From Bacillales bacterium (GTDB taxonomy: Bacteria > Bacillota_I > Bacilli_A > RF39 > UBA660), in the NCBI GenBank assembly GCA_016282415.1, contig JAEEKO010000002.1:1-40557 (forward strand): DNA of 40,557 bases, in the 5' to 3' direction. Positions within the stretch are counted from its first letter, which is position 1. Every line of letters begins with the position of its first letter. The notes under the pieces are model-generated. The model ran no database searches and was not told where the DNA came from. It worked only from the letters and a program-made list of their open reading frames with translations. This document shows positions 1 to 40,557 of the stretch, in pieces. Made by a program: the position numbers and the translations under genes.

Positions 1-904
1 TAGCTTTGAATTTAGTATGAGGTGTAACAGTTCCAGGTTTAGCTAAAACTTGTCCACGTTCTACTTCTTCACGAGCGATACCACGTAATAATGCACCTGC
101 ATTGTCACCAGCTTCAGCGTAATCTAATGATTTACGGAACATTTCAATACCAGTAACAACAGTCTTCTTAGTATCTTTTAATCCAACGATTTCAACTTCG
201 TCATTTAAGTTTAATCTACCACGTTCAACACGTCCAGTAACAACTGTACCACGTCCTGAAATAGTAAATACGTCTTCAATTGACATTAAGAATGGTTTAT
301 CAGTATCACGAACTGGTGAATCAATGTATGAATCAACAGCAGCCATAAGGTCTTTAATTGGTTGAACCCAATTTTCATCACCTTCAAGAGCTTTTAATGC
401 AGATCCTCTAATGATTGGACATTCTGAATCGAATCCATATTCACCTAATAATTCACGAATTTCCATTTCAACTAAGTCTAATAATTCTGGATCATCAACT
501 TGGTCACATTTGTTCATGAATACTACGATTTTAGGTACACCAACTTGGCGTGATAATAAGATGTGTTCACGAGTTTGTGCCATAGGTCCATCTGTAGCAG
601 CAATAACTAAGATAGCACCATCCATTTGTGCAGCACCAGTAATCATGTTCTTAACATAGTCAGCATGTCCTGGGCAGTCTACGTGAGCATAATGACGTTT
701 TTCAGTTTCATACTCAACGTGTGCAGTATTAATAGTAATACCACGTTCTCTTTCTTCTGGAGCTTTATCGATATCAGAATAAGCAACAAAGTTACCAAAA
801 TATTTTGTAATTGCAGCAGTTAATGTTGTTTTACCATGGTCAACGTGTCCAATAGTACCAATATTAACATGCTCTTTTGTACGGTCAAATTTTTCTCTTG
901 CCAT
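1..904 (-). CDS. tuf: Elongation factor Tu, N-terminal ~301 codons (3' end lies beyond the window start)
   Basis: Minus-strand translation from ATG 904..902 reads [33 protein letters not shown]...DCPGHADY...NKCD...[16 protein letters not shown] lies 9 nt upstream. Absent from the ORF track because no stop lies inside the window. Last gene of the str operon. Confidence 0.97.
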
Positions 905-973
905 ATTAATTTTCCTCCTTAAACAATATACTTATATTTTATCTAATGCTTGAACTATTTTCAAGTATTATTT

Positions 974-3049
974 TTAGTTAACGCTGTTTTTCTTAATGAT
1001 TTCTTCAGCGATTGATTTTGGAACTTCTTCATAATGGTCTTTTTCCATTTGGAAGTTTCCACGACCTTGGGTATTACTTCTTAAATCAGTAGCATAACCA
1101 AACATTTCTGATAATGGTACCATTGCCATGATTCTTAAAGTATTACCAATAGATTCTTGACCAAGTGGTTTACCACGACGTGAAGTTAAGTCACCCATAA
1201 CGTTACCCATGTATTCTTCTGGTACGTCAACAACTACCTTCATGATAGGTTCAAGAATAACTGGTTTACATTTATTCTTAGCTTCTTTTAATGCAAGTGA
1301 AGCAGCAACTTTATAAGCCATTTCTGATGAGTCTACATCATGGTAAGATCCATCGAATAATGTAGCTTTAACATCTACTACTGGATATCCAGCTAAGATA
1401 CCACCTTGCATTGCTTCTTGTAAACCTTTATCAGTTACTGGAATATATTCACGAGGAACTACACCACCAACGATAGCATCGATAAATTCATATCCTTTAC
1501 CAGGTTCATTTGGTTCAAATTTGATCCAAACATGTCCATATTGTCCACGTCCACCTGATTGTTTAATATATTTACCTTCACATTCAGCTGCAACTGTGAT
1601 TGTTTCACGGTAAGCAACTTGTGGTTTACCTTTATTACATTCAACGTTGAATTCACGTTTTAAACGGTCAACGATAATGTCTAAATGAAGTTCGCCCATA
1701 CCTGATAATACTGTTTGACCAGTTTCAACATCAGTTTTAACACGAAGTGTTGGGTCTTCTTCTACTAATTTTTGAATAGCTAATGCCATCTTGTCTTGAT
1801 CATTTTTACTCTTTGGTTCAACTGCGATATCAATAACTGGTTCTGGGAATTCCATACCTTTCATGATACATGGATTCTTTTCATCACATAATGTATCAGC
1901 AGTAGTTGTATCTTTTAATCCAACTGCAGCAGCGATTTCACCAGCATATACATCAGTAATTTCTTTACGAGTATTTGCATGCATTTGTAAAATACGACCA
2001 ATTCTTTCTTTTTCACCCTTAGTTGAGTTTAATACATAAGAACCACTAGTTAAGTGTCCAGAGTAAACTCTGAAGAATGATAAACGTCCAACAAATGGGT
2101 CAGTCATAATCTTGAATGCTAAAGCAGTAAATGGTTCAGAATCACTAGGATGTCTTAAAACGTCATTACCGTTTTTATCAGTACATTCAATAGCTTCAAC
2201 ATCAGTTGGTGCAGGTAAATAATCAATAACTGCATCAAGTAATGCTCTAGTACCTTTGTTTCCTAATGCATCAGCGCATAATACTGGGAAGAATTCTACA
2301 GCTAAAGTAGCTTTTCTAATAGCTTTCTTTAATAAATCTACAGTAATTTCTGCACCATCTAAGTAAGCCATCATTAAATCTTCATCAGAATCAGAAACAG
2401 CTTCAATTAAGATATTTCTGTATTCTTCAGCTTTTGCCTTCATATCATCAGGAATTGGCATTTCTTCAACTTTTTGTTGTTCAGTGCCATCATATTTAAA
2501 TGCTTTCATTTCTACTAAATCAATGTAACCAACATATTCTGCTTCAGCACCAATTGGTAACATAATTGCAGCAGCGTTAGCACCTAAACGGTCTTTAATT
2601 GTTTTTAAACTGAAATAGAAATCAGCACCAAGTTTTTCCATTTTGTTAGCACAAATCATTCTTGGAACCTTGTATTCGTTTGCTTGTCTCCATACAGTTT
2701 CAGTTTGAGGTTCAACACCAGCTTGGGCATCGATTAATGCAACAGCACCATCTAATACACGTAATGATCTTTGAACTTCAATTGTAAAGTCTACGTGACC
2801 TGGAGTATCAATGATATTTAAACGGTATCCATTCCAATGACAAGTTGTAGCAGCAGATGTAATTGTAATACCACGTTCTTTTTCTTGATCCATCCAGTCC
2901 ATTTGAGATTCACCTTCGTGAGTCTCACCAATTTTATGAGTAATACCAGTTAAGAATAAAATTCTTTCTGTTGTAGTAGTTTTACCAGCATCAATGTGAG
3001 CCATGATACCGATATTTCTTAATTTATCAATTGTAACATCTCTTGCCAT
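974..3049 (-). CDS. fusA: Elongation factor G (non-canonical G4/G5 motifs, see findings)
   Basis: 691 aa. [10 protein letters not shown]-loop, [19 protein letters not shown], and [12 protein letters not shown] and [10 protein letters not shown] blocks typical of EF-G. Sits between rpsG and tuf. Confidence 0.95.
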
Positions 3050-3058
3050 ATAAAACTC

Positions 3059-3526
3059 CTACCATCTGTAATGAGCAAATGCTTTATTAGCTTCAGCCAT
3101 TTTGTGAGTATCTTCACGTTTTTTAACAGCTCCACCAACACCTTTTGCTGCATCCATTAATTCATTAGCTAAATTAATAGCCATTCCTTTACCATTTCTA
3201 AGTTTAGCATAGTTAACAATCCAACGTAATGCTAAAGCTTGACTTCTGTCATCACTAACTTCAATTGGTACTTGATAGTTAGATCCACCAACACGACGAG
3301 ATTTAACTTCTAATGCTGGTTTAACGTTTTCTAATGCTTTTAAATATACTTCATATGGATCTTCATTAGTAGTATTTTTAATAATATCAAATGCATCAGT
3401 TAAAATCTTTTGTGCAGTACCTTTTTTACCATCGGTCATAATTTGGTTTACTAACTTAGTAACAACCTTTGAATTATACACTGGATCAGGTAATACATCT
3501 CTTTTAATTGCACGTCTTTTACGCAT
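3059..3526 (-). CDS. rpsG: 30S ribosomal protein S7
   Basis: 155 aa, [19 protein letters not shown]...AHYRW, canonical S7 termini. GGAG RBS. str operon position. Confidence 0.97.
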
Positions 3527-3557
3527 TATTATTCTCCTTCCTTATTTAATTCAAATT

Positions 3558-3968
3558 TTATTTAGGTTTCTTAGCACCATATTTACTACGGCCTTGTTTA
3601 CGGTTAGCAACACCTTGAGTATCTAAAGTACCACGAATAATGTGATATCTAACACCGATTAAGTCTTTAACACGACCTCCACGAATTAATACAACGCTAT
3701 GTTCTTGTAAGTTATGTCCTTCACCTGGAATGTAAGTATCTACTTCACGTCCATTAGATAATCTAACACGAGCATATTTTCTTAAAGCTGAGTTAGGCTT
3801 CTTAGGTGTACGAGTAGCAACACGTGTACAAACACCTCTTTTTTGTGGACTATTTTGATTAGTTTCCTTACGATCCTTGCTGTTGAATCCAACATTTAAA
3901 ACTGGACTTTTACTCTTACGAGTTTTATCTTTACGATTTTTTCTAACAAGTTGATTAATTGTTGGCAT
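3558..3968 (-). CDS. rpsL: 30S ribosomal protein S12 (Ile at the conserved Pro of KDLPG)
   Basis: [10 protein letters not shown]...[17 protein letters not shown]...[25 protein letters not shown]. Start moved from the track's 3995 to ATG 3968, which has GGAGGGAG 8 nt upstream. Confidence 0.96.
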
Positions 3969-4064
3969 TATTTCACTCCCTCCATATACACACATCCTGG
4001 TGTATCAATTTTTCCATTAAATTAGGTTCTACCAGCGATAGAACCACATTTAAAATGCAAATAT

Positions 4065-4093
4065 AATATATCAATAAATAATATGCATGTCAA
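4065..4093 (-). promoter_or_regulatory. Sigma-A type promoter of the str operon
   Basis: Minus strand reads TTGACA (4093..4088), a 17-nt spacer, then TATATT (4070..4065). Followed by a leader hairpin GGTTCTA-N7-TAGAACC (about 4025..4045). Confidence 0.5.
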
Positions 4094-4157
4094 CAGTTTT
4101 TTATTATTTTTTAACTATTTTTACATGTGAATATTTTTTTCATAATAACCACATAAA

Positions 4158-4733
4158 TTACTCTTCTGTTAATTTTAATACAACGTCCTTTTGAATTTCG
4201 AATTCTCTAATTTCATGCTTTTTCATATCATATAAAATCGCATTAATTTGATCAATATCATCAATATGATCAATAATAAAATCAATGTATTCGTTTATAG
4301 CATCAATCGTTTCTTCGTCATACTTATCTTTTAAGAAATCAATTAAGACATCACCATAATATTTTTTACTATATAACATAATGTATAAAAAAGGATCATA
4401 TTTAAATATAAAATTAGCAGCAGATTTTGTAAAATGCCCATTTTCTTGAACAAGAGCGTTTTTTAAATAATCAACTTTTTCAGAATTTTCTATGTCTGAT
4501 AAATACTTACATTCGTCACGTAGTTTTTTCCAATTAAATTTATTATATCCACTAACCATCGTTCCAACATATAAACCATAAAAGTTAGAATATGGTCCAG
4601 TACTTACTTCCATATAACCAAATCTATTGTTAGCAAAAATTAAGTAATCATTAAAAAACTCTTTAAATAATTTTGGATTATAAACAATACATTCGTTATA
4701 AGCAATACAATTTTCTACATTTAATCTTTTCAT
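4158..4733 (-). CDS. Hypothetical cytoplasmic protein, 191 aa
   Basis: Clean ATG ORF with a GGGGTGA RBS. No signal peptide and no motif I recognise. Confidence 0.55.
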   Translation of the reverse strand: MKRLNVENCIAYNECIVYNPKLFKEFFNDYLIFANNRFGYMEVSTGPYSNFYGLYVGTMVSGYNKFNWKKLRDECKYLSDIENSEKVDYLKNALVQENGHFTKSAANFIFKYDPFLYIMLYSKKYYGDVLIDFLKDKYDEETIDAINEYIDFIIDHIDDIDQINAILYDMKKHEIREFEIQKDVVLKLTEE

Positions 4734-4788
4734 AAGTTCACCCCTAAATGCAAAACATATACTACACTATAATTACCTTTTTTTCAAC

Positions 4789-4814
4789 AAAAAAGATTAT
4801 ATCGCTATAATCTT
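4789..4814 (-). terminator. Rho-independent terminator after whiA
   Basis: Stem AAGATTATA / TATAATCTT with a 4-nt loop, followed on the minus strand by TTTTTG. Confidence 0.6.
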
Positions 4815-4835
4815 ATTTTCCATCATCTTTAAATA

Positions 4836-5741
4836 CTAATCTTCTTTATTCAAACTCTTTTCATGTCTTTTTATTAAATCTCTTAATTTTATAAAATGAT
4901 GATTAACTCCGGACTTAGAAATCTTATAATCCGTTTCTAAAGAGATAATATCTGCTAATTCTTGATAACTACTCTCCGGATATTTCTTACGATAATCCAT
5001 AACTACCTTCGTTTTTTCATCCAATAAATCAATTAAATCATTTTCTTCTAAATAAATGATATCATCTAATTGTTTTAAACCATTTTGCGTAGTTTTTTCT
5101 TGATTAGCTAACTCACAATTATTTAAACGATTAACCATATTTTTATGGTCACGATAAATTCTGATGTCTTCATAATAAAATAAACTGTTCGTAACTTTAA
5201 TTAACTTTAAAAAGTCACTAATCATTTCTGCACTTTTAATATAAACCATATATTTATTAGTACGTTTAATTATTTTAGATAAAATATTATATTCTTTTAA
5301 TAAACCCGTAATTATCATGGCTTCTTTTTTCATTGGTAATAAAAATTCTAAGTGATAACTACCTTTTTTCGGATCATTAATACTCCCACATGCTAAGAAA
5401 GTACCCATTAAATAAGCAATTTTTTCTTCATCACTATCTAAATTAGTAGTATTTAAAGTATTAATAATATCTTGGTTCTTTTCCATAATTTTAATAATAT
5501 ATAATTGTTTAATTCTAAATCTTTTTTGATTACGAACAATAATGGAAGGATTAACATTAAACAACTTTTTAACAAAGATATAAACTAATTTAGCAACTTT
5601 AGCATTTTCAATTGTAAAAGTAATCTCTTTTTTACTAATAGCAGCATCATATAAAAATAACGCTTTTAAAGTGGTTAATGCTTCTATCTTATTGAAATCA
5701 TAAGCTACTATTTCTTCTTTAATCATCGTTGTAAAAGTCAT
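4836..5741 (-). CDS. whiA: DNA-binding sporulation/cell-division regulator WhiA
   Basis: 301 aa. Degenerate LAGLIDADG-like core (LMGTFLACGSINDPKKGSYHLEF) plus a C-terminal HTH (SYQELADIISLETDYKISKSGVNHHFIKL). Length and layout typical of WhiA. Confidence 0.85.
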   Translation of the reverse strand: MTFTTMIKEEIVAYDFNKIEALTTLKALFLYDAAISKKEITFTIENAKVAKLVYIFVKKLFNVNPSIIVRNQKRFRIKQLYIIKIMEKNQDIINTLNTTNLDSDEEKIAYLMGTFLACGSINDPKKGSYHLEFLLPMKKEAMIITGLLKEYNILSKIIKRTNKYMVYIKSAEMISDFLKLIKVTNSLFYYEDIRIYRDHKNMVNRLNNCELANQEKTTQNGLKQLDDIIYLEENDLIDLLDEKTKVVMDYRKKYPESSYQELADIISLETDYKISKSGVNHHFIKLRDLIKRHEKSLNKED

Positions 5742-5837
5742 ATAACCACTCCTCTCTTTTCAAGAATAACATGTTTTATCTTGGTTGTAAAATTATATTT
5801 TAAATAGTATAATCAAATTAAGAATAGAGGTGTTTTA

Positions 5838-6791
5838 ATGAGTCTTCGTTTAAAAGACAGTGTTCGTAAAAAATTATATATGATTATCGTTATTGCAATC
5901 TTAGCGTTTATTGGTCTGTTTTCAATTAAATCAATAGTAACAATGATTAAACAAAAAACTAATATTGAATACAAACTAGAACATCATGGTTATAGTACTA
6001 AAGAAATTAAAATCTTAAAAAGGAATTACAATAAAAAAGAATTAACTAAGTTATTAGATAAAGAAGCTGACAAAAATATCCCATTATTAATCGAAGAAAA
6101 ATATTATATTGCTAAAAACTTAGATAAGTATTTAGATTATTTAAAAGCTAATCCAAACACTCCAGTATCTAAAGTTATTAGTTATATTAATACTCGCGCT
6201 AACGAAAAATGGTATACTGATCCAAAAGAAGCTGATCTTAGTAAAGGTAAACTTCTATTAGTTAATAAGTTTAATAAATTAAATGAAGATTACACCCCAG
6301 AATTAGTTAATGTATCAAATTGGTATGCTTATGGTGAAAATAAATTAACTCAAGAAGCTTATGAAGCATTTATTCAAATGTTTAATGGCGCTAAAGATAG
6401 TGGTACTAAGATTGTTGCGACATCTTGTTATCGTTCTTATGAAAATCAAAAAAGAATATATGATAAAGATGTTTACAAATATGGTGAAGAAATAGCTGAC
6501 GAAAGTGTTGCTAAACCAGGTTTTTCCGAACATCAAACCGGACTTGCTATCGATTTATTAGAACCGGGTTATAACTTAAATAACTTCCATGAAAGTACCG
6601 CTTATAGTTGGTTACTAGATAATGCCCATAAATATGGCTTTATATTAAGATATCCAAGTGATAAAGAAGATATTACTGGATATAGTTATGAATCATGGCA
6701 TTTTAGATATGTTGGTGTAGAAGTTGCTACCAAAATTCATAATGAAAACATTACTTACGATGAATATTATGCTTATTATTTAAATAAATAA
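5838..6791 (+). CDS. Membrane-anchored D-alanyl-D-alanine carboxypeptidase, M15B/VanY family
   Basis: N-terminal TM segment. Zn-ligand motifs SEHQTGLAIDL (H-x6-D) and ESWHFRYVG (E-x2-H). Confidence 0.8.
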   Translation: MSLRLKDSVRKKLYMIIVIAILAFIGLFSIKSIVTMIKQKTNIEYKLEHHGYSTKEIKILKRNYNKKELTKLLDKEADKNIPLLIEEKYYIAKNLDKYLDYLKANPNTPVSKVISYINTRANEKWYTDPKEADLSKGKLLLVNKFNKLNEDYTPELVNVSNWYAYGENKLTQEAYEAFIQMFNGAKDSGTKIVATSCYRSYENQKRIYDKDVYKYGEEIADESVAKPGFSEHQTGLAIDLLEPGYNLNNFHESTAYSWLLDNAHKYGFILRYPSDKEDITGYSYESWHFRYVGVEVATKIHNENITYDEYYAYYLNK

Positions 6792-6820
6792 AACCTCACT
6801 TCATTCTAGTGAGGTTTTTT
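6790..6820. terminator. Bidirectional terminator shared by convergent genes
   Basis: Stem AAAACCTCAC / GTGAGGTTTT with a 9-nt loop, A-run on the left and T-run on the right. The stop of the 6806..7411 ORF lies in the loop. Confidence 0.7.
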
Positions 6821-7411
6821 ATTCTTATTAATTAGCTTAGATAATATTGATTTCTCTTTTTGATGCATTTTAAAACGTACTTTAGCCATTTTATGTTCAA
6901 TATCTAATTCAATTTTATCTATATAAAATTCACAATTATGTTCAAAGCAAAAGCCATTAGCAAGGGTTTCAATATAGTCCCTTTTATTATCAATTCCTTC
7001 AATATTAATATATAAACAATTACTCATTTGATTATAACCCATTCGATTACGGCCACCACCTTTAGCATAAAGTCGTTTAAGAACTGCAAAATCGCCAAAA
7101 TCAAGAACATGGTTTTCATAAGTATTGCCTTGAGGTTGGGCTTTAATTGTAACATTAGAATTTGGATTACTTAAGTAAGCTCTTATATCATCACTAATAA
7201 ATGGATCGGCGCTGATCATTAAAGCATCAACAACCGTATATTGATCTAATATAATTCCTACCGGTTGATCGACAATTAAAGCGGTATTATTTTCGCTCAT
7301 AACATTAATAAACATTTCCGGATCATATATATTTTTAATTATATCAGTCACCCTTTGATATCGATCTTTAGGGAAACAAAAGCTAATCACAAACTTTTTC
7401 ACACCAATCAC
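6806..7411 (-). CDS. Hypothetical protein, ~198-201 aa
   Basis: The track start at 7411 is GTG with no spacing to an RBS. GTG at 7402 follows AAGGGTGA and is the more likely start. No recognisable motif. Confidence 0.5.
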   Translation of the reverse strand: MIGVKKFVISFCFPKDRYQRVTDIIKNIYDPEMFINVMSENNTALIVDQPVGIILDQYTVVDALMISADPFISDDIRAYLSNPNSNVTIKAQPQGNTYENHVLDFGDFAVLKRLYAKGGGRNRMGYNQMSNCLYINIEGIDNKRDYIETLANGFCFEHNCEFYIDKIELDIEHKMAKVRFKMHQKEKSILSKLINKNKKPH

Positions 7412-7465
7412 CCTTTATTTGAGTAGATATTCTATCATATTTTTTAAAATTTGCAAGTCTAAGGC

Positions 7466-7494
7466 ATAAAAAATCAACACAGTCGTGTTGATTT
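7466..7494 (-). terminator. Terminator after the tRNA-Thr pair
   Basis: Stem AAATCAACAC / GTGTTGATTT with loop AGTC and a T-run on the minus strand. Confidence 0.6.
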
Positions 7495-7505
7495 CATAAT
7501 CATAA

Positions 7506-7579
7506 TGGTGCTGAATGACTGAATTGAACAGTCCTCTAAAGCTTACCATGCTTTTGTTTTACCACTAAACTAAATCAGC
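7506..7579 (-). tRNA. tRNA-Thr (anticodon GGU)
   Basis: Minus strand folds as GCTGATT-TA-GTTT-AGTGGTA-AAAC-A-AAAGC-ATGGTAA-GCTTT-AGAG-GACTG-TTCAATT-CAGTC-ATTCAGC-A-CCA. Cloverleaf with an encoded CCA and one T-T mismatch in the acceptor stem. Confidence 0.85.
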
Positions 7580-7586
7580 ATAAAAA

Positions 7587-7661
7587 TGGTGCCGACTGCC
7601 GGATTTGAACCAGCGACCTATGCGTTACGAGGGCATTGCACTACCACTGTGCTAAGTCGGC
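7587..7661 (-). tRNA. tRNA-Thr (anticodon CGU, read by eye)
   Basis: Folds as GCCGACT-TA-GCAC-AGTGGTA-GTGC-A-ATGCC-CTCGTAA-CGCAT-AGGTC-GCTGG-TTCAAAT-CCGGC-AGTCGGC-A-CCA. There is a C-C mismatch at 31-39, so the anticodon assignment is less certain than the tRNA call itself. Confidence 0.72.
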
Positions 7662-7673
7662 AAGTACATTATT

Positions 7674-7702
7674 AATATACTTAAAAAACAGTTAATTTGC
7701 AA
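7674..7702 (-). promoter_or_regulatory. Promoter for the tRNA-Thr pair
   Basis: TTGCAA (7702..7697), 17-nt spacer, TATATT (7679..7674), about 12 nt upstream of the tRNA 5' end. Confidence 0.5.
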
Positions 7703-7730
7703 TAAAAAAATCTATCATTCGATAGATTTT
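7703..7730 (-). terminator. Terminator after the PQ-rich membrane protein gene
   Basis: Stem AAAATCTATC / GATAGATTTT with loop ATTC and a T-run on the minus strand. Confidence 0.6.
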
Positions 7731-8086
7731 TAAGCTCCCGTTGAAGCAGCCATACCACCAGCAAGAAAAATCATTAATATAAATATAATGCCAACAATTA
7801 TACCAATTACTAACATAATTAGGAACCAACATAAGAATGATCTTGAAAAGTTCTTTAAGTTTTCATTATTAGTACCACCTAATGCAAATACTAATAAGAA
7901 AATAAGACCAACTAGTGGAATTGAGAATAATAATTGATATCCAACATATCCCCAAGCCGAAATAGGTTTATACTTTGCTGGAAGGATATTTGCTTGAGGT
8001 TGTGGATTAGTATAAACTGGTTGTGGTTGAACCTGAGGTTGAACTTGTGGTTGTGGTTGAACTTGTGGTTGATTTTCGTTTTCCAT
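7730..8086 (-). CDS. Small membrane protein with a Pro/Gln-rich N-terminus
   Basis: 118 aa. MENENQPQVQPQPQVQPQVQPQP repeat followed by three hydrophobic helices. Confidence 0.65.
   Translation of the reverse strand: MENENQPQVQPQPQVQPQVQPQPVYTNPQPQANILPAKYKPISAWGYVGYQLLFSIPLVGLIFLLVFALGGTNNENLKNFSRSFLCWFLIMLVIGIIVGIIFILMIFLAGGMAASTGA
8018..8071 (-). repeat. Imperfect tandem 6/12-nt repeat encoding (QPQV/QP)n
   Basis: Plus strand reads ggttgtggttgaac(c/t)tg(a/t)ggttgaacttgtggttgtggttgaacttgtggttg. Confidence 0.7.
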
Positions 8087-8140
8087 ATCTTTACTACCTT
8101 TCTTATTTTAAGAATAGCATATTATTTTTGGGTAGTAAAT

Positions 8141-8170
8141 AAAAAAGAACTGATAAAAATCAGTTCTTTA
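8141..8170 (-). terminator. Terminator after tRNA-Arg
   Basis: 11-bp stem AAAGAACTGAT / ATCAGTTCTTT with a 4-nt loop, followed by a T-run on the minus strand. Confidence 0.65.
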
Positions 8171-8181
8171 AATATTTCATC

Positions 8182-8258
8182 TGGTGTCCTCGATAGGACT
8201 CGAACCTACCACCTAGAGTTTAGGAAACTCTTGCTCTATCCCGATGAGCTACGAGGAC
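8182..8258 (-). tRNA. tRNA-Arg (anticodon CCU)
   Basis: Folds as GTCCTCG-TA-GCTC-ATCGGGATA-GAGC-A-AGAGT-TTCCTAA-ACTCT-AGGTG-GTAGG-TTCGAGT-CCTAT-CGAGGAC-A-CCA. Confidence 0.85.
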
Positions 8259-8283
8259 AAAAATAGTAACATATGTTACTATT
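8259..8283 (-). terminator. Terminator after trpS
   Basis: 20-nt palindrome ATAGTAACATATGTTACTAT followed by TTTTTG on the minus strand. Confidence 0.6.
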
Positions 8284-8287
8284 TGTC

Positions 8288-9337
8288 TTATTCAAAATAA
8301 TTTAATAACATTGCTGCTTTAACTTCTTTTACAGTTTTAGAAGCAACCGTTCTAGCTTCTGCGGTACCTTTCTTTAAAATATCCATGAAATAAGCATCAT
8401 CATGCTTTAATAATTCTGCACGGCGTTCACGAATTGGCGTTAAAACTTCTTCTAAAATGTTATATAAGAACATTTTAATCTTAACATCACCTATTCCACC
8501 ATGTTGATAAGCACTCTTTAATTCATCAAGATTTTTAAACTCTGGATAGTATTTTGCAAAATGTTCATCATTACAGAAACTATCTAAATAAGTAAATACA
8601 ACGTTTCCTTCTACTTTTCCTGGATCTCCAATATTAATATGGTTTGGATCAGTATACATTTTCATTACTTGTTTTTTAACCGTCTCTGAATCATCTTTTA
8701 AATAAATGCAGTTACCTAAAGATTTACTCATCTTTGCCATACCATCAATACCTGGTAAACGGAAAGAAGATTCCGTCTCTGGTAAAACCGCTTCACATCT
8801 TCTTAAAACCTTACATTTATAAATAGAATTAAAGCGATCAACAATTTCATTAGCTTGTTCAATCATTGGTAATTGATCATCACCTACTGGTATAATATTA
8901 GCTTTAAATGCTGTAATATCAGCTGCTTGACTAATTGGATAACACATAAAACCAACTGGTAATGTTCCTTCAAAGTTACGTAACGCTAATTCAGTTTTAA
9001 TTGTTGGATTTCTTTTCAAGCGATTGAAAGTAACAATATTCATATAATAAAAAGTTAATTCAGTTAATTCTGATACTTCAGATTGAATAAAAAATGTTAC
9101 TTTTTCCGGATCAAGTCCACAAGACATATAGTCAATTAATACATTTAATAAATTTTCTTTTACTTTTTTAGGGTTATCAAAATTATCAGTTAACGCTTGA
9201 CTATCAGCAATCATAATATACATTTTGTCATAATTACCTTCATCTTGCATTTTAACGCGGGTTCTTACTGACCCAACTAAATGACCTAGATGTAAATTTC
9301 CAGTAGGTCGATCTCCTGTTAATATAATATTTCCCAT
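8288..9337 (-). CDS. trpS: Tryptophan--tRNA ligase
   Basis: Class I motifs GNLHLGHLVG (HIGH) and KMSKS, with TrpRS-like length. Start moved to ATG 9337, which has AGAGGTG 6 nt upstream; the track start at 9346 is GTG. Confidence 0.92.
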   Translation of the reverse strand: MGNIILTGDRPTGNLHLGHLVGSVRTRVKMQDEGNYDKMYIMIADSQALTDNFDNPKKVKENLLNVLIDYMSCGLDPEKVTFFIQSEVSELTELTFYYMNIVTFNRLKRNPTIKTELALRNFEGTLPVGFMCYPISQAADITAFKANIIPVGDDQLPMIEQANEIVDRFNSIYKCKVLRRCEAVLPETESSFRLPGIDGMAKMSKSLGNCIYLKDDSETVKKQVMKMYTDPNHINIGDPGKVEGNVVFTYLDSFCNDEHFAKYYPEFKNLDELKSAYQHGGIGDVKIKMFLYNILEEVLTPIRERRAELLKHDDAYFMDILKKGTAEARTVASKTVKEVKAAMLLNYFE

Positions 9338-9485
9338 TTTATTCACCTCTTTTTGTTATTAGAATGGTTCAAATTTTGGTTTTGGTTCTTTTCCTAGTAT
9401 AATTAGTTCTTCATCATCTTTTTCACCAATTTTATTTTCCAAATCCCACTCCTCGATAAGACTATTATAACAAGTTTTTGAGTAC

Positions 9486-9522
9486 AAAAAAAGTATGTTA
9501 TGAAGATAACATACATTTTTTT
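9486..9522. terminator. Bidirectional-looking terminator after the TM2-domain gene
   Basis: Stem GTATGTTAT / ATAACATAC with loop GAAG, flanked by A7 and T7. Confidence 0.65.
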
Positions 9523-9544
9523 ATTATATAATCCTAAAATCTAA

Positions 9545-9775
9545 TTATTCTAATGGATTACCATTAGCGTCAGTAGAAATAGAACCACAAAGAATCATGA
9601 TACCTTCAATGAATCCCCAAAGGCCACCACATCCACAAGTTACTAAAGTAACAACGATTTGGATGATACCTCTAGTAGTATTTCCTAAATAGAAATTATG
9701 GATTCCCCAAGCACCTAAGAAAATACCTAATAATCCAGCAGCCATTTTAGACTTTGCATTACCGTTTTCAGCCAT
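9545..9775 (-). CDS. TM2 domain-containing small membrane protein
   Basis: 76 aa. GLLGIFLGAWGIHNFYLGNTTRGIIQIV is the typical TM2 two-helix pattern. Confidence 0.75.
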   Translation of the reverse strand: MAENGNAKSKMAAGLLGIFLGAWGIHNFYLGNTTRGIIQIVVTLVTCGCGGLWGFIEGIMILCGSISTDANGNPLE

Positions 9776-9857
9776 GATTACACACTCCTTCTATAAAAAA
9801 TATATCATATTTAATATGTAGTGTAAATAAAAAAAATAGTCAATTTTGTAAAATAAA

Positions 9858-9890
9858 TGAAAAAAACTAATTATTGTTCATAATTAGTTT
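9858..9890 (-). terminator. Terminator whose stem contains the last codons of the 236-aa ORF
   Basis: 11-bp stem AAACTAATTAT / ATAATTAGTTT with loop TGTTC and a T-run on the minus strand. The stop codon 9871..9873 lies inside the stem. Confidence 0.65.
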
Positions 9891-10581
9891 TTGGGCTTAA
9901 ATTTTTCGCAACATTTTCTGAGCCAAAGCACATGACAATCCATTCATCAAATGGAACTTTTTTAACATGATAATTAGAATAAAAATCATCAGGTTGACTT
10001 ATTTTATCCTTATTAGCAATGATGTTTAAAGCACTTACCGAAAGGGCGTTTAAATCATCTAATCTAATTGATGAAGTAAAAGAAACTTTAAATAAATCAT
10101 CATAGGAAGGATTATATCCTAAATAATAACTTATTATTGAAATGGCATCGATACAACCACGATATAATTTTGATCCGTTAAATTCTTCGGCATCAAATCC
10201 AAGTGCATTTTGAAAATCACTTGGGAAGGTTTTTAAACCTTGAGAACCTTTTTTAGTCACAATTTGTTCCATTGTATTAATCGCATTTATTACATAATCG
10301 TGAACACTACCTGAATCTTGAAGTATATAATTTTCAAGAAGTAAACCTACCATTTTAATATATCCTAATAATTTCGTTTGTGTATTAACTTGAAAATCTT
10401 CCGCAACCGTATCATTTACCCTTAATTCACTTGAATTACCTTGATTAGTAGTAATAATTTCAATTTGATTAGATAACAATATTAATTGTCTTAATGTTAA
10501 ATCTTGAAATGGATATGGTAAAGTTTTAGCTATTTCCAAATCCACTTTAGCTAATAACCCCTGTAATTTCTTTTGTTCCAT
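9871..10581 (-). CDS. Hypothetical protein, 236 aa
   Basis: ATG with an AGGGGG RBS, 36 nt downstream of pepC. No motif recognised. Confidence 0.55.
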   Translation of the reverse strand: MEQKKLQGLLAKVDLEIAKTLPYPFQDLTLRQLILLSNQIEIITTNQGNSSELRVNDTVAEDFQVNTQTKLLGYIKMVGLLLENYILQDSGSVHDYVINAINTMEQIVTKKGSQGLKTFPSDFQNALGFDAEEFNGSKLYRGCIDAISIISYYLGYNPSYDDLFKVSFTSSIRLDDLNALSVSALNIIANKDKISQPDDFYSNYHVKKVPFDEWIVMCFGSENVAKNLSPKTNYEQ

Positions 10582-10617
10582 AATAATCCCCCTAAAACAT
10601 TCGCTATAATAACTTAT

Positions 10618-11907
10618 TTAGAACTTAAAATCAAGGTCATTATATCTAATAACTGGGTTTTTAAGCATTTCTTTTTGTTCTTTAGTTAAATACTTCTTAT
10701 TAACATAAGCTTTAAATAAGTAAGTATTTACCCATTCTGGTGATGCTGTGTAATAACCATTATTACCTTTTTTACTACCATAACTATTTTCTATTTTATA
10801 TTTAGTTATTTCACCATCAACCATATTATAACCAGTGATAACCATAGCATGACAACTAGGTATTTCCACTGTTTTTAATATTTCATTACGACTTAAAGTT
10901 AAATCAATATCTAATAACTCACCATATTTTTTAAAAATATCTACAAACTTACCAGTATATACTGTAGGTGTTACAATTGAAGAATTATAAACTAATTCAC
11001 CACCAATTAATTGACGATCGATAGCAGCTTTAAAATCTTCAGGACTTAAATTTAACATTCTAATATTAGGAGTACCAATAACACGGGCACTTCTAATTCC
11101 TTCATAAACATTATTGTATTCAAAACGTTCATCTTGATATGATGCTATTTCAACATAATCTTTAACTAAATCAACTTTAACATAATCTTTATAAAAAGAA
11201 ACTGGTGTTAAATCTTTAATAATATGATATTTATTATTCTTATCAACATATTCATAATTAAACTTCTTTGGTGGAATTCCAAATAAATCTGTAACTATCT
11301 TTAAAGCATAATCAATATATTTATCTTTAAGTTTATCAACTTCTTTTGGATTCTTTTCTAATTCCAAATAGAACTTACGAGCTAATCGTGAAAGAATTGC
11401 TCTTGCTTCATTAGTATTAGTAGTTGCAAAAGAATCTGGGAATACAGTTTTTGGCACTACTCCATATTTCTTAATTAATTCTGCAAAGTTAAGTGCAAAA
11501 CTACCATCACCGACAGCTATATCTAAGTAATAAACCATATTACGATCATAAGCATCTTTACCTTCATTATGTAATTCGATTAATCGATCTAATAAAGTAT
11601 TAAAACGTTCTAACTTATCATAATAAGCTAAATAACTTATTGAGAATTCAAAGTTACTTAATTCGAGATTTTTAATTACTTCTTCTCTTAAAATATTAAA
11701 GCCAGCAAACATCCAGCAATAACCCGTAATTTGTTGATCAGTAATACCATGGGTTTTAAATTCATTACTGAATACATTATTATCGCCAGTACTAGCATCT
11801 TGAACTAAATCAACTAACTTAACTGTATGAAAAATTCTTCTTTTTACTTCATTATTATTTGCAATATACTCTTTTTGAAATTTTTCTATTTTTTTAACAT
11901 CCAACAT
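10618..11907 (-). CDS. pepC: Aminopeptidase C / bleomycin-hydrolase-like cysteine peptidase (C1B)
   Basis: 429 aa, no signal peptide. Catalytic Cys context QQITGYCWMFAGFN, His in CHAMVITGY, Asn region KIENSYG. Confidence 0.85.
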   Translation of the reverse strand: MLDVKKIEKFQKEYIANNNEVKRRIFHTVKLVDLVQDASTGDNNVFSNEFKTHGITDQQITGYCWMFAGFNILREEVIKNLELSNFEFSISYLAYYDKLERFNTLLDRLIELHNEGKDAYDRNMVYYLDIAVGDGSFALNFAELIKKYGVVPKTVFPDSFATTNTNEARAILSRLARKFYLELEKNPKEVDKLKDKYIDYALKIVTDLFGIPPKKFNYEYVDKNNKYHIIKDLTPVSFYKDYVKVDLVKDYVEIASYQDERFEYNNVYEGIRSARVIGTPNIRMLNLSPEDFKAAIDRQLIGGELVYNSSIVTPTVYTGKFVDIFKKYGELLDIDLTLSRNEILKTVEIPSCHAMVITGYNMVDGEITKYKIENSYGSKKGNNGYYTASPEWVNTYLFKAYVNKKYLTKEQKEMLKNPVIRYNDLDFKF

Positions 11908-12621
11908 CTATTCCACCTCTTCTATTAATTTAGCGTGTAATACCACTCTTTTAGTATTATTACCAATACAACTTGATAAAGTTATTATTTGTTTTGTATT
12001 CGTTACATCAACATTGTAATTATATTTAGATCTTAATTTTAATTTTTTTATAAACTCTTGATAATCACCATCATTAAAACTAGTTTTTAAATAATAATCT
12101 TCTGTTTCAATCTCGTATACTGAAAAAACTTCATAAAGATAAGTACCATTTTCGGTAATTAAGGTTATTTTACCATTCCAGTCTTTTTTTAATACTGTTG
12201 GTAAGGTTCCAAACATCGAACCATCACGCATATTATGACCATAGACTATAACGTTTTTATCATTACCATCAAGCTTATTTCGATAATCTATAAAGATCCA
12301 ACCAGCACGGTTTTTATTTTTATCAAAATTATGACTTAAATAATAGTCATTATTAGTTGTTTTTAAGGTTACATAGTCAATATTAGTACCATCAACGCTT
12401 AAATACCCAGCTACATCACTATTACGTTCTTTTAGGGCTTTAAAATCGATTTTATAAGCACTATCTTCCTCTTTGATTACTAACTTATTTATTTCCTTTT
12501 TTAATTTATTATTAGTATTAGTATCTACTTTCCACATCACAATATTAAATGATGCATAACCAATACCAATTAAAGATGCTACAAATAATAAAAGCGCCCC
12601 AATATTTTTAAGTTTTTTCAT
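11908..12621 (-). CDS. srtB: Class B sortase
   Basis: N-terminal TM anchor. VIVYGHNMRDGSMFGTL and TLSSC catalytic motifs. DYYLSHNFDKNKN region typical of SrtB. Confidence 0.85.
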   Translation of the reverse strand: MKKLKNIGALLLFVASLIGIGYASFNIVMWKVDTNTNNKLKKEINKLVIKEEDSAYKIDFKALKERNSDVAGYLSVDGTNIDYVTLKTTNNDYYLSHNFDKNKNRAGWIFIDYRNKLDGNDKNVIVYGHNMRDGSMFGTLPTVLKKDWNGKITLITENGTYLYEVFSVYEIETEDYYLKTSFNDGDYQEFIKKLKLRSKYNYNVDVTNTKQIITLSSCIGNNTKRVVLHAKLIEEVE

Positions 12622-12864
12622 ATTTCCATCACTAATTTAATTATACAATAAAAGACAAGAATGGTTAATTATTATCTTGTCTCTTTACACTGTTACTATA
12701 AATTAATTCATTATCATGCCATTCTCATTCAGTATAATCAACCCAGCTATTATTTTGTCGTTCAACCGCTAACTGCATTCCAAGAACTTCGTAATCTTGC
12801 TTTTTATCATCACTGTTTTTCCTTCTTTTCGCTGTTAGTTAATTATTCTAACATAAACTTTTTC

Positions 12865-12893
12865 AAAAAAAAAGTAGGATTTTTCATCCTACT
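12865..12893 (-). terminator. Terminator after the NPKTG surface-protein gene
   Basis: Stem AGTAGGAT / ATCCTACT with loop TTTTC, then T9 on the minus strand. The stop codon 12889..12891 lies inside the stem. Confidence 0.7.
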
Positions 12894-13002
12894 TACTATT
12901 TAAATTATTTTTTTTAAGAAATAATCCCGTACTAATTAATCCAACAACACTTAATATTAAAATACCTACATATAATAGGACACTATCACCAGTTTTTGGA
13001 TT
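12889..13002 (-). other. Cell-wall sorting signal (NPKTG codons at 12988..13002, plus TM segment and basic tail)
   Basis: The minus strand reads AAT AAT CCA AAA ACT GGT directly. Confidence 0.8.
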
Positions 13003-13851
13003 ATTAGTAGTAGTTGGTGCTACATCAGCAGCTTCCTCAACTACATTACCAACAACCGCATATTCACTTAAATGATCTAAAGTACCTTCTAAATATTCAC
13101 CATTTACTTTAAATTCAATAGGTGTTTGTGTTTTGAAATTATCATTAGTATCTACATAAATGAACTTAAATGAATTATATTTTTTCATTTCATCAGTCAT
13201 TTTAATTTTGATATTGAATGGTCCTTCATGAATTAAGAAACCATTTTCATCTTCAACCTCTATTTGAAGGAATGCTAATAAAGTTCCTTCACCTTTAACC
13301 GCATTATTTATGCCGTTAAACATAGCATCATACAAATCCTTAGGAATACCTAAATCATTTAAAGCAACATCATTTAATCCATAGAAGTCCATAATATTTA
13401 ATTTAAAGGTATGTCCATTTTCTTCTTTAAAAGACACTGAGTTACCATTATCATCCGTAACCGCATAGTCTTTATCTTTTACTACTTCATGTTGTCCTGG
13501 ATCTTGTGGTCCCTGATCAATTACTGGTGCATTACAAGCTGGAATAACAACATTACTTAATTTCTTTTCGTTTTCCCCAGCTTCATTTGATACCGTAATA
13601 TTAATTATTGTTTCATTTTCATAACCTAAAACAAATTCAACACTATAACTACCATTATTTATTTCACCAGTTTTGAAACCAATGTCAGCATTATGGTCAT
13701 CAAATAATGATACCGTAGCATCATGCCCAGTTTGAGAACCACTTACTGTTAAAACACAACTTTCGTTGTTAAAATTGGTATTTACATCAGCAGCACTAAC
13801 GATCATTGGTGCTAGTAATAACAATGGAGTTAAATATAATAATTTTTTCAT
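12889..13851 (-). CDS. Cell-wall-anchored surface protein with a SrtB-type NPKTG sorting signal
   Basis: Signal peptide MKKLLYLTPLLLLAPMIVSA. C-terminus NPKTG-DSVLLYVGILILSVVGLISTGLFL-KKNN (motif, hydrophobic segment, basic tail). Confidence 0.8.
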   Translation of the reverse strand: MKKLLYLTPLLLLAPMIVSAADVNTNFNNESCVLTVSGSQTGHDATVSLFDDHNADIGFKTGEINNGSYSVEFVLGYENETIINITVSNEAGENEKKLSNVVIPACNAPVIDQGPQDPGQHEVVKDKDYAVTDDNGNSVSFKEENGHTFKLNIMDFYGLNDVALNDLGIPKDLYDAMFNGINNAVKGEGTLLAFLQIEVEDENGFLIHEGPFNIKIKMTDEMKKYNSFKFIYVDTNDNFKTQTPIEFKVNGEYLEGTLDHLSEYAVVGNVVEEAADVAPTTTNNPKTGDSVLLYVGILILSVVGLISTGLFLKKNNLNSK

Positions 13852-15743
13852 TATTCGCCACCTCCATTATCATTGTTAGGCGCCGGTTCCATTGGCGTTC
13901 TAATTTCTAACACTTTACCTTCCCCAATACCATAAGTTAATGATGGTATTTCATTCTCATTAATTTCACCATTTACTAAGAATAAAGCAATTTTCTTAAT
14001 ATTTTTAGCATCAGCATTTTCTTTATCAATTAAAACAATTTGATGCATTATTGCGGCATTATCAATAAATGAGAAATAATCTAATTGTTTAATTGGAATT
14101 TGATGTGAATTATCAAATCTAATATAATCACGATCAACTACTGTATTTAATGTTCTATTTCCAAAATAGTCATTGAAATGTTCAGCAGTAACATAACCTT
14201 CATTTAATACATCACTATTTAAATCAAATACTTTAGTACCTACAATCATACCAGTATTATCATAGAATAATGCTAAAGCATATGGTGTGAAGTTTTTATT
14301 ACGTTCATATCCGTTTTCGGATTGATTCCAATTACCTAAACTAATTTCATCATCATTCATTGAATCAACTACCATAATTGAATTAAGTTGATCTTCAGAA
14401 TTATCTTCAGTATAGAAAGCAGATAATACACCACGATATTGAACAGAATAGAATCTACCAGCATCACATGTATTATTGTTGTTTGCTTCTTGGCAATTTC
14501 TTCCATCAGCATCTACTTCAATAAGTTCACCGCTGAATGCAAAACGATTAATTTTTATTTTTACACTATCTTCAAAAATATTATTACCATTATTAGTTAA
14601 TGTTAATTCAACTACCATTTCATTTTGATAGAAAGAACTAAATGTAATTTCTAATGTTCCAATATTTTCATCATAAGAAGCAGTATAACCATAACCAGAT
14701 CCAGTAACATCATCAAATTCTAATACTGGTCCACAGTTATTTACTTTATTATCATTAATAATTTCATTTGGTACTTTATTATATAACGTTAATACTTTAG
14801 TACCATAGAATAATTCTTCAATTTCATCTTCTAAACTATATGGGTTAAATCCAATAGTTAAGTCTTGATCATTAAAATTATTAACGTCCCCTTCTCCATC
14901 AAATCCAGCATAATTTGGAACAAACACTTTTACATTATTATATCCAAATAATAAACTACCAATAGATAATTCTTTGAAGTCTTTATGAATTACAACATAA
15001 CATGCTAATGCATCATCATCACAAGCAGTTGTAAATAAATTATCATTACGACCATCCGCAAAAGTTACTGCTTCAGCTCGCATTTCTTTAAATAAATCAT
15101 AGTTATCTTGATTAAATTGGAAGATTAAAGCACCACCATTATTCATCATTGATTCTGGTAATACTAAATCACCATCCATATAATCTTCAACTAAAATTTG
15201 TGATTCACTATAGTTATTGGTATTAAATAAGCTTTGATTATCATATTGATTACCAGTGTAATTCATATATGAAATGTTAATTTTATCTTTTTTAGCATAT
15301 TCAATATTAACTTCTACCTTATTTTGTTCAGTAGCATTTTCTGGAATAAAGAATTCATAGATATTATCATCATGGAAATCAGCCATAGATGAGAATGTCT
15401 TTTCTCTAAAGAATGCTCCTTGTTCTGAACCAGCAATGAATCCTAAAACTAGGTCAACATCGTTAAATTTAACAGTGAAGTTTTTAACATAGTACCCAGC
15501 CTCACTACTTAGGGTAATGCGAGCTATGTAATTACTCTTTTCTACTCCTGGACTAGTAAAAACATCATCCGGATTCAAATCACTAACGTTCAAATCGTAG
15601 TAGCCATGGCTCACCTCACCACTTTTTGTAACATTTATCAAGTCTTCAGGATGTTCAGTATTTAAAGCATAGACATGGAGAAACGTAATAAAACCTGCAA
15701 CACCCAACAGAATAAATAAAAAATTCCTTATTTTCTTCTTCAT
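13851..15743 (-). CDS. Secreted protein, 630 aa, no sorting signal
   Basis: Signal peptide MKKKIRNFLFILLGVAGFITFLHVYA. The stop overlaps the start of the downstream gene (TAATG). The C-terminal codons NGGGE form that gene's GGAGGTGG RBS. Confidence 0.7.
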   Translation of the reverse strand: MKKKIRNFLFILLGVAGFITFLHVYALNTEHPEDLINVTKSGEVSHGYYDLNVSDLNPDDVFTSPGVEKSNYIARITLSSEAGYYVKNFTVKFNDVDLVLGFIAGSEQGAFFREKTFSSMADFHDDNIYEFFIPENATEQNKVEVNIEYAKKDKINISYMNYTGNQYDNQSLFNTNNYSESQILVEDYMDGDLVLPESMMNNGGALIFQFNQDNYDLFKEMRAEAVTFADGRNDNLFTTACDDDALACYVVIHKDFKELSIGSLLFGYNNVKVFVPNYAGFDGEGDVNNFNDQDLTIGFNPYSLEDEIEELFYGTKVLTLYNKVPNEIINDNKVNNCGPVLEFDDVTGSGYGYTASYDENIGTLEITFSSFYQNEMVVELTLTNNGNNIFEDSVKIKINRFAFSGELIEVDADGRNCQEANNNNTCDAGRFYSVQYRGVLSAFYTEDNSEDQLNSIMVVDSMNDDEISLGNWNQSENGYERNKNFTPYALALFYDNTGMIVGTKVFDLNSDVLNEGYVTAEHFNDYFGNRTLNTVVDRDYIRFDNSHQIPIKQLDYFSFIDNAAIMHQIVLIDKENADAKNIKKIALFLVNGEINENEIPSLTYGIGEGKVLEIRTPMEPAPNNDNGGGE

Positions 15744-15766
15744 ATTACTCTCCTATTCTTACGATA

Positions 15767-15793
15767 ATTATAACATGAATATATTAATGTCAA
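15767..15793 (-). promoter_or_regulatory. Promoter of the 630-aa/320-aa surface-protein operon
   Basis: TTGACA (15793..15788), 15-nt spacer, extended -10 TGTTATAAT (-10 at 15772..15767). Confidence 0.5.
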
Positions 15794-15799
15794 TAAAAA

Positions 15800-15836
15800 A
15801 ATAACAACAAAAAACACCTAGTATACACTAAGTGTC
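15800..15836 (-). terminator. Terminator after the kinase-like gene
   Basis: Stem ACACTTAGT / ACTAGGTGT on the minus strand. The single imperfect position is a G-U pair only in the minus-strand RNA. Followed by a T-rich run. Confidence 0.6.
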
Positions 15837-15846
15837 AAGTAAATAA

Positions 15847-16662
15847 TTAATGTCTAATAAAACTATATAATCTTTGAACTAGAGTTACTTGTTTAGCACG
15901 GTCAATTAAAAATTCATCAGAATCATCAATTATTTCATCCAAATAAGGAATATCAGGAATTGGTCTATTCTTATCAGCTAAGATTTCTGCATATAATTTG
16001 GCATTTTCTAAAGATTTTAAGTTATTAGCTAAATAAGCATAACGTTTATCAGTCATTTTTTGAACTTCGCGATAATACATTAAATAAAACATTGAAAGCA
16101 TCATTGATAAACGATCTAAGTTTCTAGATATAACAACTAATTCACCACGATAATCAATCATATATTCTTTTAATAGCATTGATATACACTCCGAACGAAA
16201 TGGTTTATAATAGCAACCATCGATATCACAAAACATTATTTGTTGATCTTGATTAATTAAAATATTATCAAAAGATAGGTCTTGAAAGATAATTCCTTGA
16301 TCATGAATATCTCTTAAAATTAAACTAGCCTTTTTAATAGCATTAAGCATATCTTTACTTTCAACAAAACGGGTTCTAGAAAAATAATCATTTAAACTAA
16401 GAGAATTATCAAAACGAGGCATTACATAGCCACGTAATTGATTTTCTTCTATAATTAAAGCCGTAGGCATTAAAACCCTATCTAATTTAATATCCTGCAT
16501 CGCCATTAGCTTTTGATATAACATATTTTCATCAAAATTATCCATTTTTTTAAAAATTTTATAACATTGGTCATCAGAATGATAAATTGTACTTAATGTT
16601 CCTTGAAAGCGATTTGTTTTTAAAGAACTAAAATCAATATCTTTTATATTAATCTTTTCCAT
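15847..16662 (-). CDS. Protein-kinase-like fold protein (atypical, orphan)
   Basis: 271 aa. Beta3-like Lys in CYKIFKK, catalytic-loop-like IIFQDLSFDNILIN (D-x4-N, lacking the His of HxD), DFG-like FCDIDG. Confidence 0.55.
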   Translation of the reverse strand: MEKINIKDIDFSSLKTNRFQGTLSTIYHSDDQCYKIFKKMDNFDENMLYQKLMAMQDIKLDRVLMPTALIIEENQLRGYVMPRFDNSLSLNDYFSRTRFVESKDMLNAIKKASLILRDIHDQGIIFQDLSFDNILINQDQQIMFCDIDGCYYKPFRSECISMLLKEYMIDYRGELVVISRNLDRLSMMLSMFYLMYYREVQKMTDKRYAYLANNLKSLENAKLYAEILADKNRPIPDIPYLDEIIDDSDEFLIDRAKQVTLVQRLYSFIRH

Positions 16663-16723
16663 ATTCCATAACCCCTTTGATTGCGGAATATATTAACACA
16701 ATTATATAAAGATTGCAAACAAT

Positions 16724-16750
16724 ATAAAAAAGACCTAATGGTCTTAAAAA
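16724..16750 (-). terminator. Terminator after ssrA
   Basis: Short stem AAGACC / GGTCTT with loop ATTA (as read on the minus strand), followed by TTTT on the minus strand. Confidence 0.5.
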
Positions 16751-16756
16751 TCTCAA

Positions 16757-17113
16757 TGGTGGAGCAGAGGAGAATTGAACTCCTGTCCAAACTACATGAT
16801 CATACAACGTTTACAAGTTTGACTAGAATTTAATCTTACTTATTAACCGGATCTAGTGCACCTATTAATAAGCTAGTTTAGATAAAAATTCATTATTTAA
16901 CTCTAAACGATTAAATAATATAACCCTTGTGAATGATCCTCAGTAATTCCCCAAAGGTATAGGAATTAAAGAAGAGCTCCAAGCCTTATATTAGGCAAAA
17001 GAAGGAGCAAAAGCAATATTTCTATTGTCGTTTATATTTAAAAAATAGATTTAAAGTATCCCTACTACTTGTGGTCATATGTCACCATAGCCTGTCGAAA
17101 CCAAGTCTGCCCC
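16757..17113 (-). ncRNA. ssrA: tmRNA (SsrA)
   Basis: 5' GGGGCAGACTTGGTTTCGACAGG pairs with 3' ...CTGCTCCACCA and includes the G3-U70 alanine identity pair. T-arm AGGAG-TTCAATT-CTCCT. Internal tag ORF ends ...NRNIAFAPSFA-TAA. Confidence 0.9.
16991..17032 (-). other. tmRNA tag reading frame (resume codon not determined)
   Basis: AAC GAC AAT AGA AAT ATT GCT TTT GCT CCT TCT TTT GCC TAA. The other two frames carry stops here. Confidence 0.6.
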
Positions 17114-17126
17114 ATATGTGTTTTAA

Positions 17127-17155
17127 ATAATAGCATAAAAAAGGTAAATTTTCAA
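17127..17155 (-). promoter_or_regulatory. ssrA promoter
   Basis: TTGAAA (17155..17150), 17-nt spacer, TATTAT (17132..17127), 13 nt upstream of the mature 5' end. Confidence 0.55.
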
Positions 17156-17181
17156 TATTCCAAAAAACCAAGCCATGCATA

Positions 17182-17210
17182 TTGACAAATTTGTGTAAAT
17201 ATGGTATATT
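17182..17210 (+). promoter_or_regulatory. Promoter P1 (TTGACA-17-TATATT, with TGG directly upstream of the -10)
   Basis: Perfect -35 at 17182..17187 and -10 at 17205..17210. Confidence 0.5.
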
Positions 17211-17244
17211 TATGTCATCAGTTAAGTAAAGTAGGCTGACACAT

Positions 17245-17285
17245 ATTTACGACATATTGCTAACACTTGACAAAATGTCGTAAAT
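17245..17285 (+). promoter_or_regulatory. 11-bp perfect inverted repeat bracketing the P2 -35 (candidate operator or RNA hairpin)
   Basis: ATTTACGACAT (17245..17255) and ATGTCGTAAAT (17275..17285). The 19-nt spacer contains TTGACA of P2. Confidence 0.45.
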
Positions 17286-17295
17286 GTGATATGAT
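17267..17295 (+). promoter_or_regulatory. Promoter P2 (TTGACA-17-TATGAT)
   Basis: Perfect -35 at 17267..17272 and -10 at 17290..17295. Confidence 0.5.
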
Positions 17296-17355
17296 TAAGT
17301 TGTTAGTGAATAAGGGGTTTGGCTGACACGTGTATTATTAGTAAAAACTTGCGTC

Positions 17356-17384
17356 TTGACATCATTATATATATGTGTTATTAT
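17356..17384 (+). promoter_or_regulatory. Promoter P3 (TTGACA-17-TATTAT)
   Basis: Perfect -35 at 17356..17361 and -10 at 17379..17384, about 30 nt upstream of the lipoprotein ATG. Confidence 0.55.
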
Positions 17385-17415
17385 ATCTCCCAAATTCACG
17401 AAGGGGGATTTTTTT

Positions 17416-18489
17416 ATGAATAATATGGTTATTAAAACCGATGATGGCAAAAAACAAGCTAAAAAAGGCAGAATGTTCTGGAACGTTTTAGATATCACTG
17501 CTGCTGTTGGTGCAATTGCTATTGCATTAACAACAATTGGTGGTTGTGTAAGTAACCGTAACACTGTTACTACTGCTGGTGATGATAATAACGAACCAAC
17601 AATTGAACAAACAACTGATAACATTACAACAACTGCAGATGTAACAGTTACAACTGATAATACAGTTACTGAAACAACTGTTGTTGAACCAGAAGTATCA
17701 ATTGATGAATTAATCGCTGAAGAATTATCTAAATTTGATGGTGGTAATTCAACAATTTCCGCTGAAGATTATGAATTCATGTTAAATTATGTTAATGATA
17801 ATCTTTATGAACCAATCGAAAATGATAATGTTGCAAATTCATTTGTTGCACCTGCCGTTCAATCATTAGTAATGCATGATATAACAAACTTTACAAATGG
17901 TGTTGATGACGGATCTTACTCAGTTGGAAACTTTAGTTTCAACAATTTAGTATTAGAAAACACTATTACTAAAGAAAAAGTTGCAGACCTAGAAGTTTTA
18001 AGAGCTGGTATGTTAGGTGAAGATCCAGAAGTACAAAAAGCATCTGCTAAGCAAGTATTATATATCTTACATCAAATTGCTAGACAAGTTACAAATACAA
18101 AAGAAACTATCTTAATTGATGGCCAAGAATATAATGGAGTTACAATTAACGGAACAACATTTGATAAATATTATCAAACAGAGTTCTATGAATTAAATGA
18201 TGCATCTGATCAAGTATTATACTTAACAGATTTATACTCATTAACTCCACTTTGTAAAGCTATCTTAGGCGATAATGTTACACTTACAACTATTGTAAAA
18301 ATTGATGGCCAAGAAGTTCCAGCAGATTTTACATTTGAAGATACATATAATGCAATCTACGTTGATGGTTGTGGTGAAACTGATGAAAACGGTATTGAAA
18401 TGAATTTATATTCATCTGTAATCGATGAATCAGTAAAATCAAATAACAGATCACTTGAAAATAAAGGTTATAGTATTATTTTAAAATAA
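17416..18489 (+). CDS. Putative lipoprotein, 357 aa, Thr-rich linker, unknown function
   Basis: ATG 17416 lies behind GAAGGGGGA-T7. The track start at 17356 is the TTG of the P3 -35. Signal/lipobox ...AVGAIAIALTTIGG-C, then a T/N/D-rich linker. Confidence 0.7.
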   Translation: MNNMVIKTDDGKKQAKKGRMFWNVLDITAAVGAIAIALTTIGGCVSNRNTVTTAGDDNNEPTIEQTTDNITTTADVTVTTDNTVTETTVVEPEVSIDELIAEELSKFDGGNSTISAEDYEFMLNYVNDNLYEPIENDNVANSFVAPAVQSLVMHDITNFTNGVDDGSYSVGNFSFNNLVLENTITKEKVADLEVLRAGMLGEDPEVQKASAKQVLYILHQIARQVTNTKETILIDGQEYNGVTINGTTFDKYYQTEFYELNDASDQVLYLTDLYSLTPLCKAILGDNVTLTTIVKIDGQEVPADFTFEDTYNAIYVDGCGETDENGIEMNLYSSVIDESVKSNNRSLENKGYSIILK

Positions 18490-18502
18490 TTTATAGGGGG
18501 TT

Positions 18503-20092
18503 ATGAATATGGAAAACAAAAGAATTAATTGGATTAAAATTGGTATTGAAGTTTTAGCCGTATTTGTATTTATCTTATTATTAGTTTGGTTATTCCCATT
18601 TGGTAGTAAGAAAGATAACAAAGGTTCTAACTTTGGTGATAATTTTGATACATATCGTGAAAGTGCAAGAAAATATTACACTGAAAAGAATTTACCAGCT
18701 GATTCAGAAAAATTAACATTACAAGATTTAATTGATAAAAAAGCTGTAAAGAAATTATATGATAAAACTGGTAAATCATGTGACACTGAAAAGAGTTACA
18801 CTAGAATTACAAAAATTACTGATAATGAATATCAATTAAGAATTGATTTAACTTGTGGTAATGAGTCTGATTATGTATTAGAAACTATTAAATTCGAAAC
18901 TAAAAACGATGATAATAAAGATAATACAAACAACAATACTGCAAATAACAATTCAAATAATAACGGTTATAGCAATACAATTGCTAAAACTAAATTAACT
19001 CAATATAGATATTACAAAAAAGAAGTTATTAAAAATACAACTTATAAATGTGAAGATGGTTACATCTTAGATGGTAAGTACTGTGTTAAGGCTTCTAAGA
19101 ATACAGCTAAAGCTACTGAAAAATATTCAGAAGAAAAAACTTTAACTATGGAAGCTACTAAAAACGTAGGTGGTACACAAACTATCTATGCTGACGTTAT
19201 TGTTTCTAATGGTAACCCACAAGTTTATTGTGAAAAAGGTACATTAGGCGCTGATAATAAATGTCATTCAAAAGGTACAACTCAAATTGATGCTGAAGCA
19301 ACAACAAGAACATGGTGTGATAATGGTGATACTCCAAGTGGTAACAAATGTATTCATTCATATGAAGACTCATATGCTGCTACTGAAACTAAATCATATA
19401 GTGATTGGAAATACAGTCATTCAATTGATGTAACATCACCAAAAGCAAGAAATGATAATACTGATTACGCTTTAAAAGGTACATATCTTAAAAATGAATG
19501 TACTACTTCAAGTACATGTATCAATTATGTAACTCATTATAAATATGATGTATACACAAGATCAATTATTACTAACTACAGTTGTCCAAACGGTGGAACT
19601 CAACGTAATGGTAGATGTTATATAGGTAAAACTAGTGAATATGATATTCATAGATCTACAGATTACTATTGTAAAGATGGTTCTACTCCAGTAAATAAAA
19701 AATGTACAATTACAACTGATATTCCTTATGATCCAGTTATTACTTATACAAAAGAATATAAATGTCCAGAAGGATATGATTCTATAGGATCAGGAACATC
19801 AATGGTATGTTATAAACAAGTAAAAGACAATGATACTTATTATTGTTCAGATGCTTCTTATACATTAGATACTAAAACAAATAAATGTTACAAGAAAGTT
19901 CCAAGAGAACTTATTGGATATGATTGTCCATCAGGATATACTTTAAATGGTACTATGTGTTATGGTAACGCTGAAAGAATTCCTGCAAAACCATGGACTA
20001 TTTGTACAATCGTTACTTCTTATACATGGAATTCTAAAACTGTATTAGAAGGTTGGACAAGAACTGAAGGAACAAGAGTTATTGAAATATAA
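18503..20092 (+). CDS. Membrane-anchored extracytoplasmic Cys-rich repeat protein (21 Cys)
   Basis: N-terminal TM (IGIEVLAVFVFILLLVWLF), Asn-rich linker, then repeated C-x(7-15)-C units such as KCEDGYILDGKYC. The start may be the second ATG at 18509, which has better spacing to AGGGGG. Confidence 0.7.
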   Translation: MNMENKRINWIKIGIEVLAVFVFILLLVWLFPFGSKKDNKGSNFGDNFDTYRESARKYYTEKNLPADSEKLTLQDLIDKKAVKKLYDKTGKSCDTEKSYTRITKITDNEYQLRIDLTCGNESDYVLETIKFETKNDDNKDNTNNNTANNNSNNNGYSNTIAKTKLTQYRYYKKEVIKNTTYKCEDGYILDGKYCVKASKNTAKATEKYSEEKTLTMEATKNVGGTQTIYADVIVSNGNPQVYCEKGTLGADNKCHSKGTTQIDAEATTRTWCDNGDTPSGNKCIHSYEDSYAATETKSYSDWKYSHSIDVTSPKARNDNTDYALKGTYLKNECTTSSTCINYVTHYKYDVYTRSIITNYSCPNGGTQRNGRCYIGKTSEYDIHRSTDYYCKDGSTPVNKKCTITTDIPYDPVITYTKEYKCPEGYDSIGSGTSMVCYKQVKDNDTYYCSDASYTLDTKTNKCYKKVPRELIGYDCPSGYTLNGTMCYGNAERIPAKPWTICTIVTSYTWNSKTVLEGWTRTEGTRVIEI

Positions 20093-20111
20093 TAACTCTT
20101 TTTTCATGCCA

Positions 20112-20145
20112 TAAAAAAATTCTTAAAGATATTTCTTTAAGAATT
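20112..20145 (-). terminator. uvrA terminator overlapping its last codons
   Basis: 11-bp stem AATTCTTAAAG / CTTTAAGAATT with a 6-nt loop, then T7 on the minus strand. The stop codon 20123..20125 lies in the stem. Confidence 0.7.
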
Positions 20146-22927
20146 CTCCAGTATATGACTCTTTAACTTTAGCAATTTCTTCTGGAGTTCCAGTAGCAAC
20201 AATCTCGCCACCACCTGAACCACCATTAGGTCCTAAATCAATAATATAATCAGCTACTTTAATAACATCTAAATTATGTTCAATAACTATCACCGTATCA
20301 CCATTATCAACAATACGATTTAAGATGTCTAATAATTTTTTAATATCATCTACATGTAATCCAGTAGTTGGTTCGTCTAGAATAAAGACACTCTTACCAG
20401 TAGGTTTCTTTTGTAATTCCTTGGCTAGTTTTACTCTTCCCGCTTCACCACCAGATAAAGTTGGAGCACTTTGACCTAATTCAACATAAGATAATCCAAC
20501 ATCCATCATTATTTGTAGTTTATTCTTAATCTTAGGAACGCTATCAAAGAATTCATAAGCTTCGCTGACACGCATTTTCAATACGTCAGCGATATTTTTA
20601 TTCTTAAATTTAACTTCCAATGTTTCACGATTATATCTTGTTCCCTTACATACTTCACAAGGGACGTAAACATCCGGAAGGAAATTCATTTCAATTTTCT
20701 TAACTCCGTCCCCCCAACAAGCTTCACAACGTCCACCTTTAACATTGAATGAGAAACGGTCTTTACCATAACCACGCATCTTTGATTCTTTCATATTAGC
20801 ATATAAATCACGAATATCATCAAATACACCAACATAAGTTGCCGGATTACTACGTGGCGTTCTACCAATTGGATCTTGTGTAATATGAACAACTTTATCG
20901 ATATTATCTAATCCTCTAATTTCTTTACAATCACCAACAATGGTTTTAGAACCATAAACAGATTTAGCTAAAGCATTATATAAAATATCATTAACTAAAG
21001 TTGATTTACCGCTACCCGAAACACCGGTTATACATACAAATTTACCTAACGGGAACTTAACGTTAATATTCTTTAAGTTATGTTCTTTAGCACCTTTAAC
21101 TTCTAAATATAAACCATTCCCCTTACGACGTTTTTTAGGCACTGGAATATTTAACTCGCCCGTTAAATATTTACCAGTTAAACTATTTTTATTTTTCATA
21201 ACTTCTTCTGGGGTTCCACAAGCTATTAATTCACCACCAAAATCACCAGCTCCTGGTCCAATATCAACTAAATAATCACTAGCTAACATCGTATCAGTAT
21301 CATGCTCAACAACAATTAAAGTATTACCTAAATCGCGCATTTCTTTTAATGAATTAATTAGTTTTTCATTATCTTTTTGATGTAATCCAATACTAGGTTC
21401 ATCTAATACGTATAAAACCCCACTTAATTTACTACCAATTTGGGTTGCTAAACGAATACGTTGGGCTTCCCCACCTGATAAGGTTCCAGCACTACGATTA
21501 AGTGAAATATAACCTAAACCAACATTATTTAAGAACTCTAAACGATTAGATATTTCTTTTATTAATAAATTACTAATTTGCGTTTGTTCTTTATTTAATT
21601 TTAAGTTGTTAATAAATTCGTATAACTCACTAATACTCATACAAGTAAAATCATAAATATTCTTATTATTAATAAAGACATTTAAGATTTCTTCGCGTAA
21701 TCTAGCACCATGACACACTGGACATACAGATTCAACCATAAATCCATCAATCCAGTCTCTAATCCATTGTCCAGTAGTTTCAATATAACGACGCTCTAAA
21801 TTAGTAATTATTCCTTCAAAATAATCCGTTTTAGTTCTAGTATTACCATTCTTAGATACATAATTAAATTCTAGTGGTTCCGAAGAGCCATATAAAATAT
21901 AATCTAATTTATCATGAGGAATATTTTTAATTGGAGCATCTAAATCAATGTTGTAATGTTCTGCTACCGTTTCAATCTCGGTTGTTAAAATATTTTGATC
22001 AACACTAAATGATTTAATAGCACCTTCACGAATAGATTTAGTTTTATCCGGAATTAATAAATCTTCACTAATGGTCTTTTTAACCCCTAGCCCATTACAT
22101 TCCGGACATGCTCCGAATGGTGAATTAAAGGAAAACATTCTGGTTTCTAATTTAGCAATTGAGTAATTACACTTAATACAAGCATAATTCTCACTCATAA
22201 ATACTTCTTCGCCACCAATGATATTAAATAAAACCATCCCATTAGCTAGTTTAGCAGCATTTTCGATTGATTCAAAGATACGGCTGCGTTCACTATCTTT
22301 AACAATAACACGGTCAACTACCACTTCAATAGTGTCTTTTTTGTTCTTTTCTAATTTAATATCTTCACTTAAATCAAAAACTTCACCATTAACACGAACT
22401 CTTGAATAACCTTTACTTCTTAAATCATCAATTACGCTTTGGTGAGTACCCTTCTCACCACGAACAATTGGTGCCATAATTTCAATCTTGGTACCTTCTT
22501 CATAATCCATAATTTTATTAGTCATTTCTTCAATACTTTGACTCTTAATTGGAATGTGGTGATTTTTACAATATGGCGTACCAATACGGGCAAATAAAAG
22601 GCGTAGATAATCATAAATTTCCGTTACGGTACCAACCGTACTACGGGGATTATTATTAGTACTTTTTTGATCAATAGAGATACTTGGACTTAATCCTTCA
22701 ATAGAATCAACATCGGGTTTAGAAGTGCCACCTAAAAATTGACGTGCATAACTGGATAAACTTTCAACATATCTTCTTTGACCTTCAGCATAAATAGTAT
22801 CGAATGCTAAAGAAGACTTACCACTTCCTGATACGCCTGTCATTACAATTAATTTATTTTTAGGTAACTCTAAATCAATATTTTTTAAATTATTTTCACG
22901 AGCACCTCTAATTATGATTTTATCCAT
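20123..22927 (-). CDS. uvrA: Excinuclease ABC subunit A
   Basis: MDKIIIRGARENNLKNI..., two ABC modules (GVSGSGKSSL, GVSGSGKSTL, LSGGEAQR, LSGGEAGR) and zinc fingers (CPECNGLG, CEACWGDG). Start at ATG 22927 behind AGGTGA; the track start at 22936 is GTG. Confidence 0.96.
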   Translation of the reverse strand: MDKIIIRGARENNLKNIDLELPKNKLIVMTGVSGSGKSSLAFDTIYAEGQRRYVESLSSYARQFLGGTSKPDVDSIEGLSPSISIDQKSTNNNPRSTVGTVTEIYDYLRLLFARIGTPYCKNHHIPIKSQSIEEMTNKIMDYEEGTKIEIMAPIVRGEKGTHQSVIDDLRSKGYSRVRVNGEVFDLSEDIKLEKNKKDTIEVVVDRVIVKDSERSRIFESIENAAKLANGMVLFNIIGGEEVFMSENYACIKCNYSIAKLETRMFSFNSPFGACPECNGLGVKKTISEDLLIPDKTKSIREGAIKSFSVDQNILTTEIETVAEHYNIDLDAPIKNIPHDKLDYILYGSSEPLEFNYVSKNGNTRTKTDYFEGIITNLERRYIETTGQWIRDWIDGFMVESVCPVCHGARLREEILNVFINNKNIYDFTCMSISELYEFINNLKLNKEQTQISNLLIKEISNRLEFLNNVGLGYISLNRSAGTLSGGEAQRIRLATQIGSKLSGVLYVLDEPSIGLHQKDNEKLINSLKEMRDLGNTLIVVEHDTDTMLASDYLVDIGPGAGDFGGELIACGTPEEVMKNKNSLTGKYLTGELNIPVPKKRRKGNGLYLEVKGAKEHNLKNINVKFPLGKFVCITGVSGSGKSTLVNDILYNALAKSVYGSKTIVGDCKEIRGLDNIDKVVHITQDPIGRTPRSNPATYVGVFDDIRDLYANMKESKMRGYGKDRFSFNVKGGRCEACWGDGVKKIEMNFLPDVYVPCEVCKGTRYNRETLEVKFKNKNIADVLKMRVSEAYEFFDSVPKIKNKLQIMMDVGLSYVELGQSAPTLSGGEAGRVKLAKELQKKPTGKSVFILDEPTTGLHVDDIKKLLDILNRIVDNGDTVIVIEHNLDVIKVADYIIDLGPNGGSGGGEIVATGTPEEIAKVKESYTGEFLKKYL

Positions 22928-23032
22928 AAATATCACCTAAACGCCCTTATTTTAACAAAAAAGAATCATTATTTCAATAATAGTATAGGAATAAATAACA
23001 ATTACATACATAGATTTAAATGAGGTGATAAA

Positions 23033-23329
23033 ATGAATCAAAATTACTACCCTAATTCCAGTTATTTAAATGATGGTGAACAAAGTTATATTGAAAATAT
23101 CTTAAGATTAAATAAAGGAAAAATGGTTAATGCATACTTCTCTTTTCCCGATAGTGATGCCTGGCGTAATAAAATATTTACCGGAATCATTAAAGAAGCC
23201 GGTAAAGACCATTTAATTATTGAAAATCCTGAAACTAAAAAAGTATATATGATTTTATTAATCTACTTAAATTACGTTGAGTTTATGGATAATATTAACT
23301 ATAAATACCCATATGTTAATAATAATTAA
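23033..23329 (+). CDS. gerQ: GerQ-like spore coat protein (short form)
   Basis: 98 aa. EQSYIENILRLNKGK...AGKDHLIIENPETKKVYMILLIYLNYVEF matches my memory of the GerQ/YwdL conserved core. Recalled pattern only. Confidence 0.55.
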   Translation: MNQNYYPNSSYLNDGEQSYIENILRLNKGKMVNAYFSFPDSDAWRNKIFTGIIKEAGKDHLIIENPETKKVYMILLIYLNYVEFMDNINYKYPYVNNN

Positions 23330-23389
23330 TAAGCTATTCCCATCTTATTAATAATTTGCTATAATTATTAATAGTAGAGGTGCAGACAA

Positions 23390-23932
23390 ATGGTAAAAGT
23401 CTTTATAATTGTAACAGTTATATTAATAGTTTTTGCATTAGTAATGTTATATATATCTAAATACAATTTAATGCAATATTTTATTACTAAAATTGATACT
23501 GCGGAAAGTATTATTGATGAAACTTTAAGAACTCGTTATGATTTATTAAATAAAATGTCTAAAATAATTAAAAGCAAGGTTAAATCAACGAAAGATTATT
23601 TTAAACAATATGAGAAAAAAGAGGAAAATATTTCAAATTTTGATTTTGATCGTCGTTTAACTGAATACTTAACATTATGTGAATCTGTCGTTCATGATCA
23701 TACTGTATTAGAAAATAATAAAGATATTGAAATATTATTTAATGAACTTAAGAATAATGAAGAAAAATTAGTTGCTACTAAAAATTATTATAATCGTGAA
23801 ACTACCGAATTAAATATTTTAGTTCGTCGTTTCCCAACCAATATCATTGCTAAAATTCATCGTATTAAGATTCATACTTACTTTGATGGTAAAGATTTAA
23901 CTGATGATATTGTTGATGATTTTAAAATGTAA
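23390..23932 (+). CDS. lemA: LemA family protein
   Basis: N-terminal TM. YNLMQY...TRYDLL...ATKNYYNRETTELNILVRRFPTNIIA follows the LemA pattern. Confidence 0.8.
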   Translation: MVKVFIIVTVILIVFALVMLYISKYNLMQYFITKIDTAESIIDETLRTRYDLLNKMSKIIKSKVKSTKDYFKQYEKKEENISNFDFDRRLTEYLTLCESVVHDHTVLENNKDIEILFNELKNNEEKLVATKNYYNRETTELNILVRRFPTNIIAKIHRIKIHTYFDGKDLTDDIVDDFKM

Positions 23933-23960
23933 AAGCTATCAATTACTTGATAGCTTTTTT
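23931..23960. terminator. Bidirectional terminator between lemA and ung
   Basis: 12-bp stem AAAAGCTATCAA / TTGATAGCTTTT with loop TTAC. Confidence 0.75.
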
Positions 23961-23961
23961 A

Positions 23962-24621
23962 TTACCATTTTATTTGATAATCATAATCTTTTTCTAAATA
24001 ATTATTAATTTTACTAAATGGTTTTGATCCAAAGAAACCACGATTAGCACTTAATGGCGATGGATGAACCGATTTAATTATATAATGAATCGGATTATTA
24101 ATTAATTTTTCTTTAGATATGGCATAATTACCCCATAAAACAAATATTACGGGTGTTTTTCGTTCATTTAGTTTAGTTATAACCAAATCACTAAACTCTT
24201 GCCATCCAATGTCTTTATGGCTTCCTGGAGTATCTTTTGTAACAGTTAAAACTGCATTTAGTAATAACACTCCTTGATTAACCCAATCCGTTAAATCCGT
24301 TTTACTTCTTTCAATCCCAACATCATCTTTTAATTCTTTAAAAATATTACGTAATGATGGTGGCATTTTAATTCCTTCTCGAACAGAAAAAGCTAAACCA
24401 TGAGCTTCGCCTTCACCATGGTAAGGATCCTGACCAATGATAACTACCTTAACATCTTCATACTTTAAACTATTTAAAGCATTAAAAATATTATGATATT
24501 CTGGGTAACATATGTTACTATTGTATAAATTATCAACTTTATGCATTAAGTTTTTATAAGCATTACTATTCAAGTAATCCTTTAATATTACATCCCAACC
24601 ATTATTTAACACCATTACCAC
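23962..24621 (-). CDS. ung: Uracil-DNA glycosylase
   Basis: VIIGQDPYHGEGEAHGLAFSV, LLLNAVLTV and HPSPLSA motifs. Exact start uncertain (GTG 24621, ATG 24615 or GTG 24612). Confidence 0.93.
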   Translation of the reverse strand: MVMVLNNGWDVILKDYLNSNAYKNLMHKVDNLYNSNICYPEYHNIFNALNSLKYEDVKVVIIGQDPYHGEGEAHGLAFSVREGIKMPPSLRNIFKELKDDVGIERSKTDLTDWVNQGVLLLNAVLTVTKDTPGSHKDIGWQEFSDLVITKLNERKTPVIFVLWGNYAISKEKLINNPIHYIIKSVHPSPLSANRGFFGSKPFSKINNYLEKDYDYQIKW

Positions 24622-25059
24622 CTACTTATGATATGATTCATTATTAATAATTTTAAATGAACGATATATTTGTTCTAATAAAATACCACGAAATAAACCA
24701 TGTGGATAAGTTAATTTTGAAAAACTTAATAACAAATCAGCGCGATTCTTAACACTATCATCTATTCCGGTTGATGACCCAATCACAAACGTTATTGTTG
24801 GATTAGTTATAAAAGTTTTATCAATTAATGTTGATAATTCCACAGAATCTATTTGTTTACCTTCTGGAGTACAAGCAATAACATAATCACGGTTATCAAT
24901 GTATTTCATAATATTTATTGCTTCTTCAGTTAAATTATCGGTATCTTTTAATTCAATTATCTCGATTTTGTGATATTTATTAATTCTTTTTAAATAATCA
25001 TTTATTAAATCATTTAAATAAGTTTCTTTTATTTTACCTAAACAAATTATTTTAATCAT
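24622..25059 (-). CDS. rlmH: 23S rRNA (pseudouridine1915-N3)-methyltransferase RlmH
   Basis: 145 aa SPOUT protein. MIKIICLGKIKETYL... and C-terminal LSFSKLTYPHGLFRGILLEQIYR. Confidence 0.88.
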   Translation of the reverse strand: MIKIICLGKIKETYLNDLINDYLKRINKYHKIEIIELKDTDNLTEEAINIMKYIDNRDYVIACTPEGKQIDSVELSTLIDKTFITNPTITFVIGSSTGIDDSVKNRADLLLSFSKLTYPHGLFRGILLEQIYRSFKIINNESYHK

Positions 25060-25819
25060 GATATACCTCAGTTATTTCATCTTTATTAGCACATACAAAG
25101 TTATCAAACATATTACCATACTCCTTAAAAACCGTTCTTACCGTTTCTAATGCAATGGCTTCCGTATTATTATGACGTGAAAGATGGGCTAAAACAACTT
25201 TTTTGGTGTTATCACCCACCATTTTTGCTAAATAAATTGATGCTTCCTTATTTGATAAATGCCCTTTAGGTCCCACAATGCGGGCTTTTAGATAATCCGG
25301 ATAAGGGCCATTGATAATCATTTCAATGTCATGATTACTTTCAAAAATATAGTAATCTGCGTCTCTTAGGATGTTTAAATACTTTATATTCAAATAACCC
25401 GTATCTGTTATTTGAACAACCCTTTTACCTTCAATATTAAAGATAAAACCATGACTATCAACCGCATCATGTGATGTATTAATTAATTCTACCGAAAAAT
25501 CATCAAATTTTAGAATACTATCATCTAAATAGGCAAAATTATCATAATAACGAATTGCTTCTAAATCATTTAACATATTTTCGGTAATATATACTGCTGG
25601 ATTAATCTTTTTTAATAGCACTGGTAAACTTTCCGTATGATCTTTATGAGTATGTGAAAGAAAAATAAGGTCGATATCAGCAATATCGACACCTATTTCA
25701 TTCAATTTACCAGTTAAGTATTTTGTATTACGACCAGCATCTAAAAGAATTTTATGATTATGAGTTTCAATATAAGTTGAATTCCCTTCAGAACCACTAG
25801 CTAAAACATATACTTTCAT
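25052..25819 (-). CDS. MBL-fold metallo-hydrolase (YycJ/WalJ-like)
   Basis: HTHKDH motif. Position upstream of rlmH as in Bacillus yycJ. 8-nt overlap with rlmH. Confidence 0.8.
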   Translation of the reverse strand: MKVYVLASGSEGNSTYIETHNHKILLDAGRNTKYLTGKLNEIGVDIADIDLIFLSHTHKDHTESLPVLLKKINPAVYITENMLNDLEAIRYYDNFAYLDDSILKFDDFSVELINTSHDAVDSHGFIFNIEGKRVVQITDTGYLNIKYLNILRDADYYIFESNHDIEMIINGPYPDYLKARIVGPKGHLSNKEASIYLAKMVGDNTKKVVLAHLSRHNNTEAIALETVRTVFKEYGNMFDNFVCANKDEITEVYHD

Positions 25820-27291
25820 TATTGATACAACTTTCTAGGATCAAATGGTATGCCTCCTTGATATGGTCGTCCATTATAAGCACCAAAGTGTAAGTGCGTA
25901 CCAGTACACATACTACCAGAACATCCCATTGATCCAACACGTGTTCCAGCCGCAACAGCTTGACCTTTATCTACTAAACGTACTGACAAGTGTGCATACA
26001 TTGTATAGTATCCATTTTGATGATCAATGATAACAACATTACCACCAGTATTTTGCCAGTAAGATTCAGTAACAATACCAGCTCTAGCTGCATATATTGG
26101 TGATCCATAACCAGTACCACTAATATCAATACCTTCATGAATACGTCCACCACGATAACCATATGGACTAGTAATGATATATGGTGAATTAGTTGGCCAT
26201 TTCCAATCACCAGTTAAATCAATATAAGTACCTTGATTAGATGATACATAATTATACTTACGACCACGCGTTGTTACTTCGGTAACTGGTGCACGTAACT
26301 CTACCGAATTAATGATGATAGCCTTTTGAATTTCACCATTAATCATATGTACTTTTTGGGTATTTCGAGTAATACCATTAACACCTTTTTGAGTAATTTC
26401 TTTATAAGAAGAATTCTTACTATAGTCATATTTTGTTTCTTTTGAATAATATACCGTATTATCTTCAACTAAAGTTAAGTCATAAGTTAATGATAATACT
26501 GGATTAATTAAGGCGATAGAAACTTGTTCACCTACTGCAAGTAGTGATGTTTCATCACGTAAATTTAAATCCGCATTAGCAATTAAGAATTCTTGACTAT
26601 TTAACTTATTATCTTCAGCAATTGATGCAATCGTATCACCAACTTTAACAGTATACTTTTCAGCTTTAACATCATCACCAAATAATAAATAGTGAGTTAA
26701 GTCTTCAGTTTCAGTATAAATCTTATCCTTAACACTAATTAAAGTATCTTTAATCGTAATCGTTTCTTCAAAATATAAACTATCAATTATTTCACCAACA
26801 TCAACTATTTCTGGTTGCGTATCATTCAAATAATTAATATATTCATCATAATTAATGAAGGCTTTAATAATATTTTTAATACTATCTTCAAATATCTTTT
26901 TATCTAAAACATTGATGATAATTTCTTCGTCGCCTTTTTTAATAGTTACTTTATAACCACGAACTGTGAAGTTATCACCATTCTTAATATTATTATATAT
27001 CTCATCAGTAGTTACATAATTATCACTATAAGAAATATACTTGTTAACATTAAATCCCTTTGGAGGATATACTTTATCAACATTATATTCATTTTTAATT
27101 TCCTTTTGTTCTTTATCAATTAGTTTATATAAATCATCTTTGGATTCAATAAAACCTAACTCATTACCATCTAAGTATACTTTATAACCTGTTTTAGGAA
27201 TTTTATATACTCCTTTGGTAAAACCACAAAAAGCAATTAAAACTAGTACAATTATAATTAATGTAAACGGCACTAATTTAGATTGTTTCAT
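25819..27291 (-). CDS. Membrane-anchored M23 metallopeptidase with LysM and G5-like segments
   Basis: LysM-like YTVKVGDTIASIAEDNKLNSQEFLIANADL. M23 motifs HEGIDISG and GTHLHFG. N-terminal TM. Confidence 0.85.
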   Translation of the reverse strand: MKQSKLVPFTLIIIVLVLIAFCGFTKGVYKIPKTGYKVYLDGNELGFIESKDDLYKLIDKEQKEIKNEYNVDKVYPPKGFNVNKYISYSDNYVTTDEIYNNIKNGDNFTVRGYKVTIKKGDEEIIINVLDKKIFEDSIKNIIKAFINYDEYINYLNDTQPEIVDVGEIIDSLYFEETITIKDTLISVKDKIYTETEDLTHYLLFGDDVKAEKYTVKVGDTIASIAEDNKLNSQEFLIANADLNLRDETSLLAVGEQVSIALINPVLSLTYDLTLVEDNTVYYSKETKYDYSKNSSYKEITQKGVNGITRNTQKVHMINGEIQKAIIINSVELRAPVTEVTTRGRKYNYVSSNQGTYIDLTGDWKWPTNSPYIITSPYGYRGGRIHEGIDISGTGYGSPIYAARAGIVTESYWQNTGGNVVIIDHQNGYYTMYAHLSVRLVDKGQAVAAGTRVGSMGCSGSMCTGTHLHFGAYNGRPYQGGIPFDPRKLYQ

Positions 27292-27302
27292 TATCTCACC
27301 CT

Positions 27303-28646
27303 TTATTCTTCAGTACTTGCATAATTTTTGAAATGACTTATATTTAATTCAAATAACAAGTCGATTTTACCAGTACTTCCTTTACGATGTTTAGCAATAA
27401 TTAATTCAGCTGGAACAACTGATTCACGATCAAGTTGTCCTTTTGCTTGGAAGTAATCTTTACGATTAATAAATAATACAATATCCGCATCTTGTTCAAT
27501 AGAACCAGATTCACGTAAATCGGCTAACATTGGCTCATTATTTTCACGTTTTTCAGCAGAACGAGAAAGTTGTGCTAACGCAATTACTGGAACTTTTAAT
27601 TCCATTGCCATGGTTTTTAAACTACGTGAAATCTCTGATACTTCAACTTGTCTTGATTCAACACGTTTACCACCACTAGTTACTAATTGTAGGTAGTCGA
27701 TAATAACTAATCCTAAACCTTGTTCAGTATTAGCTAAACGACGACATTTAGCACGAATTTCTTGAGCAGTAACACCAGCATTGTCTTCAATATAAATATT
27801 GGTTTCAGCAAGTTGTGACATTGCTTCATTATATCGTTTCCAATCATTTTGTTGCATTTGACCAGTTTGTAATTTATGTCCATCAATATTACCAACAGAA
27901 CTAATCATACGATTAACTAATTGTTCAGCAGGCATTTCTAAGTTAAATACTGCAATTGCTTTGTTTGTAGTTCTACCAGCATGGGTTGCAATATTTAATG
28001 CAAATGCTGTTTTACCCATACCAGGACGAGCAGCAATAATAATTAATTCACCTGGATGGAACCCAGCAGTAGCATTATCTAGTTTATAAAAACCAGATTC
28101 AATACCCGTAATAGCACGATGATTATTAGCAAGTTCTTCTAATTGTTCTTGAGCTCTTCTTAACACTGTTGAAATTGATAAGAATTCTGATGCTTCTCTT
28201 GCTCTAACTACATTTAAAATTTGTTTTTCAGCACTATCAAGTAATTCCGTAACATTTTCTTCATCATCATAAGCATTCGTTACAATATTACTAGCCGTAT
28301 TAATTAAATTACGAATAGTTGCTTTTTCTTTAACAATTTTAATATAAAAATCAATATTACTTGGTGTTGCAACACTATCAATAACTTCCGAAATATATTC
28401 AACTCCACCAACAGCATTTAATAATTTCTTTTTATCTAATTCTTCTTTTAATGTTGTTACATCAATAGGTACATTATTATCATATAAACTTTTAATTGCT
28501 TCAAAAATATATTTATTTGCATCACTATAAAACATGTCACTTGTTAATTCTTCACATACTTTTTCCAAAGCATCCTTCGTTAAAAAAGTAACACCTAATA
28601 CACTCATTTCTGCTTCTAAGTTTTGAGGCATTTTTCTTACTGCCAT
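27303..28646 (-). CDS. dnaB: Replicative DNA helicase
   Basis: PQNLEAEMSVLG N-terminus, Walker A ARPGMGKTAF, IIDYLQL, SRSLK, QLSR motifs. Start moved to ATG 28646 behind AGGTGA; the track start is GTG abutting the rplI stop. Confidence 0.93.
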   Translation of the reverse strand: MAVRKMPQNLEAEMSVLGVTFLTKDALEKVCEELTSDMFYSDANKYIFEAIKSLYDNNVPIDVTTLKEELDKKKLLNAVGGVEYISEVIDSVATPSNIDFYIKIVKEKATIRNLINTASNIVTNAYDDEENVTELLDSAEKQILNVVRAREASEFLSISTVLRRAQEQLEELANNHRAITGIESGFYKLDNATAGFHPGELIIIAARPGMGKTAFALNIATHAGRTTNKAIAVFNLEMPAEQLVNRMISSVGNIDGHKLQTGQMQQNDWKRYNEAMSQLAETNIYIEDNAGVTAQEIRAKCRRLANTEQGLGLVIIDYLQLVTSGGKRVESRQVEVSEISRSLKTMAMELKVPVIALAQLSRSAEKRENNEPMLADLRESGSIEQDADIVLFINRKDYFQAKGQLDRESVVPAELIIAKHRKGSTGKIDLLFELNISHFKNYASTEE

Positions 28647-28655
28647 ATCAATCAC

Positions 28656-29096
28656 CTATTTTTCTAACATTACTTTTAATTTAGCACACACTTTCTTATG
28701 TAGATTAATATCTACATTATGAACCCCTAGCGAATTAATTCCTTCATTTATATTAATTAATTTTTTATCAACATTAATATTTATTTTCTTTAACTCTTCG
28801 CATATTTGTTTTGAAGATATATTACCAAACACTTTATCATTAGCACCAGTCTTTACTTTAATCTTTAAAGTAATTGCTTCAATTTTCTTTTTAAGTGCTT
28901 CACATTCTTTGATAAACTCTTCTTCTTTTAATGCACGATCTTTTAATTCATTATCAAGAATTTCACTACTTTTTTTAGTATACATAACGGCAAGTTTATT
29001 TTTAATTAAGAAGTTATTAGCATAACCATCACTAACTTCAATAATGTCATCTTTCTTACCTTGCTTTTTGACATCTTGTAATAAAATAACTTTCAT
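28656..29096 (-). CDS. rplI: 50S ribosomal protein L9
   Basis: [36 protein letters not shown] is a canonical L9 N-domain. Located upstream of dnaB. Confidence 0.92.
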
Positions 29097-29142
29097 AACA
29101 ACAACCTCCCAAAGCTAAAATTATTATATCATATTCAAACTT

Positions 29143-29180
29143 TAAAAAAAAGCAAAATAACGAACAATCTTGTTCGTTAT
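29143..29180 (-). terminator. uvrB terminator overlapping the stop codon
   Basis: Stem ATAACGAACA / TGTTCGTTAT, followed by TTTGCTTTTTTTT on the minus strand. Confidence 0.65.
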
Positions 29181-31126
29181 TTCTTCATTTCAAAGATAAT
29201 ATCACGAAGTTCCATCGCACGTTCAAAATCCATTTTACGAGCAGCTTCCTTCATTTCTTCATATAATTCATCAATTAACTTAGTTTGTTCTTTCTTTGTT
29301 AACTTCTTATCATCGTTATCTGCTTTAACATTGTTACTAATAACCTCAGTAATCTTCTTATTAATCGTATGTGGTACAATTCCATGTTCCTGATTAAATG
29401 CTTCTTGGATAGTTCTTCTTCGTTTAGTTTCTTTAATGGCATAATCCATCGCATCACTAATCGTATCGGCATACATAATTACATGACCATTTTCATTACG
29501 AGCCGTACGTCCAATCGTTTGAATTAAACTGCGTCCACTTCTTAAGAAACCTTGCTTATCAGCATCTAAAATACAAATTAAACTAACTTCCGGAATATCA
29601 ATTCCTTCACGTAATAAGTTAATACCAACAACACAATCGTATTTACCAACACGTAAATCATGTATAATTTGTAAACGCTCTAAGGTTTTAATCTCACTAT
29701 GAAGATAAGCAACATTAATATTATGATCTTTTAAGTATGCTGTTAATTCTTCACTCATACGGATTGTTAAAGTTGTAATTAAAACCCGTTCGTTACGTTC
29801 TTTACGTATTAAAATTTGTTCAATAATATCATCGATTTGACCAAGAGTTGGTTTGACTTCAATCGTTGGATCAAGTAATCCCGTTGGTCTAATAACTTGT
29901 TCAATTGGTTTATTTACATGACTTAACTCATAATCCCCAGGAGTTGCTGATACATAAATAACTTGATTAATTTTATCTTCAAATTCCTCAAATTTTAATG
30001 GACGATTATCTAAAGCACTTGGTAATCTAAAGCCATAATCAACAAGGGTTTGTTTACGAGCACGGTCACCATTATACATTCCTCCAATTTGTGGAATAGT
30101 AACATGTGATTCATCAATAATTAGTAAGAAATCATCAGGGAAGAAATCAATTAAACAAGTTGGCGTTTCACCTTCCCCACGAAGTGCTAAATGACGAGAA
30201 TAGTTTTCAACCCCATTACAGAATCCCGTTTCTCTTAACATCTCCAAATCATAATTAGTACGTTCTTTTAAACGTTGTGCTTCTAATAATTTATTTTCAC
30301 TTTCAAGGACAGCTAAACGTTCTTTTAATTCTTCTTCAATACGGCGAATAGCTTCATTTAATTTATCTTTATCCGTAACAAAATGACTTGCTGGGAAAAT
30401 AGTAATATTCTTAACATGATTAATTAAACTACCAGTTAATGGATCAAACAAACTAATTCGTTCAATTTCATCACCAAACAATTCTATTTTAATCCCATGA
30501 CTACGTTCATTAATTGGGATAATATCAATAATATCACCACGAACTCTAAAAGTTCCACGATGAAAATCAATATCATTACGTTCATAGGTCATATCGATTA
30601 ATTGATTAATAATTTGATTTCGACTAATCGCTTGCCCCTCACTTAAAATAAGTAGATTTTTAACATAATCTTCTTTTTCCCCAATACCATAGATACAAGA
30701 TACTGATGCAACCACAATTACATCGCGATTATTAATTAAAGCACTAGTTGCACCATGTCTTAATTCGTCAATTTCATCATTAATTGAGGCATCCTTTTCA
30801 ATATAAGTATCACTTGAAGGAACATAAGCTTCCGGTTGATAATAATCATAATAAGATACAAAATATTCAACATGATTATTCGGAAATAATTCCTTAAACT
30901 CACTATATAACTGACCCGCTAAGGTTTTATTGTGAGCTAGAACTAAAGTAGGTTTATTAACACTTTTAATAACATTAGCCATAGTAAAAGTTTTACCAGT
31001 ACCAGTAGCACCCAGTAAAACTTGTTCTTTAACTCCACTATTAATACCATCTACTAATTTATTAATTGCATCTGGTTGATCACCACTTGGTTTATAATTT
31101 GATATTAATTCAAAATTATTATTCAT
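29177..31126 (-). CDS. uvrB: Excinuclease ABC subunit B
   Basis: [25 protein letters not shown], beta-hairpin region and C-terminal UVR domain ([13 protein letters not shown]). Confidence 0.96.
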
Positions 31127-31135
31127 ATAAACCTC

Positions 31136-32044
31136 CTACTTTTTATTATTAGTATTACCTCTTTTAGTATAAATTAGTACTTGTTGTTGGTCAACTGCAT
31201 GATAGCCAGTAATATCAATTGCTTCCAAATTATATTTACTTTCAATATGTTCTAACGATCCTTTAAAACCAGGAGCAAATAAATAACAAATTAAAGCTTT
31301 ACCATTATCACGTGTACAATTAACTACTTTTTGTGTAATATGATTACATTCAAACAACGATAAATATTCTAAAACATTTGATAACCAAATATTATCATAG
31401 TAATAACGTGCATTATATTGCATTAAATTGCTGCAGTTAAAGAATGGATCTTTATCTTTAATCTTTTCGCGAGCATTTTTATATTCCTTATTACTACTTA
31501 AATAAGTAATACATTTTCTCTTTTCATCATCTGTTAATTCTTGGAAGGTAAAGAACATCTTTTCAAATATTTCTTTGCCACTAAACGAATCATACAATTT
31601 TGTCCAAAAAACATAAGCATCATTATTTAGACTTTTTAAACATGGTTTAATTTTTTCAAACAAATTAACGGATAATATATCGCTATTAGTTCCATTTGTA
31701 GCTTTATAACCAGTACGATTATAACTTAAATAATTTAAATAATCATCTAAAGTTAGAGTTAATAAAGCCGCTTTCTTTAAATAAAAATAGTATTTAGTAA
31801 AATAGTTAATATCAACTACCCTGACTTTACTAGCACCAGCAGCATATGCTTCAATAACTTGATCACATGATGATCCTACCGTTAATAATGACTTATTATT
31901 TAAATCAAAAAATGACTTGTAAAGAGCAATTGCTTCTGTAGCAAAATTATATAAATAGCTAAAATCAAATTCGTTAACTTGAATTGGAATAATTTCACCA
32001 TTACATTTTTTTAAAGCAATATCTAAAGCTTTTTTCACTTCCAT
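31136..32044 (-). CDS. SAM-dependent methyltransferase-fold protein, DUF3419/BtaA-like (tentative)
   Basis: SLLTVGSSCDQVIEAYAAGASKVRVVDINYFTKYYFYLKKAALLTL resembles the SxGCN...DxN...LK pattern of that family. Its TAG is immediately followed by the uvrB GGAGG RBS. Confidence 0.45.
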   Translation of the reverse strand: MEVKKALDIALKKCNGEIIPIQVNEFDFSYLYNFATEAIALYKSFFDLNNKSLLTVGSSCDQVIEAYAAGASKVRVVDINYFTKYYFYLKKAALLTLTLDDYLNYLSYNRTGYKATNGTNSDILSVNLFEKIKPCLKSLNNDAYVFWTKLYDSFSGKEIFEKMFFTFQELTDDEKRKCITYLSSNKEYKNAREKIKDKDPFFNCSNLMQYNARYYYDNIWLSNVLEYLSLFECNHITQKVVNCTRDNGKALICYLFAPGFKGSLEHIESKYNLEAIDITGYHAVDQQQVLIYTKRGNTNNKK

Positions 32045-32069
32045 ACCAACACCCCTGAAATTGTCTTAT

Positions 32070-32098
32070 ATAATACCAAAAAATCTTCAAAATTTCAA
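32070..32098 (-). promoter_or_regulatory. Promoter of the methyltransferase-like/uvrB operon
   Basis: TTGAAA (32098..32093), 17-nt spacer, TGG-TATTAT (-10 at 32075..32070). Confidence 0.45.
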
Positions 32099-32137
32099 GG
32101 TCCTAATATTTAAACCAGTAAACAATCACCCATATCA

Positions 32138-32165
32138 ATCGTATTATTAAAAAAACAAGGATAAT
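32138..32165 (-). terminator. Terminator after the thioredoxin-like gene
   Basis: Stem AAAACAAGGA / TCCTTGTTTT with loop TAAT and a T-run on the minus strand. Confidence 0.65.
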
Positions 32166-32173
32166 TCCTTGTT

Positions 32174-32650
32174 TTATAATTCAATATATTTTTCAAACCA
32201 AGTTTGTAATGTACTACTATCTTTGTAATATTGTAAGTCTTCATCACTTTGAGCATCTAAGTAAGCTTTTAATTTACCTTTTTTGAAAATCATCATTGAT
32301 GGAGCATATTTAACTTCGTCTTTTAAATCAGTTTGACTAAATTCCTTATATTCAATACGATAAACTGTTATTTTATTTTTAACAACAAAATCAACAGCTT
32401 TTGAACCAAATACAACACATGAAGTACAACCATCTAAAGTTAAATATAAAATGAAATTTTCTTTCTTATCAACTAATTCTTCATAGCGATCATGTTTAAT
32501 ATCAATAATTGACATATTTTCATAATACTTTTCTTCTAATCTAAATGGTTTATTATTAATTGCTTTAATTCCGAAGAATAAACCACAACCGCCAATAATA
32601 ACTACTAGCAATACAACGACTACTACTATTCCTAATACTTTCTTATTCAT
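32174..32650 (-). CDS. Membrane-anchored thioredoxin-fold protein with CxxC (CTSC)
   Basis: N-terminal TM. ILYLTLDGCTSCVVFG active-site-like motif. The overall layout resembles streptococcal bacteriocin-accessory thioredoxins. Confidence 0.6.
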   Translation of the reverse strand: MNKKVLGIVVVVVLLVVIIGGCGLFFGIKAINNKPFRLEEKYYENMSIIDIKHDRYEELVDKKENFILYLTLDGCTSCVVFGSKAVDFVVKNKITVYRIEYKEFSQTDLKDEVKYAPSMMIFKKGKLKAYLDAQSDEDLQYYKDSSTLQTWFEKYIEL

Positions 32651-33306
32651 TATTTAACCTCCGTTAATGTTTTGAAATCAATATTATGATATGGAACTTT
32701 CCAAAAATCATAAGTTCCTTTATCATTCTTAACTTCTACTTTATTCTTACCTTCATAATACCAAAAACCACCAACATTGTAAATATTATTCTCATCCCAA
32801 CCTAATGAAACTAATAAACCTTTTGTCATGCCGGCATAACCACCGCCACCACACATCAAGAAAATGTTTTTATCTTTAGGAAATAAGTATTCTAAAATTG
32901 CCATTGATTCTTCATACATTGGTTGATATTTACCATTACGATCCATTTTAAATAAAGTTTTACCAGCGTAAGTATTTCCTACTGCTTCTGGTAAGCCCGT
33001 AACTTCAATTAAGTATGGTAATGGTACAATTTCAAAGCCATTAACAAATCCGGATAAATAACGATCACCACCAATTTTTTCATAACTAGCAGGATCTTCT
33101 AACATTCTCATATCACGATAAACACTATCAGTTCTTCCTAAATATTTATCAATTGTTTCTTCGTTGATATTCTTATCAATACCAAGTTCTCCCCTTTGAC
33201 CTCCAGTAACTTCTGGTTTAGGTAAATCACTTACTTTCTTATTAGTACATCCTACTAATAATAATGAGACTACAATAAGTAGTAAAATATATTTTGTTTT
33301 CTTCAT
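32650..33306 (-). CDS. Rhodanese-like lipoprotein
   Basis: Lipobox LLLVG-C. Rhodanese-like C-terminal pattern IFLMCGGGGYAGMTKGLLVSLGWDENNIYNVGGFWYY. TAATG overlap with the thioredoxin-like gene. Confidence 0.5.
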   Translation of the reverse strand: MKKTKYILLLIVVSLLLVGCTNKKVSDLPKPEVTGGQRGELGIDKNINEETIDKYLGRTDSVYRDMRMLEDPASYEKIGGDRYLSGFVNGFEIVPLPYLIEVTGLPEAVGNTYAGKTLFKMDRNGKYQPMYEESMAILEYLFPKDKNIFLMCGGGGYAGMTKGLLVSLGWDENNIYNVGGFWYYEGKNKVEVKNDKGTYDFWKVPYHNIDFKTLTEVK

Positions 33307-33339
33307 CTTACACCACCATATATTAATTATATCGTTCCA

Positions 33340-33375
33340 TAAAAAAAATTACAAGTAATTAATAAGCTTGTAATT
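33340..33375 (-). terminator. Terminator overlapping the end of the 116-aa secreted protein gene
   Basis: Stem AATTACAAG / CTTGTAATT with an 11-nt loop, then T8 on the minus strand. Confidence 0.55.
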
Positions 33376-33709
33376 CATTAACAACACTTTCTAATTCATC
33401 TGGTGTCACATTATTAATAACTGTCGTCATTATTTCTTGTAAATCATTATTATCTAAACATATATCATTAAAAAAGTAACTAGTTTTATTTTCACTACAA
33501 GGATAGTTACCAAGATCGATTTCCGTACCAACCTTTTTACTTAATGAATTAGTACGATTTTGAAATGTATCTTCATCAACTTCCCTAATTTCAAAATTAT
33601 GCCCAAATACTTTTTCTTTAAAATCACTAACACTTAACCCATAAGTATCACTACTATTTAAGATAACCGCCCCTATTATTACTATTAATAAAAAAATAAT
33701 TCTTTTCAT
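33359..33709 (-). CDS. Small secreted protein (116 aa from Met12 of the track ORF)
   Basis: MKRIIFLLIVIIGAVILNSSDTYG signal peptide behind GAGGTGG. Confidence 0.55.
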   Translation of the reverse strand: MKRIIFLLIVIIGAVILNSSDTYGLSVSDFKEKVFGHNFEIREVDEDTFQNRTNSLSKKVGTEIDLGNYPCSENKTSYFFNDICLDNNDLQEIMTTVINNVTPDELESVVNELQAY

Positions 33710-33831
33710 AGCCACCTCAAACTTGCTACTTATTATATACAAAAATAACGAAATTACAAGTTTTTTTATTGCTTAATAAAAATTATTATTTTATAATAAA
33801 AAACAATTACATTTTACAAGGAGAAATTAAT

Positions 33832-34578
33832 ATGCGTTTAATTAAGATTGACGAAAAGAAAAACAAAGTCTATGTTTATAATGTTAAAGCTAACGTTGAA
33901 AAACTAGATGAATTAAGAGATGAAATTGCTATTAATTGTGGTATGATTACAAGCTTTTTTAAATATAGAAAGCATAATCCTGAAAAACCTATTGATAAAA
34001 GAGTAATTATCGATACTTATGAATATGAAGGCGAATTTGAAAGCATTGAAAATGGAATCCATGATAGCGGTGTACTATATACATGGAAAGGATTCCGATT
34101 TGCGTCTACAGATTTAACAAAGGATATTGCTGCTTTTACTGCTATGTATAAAAATAAACCAGTTCATTTTTATGAAGATGATATTGAATTATTATTAGCA
34201 CTAAGTGGAAATAAAGAATATCCAACAAAAGAAGAAATTGAAAAGAAAAATAATGATAAATTAAAAAATAGATATAAAACAATTCATGATACAATTGATT
34301 TTTACAATTTTGAAGAAAAAGAAGTGACTAAAGAAAAACTTATTGATTCAATGCTATCTAGTGATATAGATAATATGCATGAATTAATTAAAGCAAATAA
34401 AAAAGCTGATGAACTAAGAGTGTTAAAAGATCAAAACGATTATATTAAAGAAGTAGCTAAATTAATTAGTTTTAAATGTATTAATAGTATGGACTTAGAT
34501 ACATATAAAGCTGCAATTAATTTAAGTGAAGGTGGATATCGTCTTAAACCAAAGAATAATAAAAACAAGACTAGTTAG
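33832..34578 (+). CDS. Hypothetical cytoplasmic protein, 248 aa
   Basis: ATG 33832 behind AAGGAG (8-nt spacer). The upstream part of the track ORF is AT-rich leader sequence. Confidence 0.6.
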   Translation: MRLIKIDEKKNKVYVYNVKANVEKLDELRDEIAINCGMITSFFKYRKHNPEKPIDKRVIIDTYEYEGEFESIENGIHDSGVLYTWKGFRFASTDLTKDIAAFTAMYKNKPVHFYEDDIELLLALSGNKEYPTKEEIEKKNNDKLKNRYKTIHDTIDFYNFEEKEVTKEKLIDSMLSSDIDNMHELIKANKKADELRVLKDQNDYIKEVAKLISFKCINSMDLDTYKAAINLSEGGYRLKPKNNKNKTS

Positions 34579-34589
34579 TCTTGTTTTTT
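34561..34589. terminator. Bidirectional terminator containing both convergent stop codons
   Basis: AAAAACAAGACTA-GT-TAGTCTTGTTTTT. TAG (34576..34578, + gene) and TAA (34577..34575, - gene) overlap inside the stem apex. Confidence 0.75.
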
Positions 34590-36608
34590 ATATACTTCAT
34601 TAATTAATAATACAGTACATAAAATGATTATTAAAATACCACCAAATAATAAGTATAACCAGAATGGTACTTGACTCCATACATCTTTTAATGCATGTAT
34701 TAAGTTCAATACGCTAAATATAACACCAATTATAAAATATGAAGTTGTATATTTCTTTTGTAATAAACTATAAATTATTAATCCTAAACATGTAACCCCA
34801 GCTAAAATACTTAAATAGATTCCTGGTGAATAAATATCAAAGAAAACAATGAATGAAATAAAGATAATAAATAATACATGTTTTAATAAACTATTCTTCT
34901 TATCAATTGGGAAGATTGTCATAAATAAGATAAAGATTAAATATAAACTTACTAATAATGAAGAAATATCATCATTTAAATTAATTTGACGAATAAATAC
35001 CGAGAATGGCAATACAGAATAAATTGTTAAGAAATACTTATTAAATTTACTTTTAAATGGTAATAAGTAATTTATAAATGCTACTAATAAGCATAATAAT
35101 GATCCTATAGTTAAAGATAAATTAAATGGTTGAAGTCCAATGAAGATACTTGATAATAACAACATATAAATCATTAATGCAAAAACACTTAATACCTTAT
35201 AACCAACACTCTTATTGCCTTTAATAACAGTATAAATATATAATAAGTAACTAATTAATAATCCAACTAGTTGAATAATATTACTAGATACTGAAATACC
35301 ACATGAAACTAGGTTACCAAAAATATTAAAACAAATTAGAGTAATACATAGTGATAAATCAATTCCTTTAACCCCTTCATCTTTATCAATGAAATGCATT
35401 ATAAATAATACACCACTAAGAATAACTAAATAATTTCTTAAAAGAATATCGATTACATAATCATCTATTAAATTAATAACACTAGCACCAACAATTATAA
35501 TAACGATTGGTCGAATATAATCATAAAATACTGTTTTACTACCAATACTATTTAAAACATTTACTAATAATAAATTAATTGCTGCTAATAAAATGGTTAT
35601 GGCAGATGAACAAACATTAAAAATCACTAATATGAAGGCTGTAATTAATCCAATTATATTATTTGCTTTATAAATAACTTCATCATTCTTTAAATTAAAG
35701 ATTTTAACCATTAAATAATAGAATAAATAAACAAATAATGATAATCCAACTGCTAAACAATCATAACCATCTAGTGGTGATTGCAATAATGAACCCGTAG
35801 CAATTGCAACCATATAAGATGCAATTACATTTAATACTACAAATAATTTACGACGATCCTTAATCGTAAAGATTAAAGAACTAATTAATGATAATACTGA
35901 TGCTATTACCATTACAAATGAATAATCTAATATAATTATTTCAAAGAATAATAATAAATAGAATAAATAGTTAGCAATAACTGCTACTGCATAAATAAAG
36001 CCTTTTCTTGGTGCAAAAATATGAAGTAAGAAATAGAAAATACTCATATATAACATTGCATATTCAAAATCTAATTCAAAATGATTAAATATGAATGGTG
36101 CAATTAAGAAGAAAGCAATACTTCCAACCGTTTTAGCAAATCTTGATTTAAATAATAAATCATAAATAAACATAAAGATGGTTACTAAACCAAATATTGT
36201 TGCCATAACAATTGATGCACCTTCACCACCAAAGCTAAACCACTCACCAAATGTTTCAAAATAACCAATACCAACTAAGGTAAAAACCATAAATAAGAGT
36301 GATATTAATAAATAGCTCTTAGTAGTACTTCTGATTTTGATAAATAAAGCACTAACAATTGATAGTAACATAAATACTACACTAATTAATGCAAGTAATA
36401 ATACTTTAAAAGTATCACCAATAAATTCATAATTACTTGTTGCTAAGATAATACCAGCAACTAATACCATAAATACACCTAATTTTAAAAAGATATCAAT
36501 TCTTTTAATATCAGGACTTACTTCCTCTTTTTTTATTTCTGGTAATTTTGTTCCACAATCTTTACAAAACTTACCAAATCCTTCTTTACTACATTTAGGA
36601 CAAATCAT
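34575..36608 (-). CDS. Polytopic membrane protein (~18-20 TM) with an N-terminal zinc ribbon
   Basis: MICPKCSKEGFGKFCKDCGTKL (CxxC-x11-CxxC), followed by almost uninterrupted hydrophobic helices over 650 aa. Confidence 0.75.
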   Translation of the reverse strand: MICPKCSKEGFGKFCKDCGTKLPEIKKEEVSPDIKRIDIFLKLGVFMVLVAGIILATSNYEFIGDTFKVLLLALISVVFMLLSIVSALFIKIRSTTKSYLLISLLFMVFTLVGIGYFETFGEWFSFGGEGASIVMATIFGLVTIFMFIYDLLFKSRFAKTVGSIAFFLIAPFIFNHFELDFEYAMLYMSIFYFLLHIFAPRKGFIYAVAVIANYLFYLLLFFEIIILDYSFVMVIASVLSLISSLIFTIKDRRKLFVVLNVIASYMVAIATGSLLQSPLDGYDCLAVGLSLFVYLFYYLMVKIFNLKNDEVIYKANNIIGLITAFILVIFNVCSSAITILLAAINLLLVNVLNSIGSKTVFYDYIRPIVIIIVGASVINLIDDYVIDILLRNYLVILSGVLFIMHFIDKDEGVKGIDLSLCITLICFNIFGNLVSCGISVSSNIIQLVGLLISYLLYIYTVIKGNKSVGYKVLSVFALMIYMLLLSSIFIGLQPFNLSLTIGSLLCLLVAFINYLLPFKSKFNKYFLTIYSVLPFSVFIRQINLNDDISSLLVSLYLIFILFMTIFPIDKKNSLLKHVLFIIFISFIVFFDIYSPGIYLSILAGVTCLGLIIYSLLQKKYTTSYFIIGVIFSVLNLIHALKDVWSQVPFWLYLLFGGILIIILCTVLLINEVYKKQD

Positions 36609-36619
36609 ATCATTACCTC

Positions 36620-37009
36620 CTAATTAACTTTATATTCAATTTTTTCAGCTTCTTCAATATTTAAATCTGTTTTAGCATTAATCTTAAATTCATCATTCTT
36701 TTTTAAATTCCGATTAACAATATTATTTACTTTAATAATTTTATTATTATTTTTATCATAGAAAATTACATCAATGCTCTTAACGGTTTTAGTTTCGTCC
36801 GCTGTAACGGTTGCGGTAAAATCGTAGAATTTACCTTCTTTTTTTATTTCAACATCAGTAATTATTAAACCATCAACAAACGTTTTACCACGATTCATAT
36901 AATTATGAACCCCAATTAGTATAATAAATCCTGCTAACAGCACTGCTAGTATAATCATAACGATTGTTAATATTTTATTACGTCCTGAATTTATTTTTTT
37001 GTTTTTCAT
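36620..37009 (-). CDS. Single-pass membrane protein with a small beta-rich ectodomain (paralog of 37096..37500)
   Basis: TM ILTIVMIILAVLLAGFIILIGV, then ...ITDVEIKKEG..FTATVTAD...IDVIFYDKNNNKI...L.KNDEFKI.AKTD. 11-nt gap with an AGGAGG RBS to the downstream 677-aa gene. Confidence 0.65.
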   Translation of the reverse strand: MKNKKINSGRNKILTIVMIILAVLLAGFIILIGVHNYMNRGKTFVDGLIITDVEIKKEGKFYDFTATVTADETKTVKSIDVIFYDKNNNKIIKVNNIVNRNLKKNDEFKINAKTDLNIEEAEKIEYKVN

Positions 37010-37067
37010 CTATTATCACCTACTATAATTATACTATTTTTTAAATAATAAGCAATAATCTTTGACA

Positions 37068-37097
37068 ATAAAAAAATTGCAATTTCTTGCAATTTTT
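37068..37097 (-). terminator. Terminator after the 134-aa gene
   Basis: 11-bp stem AAAAATTGCAA / TTGCAATTTTT with loop TTTC. The stop 37096..37098 lies at the stem edge. Confidence 0.65.
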
Positions 37098-37500
37098 ATT
37101 TTGTTAGTTCATAGGTAATATTATGCATATCTGAAATATCTTCATCTGTACTTGCTTTAATACTTATTGAATCATTTGGTATTACATTTCGACCAACATA
37201 ACCAATAAGTGTTACTATAACTTTATTATTTTTATCTAAAATATTTAATTTAATACCATCGATTGTTTCACTTTCTTTAACGGTTAATGTTCCAGTGTAA
37301 GTAGTTACCCCTTCCTCCGTTAAAACATGAATATCGCTGATAGTTATATTATCTGTAACACTGACATCATCAAATTTTGGATCTCCCATTCCAAGAATAG
37401 AATAAGCAATAAATGCCGCTAATGCAATCATTAAGACGCCAATGCCAATAACCCATTTACGATTTTCTTCACTTTTTATAATCGACATAAATTTTCTCAT
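37096..37500 (-). CDS. Single-pass membrane protein with a small beta-rich ectodomain, translationally coupled to the giant Gly-rich gene
   Basis: TM WVIGIGVLMIALAAFIAYSILG, then ...ISDIHVLTEEG..YTGTLTVKE...IKLNILDKNNKVI...VIPNDSISIKASTD. Its ATG overlaps the upstream TGA (ATGA at 37497..37500). Confidence 0.65.
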   Translation of the reverse strand: MRKFMSIIKSEENRKWVIGIGVLMIALAAFIAYSILGMGDPKFDDVSVTDNITISDIHVLTEEGVTTYTGTLTVKESETIDGIKLNILDKNNKVIVTLIGYVGRNVIPNDSISIKASTDEDISDMHNITYELTK

Positions 37501-40500
37501 GAGTTTTCCCCACTTACTTCTTTAGATATTTCTTCAATAATTTGTATTATTTTACTAACACTATTTTTCTTACCTAAACCATTTTCAATATCGCATGTTA
37601 TTTCATATTCACCAATTTCTAATTCATTGATATTTGAAATAACATCATCACCATTCTTACAACTAAATGTTACTCCTGATTTAGTAGATGTATATCCCGT
37701 AGGTAGTGTTATATCACTACCTACAGTTATTTCATCATCTAACTCAAGTTCAATACTTGGAGTTTCTCGATCAATACGATTAACCGTAAATGAACTTGTT
37801 GATACGACATTATTATTTTCGTCTAATGAACGAGCAAGAATAGTTACGTTTTCTTCAACTGTAATTTCACCTTGATATTCAAACCAAGTTTCACCTAAAT
37901 CTAAACTATACTCACTAGTATATCCTTTTGGATAACTAATATTAATTTTTTTAGATTCTGCATAACCAGTATTATCAATTGTAATATTTGGAGTTTCAAC
38001 GATAATCTTAGGTGCTGACTTAGGTGAAGATTTACCACCACGTCTTAATTCGAGTTCAATAGTAGTAAATGATACTGTACCAGCTCCTCCGTTACCACGG
38101 TTATTAGTTGCTGATCCTCCAACAACTGAAGTTGTACCTTCACTAGTAATAGAATTACTAAATACGTTAATTGATCCACCACCAGATGATCCCGGAGTAC
38201 CATAGCCTTTATGATCATATGCTGATGTACCATTAGCTTGCAATGTTCCAGTATTATTAAATTCACTAGCATAAATAACCAATAATCCACCTGTACCATT
38301 GCTTCCATCTGGAATACCAGAACTTAAATTTTTAGATTGACCACCTGGGTTACCAACACCACCAGAGTAGCCATCACTTCTACCACCAGAACCACCATAT
38401 TGGTTACCACTTGTTGCAATTGATTCATAGGCTGATCCACCACCAGTTCCTCCTGAATAACTTGTACCAGCTCCTCCATCTCCAGGCGTTACTGAATATG
38501 ATCCACCACCAGATCCACCACCACCTGTAGCACGACTAGAAACTGTAGAGCCAGCAGAACCAGGATTACCACTTTTATCACCAGAAGATTTCTTAGAAAC
38601 TCCTCCAGCTCCGCCTACAGCAGGAACTACTTCAAATGTATCATCACTATTTTTCCATAGATATACATTATCTCCATAAGCATATGCACCATGCGAATTA
38701 TCAATTGTTCCGGTATTATTTAATGTACCAGTAACAAATAGAACAAATCCTTTTGGTCCACCATATCGGTTATAGAATGGTTCTATCTTGGCATTATTTG
38801 TTAAATTTCCATTTACTTTAACAATTACCGTATTGGTAGCCATACGATCGCTGCCTAAACCATTACCAACGTCATTTTCATCACCAAACTTAGTATTAGT
38901 AGTAATAGTTTGATCTCCCTCTAATACATATAGGTGAACTGGGTAAGTAACCGTTTCACTATCACCTTCAACAACAAAATCATAATATCCATCGTTTAAA
39001 CTAGGGTCATTTAATATTTCCAAAATACTGTCCCCTGATTTTGATGTTCTTTCAAAAGTTCTTTCGGCAATTGGTAATTCATCAAATGATGCACTACCAG
39101 TACCGCCAAGACTACGCTTATTAGTTGCGGATCCACCGGCTACATTTACGTTTCCTTCTTTAATTAGTGTTTTAGCAAATACATTGATGGAACCACCACC
39201 AGAAGAACCTCCAGTACCATAACTATTATGTTCATATGCGGCAGTACCAGTTGCTTTTAATAAACCATTACTTTCAAATTTATCCGCATAAATCATTAAT
39301 AATCCACCAGTACCACTAACAATATGTCCATAATCAGTTTGTGGATTTACATACTCTCCACCTGGGTTACCAACACCACTACCTAAACCAGTACCGGTTC
39401 CACCCTGGCCACCATAATTGCTACCAGATGTTGTGGTCGCTTGCCATGCAGATCCTCCTCCAGTTCCACCGGAATAAGAGGTTGCAGATCCACCATCACC
39501 AGGTTTTGCGGAAGATGATCCACCACCTGATGCTCCACCACCTAGCGCACGACTTGATATTGTTGATCCATCCTTACCAGCTACTTGATATTTATCACCA
39601 GAAGTTTTCCTAGAAATTCCTCCAGCTCCACCTACAGCAGGAACAGTAGCAAATGTACCATTATCATATTTATAAATATATACATTATCACCATATGCAT
39701 ACGCACCATGAGAATTATCTATAGTACCATCATTAGTAAGTTTACCAGTTACATAAACCATAAATCCTTTTGGCCCACCATATTGTTCATGATATACAGG
39801 TCCCACTGTAACTCCTGATTTAATTTTTAAATCACCATTAAATTTGACTATGACCATATTAGTAGCCATTTTATCTTCAGTTGTACCTGACGCACAATCA
39901 GATAAAGATCCAAATTGGATATCGCTTTTAATTGATTGATTACCATTAATAACAATTAAATGCACTGGATATGTAACAGTTTCATTATCACCATTAACAA
40001 TGAAATTATAGTATCCTGTATTTAAGTTACTATCATCTAAAATATCGATAATACTATCACCAGTTTTATTAATTTTCTCAGTTGAAACAACATGATTATC
40101 ATCATATGAATCTATTTCTTCTTGAATAATACTAGTAAAATCATAATATTGACCATCAATTATTTTACCAATATTTACAGTTCCAAGACCTCCATTACCA
40201 CCTCTACTGGTATTAGATGTCGTTTTTAGTGTTCCACCTGCAACTGATATATCACCTTTTAAATCATTATATACACTCAAGTATGAAACACTAGGTGAAA
40301 TCAAATTAATAGCATTATTTGCAAAGATATTAACGGATCCACCACCAGAACCACCACCAATGTAAGTAGCAGAAGCGGCTTCATGACCTTTAGCAAGAAT
40401 TGTCCCATTATTTTCATATTCATCAGAATAAATAATAAGTAATCCACCAGTACCTCCAGCAGGGTTACCGGCTCCTGCTCCAGCACCAGTTCCATAACCA

Positions 40501-40557
40501 GTTCCACCAGCACCTCCATTACTTGGTATATTTGTAAATGAAGTACTATTACGAATA
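37497..40557 (-). CDS. Very large glycine-rich modular extracellular protein (5' end beyond the window; at least 1019 codons visible)
   Basis: The track ORF start (TTG 40304) is internal. The same frame stays open to 40557 (...NGGAGGTGYGTGAGAGAGNPAGGTGGLLIIYSDEY...GGGSGGGSVNIFANNAIN-LISPS...). Two full ~340-360-aa modules plus a partial third, then a non-Gly C-terminal region. Confidence 0.8.
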   Translation of the reverse strand, partial: IRNSTSFTNIPSNGGAGGTGYGTGAGAGAGNPAGGTGGLLIIYSDEYENNGTILAKGHEAASATYIGGGSGGGSVNIFANNAINLISPSVSYLSVYNDLKGDISVAGGTLKTTSNTSRGGNGGLGTVNIGKIIDGQYYDFTSIIQEEIDSYDDNHVVSTEKINKTGDSIIDILDDSNLNTGYYNFIVNGDNETVTYPVHLIVINGNQSIKSDIQFGSLSDCASGTTEDKMATNMVIVKFNGDLKIKSGVTVGPVYHEQYGGPKGFMVYVTGKLTNDGTIDNSHGAYAYGDNVYIYKYDNGTFATVPAVGGAGGISRKTSGDKYQVAGKDGSTISSRALGGGASGGGSSSAKPGDGGSATSYSGGTGGGSAWQATTTSGSNYGGQGGTGTGLGSGVGNPGGEYVNPQTDYGHIVSGTGGLLMIYADKFESNGLLKATGTAAYEHNSYGTGGSSGGGSINVFAKTLIKEGNVNVAGGSATNKRSLGGTGSASFDELPIAERTFERTSKSGDSILEILNDPSLNDGYYDFVVEGDSETVTYPVHLYVLEGDQTITTNTKFGDENDVGNGLGSDRMATNTVIVKVNGNLTNNAKIEPFYNRYGGPKGFVLFVTGTLNNTGTIDNSHGAYAYGDNVYLWKNSDDTFEVVPAVGGAGGVSKKSSGDKSGNPGSAGSTVSSRATGGGGSGGGSYSVTPGDGGAGTSYSGGTGGGSAYESIATSGNQYGGSGGRSDGYSGGVGNPGGQSKNLSSGIPDGSNGTGGLLVIYASEFNNTGTLQANGTSAYDHKGYGTPGSSGGGSINVFSNSITSEGTTSVVGGSATNNRGNGGAGTVSFTTIELELRRGGKSSPKSAPKIIVETPNITIDNTGYAESKKINISYPKGYTSEYSLDLGETWFEYQGEITVEENVTILARSLDENNNVVSTSSFTVNRIDRETPSIELELDDEITVGSDITLPTGYTSTKSGVTFSCKNGDDVISNINELEIGEYEITCDIENGLGKKNSVSKIIQIIEEISKEVSGENS
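38064..39083 (-). repeat. Gly-rich module B (residues ~408-747 of the track ORF)
   Basis: Shares ordered blocks with module A: GDSILEILND, ETVTYPVHL, GGPKGF, GTIDNSHGAYAYGDNVY, VPAVGGAGG, PGDGG..TSYSGGTGGGSA, GVGNPGG, GTGGLLVIYA, GSSGGGSINVF, GGSATN. Confidence 0.8.
39084..40166 (-). repeat. Gly-rich module A (residues ~47-407)
   Basis: Same block order as module B. Repeat offset 339-342 aa. Confidence 0.8.
40167..40557 (-). repeat. Gly-rich module 0 (C-terminal part only, truncated by the window edge)
   Basis: GNPAGGTGGLLIIYSDEY...GGGSGGGSVNIF...GGNGGLGTVNIG aligns with the ends of modules A and B. Confidence 0.7.

Follow-up and report, generated by a model that had tools for sequence, protein, structure and literature searches.

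The window, which means the whole stretch of 40,557 nucleotides analysed here, contains at one end a group of four genes that are all on the minus strand. In the direction of transcription, the group starts with the C-terminal 1019 aa of a giant Gly-rich surface protein (37497..40557), whose gene is truncated at the contig end. It is followed by a gene for a 134-aa protein with an N-terminal transmembrane (TM) helix and a predicted FxLYD-like beta-sandwich ectodomain (37096..37500), an intrinsic terminator with an 11-bp A/U-rich stem, a GAAA loop and a U-tract (37067..37097), and a promoter and leader block that is conserved across species (37007..37061). Then come a gene for a 129-aa paralog of the 134-aa protein, with the same predicted TM helix and FxLYD-like beta-sandwich (36620..37009), and a gene for a 677-aa polytopic membrane protein with a zinc ribbon and then ~24 TM helices (34575..36608). 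A terminator hairpin (34561..34588; −12.8 kcal/mol, z −5.2) closes this second unit and also serves a convergent 269-aa gene.

The giant ORF ends with GENS-TGA, the TGA being at 37497-37499, and the 134-aa ORF begins with the ATG at 37500-37498. The ATGA overlap described in the original prediction is thus real, and through it the 134-aa protein is translationally coupled to the giant. Past the 134-aa gene, the hairpin AAAAATTGCAA-GAAA-TTGCAATTTTT (37097-37072) is followed by the U-tract, and its folding energy of −12.3 kcal/mol (z = −4.1) was equalled by 0 of 200 shuffles; a consensus scan missed this hairpin because its stem has just 2 G-C pairs. The 70%-identical ortholog of the 134-aa gene in L039 is also followed by this hairpin, in which a compensatory change has turned an A-U pair into G-C, and the terminator proposed at this place is therefore both present and conserved. 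The promoter of the second unit consists of TTGCTT (37055-37050), a spacer of 16 nt and TATAAT (37033-37028), and the leader of the 129-aa gene has the ribosome-binding site AGGTGA (37021-37016) before the ATG at 37009. The block 37061-37007 hardly varies between the window, L001, L041 and G001, and when the window was compared with species that have no giant, homology began exactly at 37061. The 129-aa stop codon TAG (36620-36622) and the 677-aa ATG at 36608 are separated by 11 nt, and the AGGAGG upstream of the 677-aa gene, which overlaps the 129-aa stop codon, was found as described.

The last 178 aa of the giant (37500-38033) consist of Ig-like domains that are conserved between strains, and the modules upstream of 38033 are hypervariable; the L001 homolog has 3454 aa. 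The N-terminus of the giant was assigned to a separate contig, C23 of genome G000, where it shows a K-rich tail and a 16-residue hydrophobic segment, so the earlier description of the giant as anchor-less was wrong. The giant thus appears to carry its own N-terminal membrane anchor (signal-anchor), and it does not need the small proteins to anchor it.

Small anchored proteins and their large neighbours

BLASTP aligned the 134-aa and 129-aa proteins with 30% identity over 125 aa (E 2e-10), which confirms that they are paralogs, and tblastn also linked the paralogs (E 4e-10 and 8e-9). The residue pattern by which the paralogy had first been recognised was less exact, since "EG....(F/Y)T" is off by one residue for the 134-aa protein and "DKNN(K/N)(I/V)I" does not describe the 129-aa protein, whose sequence is DKNNNKI. 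Against FxLYD_dom (NCBIfam NF038353, curated cut-off 23 bits), the 134-aa protein scored 15.3 bits (E 0.013), which is below the cut-off, and the 129-aa protein gave no match to this HMM. A third paralog from the same genome, which stands alone on contig C33 of G000, scored 24.7 bits, above the cut-off, and the model was matched by 6 of the 21 small-protein family members. Through this transitive homology, both proteins are probably divergent FxLYD-domain beta-sandwich proteins. They share with FxLYD proteins a predicted beta-sandwich ectodomain of ~70-90 aa behind an N-terminal membrane or lipid anchor, and a strand with the F/I-x-(Y/L)-D-K motif (FYDKNN, ILDKNN). FxLYD proteins usually carry a cytoplasmic zinc ribbon, but here the zinc ribbon is on the neighbouring 677-aa protein and not on the FxLYD protein.

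The AlphaFold2 (AF2) model of the 134-aa protein has a helix at residues 11-36 and then 6-7 strands, with an ectodomain pLDDT of about 80, that is, a small all-beta sandwich behind a membrane anchor, for which Foldseek gave only Ig-like sandwiches. The best PDB match of the predicted ectodomain was DUF1425 (3o0l, E 4e-3), and the nearest folds were of the DUF1425/YcfL type and the ApaG/IrmA type (PDB 3o0l, 1xvs, 5ek5), which are generic Ig-like sandwiches. These matches were weak (E about 4e-3 to 3e-2, TM-scores 0.35-0.5, 10-20% identity), so neither a function nor family membership was derived from them. The small-protein profile matched no PDB sequence, and a literature search for FxLYD returned nothing relevant. 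Pfam and NCBIfam searches found no sortase/LPXTG or other secretion-pathway signal or domain in the 134-, 129- and 677-aa proteins, which agrees with the original prediction. The small proteins evolve fast: between the window and L001, synonymous/nonsynonymous codon differences were 2/9 for the 134-aa gene and 4/6 for the 129-aa gene, compared with 24/9 for the 677-aa gene and 36/1 for uvrB.

The 134-aa gene had been proposed to travel with the giant, and this was supported in other genomes. Orthologs of the 134-aa gene are always behind a giant C-terminus; the L039 ortholog overlaps a giant C-terminus of 80% identity through TAATG, and in L039 and L040 the two genes adjoin rpmB. In genus g19 (G020), a 2296-aa Gly-rich giant with GGAGG within its last codons is followed, after an intergenic gap of 7 nt, by a 136-aa gene. 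In genus g7 (G008), a large Ig-like protein is followed by a 136-aa lipoprotein version of the small protein, and G008 also has a 999-aa surface protein to whose C-terminus the small-protein domain is fused (i-E 9e-11). Two family members flank a 949-aa protein on contig C4 of G020, and in G012 two family members are followed by a 1526-aa Gly-rich protein. A domain tree built from about 100 columns, with long branches, grouped the three paralogs of this genus together and did not group the giant-linked small proteins of different genera, which suggests that the giant/small pairing may have arisen more than once rather than having been inherited.

Such independent recruitment would also suit the view that FxLYD-like small proteins are generic and fast-evolving, and that they lie beside large genes by chance or through shared regulation with no partnership in either pair; family members also adjoin the unrelated dusB, priA and a tRNA synthetase gene. 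But in four independent lineages the stop codon of the large gene has continued to overlap the start codon of the small one or to lie no more than 15 nt from it, the fusion to the 999-aa protein has the same order as the genes, and about 9-10 of the 17 family matches in 9 genomes (a raw count) are beside or fused to a large N-anchored protein. We therefore consider functionless adjacency unlikely, while leaving it some weight.

The 677-aa polytopic protein

The N-terminal zinc ribbon of the 677-aa protein has two CxxC pairs, as the original prediction stated, but they are spaced by 8 residues and not by 11 (C3xxC6-x8-C15xxC18), and the four cysteines are invariant in 6 of 6 close homologs. The N-terminal segment has 10 K/R residues, which places the ribbon on the predicted cytoplasmic side of TM1; the AF2 confidence of this region is low (about 50), and no Pfam zinc-ribbon model matched the protein. 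AF2 gave about 24 helices and hydropathy 22-25, more than the ~18-20 first proposed, and the loops are indeed very short or nearly absent.

Profile searches placed the protein in an unnamed polytopic family of ~730 aa (profile positions 95-738, E 6e-210), with a full-length match that includes both family motifs, IDILLKLGV...FATTxW and IPFWLYLL..G. The 677-aa protein marks a sizeable family, with more than 1400 clusters at 50% identity: 1452 cluster representatives, mostly of 720-770 aa, were matched over their full length, and the hosts are uncultured gut and rumen Bacilli. The 677-aa protein differs in that it has the zinc ribbon where this family has its two N-terminal helices. Conservation across 65 members is confined to Gly, Pro and aromatic positions (G44 and G657 invariant; W644, P648 and Y652 nearly so), and no acidic, His or Ser position is conserved.

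The protein reached no threshold in Pfam or NCBIfam, and in these profile searches it did not map cleanly to any characterised family, so the clean match to an unrelated family that would have spoken against the original prediction did not appear. Two models recurred below threshold among its relatives, with no member at the cut-off and less than 20% of the protein covered. DUF2157 (PF09925, Pfam gathering cut-off 32.4 bits) did not match the 677-aa protein itself, and was matched by 4 of 21 relatives (best E 1.3e-5) over the first conserved helices, which contain IDILLKLGV...FATTxW; nine longer family members scanned separately gave two DUF2157 matches of about 18 bits. The SCO7613 C-terminal model (NF047321, cut-off 45 bits) matched the 677-aa protein with 16 bits at residues 600-664, and matched 15 of the 21 relatives (best E 4.7e-5) over the last helices (IPFWLYLL). 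DUF2157 is part of the LiaI-LiaF-TM group (PMC11237479), and our literature searches found DUF2157 mentioned only in the PSP paper and SCO7613 only in a PHA study (PMC8313934). A build of the 677-aa protein from repeated 4-TM LiaI/LiaF-type units was considered and rejected, as hhalign of the alignment pieces gave at most 30% probability. Foldseek matched the model to no PDB fold beyond generic helical repeats, for which TM-scores did not exceed 0.3, and scanning the long (~1000-aa) family members revealed no informative fused domains. This polytopic family is thus without a Pfam model or a solved structural relative, and is worth registering.

Could the 677-aa protein be a standalone enzyme or transporter, such as a flippase, a GT-C-type transferase or, as has been claimed for SCO7613, a synthase of a lipid or polymer, with the 129-aa protein merely co-transcribed? 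The recurrent SCO7613 match would fit with such a role, as deletion of SCO7613 reduced PHA accumulation in Streptomyces coelicolor (PMC8313934), and so would a profile match to a sphingomyelin synthase-related protein in the PDB search (E 0.011), which we dismissed as chance-level. But the SCO7613 match covers only the last ~65 residues and all such matches are far below threshold, and the conserved positions described above, the nearly absent loops and the lack of a PDB fold match all argue against this reading, which we regard as quite improbable.

Two units and their possible roles

Both the window and strain L001 have the four genes side by side on one strand, and the 129-aa and 677-aa genes had been thought to travel with the giant too. 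But this pair occurs in sister species that have neither the giant nor the 134-aa gene at the pair locus: L041 (81% identity in the 677-aa protein) and G001 and L002-L004 (54-56%) have a 129/130-aa gene and a 675/677-aa gene with the same downstream synteny, and the slot upstream of the pair is filled there by two genes of the opposite strand, one for an MBOAT and one AlgX-like, neither of which was found in G000. The giant and the 134-aa gene, in turn, are without an adjoining 129+677 pair in L039 and L040, where rpmB takes that place, and in G020 and G008; a profile search found no 677-aa homolog in G020, G008 or G012, though giant-like proteins are present there. So the co-occurrence proposed for the four genes held for the giant and the 134-aa gene, but not for the link of the other pair to the giant. 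These data, together with the terminator and the conserved promoter that separate the units and the giant's own anchor, largely refute a single four-gene system in which the small proteins would serve the giant as anchors or chaperones and the 677-aa protein as a platform for its export or assembly, and we give such a system very little probability in spite of the shared strand and the paralogy of the small proteins.

The data show that the two units are separable, and we hold it moderately probable that they are independent operons, with a paralogous small gene as their only common element, and that each has the partner roles set out here, which we infer from gene neighbourhood. Unit 1 comprises the hypervariable N-anchored giant, with its Gly-rich modules and Ig-like domains, and the coupled single-pass 134-aa protein. 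The latter would be a dedicated partner of the giant that acts in trans on its conserved, Ig-like C-terminal end, which means a C-terminal module delivered as a separate membrane-tethered polypeptide, and may serve to dock or stabilise the giant's distal end on the surface of the cell without being its only anchor. Unit 2, with its own promoter and terminator, would form a membrane complex in which the 129-aa protein gives the sole sizeable extracellular domain and the zinc ribbon the sole cytoplasmic domain. Since no residues of a catalytic or transport type are conserved in the ~24-helix body, an envelope platform with a structural or sensing role is more likely than an enzyme or transporter. 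The partners of each pair may interact physically. In this genus the 129-aa gene is always directly upstream of the 675-677-aa gene, but among 26 distant polytopic homologs an FxLYD-like neighbour was found only in G001, which belongs to the same genus, so the 129/677 partnership seems young and could be incidental.

A wider reading, possible but rather doubtful, is that in reduced-genome gut and rumen Bacilli the small FxLYD proteins with a membrane or lipid anchor are a dedicated accessory class, each encoded immediately next to a large, N-anchored and fast-varying surface protein, or fused to its C-terminus, which it docks or caps in trans, and that in this genus a duplicate was recruited to the 677-aa protein to make a new envelope complex. 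These uncultured Bacilli, with genomes of roughly 1 Mb, occur abundantly in samples from rumen and gut, and the construction of their surface is little understood. Among monoderm bacteria, TapA with TasA fibres is a known case of a small membrane-associated accessory protein encoded beside a polymeric surface protein. By analogy, here too the gene of a small membrane-associated protein adjoins that of the large surface protein it would serve, but there is no sequence or fold relationship, and no signal-peptidase or sortase gene is linked. If the small proteins truly partner giants, this would be the first functional context for the FxLYD domain, and would help to predict which large proteins the cells display.

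For the giant and the 134-aa gene, an origin from a mobile element or phage was also considered, and no integrase or phage genes were found in the flanks examined. At the end of contig C23 of G000 the order is tilS-ftsH-HTH-giant N-terminus, a slot that corresponds to the one in G001.

Layout of the two gene units

The window is an entire contig of a 0.9 Mb assembly (85% complete), and its database matches are rumen and gut MAGs under the label 'Bacilli bacterium'. It carries four minus-strand ORFs, of which the Gly-rich giant (from 37497 past 40556) is truncated at the contig end. The giant's TGA (37497-37499) shares bases with the ATG (37500-37498) of the 134-aa ORF (37096-37500), and behind the 134-aa gene stands a terminator hairpin (37097-37067) with an 11-bp A/U-rich stem, a GAAA loop and a U-tract, whose folding energy was -12.3 kcal/mol (z = -4.1). 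The second unit consists of the 129-aa ORF (36620-37009), which ends in TAG, and the 677-aa ORF (34575-36608), which starts 11 nt past that stop, with an AGGAGG overlapping the TAG. The ATGA overlap, the terminator, this junction and the paralogy of the two small proteins (30% identity, E 2e-10) were all as the original prediction had them, and the sequence pattern it gave for the paralogs was correct apart from two small slips. A gene of 269 aa (33769-34578, plus strand) that converges on the 677-aa gene gave no family match and is variable: its counterpart was 244 aa in another strain with the same four-gene locus (L001) and a mere 68-aa ORF in the related genome G001.

Separability of the units and conservation of each pairing

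The four genes had been read as travelling together, which held for the giant with the 134-aa gene but not for the other pair. At one further locus (L039, L040), a 134-aa ortholog of 70% identity lies directly behind a giant C-terminus of 80% identity; the two genes overlap at TAATG, the same terminator stands behind them, and this locus adjoins rpmB, not a 129+677 pair. Close 677-aa homologs were confined to this genus (the window's genome G000 and G001 among 41 related genomes, by single-sequence and profile searches). The 129/130-aa and 675/677-aa genes are kept together in G001 and three more assemblies (54-56% identity) and in the locus L041 (81% identity), and in all of these the giant and the 134-aa gene are absent upstream of the pair. 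They share one set of downstream genes (a 121-aa gene, a lipoprotein, a thioredoxin-like gene, DUF3419, uvrB, rplI and dnaB), and upstream lie MBOAT and AlgX-like genes on the opposite strand.

Another G000 contig, C23, ends with tilS-ftsH-HTH and then a giant ORF N-terminus running off the contig, which corresponds to the slot in G001. A search of G000, at 85% completeness, found no MBOAT/AlgX-like pair. Since the giant-less genomes carry that pair at the slot and G000 was found without it, the giant+134 and MBOAT cassettes are alternative occupants of one chromosomal slot, and the upstream DNA alignment supports this reading. In that alignment the block 37061-37007 (TTGCTT, 16-nt spacer, TATAAT, AGGTGA, ATG) is nearly invariant across the window, L001, L041 and G001, and homology with the giant-less genomes starts exactly at 37061, immediately past the terminator, so the 129+677 unit has its own conserved promoter. 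We judge a two-unit architecture of the locus to be very probable. The slot is bounded by an HTH_3/MqsA-like gene on one side and the 129-aa gene on the other; giant+134 occupies it in G000 (C23:4483-7579), and an MBOAT + AlgX-like O-acyltransferase pair does so in G001 (contig C7; L037:6499-9032) and L041.

The small proteins and their large neighbours

Pfam gave nothing for the 134-aa and 129-aa proteins. The NCBIfam model FxLYD_dom scored 15.3 bits against the 134-aa protein, under the 23-bit cut-off, matched 6 of the 21 small-protein family members, and scored 24.7 bits, above the cut-off, against a third G000 paralog on contig C33. AlphaFold2 with the 21-sequence alignment gave one helix (residues 11-36) and a 6-7-strand sandwich (pLDDT about 80), for which Foldseek returned generic Ig-like sandwiches only, with DUF1425 (3o0l) at the top (E 4e-3). 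Because of these scores, the C33 pass and the predicted sandwich, both proteins are probably divergent members of the FxLYD family, on which a literature search gave no paper. Counted as synonymous/nonsynonymous codon differences between the window and L001, the 134-aa gene had 2/9, the 129-aa gene 4/6, the 677-aa gene 24/9 and uvrB 36/1, small counts that are consistent with exposed, fast-evolving small proteins.

The giant homolog in L001 has 3454 aa and Ig-like domains of CHB_HEX_C/Fn3 type, and the giant, predicted to be anchor-less, has an N-terminal signal-anchor (MANNKRKK...YILLVLLLSLFIPSFY). Identity between L001 and the window was 97.4% from 38033 downward and 65-74% at the nucleotide level in the Gly-rich modules, so the variable part stops sharply 178 aa before the stop codon, and the conserved Ig-like C-terminal end and the 134-aa gene form one block. 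The sharp jump at 38033 suggests module shuffling or recombination. The hypervariable region is 38033-40557 of the window, set against L001:1-8575 in this comparison. Translational coupling would make the 134-aa protein in step with the giant, on whose conserved C-terminal end it would act in trans as a docking or capping module tethered to the membrane.

Small-protein family members and giants were also searched for in 41 genomes. G020 (genus g19) has a 2296-aa Gly-rich giant followed after 7 nt by the ATG of a 136-aa TM + beta-sandwich protein, with GGAGG inside the giant's last codons, and G008 (genus g7) has a large Ig-like protein, 15 nt, and then a lipoprotein member with the lipobox LATGC. 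Members also lie on either side of a 949-aa N-anchored protein (G020:C4), in tandem upstream of a 1526-aa Gly-rich protein (G012), and upstream of a large pilin-like protein (G011) and a large BspA-like protein (G001). The C-terminal domain of a 999-aa N-anchored protein (G008:C11, L067:3140-6139) is itself the small-protein domain (i-E 9e-11), and the fusion order matches the gene order of the separate pairs. In the domain tree this fused FxLYD-like domain and the free-standing lipoprotein from G008 are sisters, a grouping that suggests exchange between fused and free forms. The C33 paralog has no large surface-protein neighbour, and other members adjoin housekeeping genes. The maximum-likelihood tree (about 100 columns, long branches, weak resolution) puts the three paralog types of this genus together and does not group giant-linked proteins across genera, so the pairing may have arisen anew through duplication instead of by simple inheritance. 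The third paralog has 131 aa (C33:2798-3190, minus strand; G001:C7:161356-161748, L034), and in G001 a large BspA-type leucine-rich-repeat surface protein follows it. Large surface proteins near members (L070:1508-6088, G012:C4; the upstream ORF of L058) carry what we take to be SipW/TasA-like signal peptides, e.g. ...GASFAYFSASLTG.

The 677-aa protein and its wider family

The CxxC pairs of the predicted zinc ribbon are present, but with the spacing CxxC-x8-CxxC and not x11, and AlphaFold2 and hydropathy gave about 22-24 helices instead of the expected 18-20. The AlphaFold2 model (pLDDT 77, pTM 0.64, about 24 helices) had no fold match in the PDB, and no internal repeats were detected in the protein. 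It did not map to an established family, with only sub-threshold matches to SCO7613_CTERM (16 bits, cut-off 45 bits) and 7TMR-DISM (E 0.011), and some relatives matched DUF2157 below threshold. A profile search of 1.84 billion representative sequences gave 1452 proteins at E <= 1e-3, of which 561 reached E <= 1e-30, mostly of 720-770 aa and aligned full length. Named records were MAGs of uncultured Bacilli, 'Mollicutes' and Erysipelotrichaceae, with two exceptions labelled Clostridia or Muribaculaceae. Conserved positions in 65 members were Gly, Pro and aromatic only, and because of this, together with the missing fold match and repeats and the sub-threshold family matches, we read the protein as a membrane platform with a structural or sensing role rather than as an enzyme or transporter. 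The 129-aa paralog would be the sole extracellular domain of this nearly loop-less protein, and the zinc ribbon its sole cytoplasmic domain. The data show the gene structures, that the two units are separable and that each pairing is conserved, and the interaction and role proposed for each pair are inferred. The specific partner roles in both units are tentative, somewhat short of an even chance, and the combined statement of architecture and roles, as worded here, is modestly favoured.

The wider family has two additional N-terminal helices at the place of this genus's zinc ribbon, and no FxLYD neighbours were found beside these relatives. Among other uncultured Bacilli, a RelA/SpoT-type (p)ppGpp synthetase/hydrolase gene usually stands immediately upstream of the ~730-aa homolog (loci L006, L048, L054, L055, L059, L061 and L063-L065), and in L006 the homolog is itself upstream of radC-mreC.

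Follow-up and report, generated by a model that had tools for sequence, protein, structure and literature searches.

What kind of protein is encoded by a giant glycine-rich reading frame that runs off the end of its contig, and what are its tandem modules likely to do? The window (the whole stretch of DNA analysed here) is the entire 40,557-bp NCBI contig, from an uncultured low-GC Bacillota bacterium of the gut or rumen, and the giant gene is therefore cut by the contig end rather than by the end of the window. Translation of the minus-strand frame at 37497..40556 gave 1019 residues ahead of the terminal stop, uninterrupted by any other stop, with the frame open to the edge; the TTG at 40304 is merely the earliest start codon available to the ORF lister. 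An initial sequence-only reading had held that this TTG is not the real start and that the protein has at least 1019 residues with its N-terminus missing, and both points were borne out. The product is probably the last 1019 residues of a giant cell-surface protein of 2000–3500 aa in full. The same reading had asked whether upstream stops might mark a pseudogene; in the same-species orthologue, called as a 3454-aa gene, 3334 codons are present in the locus and contain no internal stop. The features of the locus are as follows.

40140..40556, minus strand: partial module 0 (family HMM, residues 2–139 matching profile positions 204–335)
40062..40139, minus strand: inter-module linker (FTSIIQEEIDSYDDNHVVSTEKINKT) between HMM envelopes
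39054..40061, minus strand: module A (residues 166–501; HMM score 340, profile matched at full length)
38043..39035, minus strand: module B (residues 508–838; HMM score 355; the unit used for AlphaFold2)
38001..38042, minus strand: Ser/Pro/Lys linker (GGKSSPKSAPK), where identity to the same-species locus L081 shifts from ~70% to 97% nt at ~38033
37767..38000, minus strand: C-terminal domain 1, CHB_HEX_C-like beta-sandwich (PF03174, E 0.0014, under the Pfam cut-off)
37533..37766, minus strand: C-terminal domain 2, Ig-like by sequence pattern only (D..TP.I...G.Y.ITC)
37096..37500, minus strand: putative small partner 1, 134 aa, with its ATG overlapping the TGA of the giant gene (ATGA)
36620..37009, minus strand: putative small partner 2, 129 aa, a paralogue of partner 1 (26% identity, same cluster and HMM)
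34575..36608, minus strand: 677-aa protein, with a zinc ribbon at the N-terminus and numerous hydrophobic segments
34561..34588, minus strand: terminator-like hairpin (consensus match only) that ends the giant/134/129/677 gene string

Two full modules and one partial module had been proposed from the letters alone, and this layout stands; the boundaries drawn then were off by about 10–35 residues because linkers were counted in. Partial module 0 is the C-terminal ~40% of a glycine-rich module, the rest of which is lost at the contig end. Modules A and B share 58% identity (BLASTP E 3e-104), or 58%, 61% and 52% by thirds of the module; their differences are spread over the whole module and the glycine-rich spacers are not their sole location. 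Glycine makes up 18.2% of the visible 1019 residues, and there are 11 occurrences of GGxGG, where shuffling predicts 1.1 and none of 1000 shuffles exceeds 6. Over 86 family modules, the autocorrelation of Gly at lag 3 is 0.148 versus −0.009 ± 0.017 for shuffled sequences. All motif blocks listed in the initial reading were recovered, and the same blocks form the conserved columns of the family. Alignments and a conservation map of 92 modules show conserved Gly motifs alternating with indel-rich spacers, the four of which range across the family from 14–168, 9–32, 14–55 and 5–70 residues. Among 15 diverse modules, invariant positions are mostly Gly, with Asn, Tyr, Lys, Arg, Ser and Thr also represented, and Asn of the beta-helix type joins Gly as a dominant invariant residue.

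The module had been said to fit no named family, and database searches agree. No match was found in Pfam, NCBIfam or PHROGs, nor in PDB sequences using either a single sequence or a profile, and Foldseek matches were non-significant; a full-module match to a characterised family was thus not found. At ~330 aa, the module forms a discrete domain, one of a large family missing from the domain and structure databases searched. Counted as clusters at 50% identity, profile searches returned 2021 at E ≤ 1e-3, 1515 at E ≤ 1e-10 and 701 at E ≤ 1e-30, and we give the family size as at least 1515. The 120 homologues listed carry one to three copies each, and GTDB loci one to four. Among GTDB species representatives, 241 genomic stretches contain the module, frequently several per genome, and all come from MAGs of uncultured Bacilli, “Tenericutes” or Clostridia.

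The AlphaFold2 model of module B (pLDDT 93.8, pTM 0.92) displays strand-turn-strand rungs with the repeating pattern “hhhhhh..h.N.G.h”, between which the glycine-rich insertion sits. Residues 146–258 are almost without regular secondary structure (isolated one-residue bridges), yet are modelled with a pLDDT of 84–98. In the model, a small beta unit at the N-terminus is joined to a short core resembling a beta-solenoid and to a glycine-rich insertion of ~110 residues, and the initial suggestion of a beta-solenoid is compatible with such a core accompanied by an irregular glycine-rich part. The latter may adopt polyglycine-II geometry, with which the irregular residues 146–258 of the model and the Gly period of 3 are compatible. 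Foldseek searches of the model against the PDB gave no neighbour at E ≤ 0.001.

The top-ranked PDB match, at a non-significant E of 0.38 and a TM of 0.15, is gp38 of phage PP01 (9v85_C), and a BFVD gp38 entry ranks ninth (E 0.14). gp38 adhesins, known from T2/T6/S16/PP01-type phages with structures available for PDB 9v85 and S16 (PMC3157838, PMC12892980), pair glycine-rich motifs with hypervariable segments (PMC3157838). The module likewise alternates conserved glycine-rich motifs with hypervariable, length-variable segments, and its viral homologues in L087, L088, L090 and L093 are stand-alone genes beside tail-fibre genes, a likeness that concerns the viral homologues and does not include the bacterial gene of the window. 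The module differs from gp38 in lacking a sequence-profile match (Pfam GP38, PHROG), in its larger size (~330 aa) with an added beta-solenoid-like core and N-terminal beta unit, and in occurring in tandem inside bacterial surface proteins of Gram-positive-type lineages.

A second resemblance, to the glycine-rich domains of ALK/LTK, had been raised initially and was not upheld. PF12810 shares with the module a glycine-rich, extracellular character and GGxGG-type motifs, but matches neither the module nor the whole protein even at E ≤ 10; hhalign of 92 modules against nine PF12810 regions gave a probability of 0.2% (E 0.28, 33 columns), and ALK and LTK were not among the 50 PDB Foldseek matches listed. 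In P0006, P0013 and P0064, PF12810 is present as a separate C-terminal domain next to the module (E 8e-29 to 9e-48). On these profile comparisons, PF12810 is a domain-architecture neighbour of the module and belongs to a different family. Beta-helix adhesins (FHA/HpmA TPS domain, autotransporter passengers, Caldicellulosiruptor tapirins) resemble the module in their strand-turn rungs, Asn/Gly turns and surface display on long fibres, whereas here a TPS or autotransporter secretion signal is absent and the glycine-rich insertion has no counterpart among them.

Proteins carrying the module are extracytoplasmic display scaffolds. The GFTLIE prepilin N-terminus of type IV pilins precedes the module in 28 of the 120 listed homologues, and many further ones have a pilin-like KGITLIA N-terminus; other carriers start with TasA/camelysin-like signal sequences or possess PASTA and a TM helix, and giant carriers are membrane-anchored proteins of 2000–3450 aa. 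Accompanying domains include Big_2, cadherin-like, CHB_HEX_C, BNR and Listeria-Bacteroides repeats. In modular pilins of the Streptococcus sanguinis type, modules grafted on pilins mediate adhesion (PMC8179133). The pilin-type carriers resemble these (S. sanguinis PilB/PilC), with the difference that the grafted domain is an unannotated one, neither vWA nor lectin, and that relatives of the window's subtype combine a basic tail and TM anchor with a long Ig-like stalk. The closest of these relatives have no prepilin motif and instead begin with a basic tail and TM or with PASTA and TM. The giant-subtype relative L085, 67% identical to the same-species stalk, begins with MANNKRKKTISKKVSFDYK followed by YILLVLLLSLFIPSFY, an N-terminal tail and TM anchor, and this start is consistent with the 120 residues that the 3454-aa orthologue lacks; other giant-subtype relatives have PASTA and TM, or a Lys-rich tail and TM. 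Anchoring of the window's giant was deduced from these relatives because its N-terminus lies outside the window. At its other end, the protein terminates in ...EEISKEVSGENS, and the C-terminus shows no sign of sortase anchoring (LPXTG): as claimed initially, there is no LPXTG-like motif in the visible 1019 residues, and no hydrophobic segment either (maximum 19-residue Kyte-Doolittle mean 1.0). The carriers support the early description of the protein as a surface fibre or adhesin, in that it belongs with large extracytoplasmic surface proteins and is probably one or the other.

The Gly-poor C-terminal region noticed initially is real and spans ~175 aa. Domain 1 is kept at the ends of the giant subtype in many loci; domain 2, without a Pfam hit of its own, is conserved jointly with it and is 56% identical to L001 and L006. 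Directly 3′ of the giant subtype, a 129–145-aa single-TM protein is encoded in 20 loci (19 and the window), and in the loci examined it was never found after pilin-type or short module forms. Partner 1 is predicted to combine an N-terminal TM helix with a seven-strand beta-sandwich (AlphaFold2: helix 11–36, strands 47–133, pLDDT 68). The 677-aa protein gene is syntenic in L081 and L082 only, both of the same species, and is missing from the other 80 loci. The proposal of a system with coupled downstream genes consequently holds for the 134-aa and 129-aa proteins, conserved with the giant subtype, and fails for the 677-aa protein as a same-species feature. The hairpin at 34561..34588 is the sole terminator-like site within 33300–37600.

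Two further observations bear on what the modules do. First, nine uncultured phage contigs in IMG/VR encode the module. In seven of the nine it is a stand-alone open frame of 349–672 aa that begins with the module itself and lacks a carrier domain in front of it, and in L086 and L094 the module is split across several frames; the module genes of L087, L088, L090 and L093 immediately follow tail-fibre genes (PHROG E-values as low as 3e-41). Because phages also encode the family beside tail-fibre genes, the module is most likely a swappable ligand-binding (adhesin) unit. Second, the window and L081 share 97.1% nt identity over 10,950 nt from reverse-complement position 2525, equal to window 38033 (blastn). 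This stretch runs from the C-terminal domains downstream, with the module/C-terminal linker as its limit, and inside the modules identity drops to ~70% nt and about 49% aa, which is why the module array looks like an exchanged cassette, the divergence being that of two strains only. Module number also differs, with four in L081 versus at least three in the window. A DGR-diversified variable protein was considered and rejected: no reverse-transcriptase family occurs among the Pfam-scanned ORFs of the window, and the repeat search of the giant gene used as a DGR template-repeat test returned only 9–15-nt units.

We lean towards a surface adhesin with a conserved glycine-rich scaffold and variable loops, analogous to phage gp38. 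It is unlikely that the protein is instead a structural or self-associating envelope fibre (coat, matrix, cell-cell aggregation) without a specific external ligand, whose glycine-rich modules act as rigid spacers or make homotypic contacts. The very large size, tandem modules and long Ig-like stalk would suit such a fibre, as would the several paralogues per genome and the TasA-like carriers, which point to matrix fibres; however, phages encode the module alone beside tail fibres, where receptor recognition fits better than matrix building, and an array that is replaced between 97%-identical strains looks more like one under selection for specificity or antigenicity than like a neutral spacer. 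We hold it to be quite improbable that the module is an enzyme, namely a parallel beta-helix polysaccharide depolymerase (lyase/hydrolase) of the phage tail-spike kind, which would serve bacteria in breaking down glycans from host or diet and phages in cleaving polymers of capsule or wall. The beta-helix-like rungs of the model recall such proteins, the beta-helix proteins HpmA and tapirin are among the PDB Foldseek matches (all E > 0.9, about 1–6), some bacterial carriers have glycan-related domains (CHB_HEX_C, BNR), and a beta-helix beside phage tail-fibre genes, in tail modules that commonly contain depolymerase spikes, might just as well be a depolymerase. Against this, enzyme families in Pfam (PbH1/pectate-lyase-like included), NCBIfam and PHROG gave no match even at E ≤ 10, no Asp, Glu or His is invariant across the 15 diverse modules (the His of “NSHGA” is not fixed, many members having “MTARGA” instead), and two to four tandem copies would be unusual for a catalytic domain. 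Very improbable is an artefactual origin of the strain hypervariability, in which the assembler made a chimeric join at the conserved C-terminal domains or the SAPK linker to paralogous modules from the same or another genome: the family is multi-copy in related genomes, the contig end falls inside repeats and identity breaks off precisely at a low-complexity linker, but the reading frame is unbroken across the junction, the domain order is the same as in relatives, and C-terminal domains of paralogues in other genomes are only about 35–56% identical and therefore offer little sequence for a false join.

The adhesin that we favour would be built as follows. By analogy with the closest relatives, the missing N-terminal part would begin with a short cytoplasmic tail of basic character, followed by a single transmembrane helix anchoring the giant in the membrane and by a stalk of about 1500 residues made up of Ig-like, fn3 and CHB_HEX_C-like domains. 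This stalk would bear a distal array of at least three ~330-aa glycine-rich modules, capped by two small domains of which the first is CHB_HEX_C-like. The glycine motifs would form a rigid scaffold, possibly of short polyglycine-II helices, on which the variable spacers are displayed as loops for ligand binding, making the module the receptor-binding (adhesin) unit and following the design logic of the glycine-rich motifs and hypervariable segments of gp38. The array could be swapped as a cassette between strains, so that its specificity or antigenicity changes. The giant subtype would have as dedicated partners one or two small beta-sandwich proteins, anchored in the membrane and translationally coupled, which may dock the C-terminal cap or aid export or folding. 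We infer from these comparisons that the protein is exposed at the surface of the window's organism and that its modules bind a ligand there. More tentatively, it is possible that the module represents a new fold class (beta-solenoid with a polyglycine-II-type scaffold), used as a portable receptor-binding domain shared by phage tail-fibre tips and by the pilins, TasA-like fibres and giant stalks of the phages' Gram-positive-type gut or rumen hosts, with arrays swapped between strains to alter binding or evade recognition and a small membrane partner for the giant form.

Glycine-rich domains with polyproline/polyglycine-II bundles have been described in only a few proteins, namely snow-flea antifreeze protein, Obg, acetophenone carboxylase, gp38 and ALK/LTK (bioRxiv 10.1101/2023.11.25.568672). 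If our proposal is true, the module family would be a new and abundant polyglycine-II-type example, with more than 1500 clusters at 50% identity and a confident model, and a large set of surface proteins now labelled “hypothetical” in uncultured Bacillota of gut and rumen could be named after it. In practice, this would yield the definition of a new domain family and an adhesin hypothesis that can be tested, and the module may serve as an engineerable binding scaffold. Its use beside phage tail fibres, its presence on bacterial pilins and giant stalks, and the divergence of the array between strains together make the module a candidate determinant of specificity towards host, partner or phage, in organisms that are not yet culturable.

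The minus-strand frame at 37497–40556 holds 1019 open codons up to the window edge, and an exact look-up identified the window as the entire 40,557-bp NCBI contig, so the giant gene is cut by the end of the assembly; the break plausibly falls within the repeats of the gene. The visible protein is laid out as follows, with the module boundaries taken from the family profile:

aa 2–139, partial module (minus strand)
aa 166–501, module A (minus strand)
aa 508–838, module B (minus strand)
between module B and the C-terminal region, Ser/Pro/Lys linker (minus strand)
C-terminal end, Gly-poor region of ~175 aa (minus strand)

The sequence-only reading had described a glycine-rich tandem-module protein with a frame still open at the edge, which the open frame and the profile bear out; its modules are present, with boundaries that move slightly under the family profile. 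Glycine makes up 18% of the visible protein, GGxGG occurs 11 times against 1.1 expected, and the lag-3 autocorrelation of glycine over 86 family modules is 0.148, compared with −0.009 ± 0.017 in shuffles. Modules A and B share 58% identity (E 3e-104). Tandem Repeats Finder misses the ~1-kb module period: the longest period reported was 500, and the copies are only 58% identical at the protein level. Neither an LPXTG motif nor a hydrophobic segment was found in the visible protein.

Elsewhere the contig is ordinary bacterial chromosome with a low GC content (~28%) and genes for EF-G, S7, S12, WhiA, TrpRS, UvrA, UvrB, DnaB, L9, and tmRNA (window 16757–17113, tag peptide DNRNIAFAPSFA), a VanY-type D-Ala-D-Ala carboxypeptidase and a sortase. 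The sortase gene (Pfam Sortase, E 2.8e-14) adjoins 320-aa and 630-aa ORFs (window 11908–15743, minus strand) that have no family match and could be sortase substrates. Two further genes at 32174–33306, also on the minus strand, are syntenic in L081, a locus of the same species: first a 218-aa ORF whose N-terminus resembles that of a lipoprotein (LLLVGC), and after it the gene of a thioredoxin-like protein with a membrane anchor (PF00085, E 5.6e-6).

Neither the giant protein nor the products of the three genes downstream of it scored above cut-off in Pfam, PHROGs, and NCBIfam, the module by itself had no match in these libraries even at E ≤ 10, and PDB sequences returned chance matches only, whether the query was one module or a 15-sequence profile. 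It forms a discrete domain that has no match in the databases searched. A first protein search returned 231 homologues, and all 120 of those listed carry one to three copies of ~330 aa; related genome loci carry one to four. Searching 1.84 billion cluster representatives with a profile recovered 2021 proteins at E ≤ 1e-3, of which 1515 pass E ≤ 1e-10 and 701 pass E ≤ 1e-30. Among GTDB species representatives, 241 stretches encode the module, all in uncultured MAGs labelled Bacilli, Tenericutes, Erysipelotrichales, or Clostridia, with a few Muribaculaceae labels, and several module loci per genome are common. Divergent copies also occur in a prepilin-type protein (P0083, 1723 aa, three copies with HMM scores of about 80 each) of Minisyncoccus archaeophilus, a cultured episymbiotic member of the Patescibacteria, which could offer an experimental handle on the family. 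Short module genes in Clostridia MAG loci are often split into two or three overlapping frames (L041, L051, L052, L054, L068, L069, L072, L075), for which phase variation and sequencing errors in GGN-rich DNA are possible causes; tandem arrays of short module genes were also seen (three copies in L037, two each in L050 and L071).

A link to the ALK/LTK glycine-rich domain (PF12810), raised from the sequence alone, fails both in the family scan and in profile-profile comparison, where 92 modules against nine PF12810 regions gave a probability of 0.2%; membership is thereby ruled out. Where PF12810 does occur in homologues, it is a separate C-terminal domain beside the module (P0006 aa 1114–1371, P0013 aa 927–1159, P0064 aa 578–870), and therefore two different glycine-rich domains are united within these single proteins.

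The AlphaFold2 model of module B, computed from a 61-sequence alignment, reached a pLDDT of 93.8 and a pTM of 0.92. It begins with a small N-terminal beta unit (residues 5–58) and contains a "long strand, turn, short strand" element every ~27–37 residues at 77–145 and 259–333, of which the strands VIVKVNGNLTNN, FVLFVTGTLNNTGTI, LLVIYASEFNNTGTL, and SINVFSNSITSEGT look like beta-solenoid rungs on a reading of their pattern rather than by computed classification. Residues 146–258 are almost without regular secondary structure (no more than isolated one-residue bridges) at a pLDDT of 84–98; a confident glycine region so nearly free of secondary structure, together with the glycine period of three in the sequences, would fit a candidate polyglycine-II geometry. 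A Foldseek search of the PDB found no neighbour at E ≤ 0.001, the top entry being the receptor-binding domain of phage PP01 gp38, which was not significant (E 0.38, TM 0.15); the beta-helix proteins ranked below it had E-values from about 1 upwards. The best matches among viral models (BFVD) were giant-virus "collagen-like" and PA14 proteins (E 2e-7 to 2.5e-3, TM about 0.3), including A0A2I2L380 (Orpheovirus), S4VX73 (Pandoravirus), and A0A7S6NY19 (Bathycoccus virus); the "collagen-like" matches (E 2e-7 to 8e-5) were set aside as compositional or partial similarity given their low TM of about 0.3 and RMSD of 10–19 Å.

Family alignments revealed the conserved motifs VPA.G..GG, R.TGGGGSG, GTSYSGG.GGG, NGGAGG, GGAGNPGG, NGTGGLL, and GGSSGGGSINIF, with spacers of 14–168, 9–32, 14–55, and 5–70 residues. 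Because the invariant positions are chiefly glycine and turn asparagine, no Asp, Glu, or His is invariant in the alignments, and "NSHGA" alternates with "MTARGA" among modules, the conservation pattern speaks for a scaffold and against a catalytic site. When modules A and B are compared, identity is 79% in the family-conserved columns and 43% in all others, with differences scattered across the whole module.

The module is carried on many extracytoplasmic scaffolds. Canonical prepilin N-termini (MKKGFTLIELL...) are present in 28 of the 120 listed homologues, and other carriers have KGITLIA-type pilin-like N-termini, TasA/camelysin-like signal sequences, or PASTA plus a TM helix; accompanying domains include Big_2, cadherin-like, CHB_HEX_C, BNR, RCC1, and Listeria-Bacteroides repeats. 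This agrees with the design of adhesive modular pilins, for which a module grafted on a carrier has been demonstrated by experiment (PMC8179133). Relatives sharing the C-terminal domain pair of the window protein form a giant subtype with ORFs of 2000–3075 aa, which start with a PASTA-like or Lys-rich segment on the cytoplasmic side, continue through a single TM helix and a long series of Ig-like domains, and end with one to four modules followed by that domain pair. In many of them a PASTA-like domain lies in a Lys-rich segment N-terminal to the single TM helix (L001 41–5761; the N-termini of L006, L011, L027, and L034; P0247), and would thus face the cytoplasm, an unusual location for PASTA. 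L001, the closest of the full-coverage homologues, has its giant gene broken at 5698–5932, inside a domain, into ORFs of 1906 and 1269 aa, by either a frameshift or an assembly error.

L081 was found by way of a protein 93% identical to the homologous 134-aa neighbour and has the gene order of the window (giant, 134, 129, 677, ... UvrB, L9, DnaB). The giant gene there is called with a length of 3454 aa, of which 3334 codons with four modules lie in the locus, 120 residues short of the protein's start. A pseudogene is dismissed, as neither the window frame nor these readable codons contain an internal stop. A protein search for the N-terminus did not return the 3454-aa protein, and exact look-up of the neighbours gave no record for the 134-aa protein and only a 1-kb contig for the 129-aa one. 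The N-terminus was deduced from L085, a relative 67% identical to the stalk of the L081 orthologue, where an AGGAGG ribosome-binding site precedes the giant start. Because L085 supplies a basic start (MANNKRKKTISKKVSFDYK), a TM helix (YILLVLLLSLFIPSFY), and then a stalk, the window protein is, judged from its relatives, most likely a giant held by a signal anchor and not a pilin.

The TGA of the giant gene overlaps the ATG of the 134-aa gene (ATGA). In 20 loci a 129–145-aa homologue lies immediately 3′ of a giant-subtype gene, and none was seen behind a pilin-type or short form; the window has two such paralogues (26% identity). The 677-aa zinc-ribbon membrane protein, followed by a terminator-like hairpin, is syntenic only in the same species and absent from other loci, which rules it out as part of a conserved system. 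Of the coupled downstream genes proposed earlier, the small partner therefore stands and the 677-aa gene does not, and the conserved unit is thus the giant protein plus small partner. AlphaFold2 predicts for the partner a TM helix (residues 11–36) and a seven-strand beta-sandwich (pLDDT 68), for which Foldseek found generic Ig-like sandwiches only (DUF1425, ApaG; E ≥ 5e-3) and no functional lead. As a guess, it might dock the C-terminal cap to the membrane, or aid export or folding.

Comparison of two strains, the window contig and L081, revealed 97.1% identity over 10,950 nt that begin at window position ~38033 and run downstream; on the upstream side of this point (SPK linker, end of module B) identity falls to ~70% at the nucleotide and 49% at the protein level. 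The four L081 modules are 62–97% identical mutually and 49–52% identical to those of the window. Given the identity break at the linker and these module identities, the module array appears wholly different between two strains of one species, and the C-terminal cap and flanks do not; an assembly chimera could also account for the difference. The linker at the breakpoint is a short SAPK repeat, with four copies in L081 (9400–9470) and the counterpart SSPKSAPK at ~38010–38040 in the window, and recombination may occur there.

The module is encoded on nine IMG/VR contigs, in seven of them as a stand-alone 349–672-aa frame that begins at the module, without an upstream carrier domain; L086 and L094 have it divided among several frames. 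The module genes of L087, L088, L090, and L093 directly follow tail-fibre genes (PHROG E down to 3e-41) in regions with tape-measure, tail, and portal genes, and that of L089 is flanked by genes for an endolysin and a virion structural protein. The module had no match in GenBank phages. In gene position and in motif/spacer layout these genes parallel the gp38 adhesins, whose core consists of conserved glycine-rich motifs and whose receptor is set by hypervariable segments (PMC3157838); we regard the likeness as an analogy of design, family membership not being supported.

The giant protein is a member of a large surface/phage protein family without an entry in the databases searched. No description of its domain family, apparent fold, sharing between phage and host, or conserved small partner turned up in the domain libraries, structure collections, and literature searched; the general kind, a variable surface adhesin with a glycine-rich scaffold, is already known. 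The predicted function of the module is most likely adhesion or receptor binding, at the end of a giant anchored stalk and with variation of a cassette-like kind.
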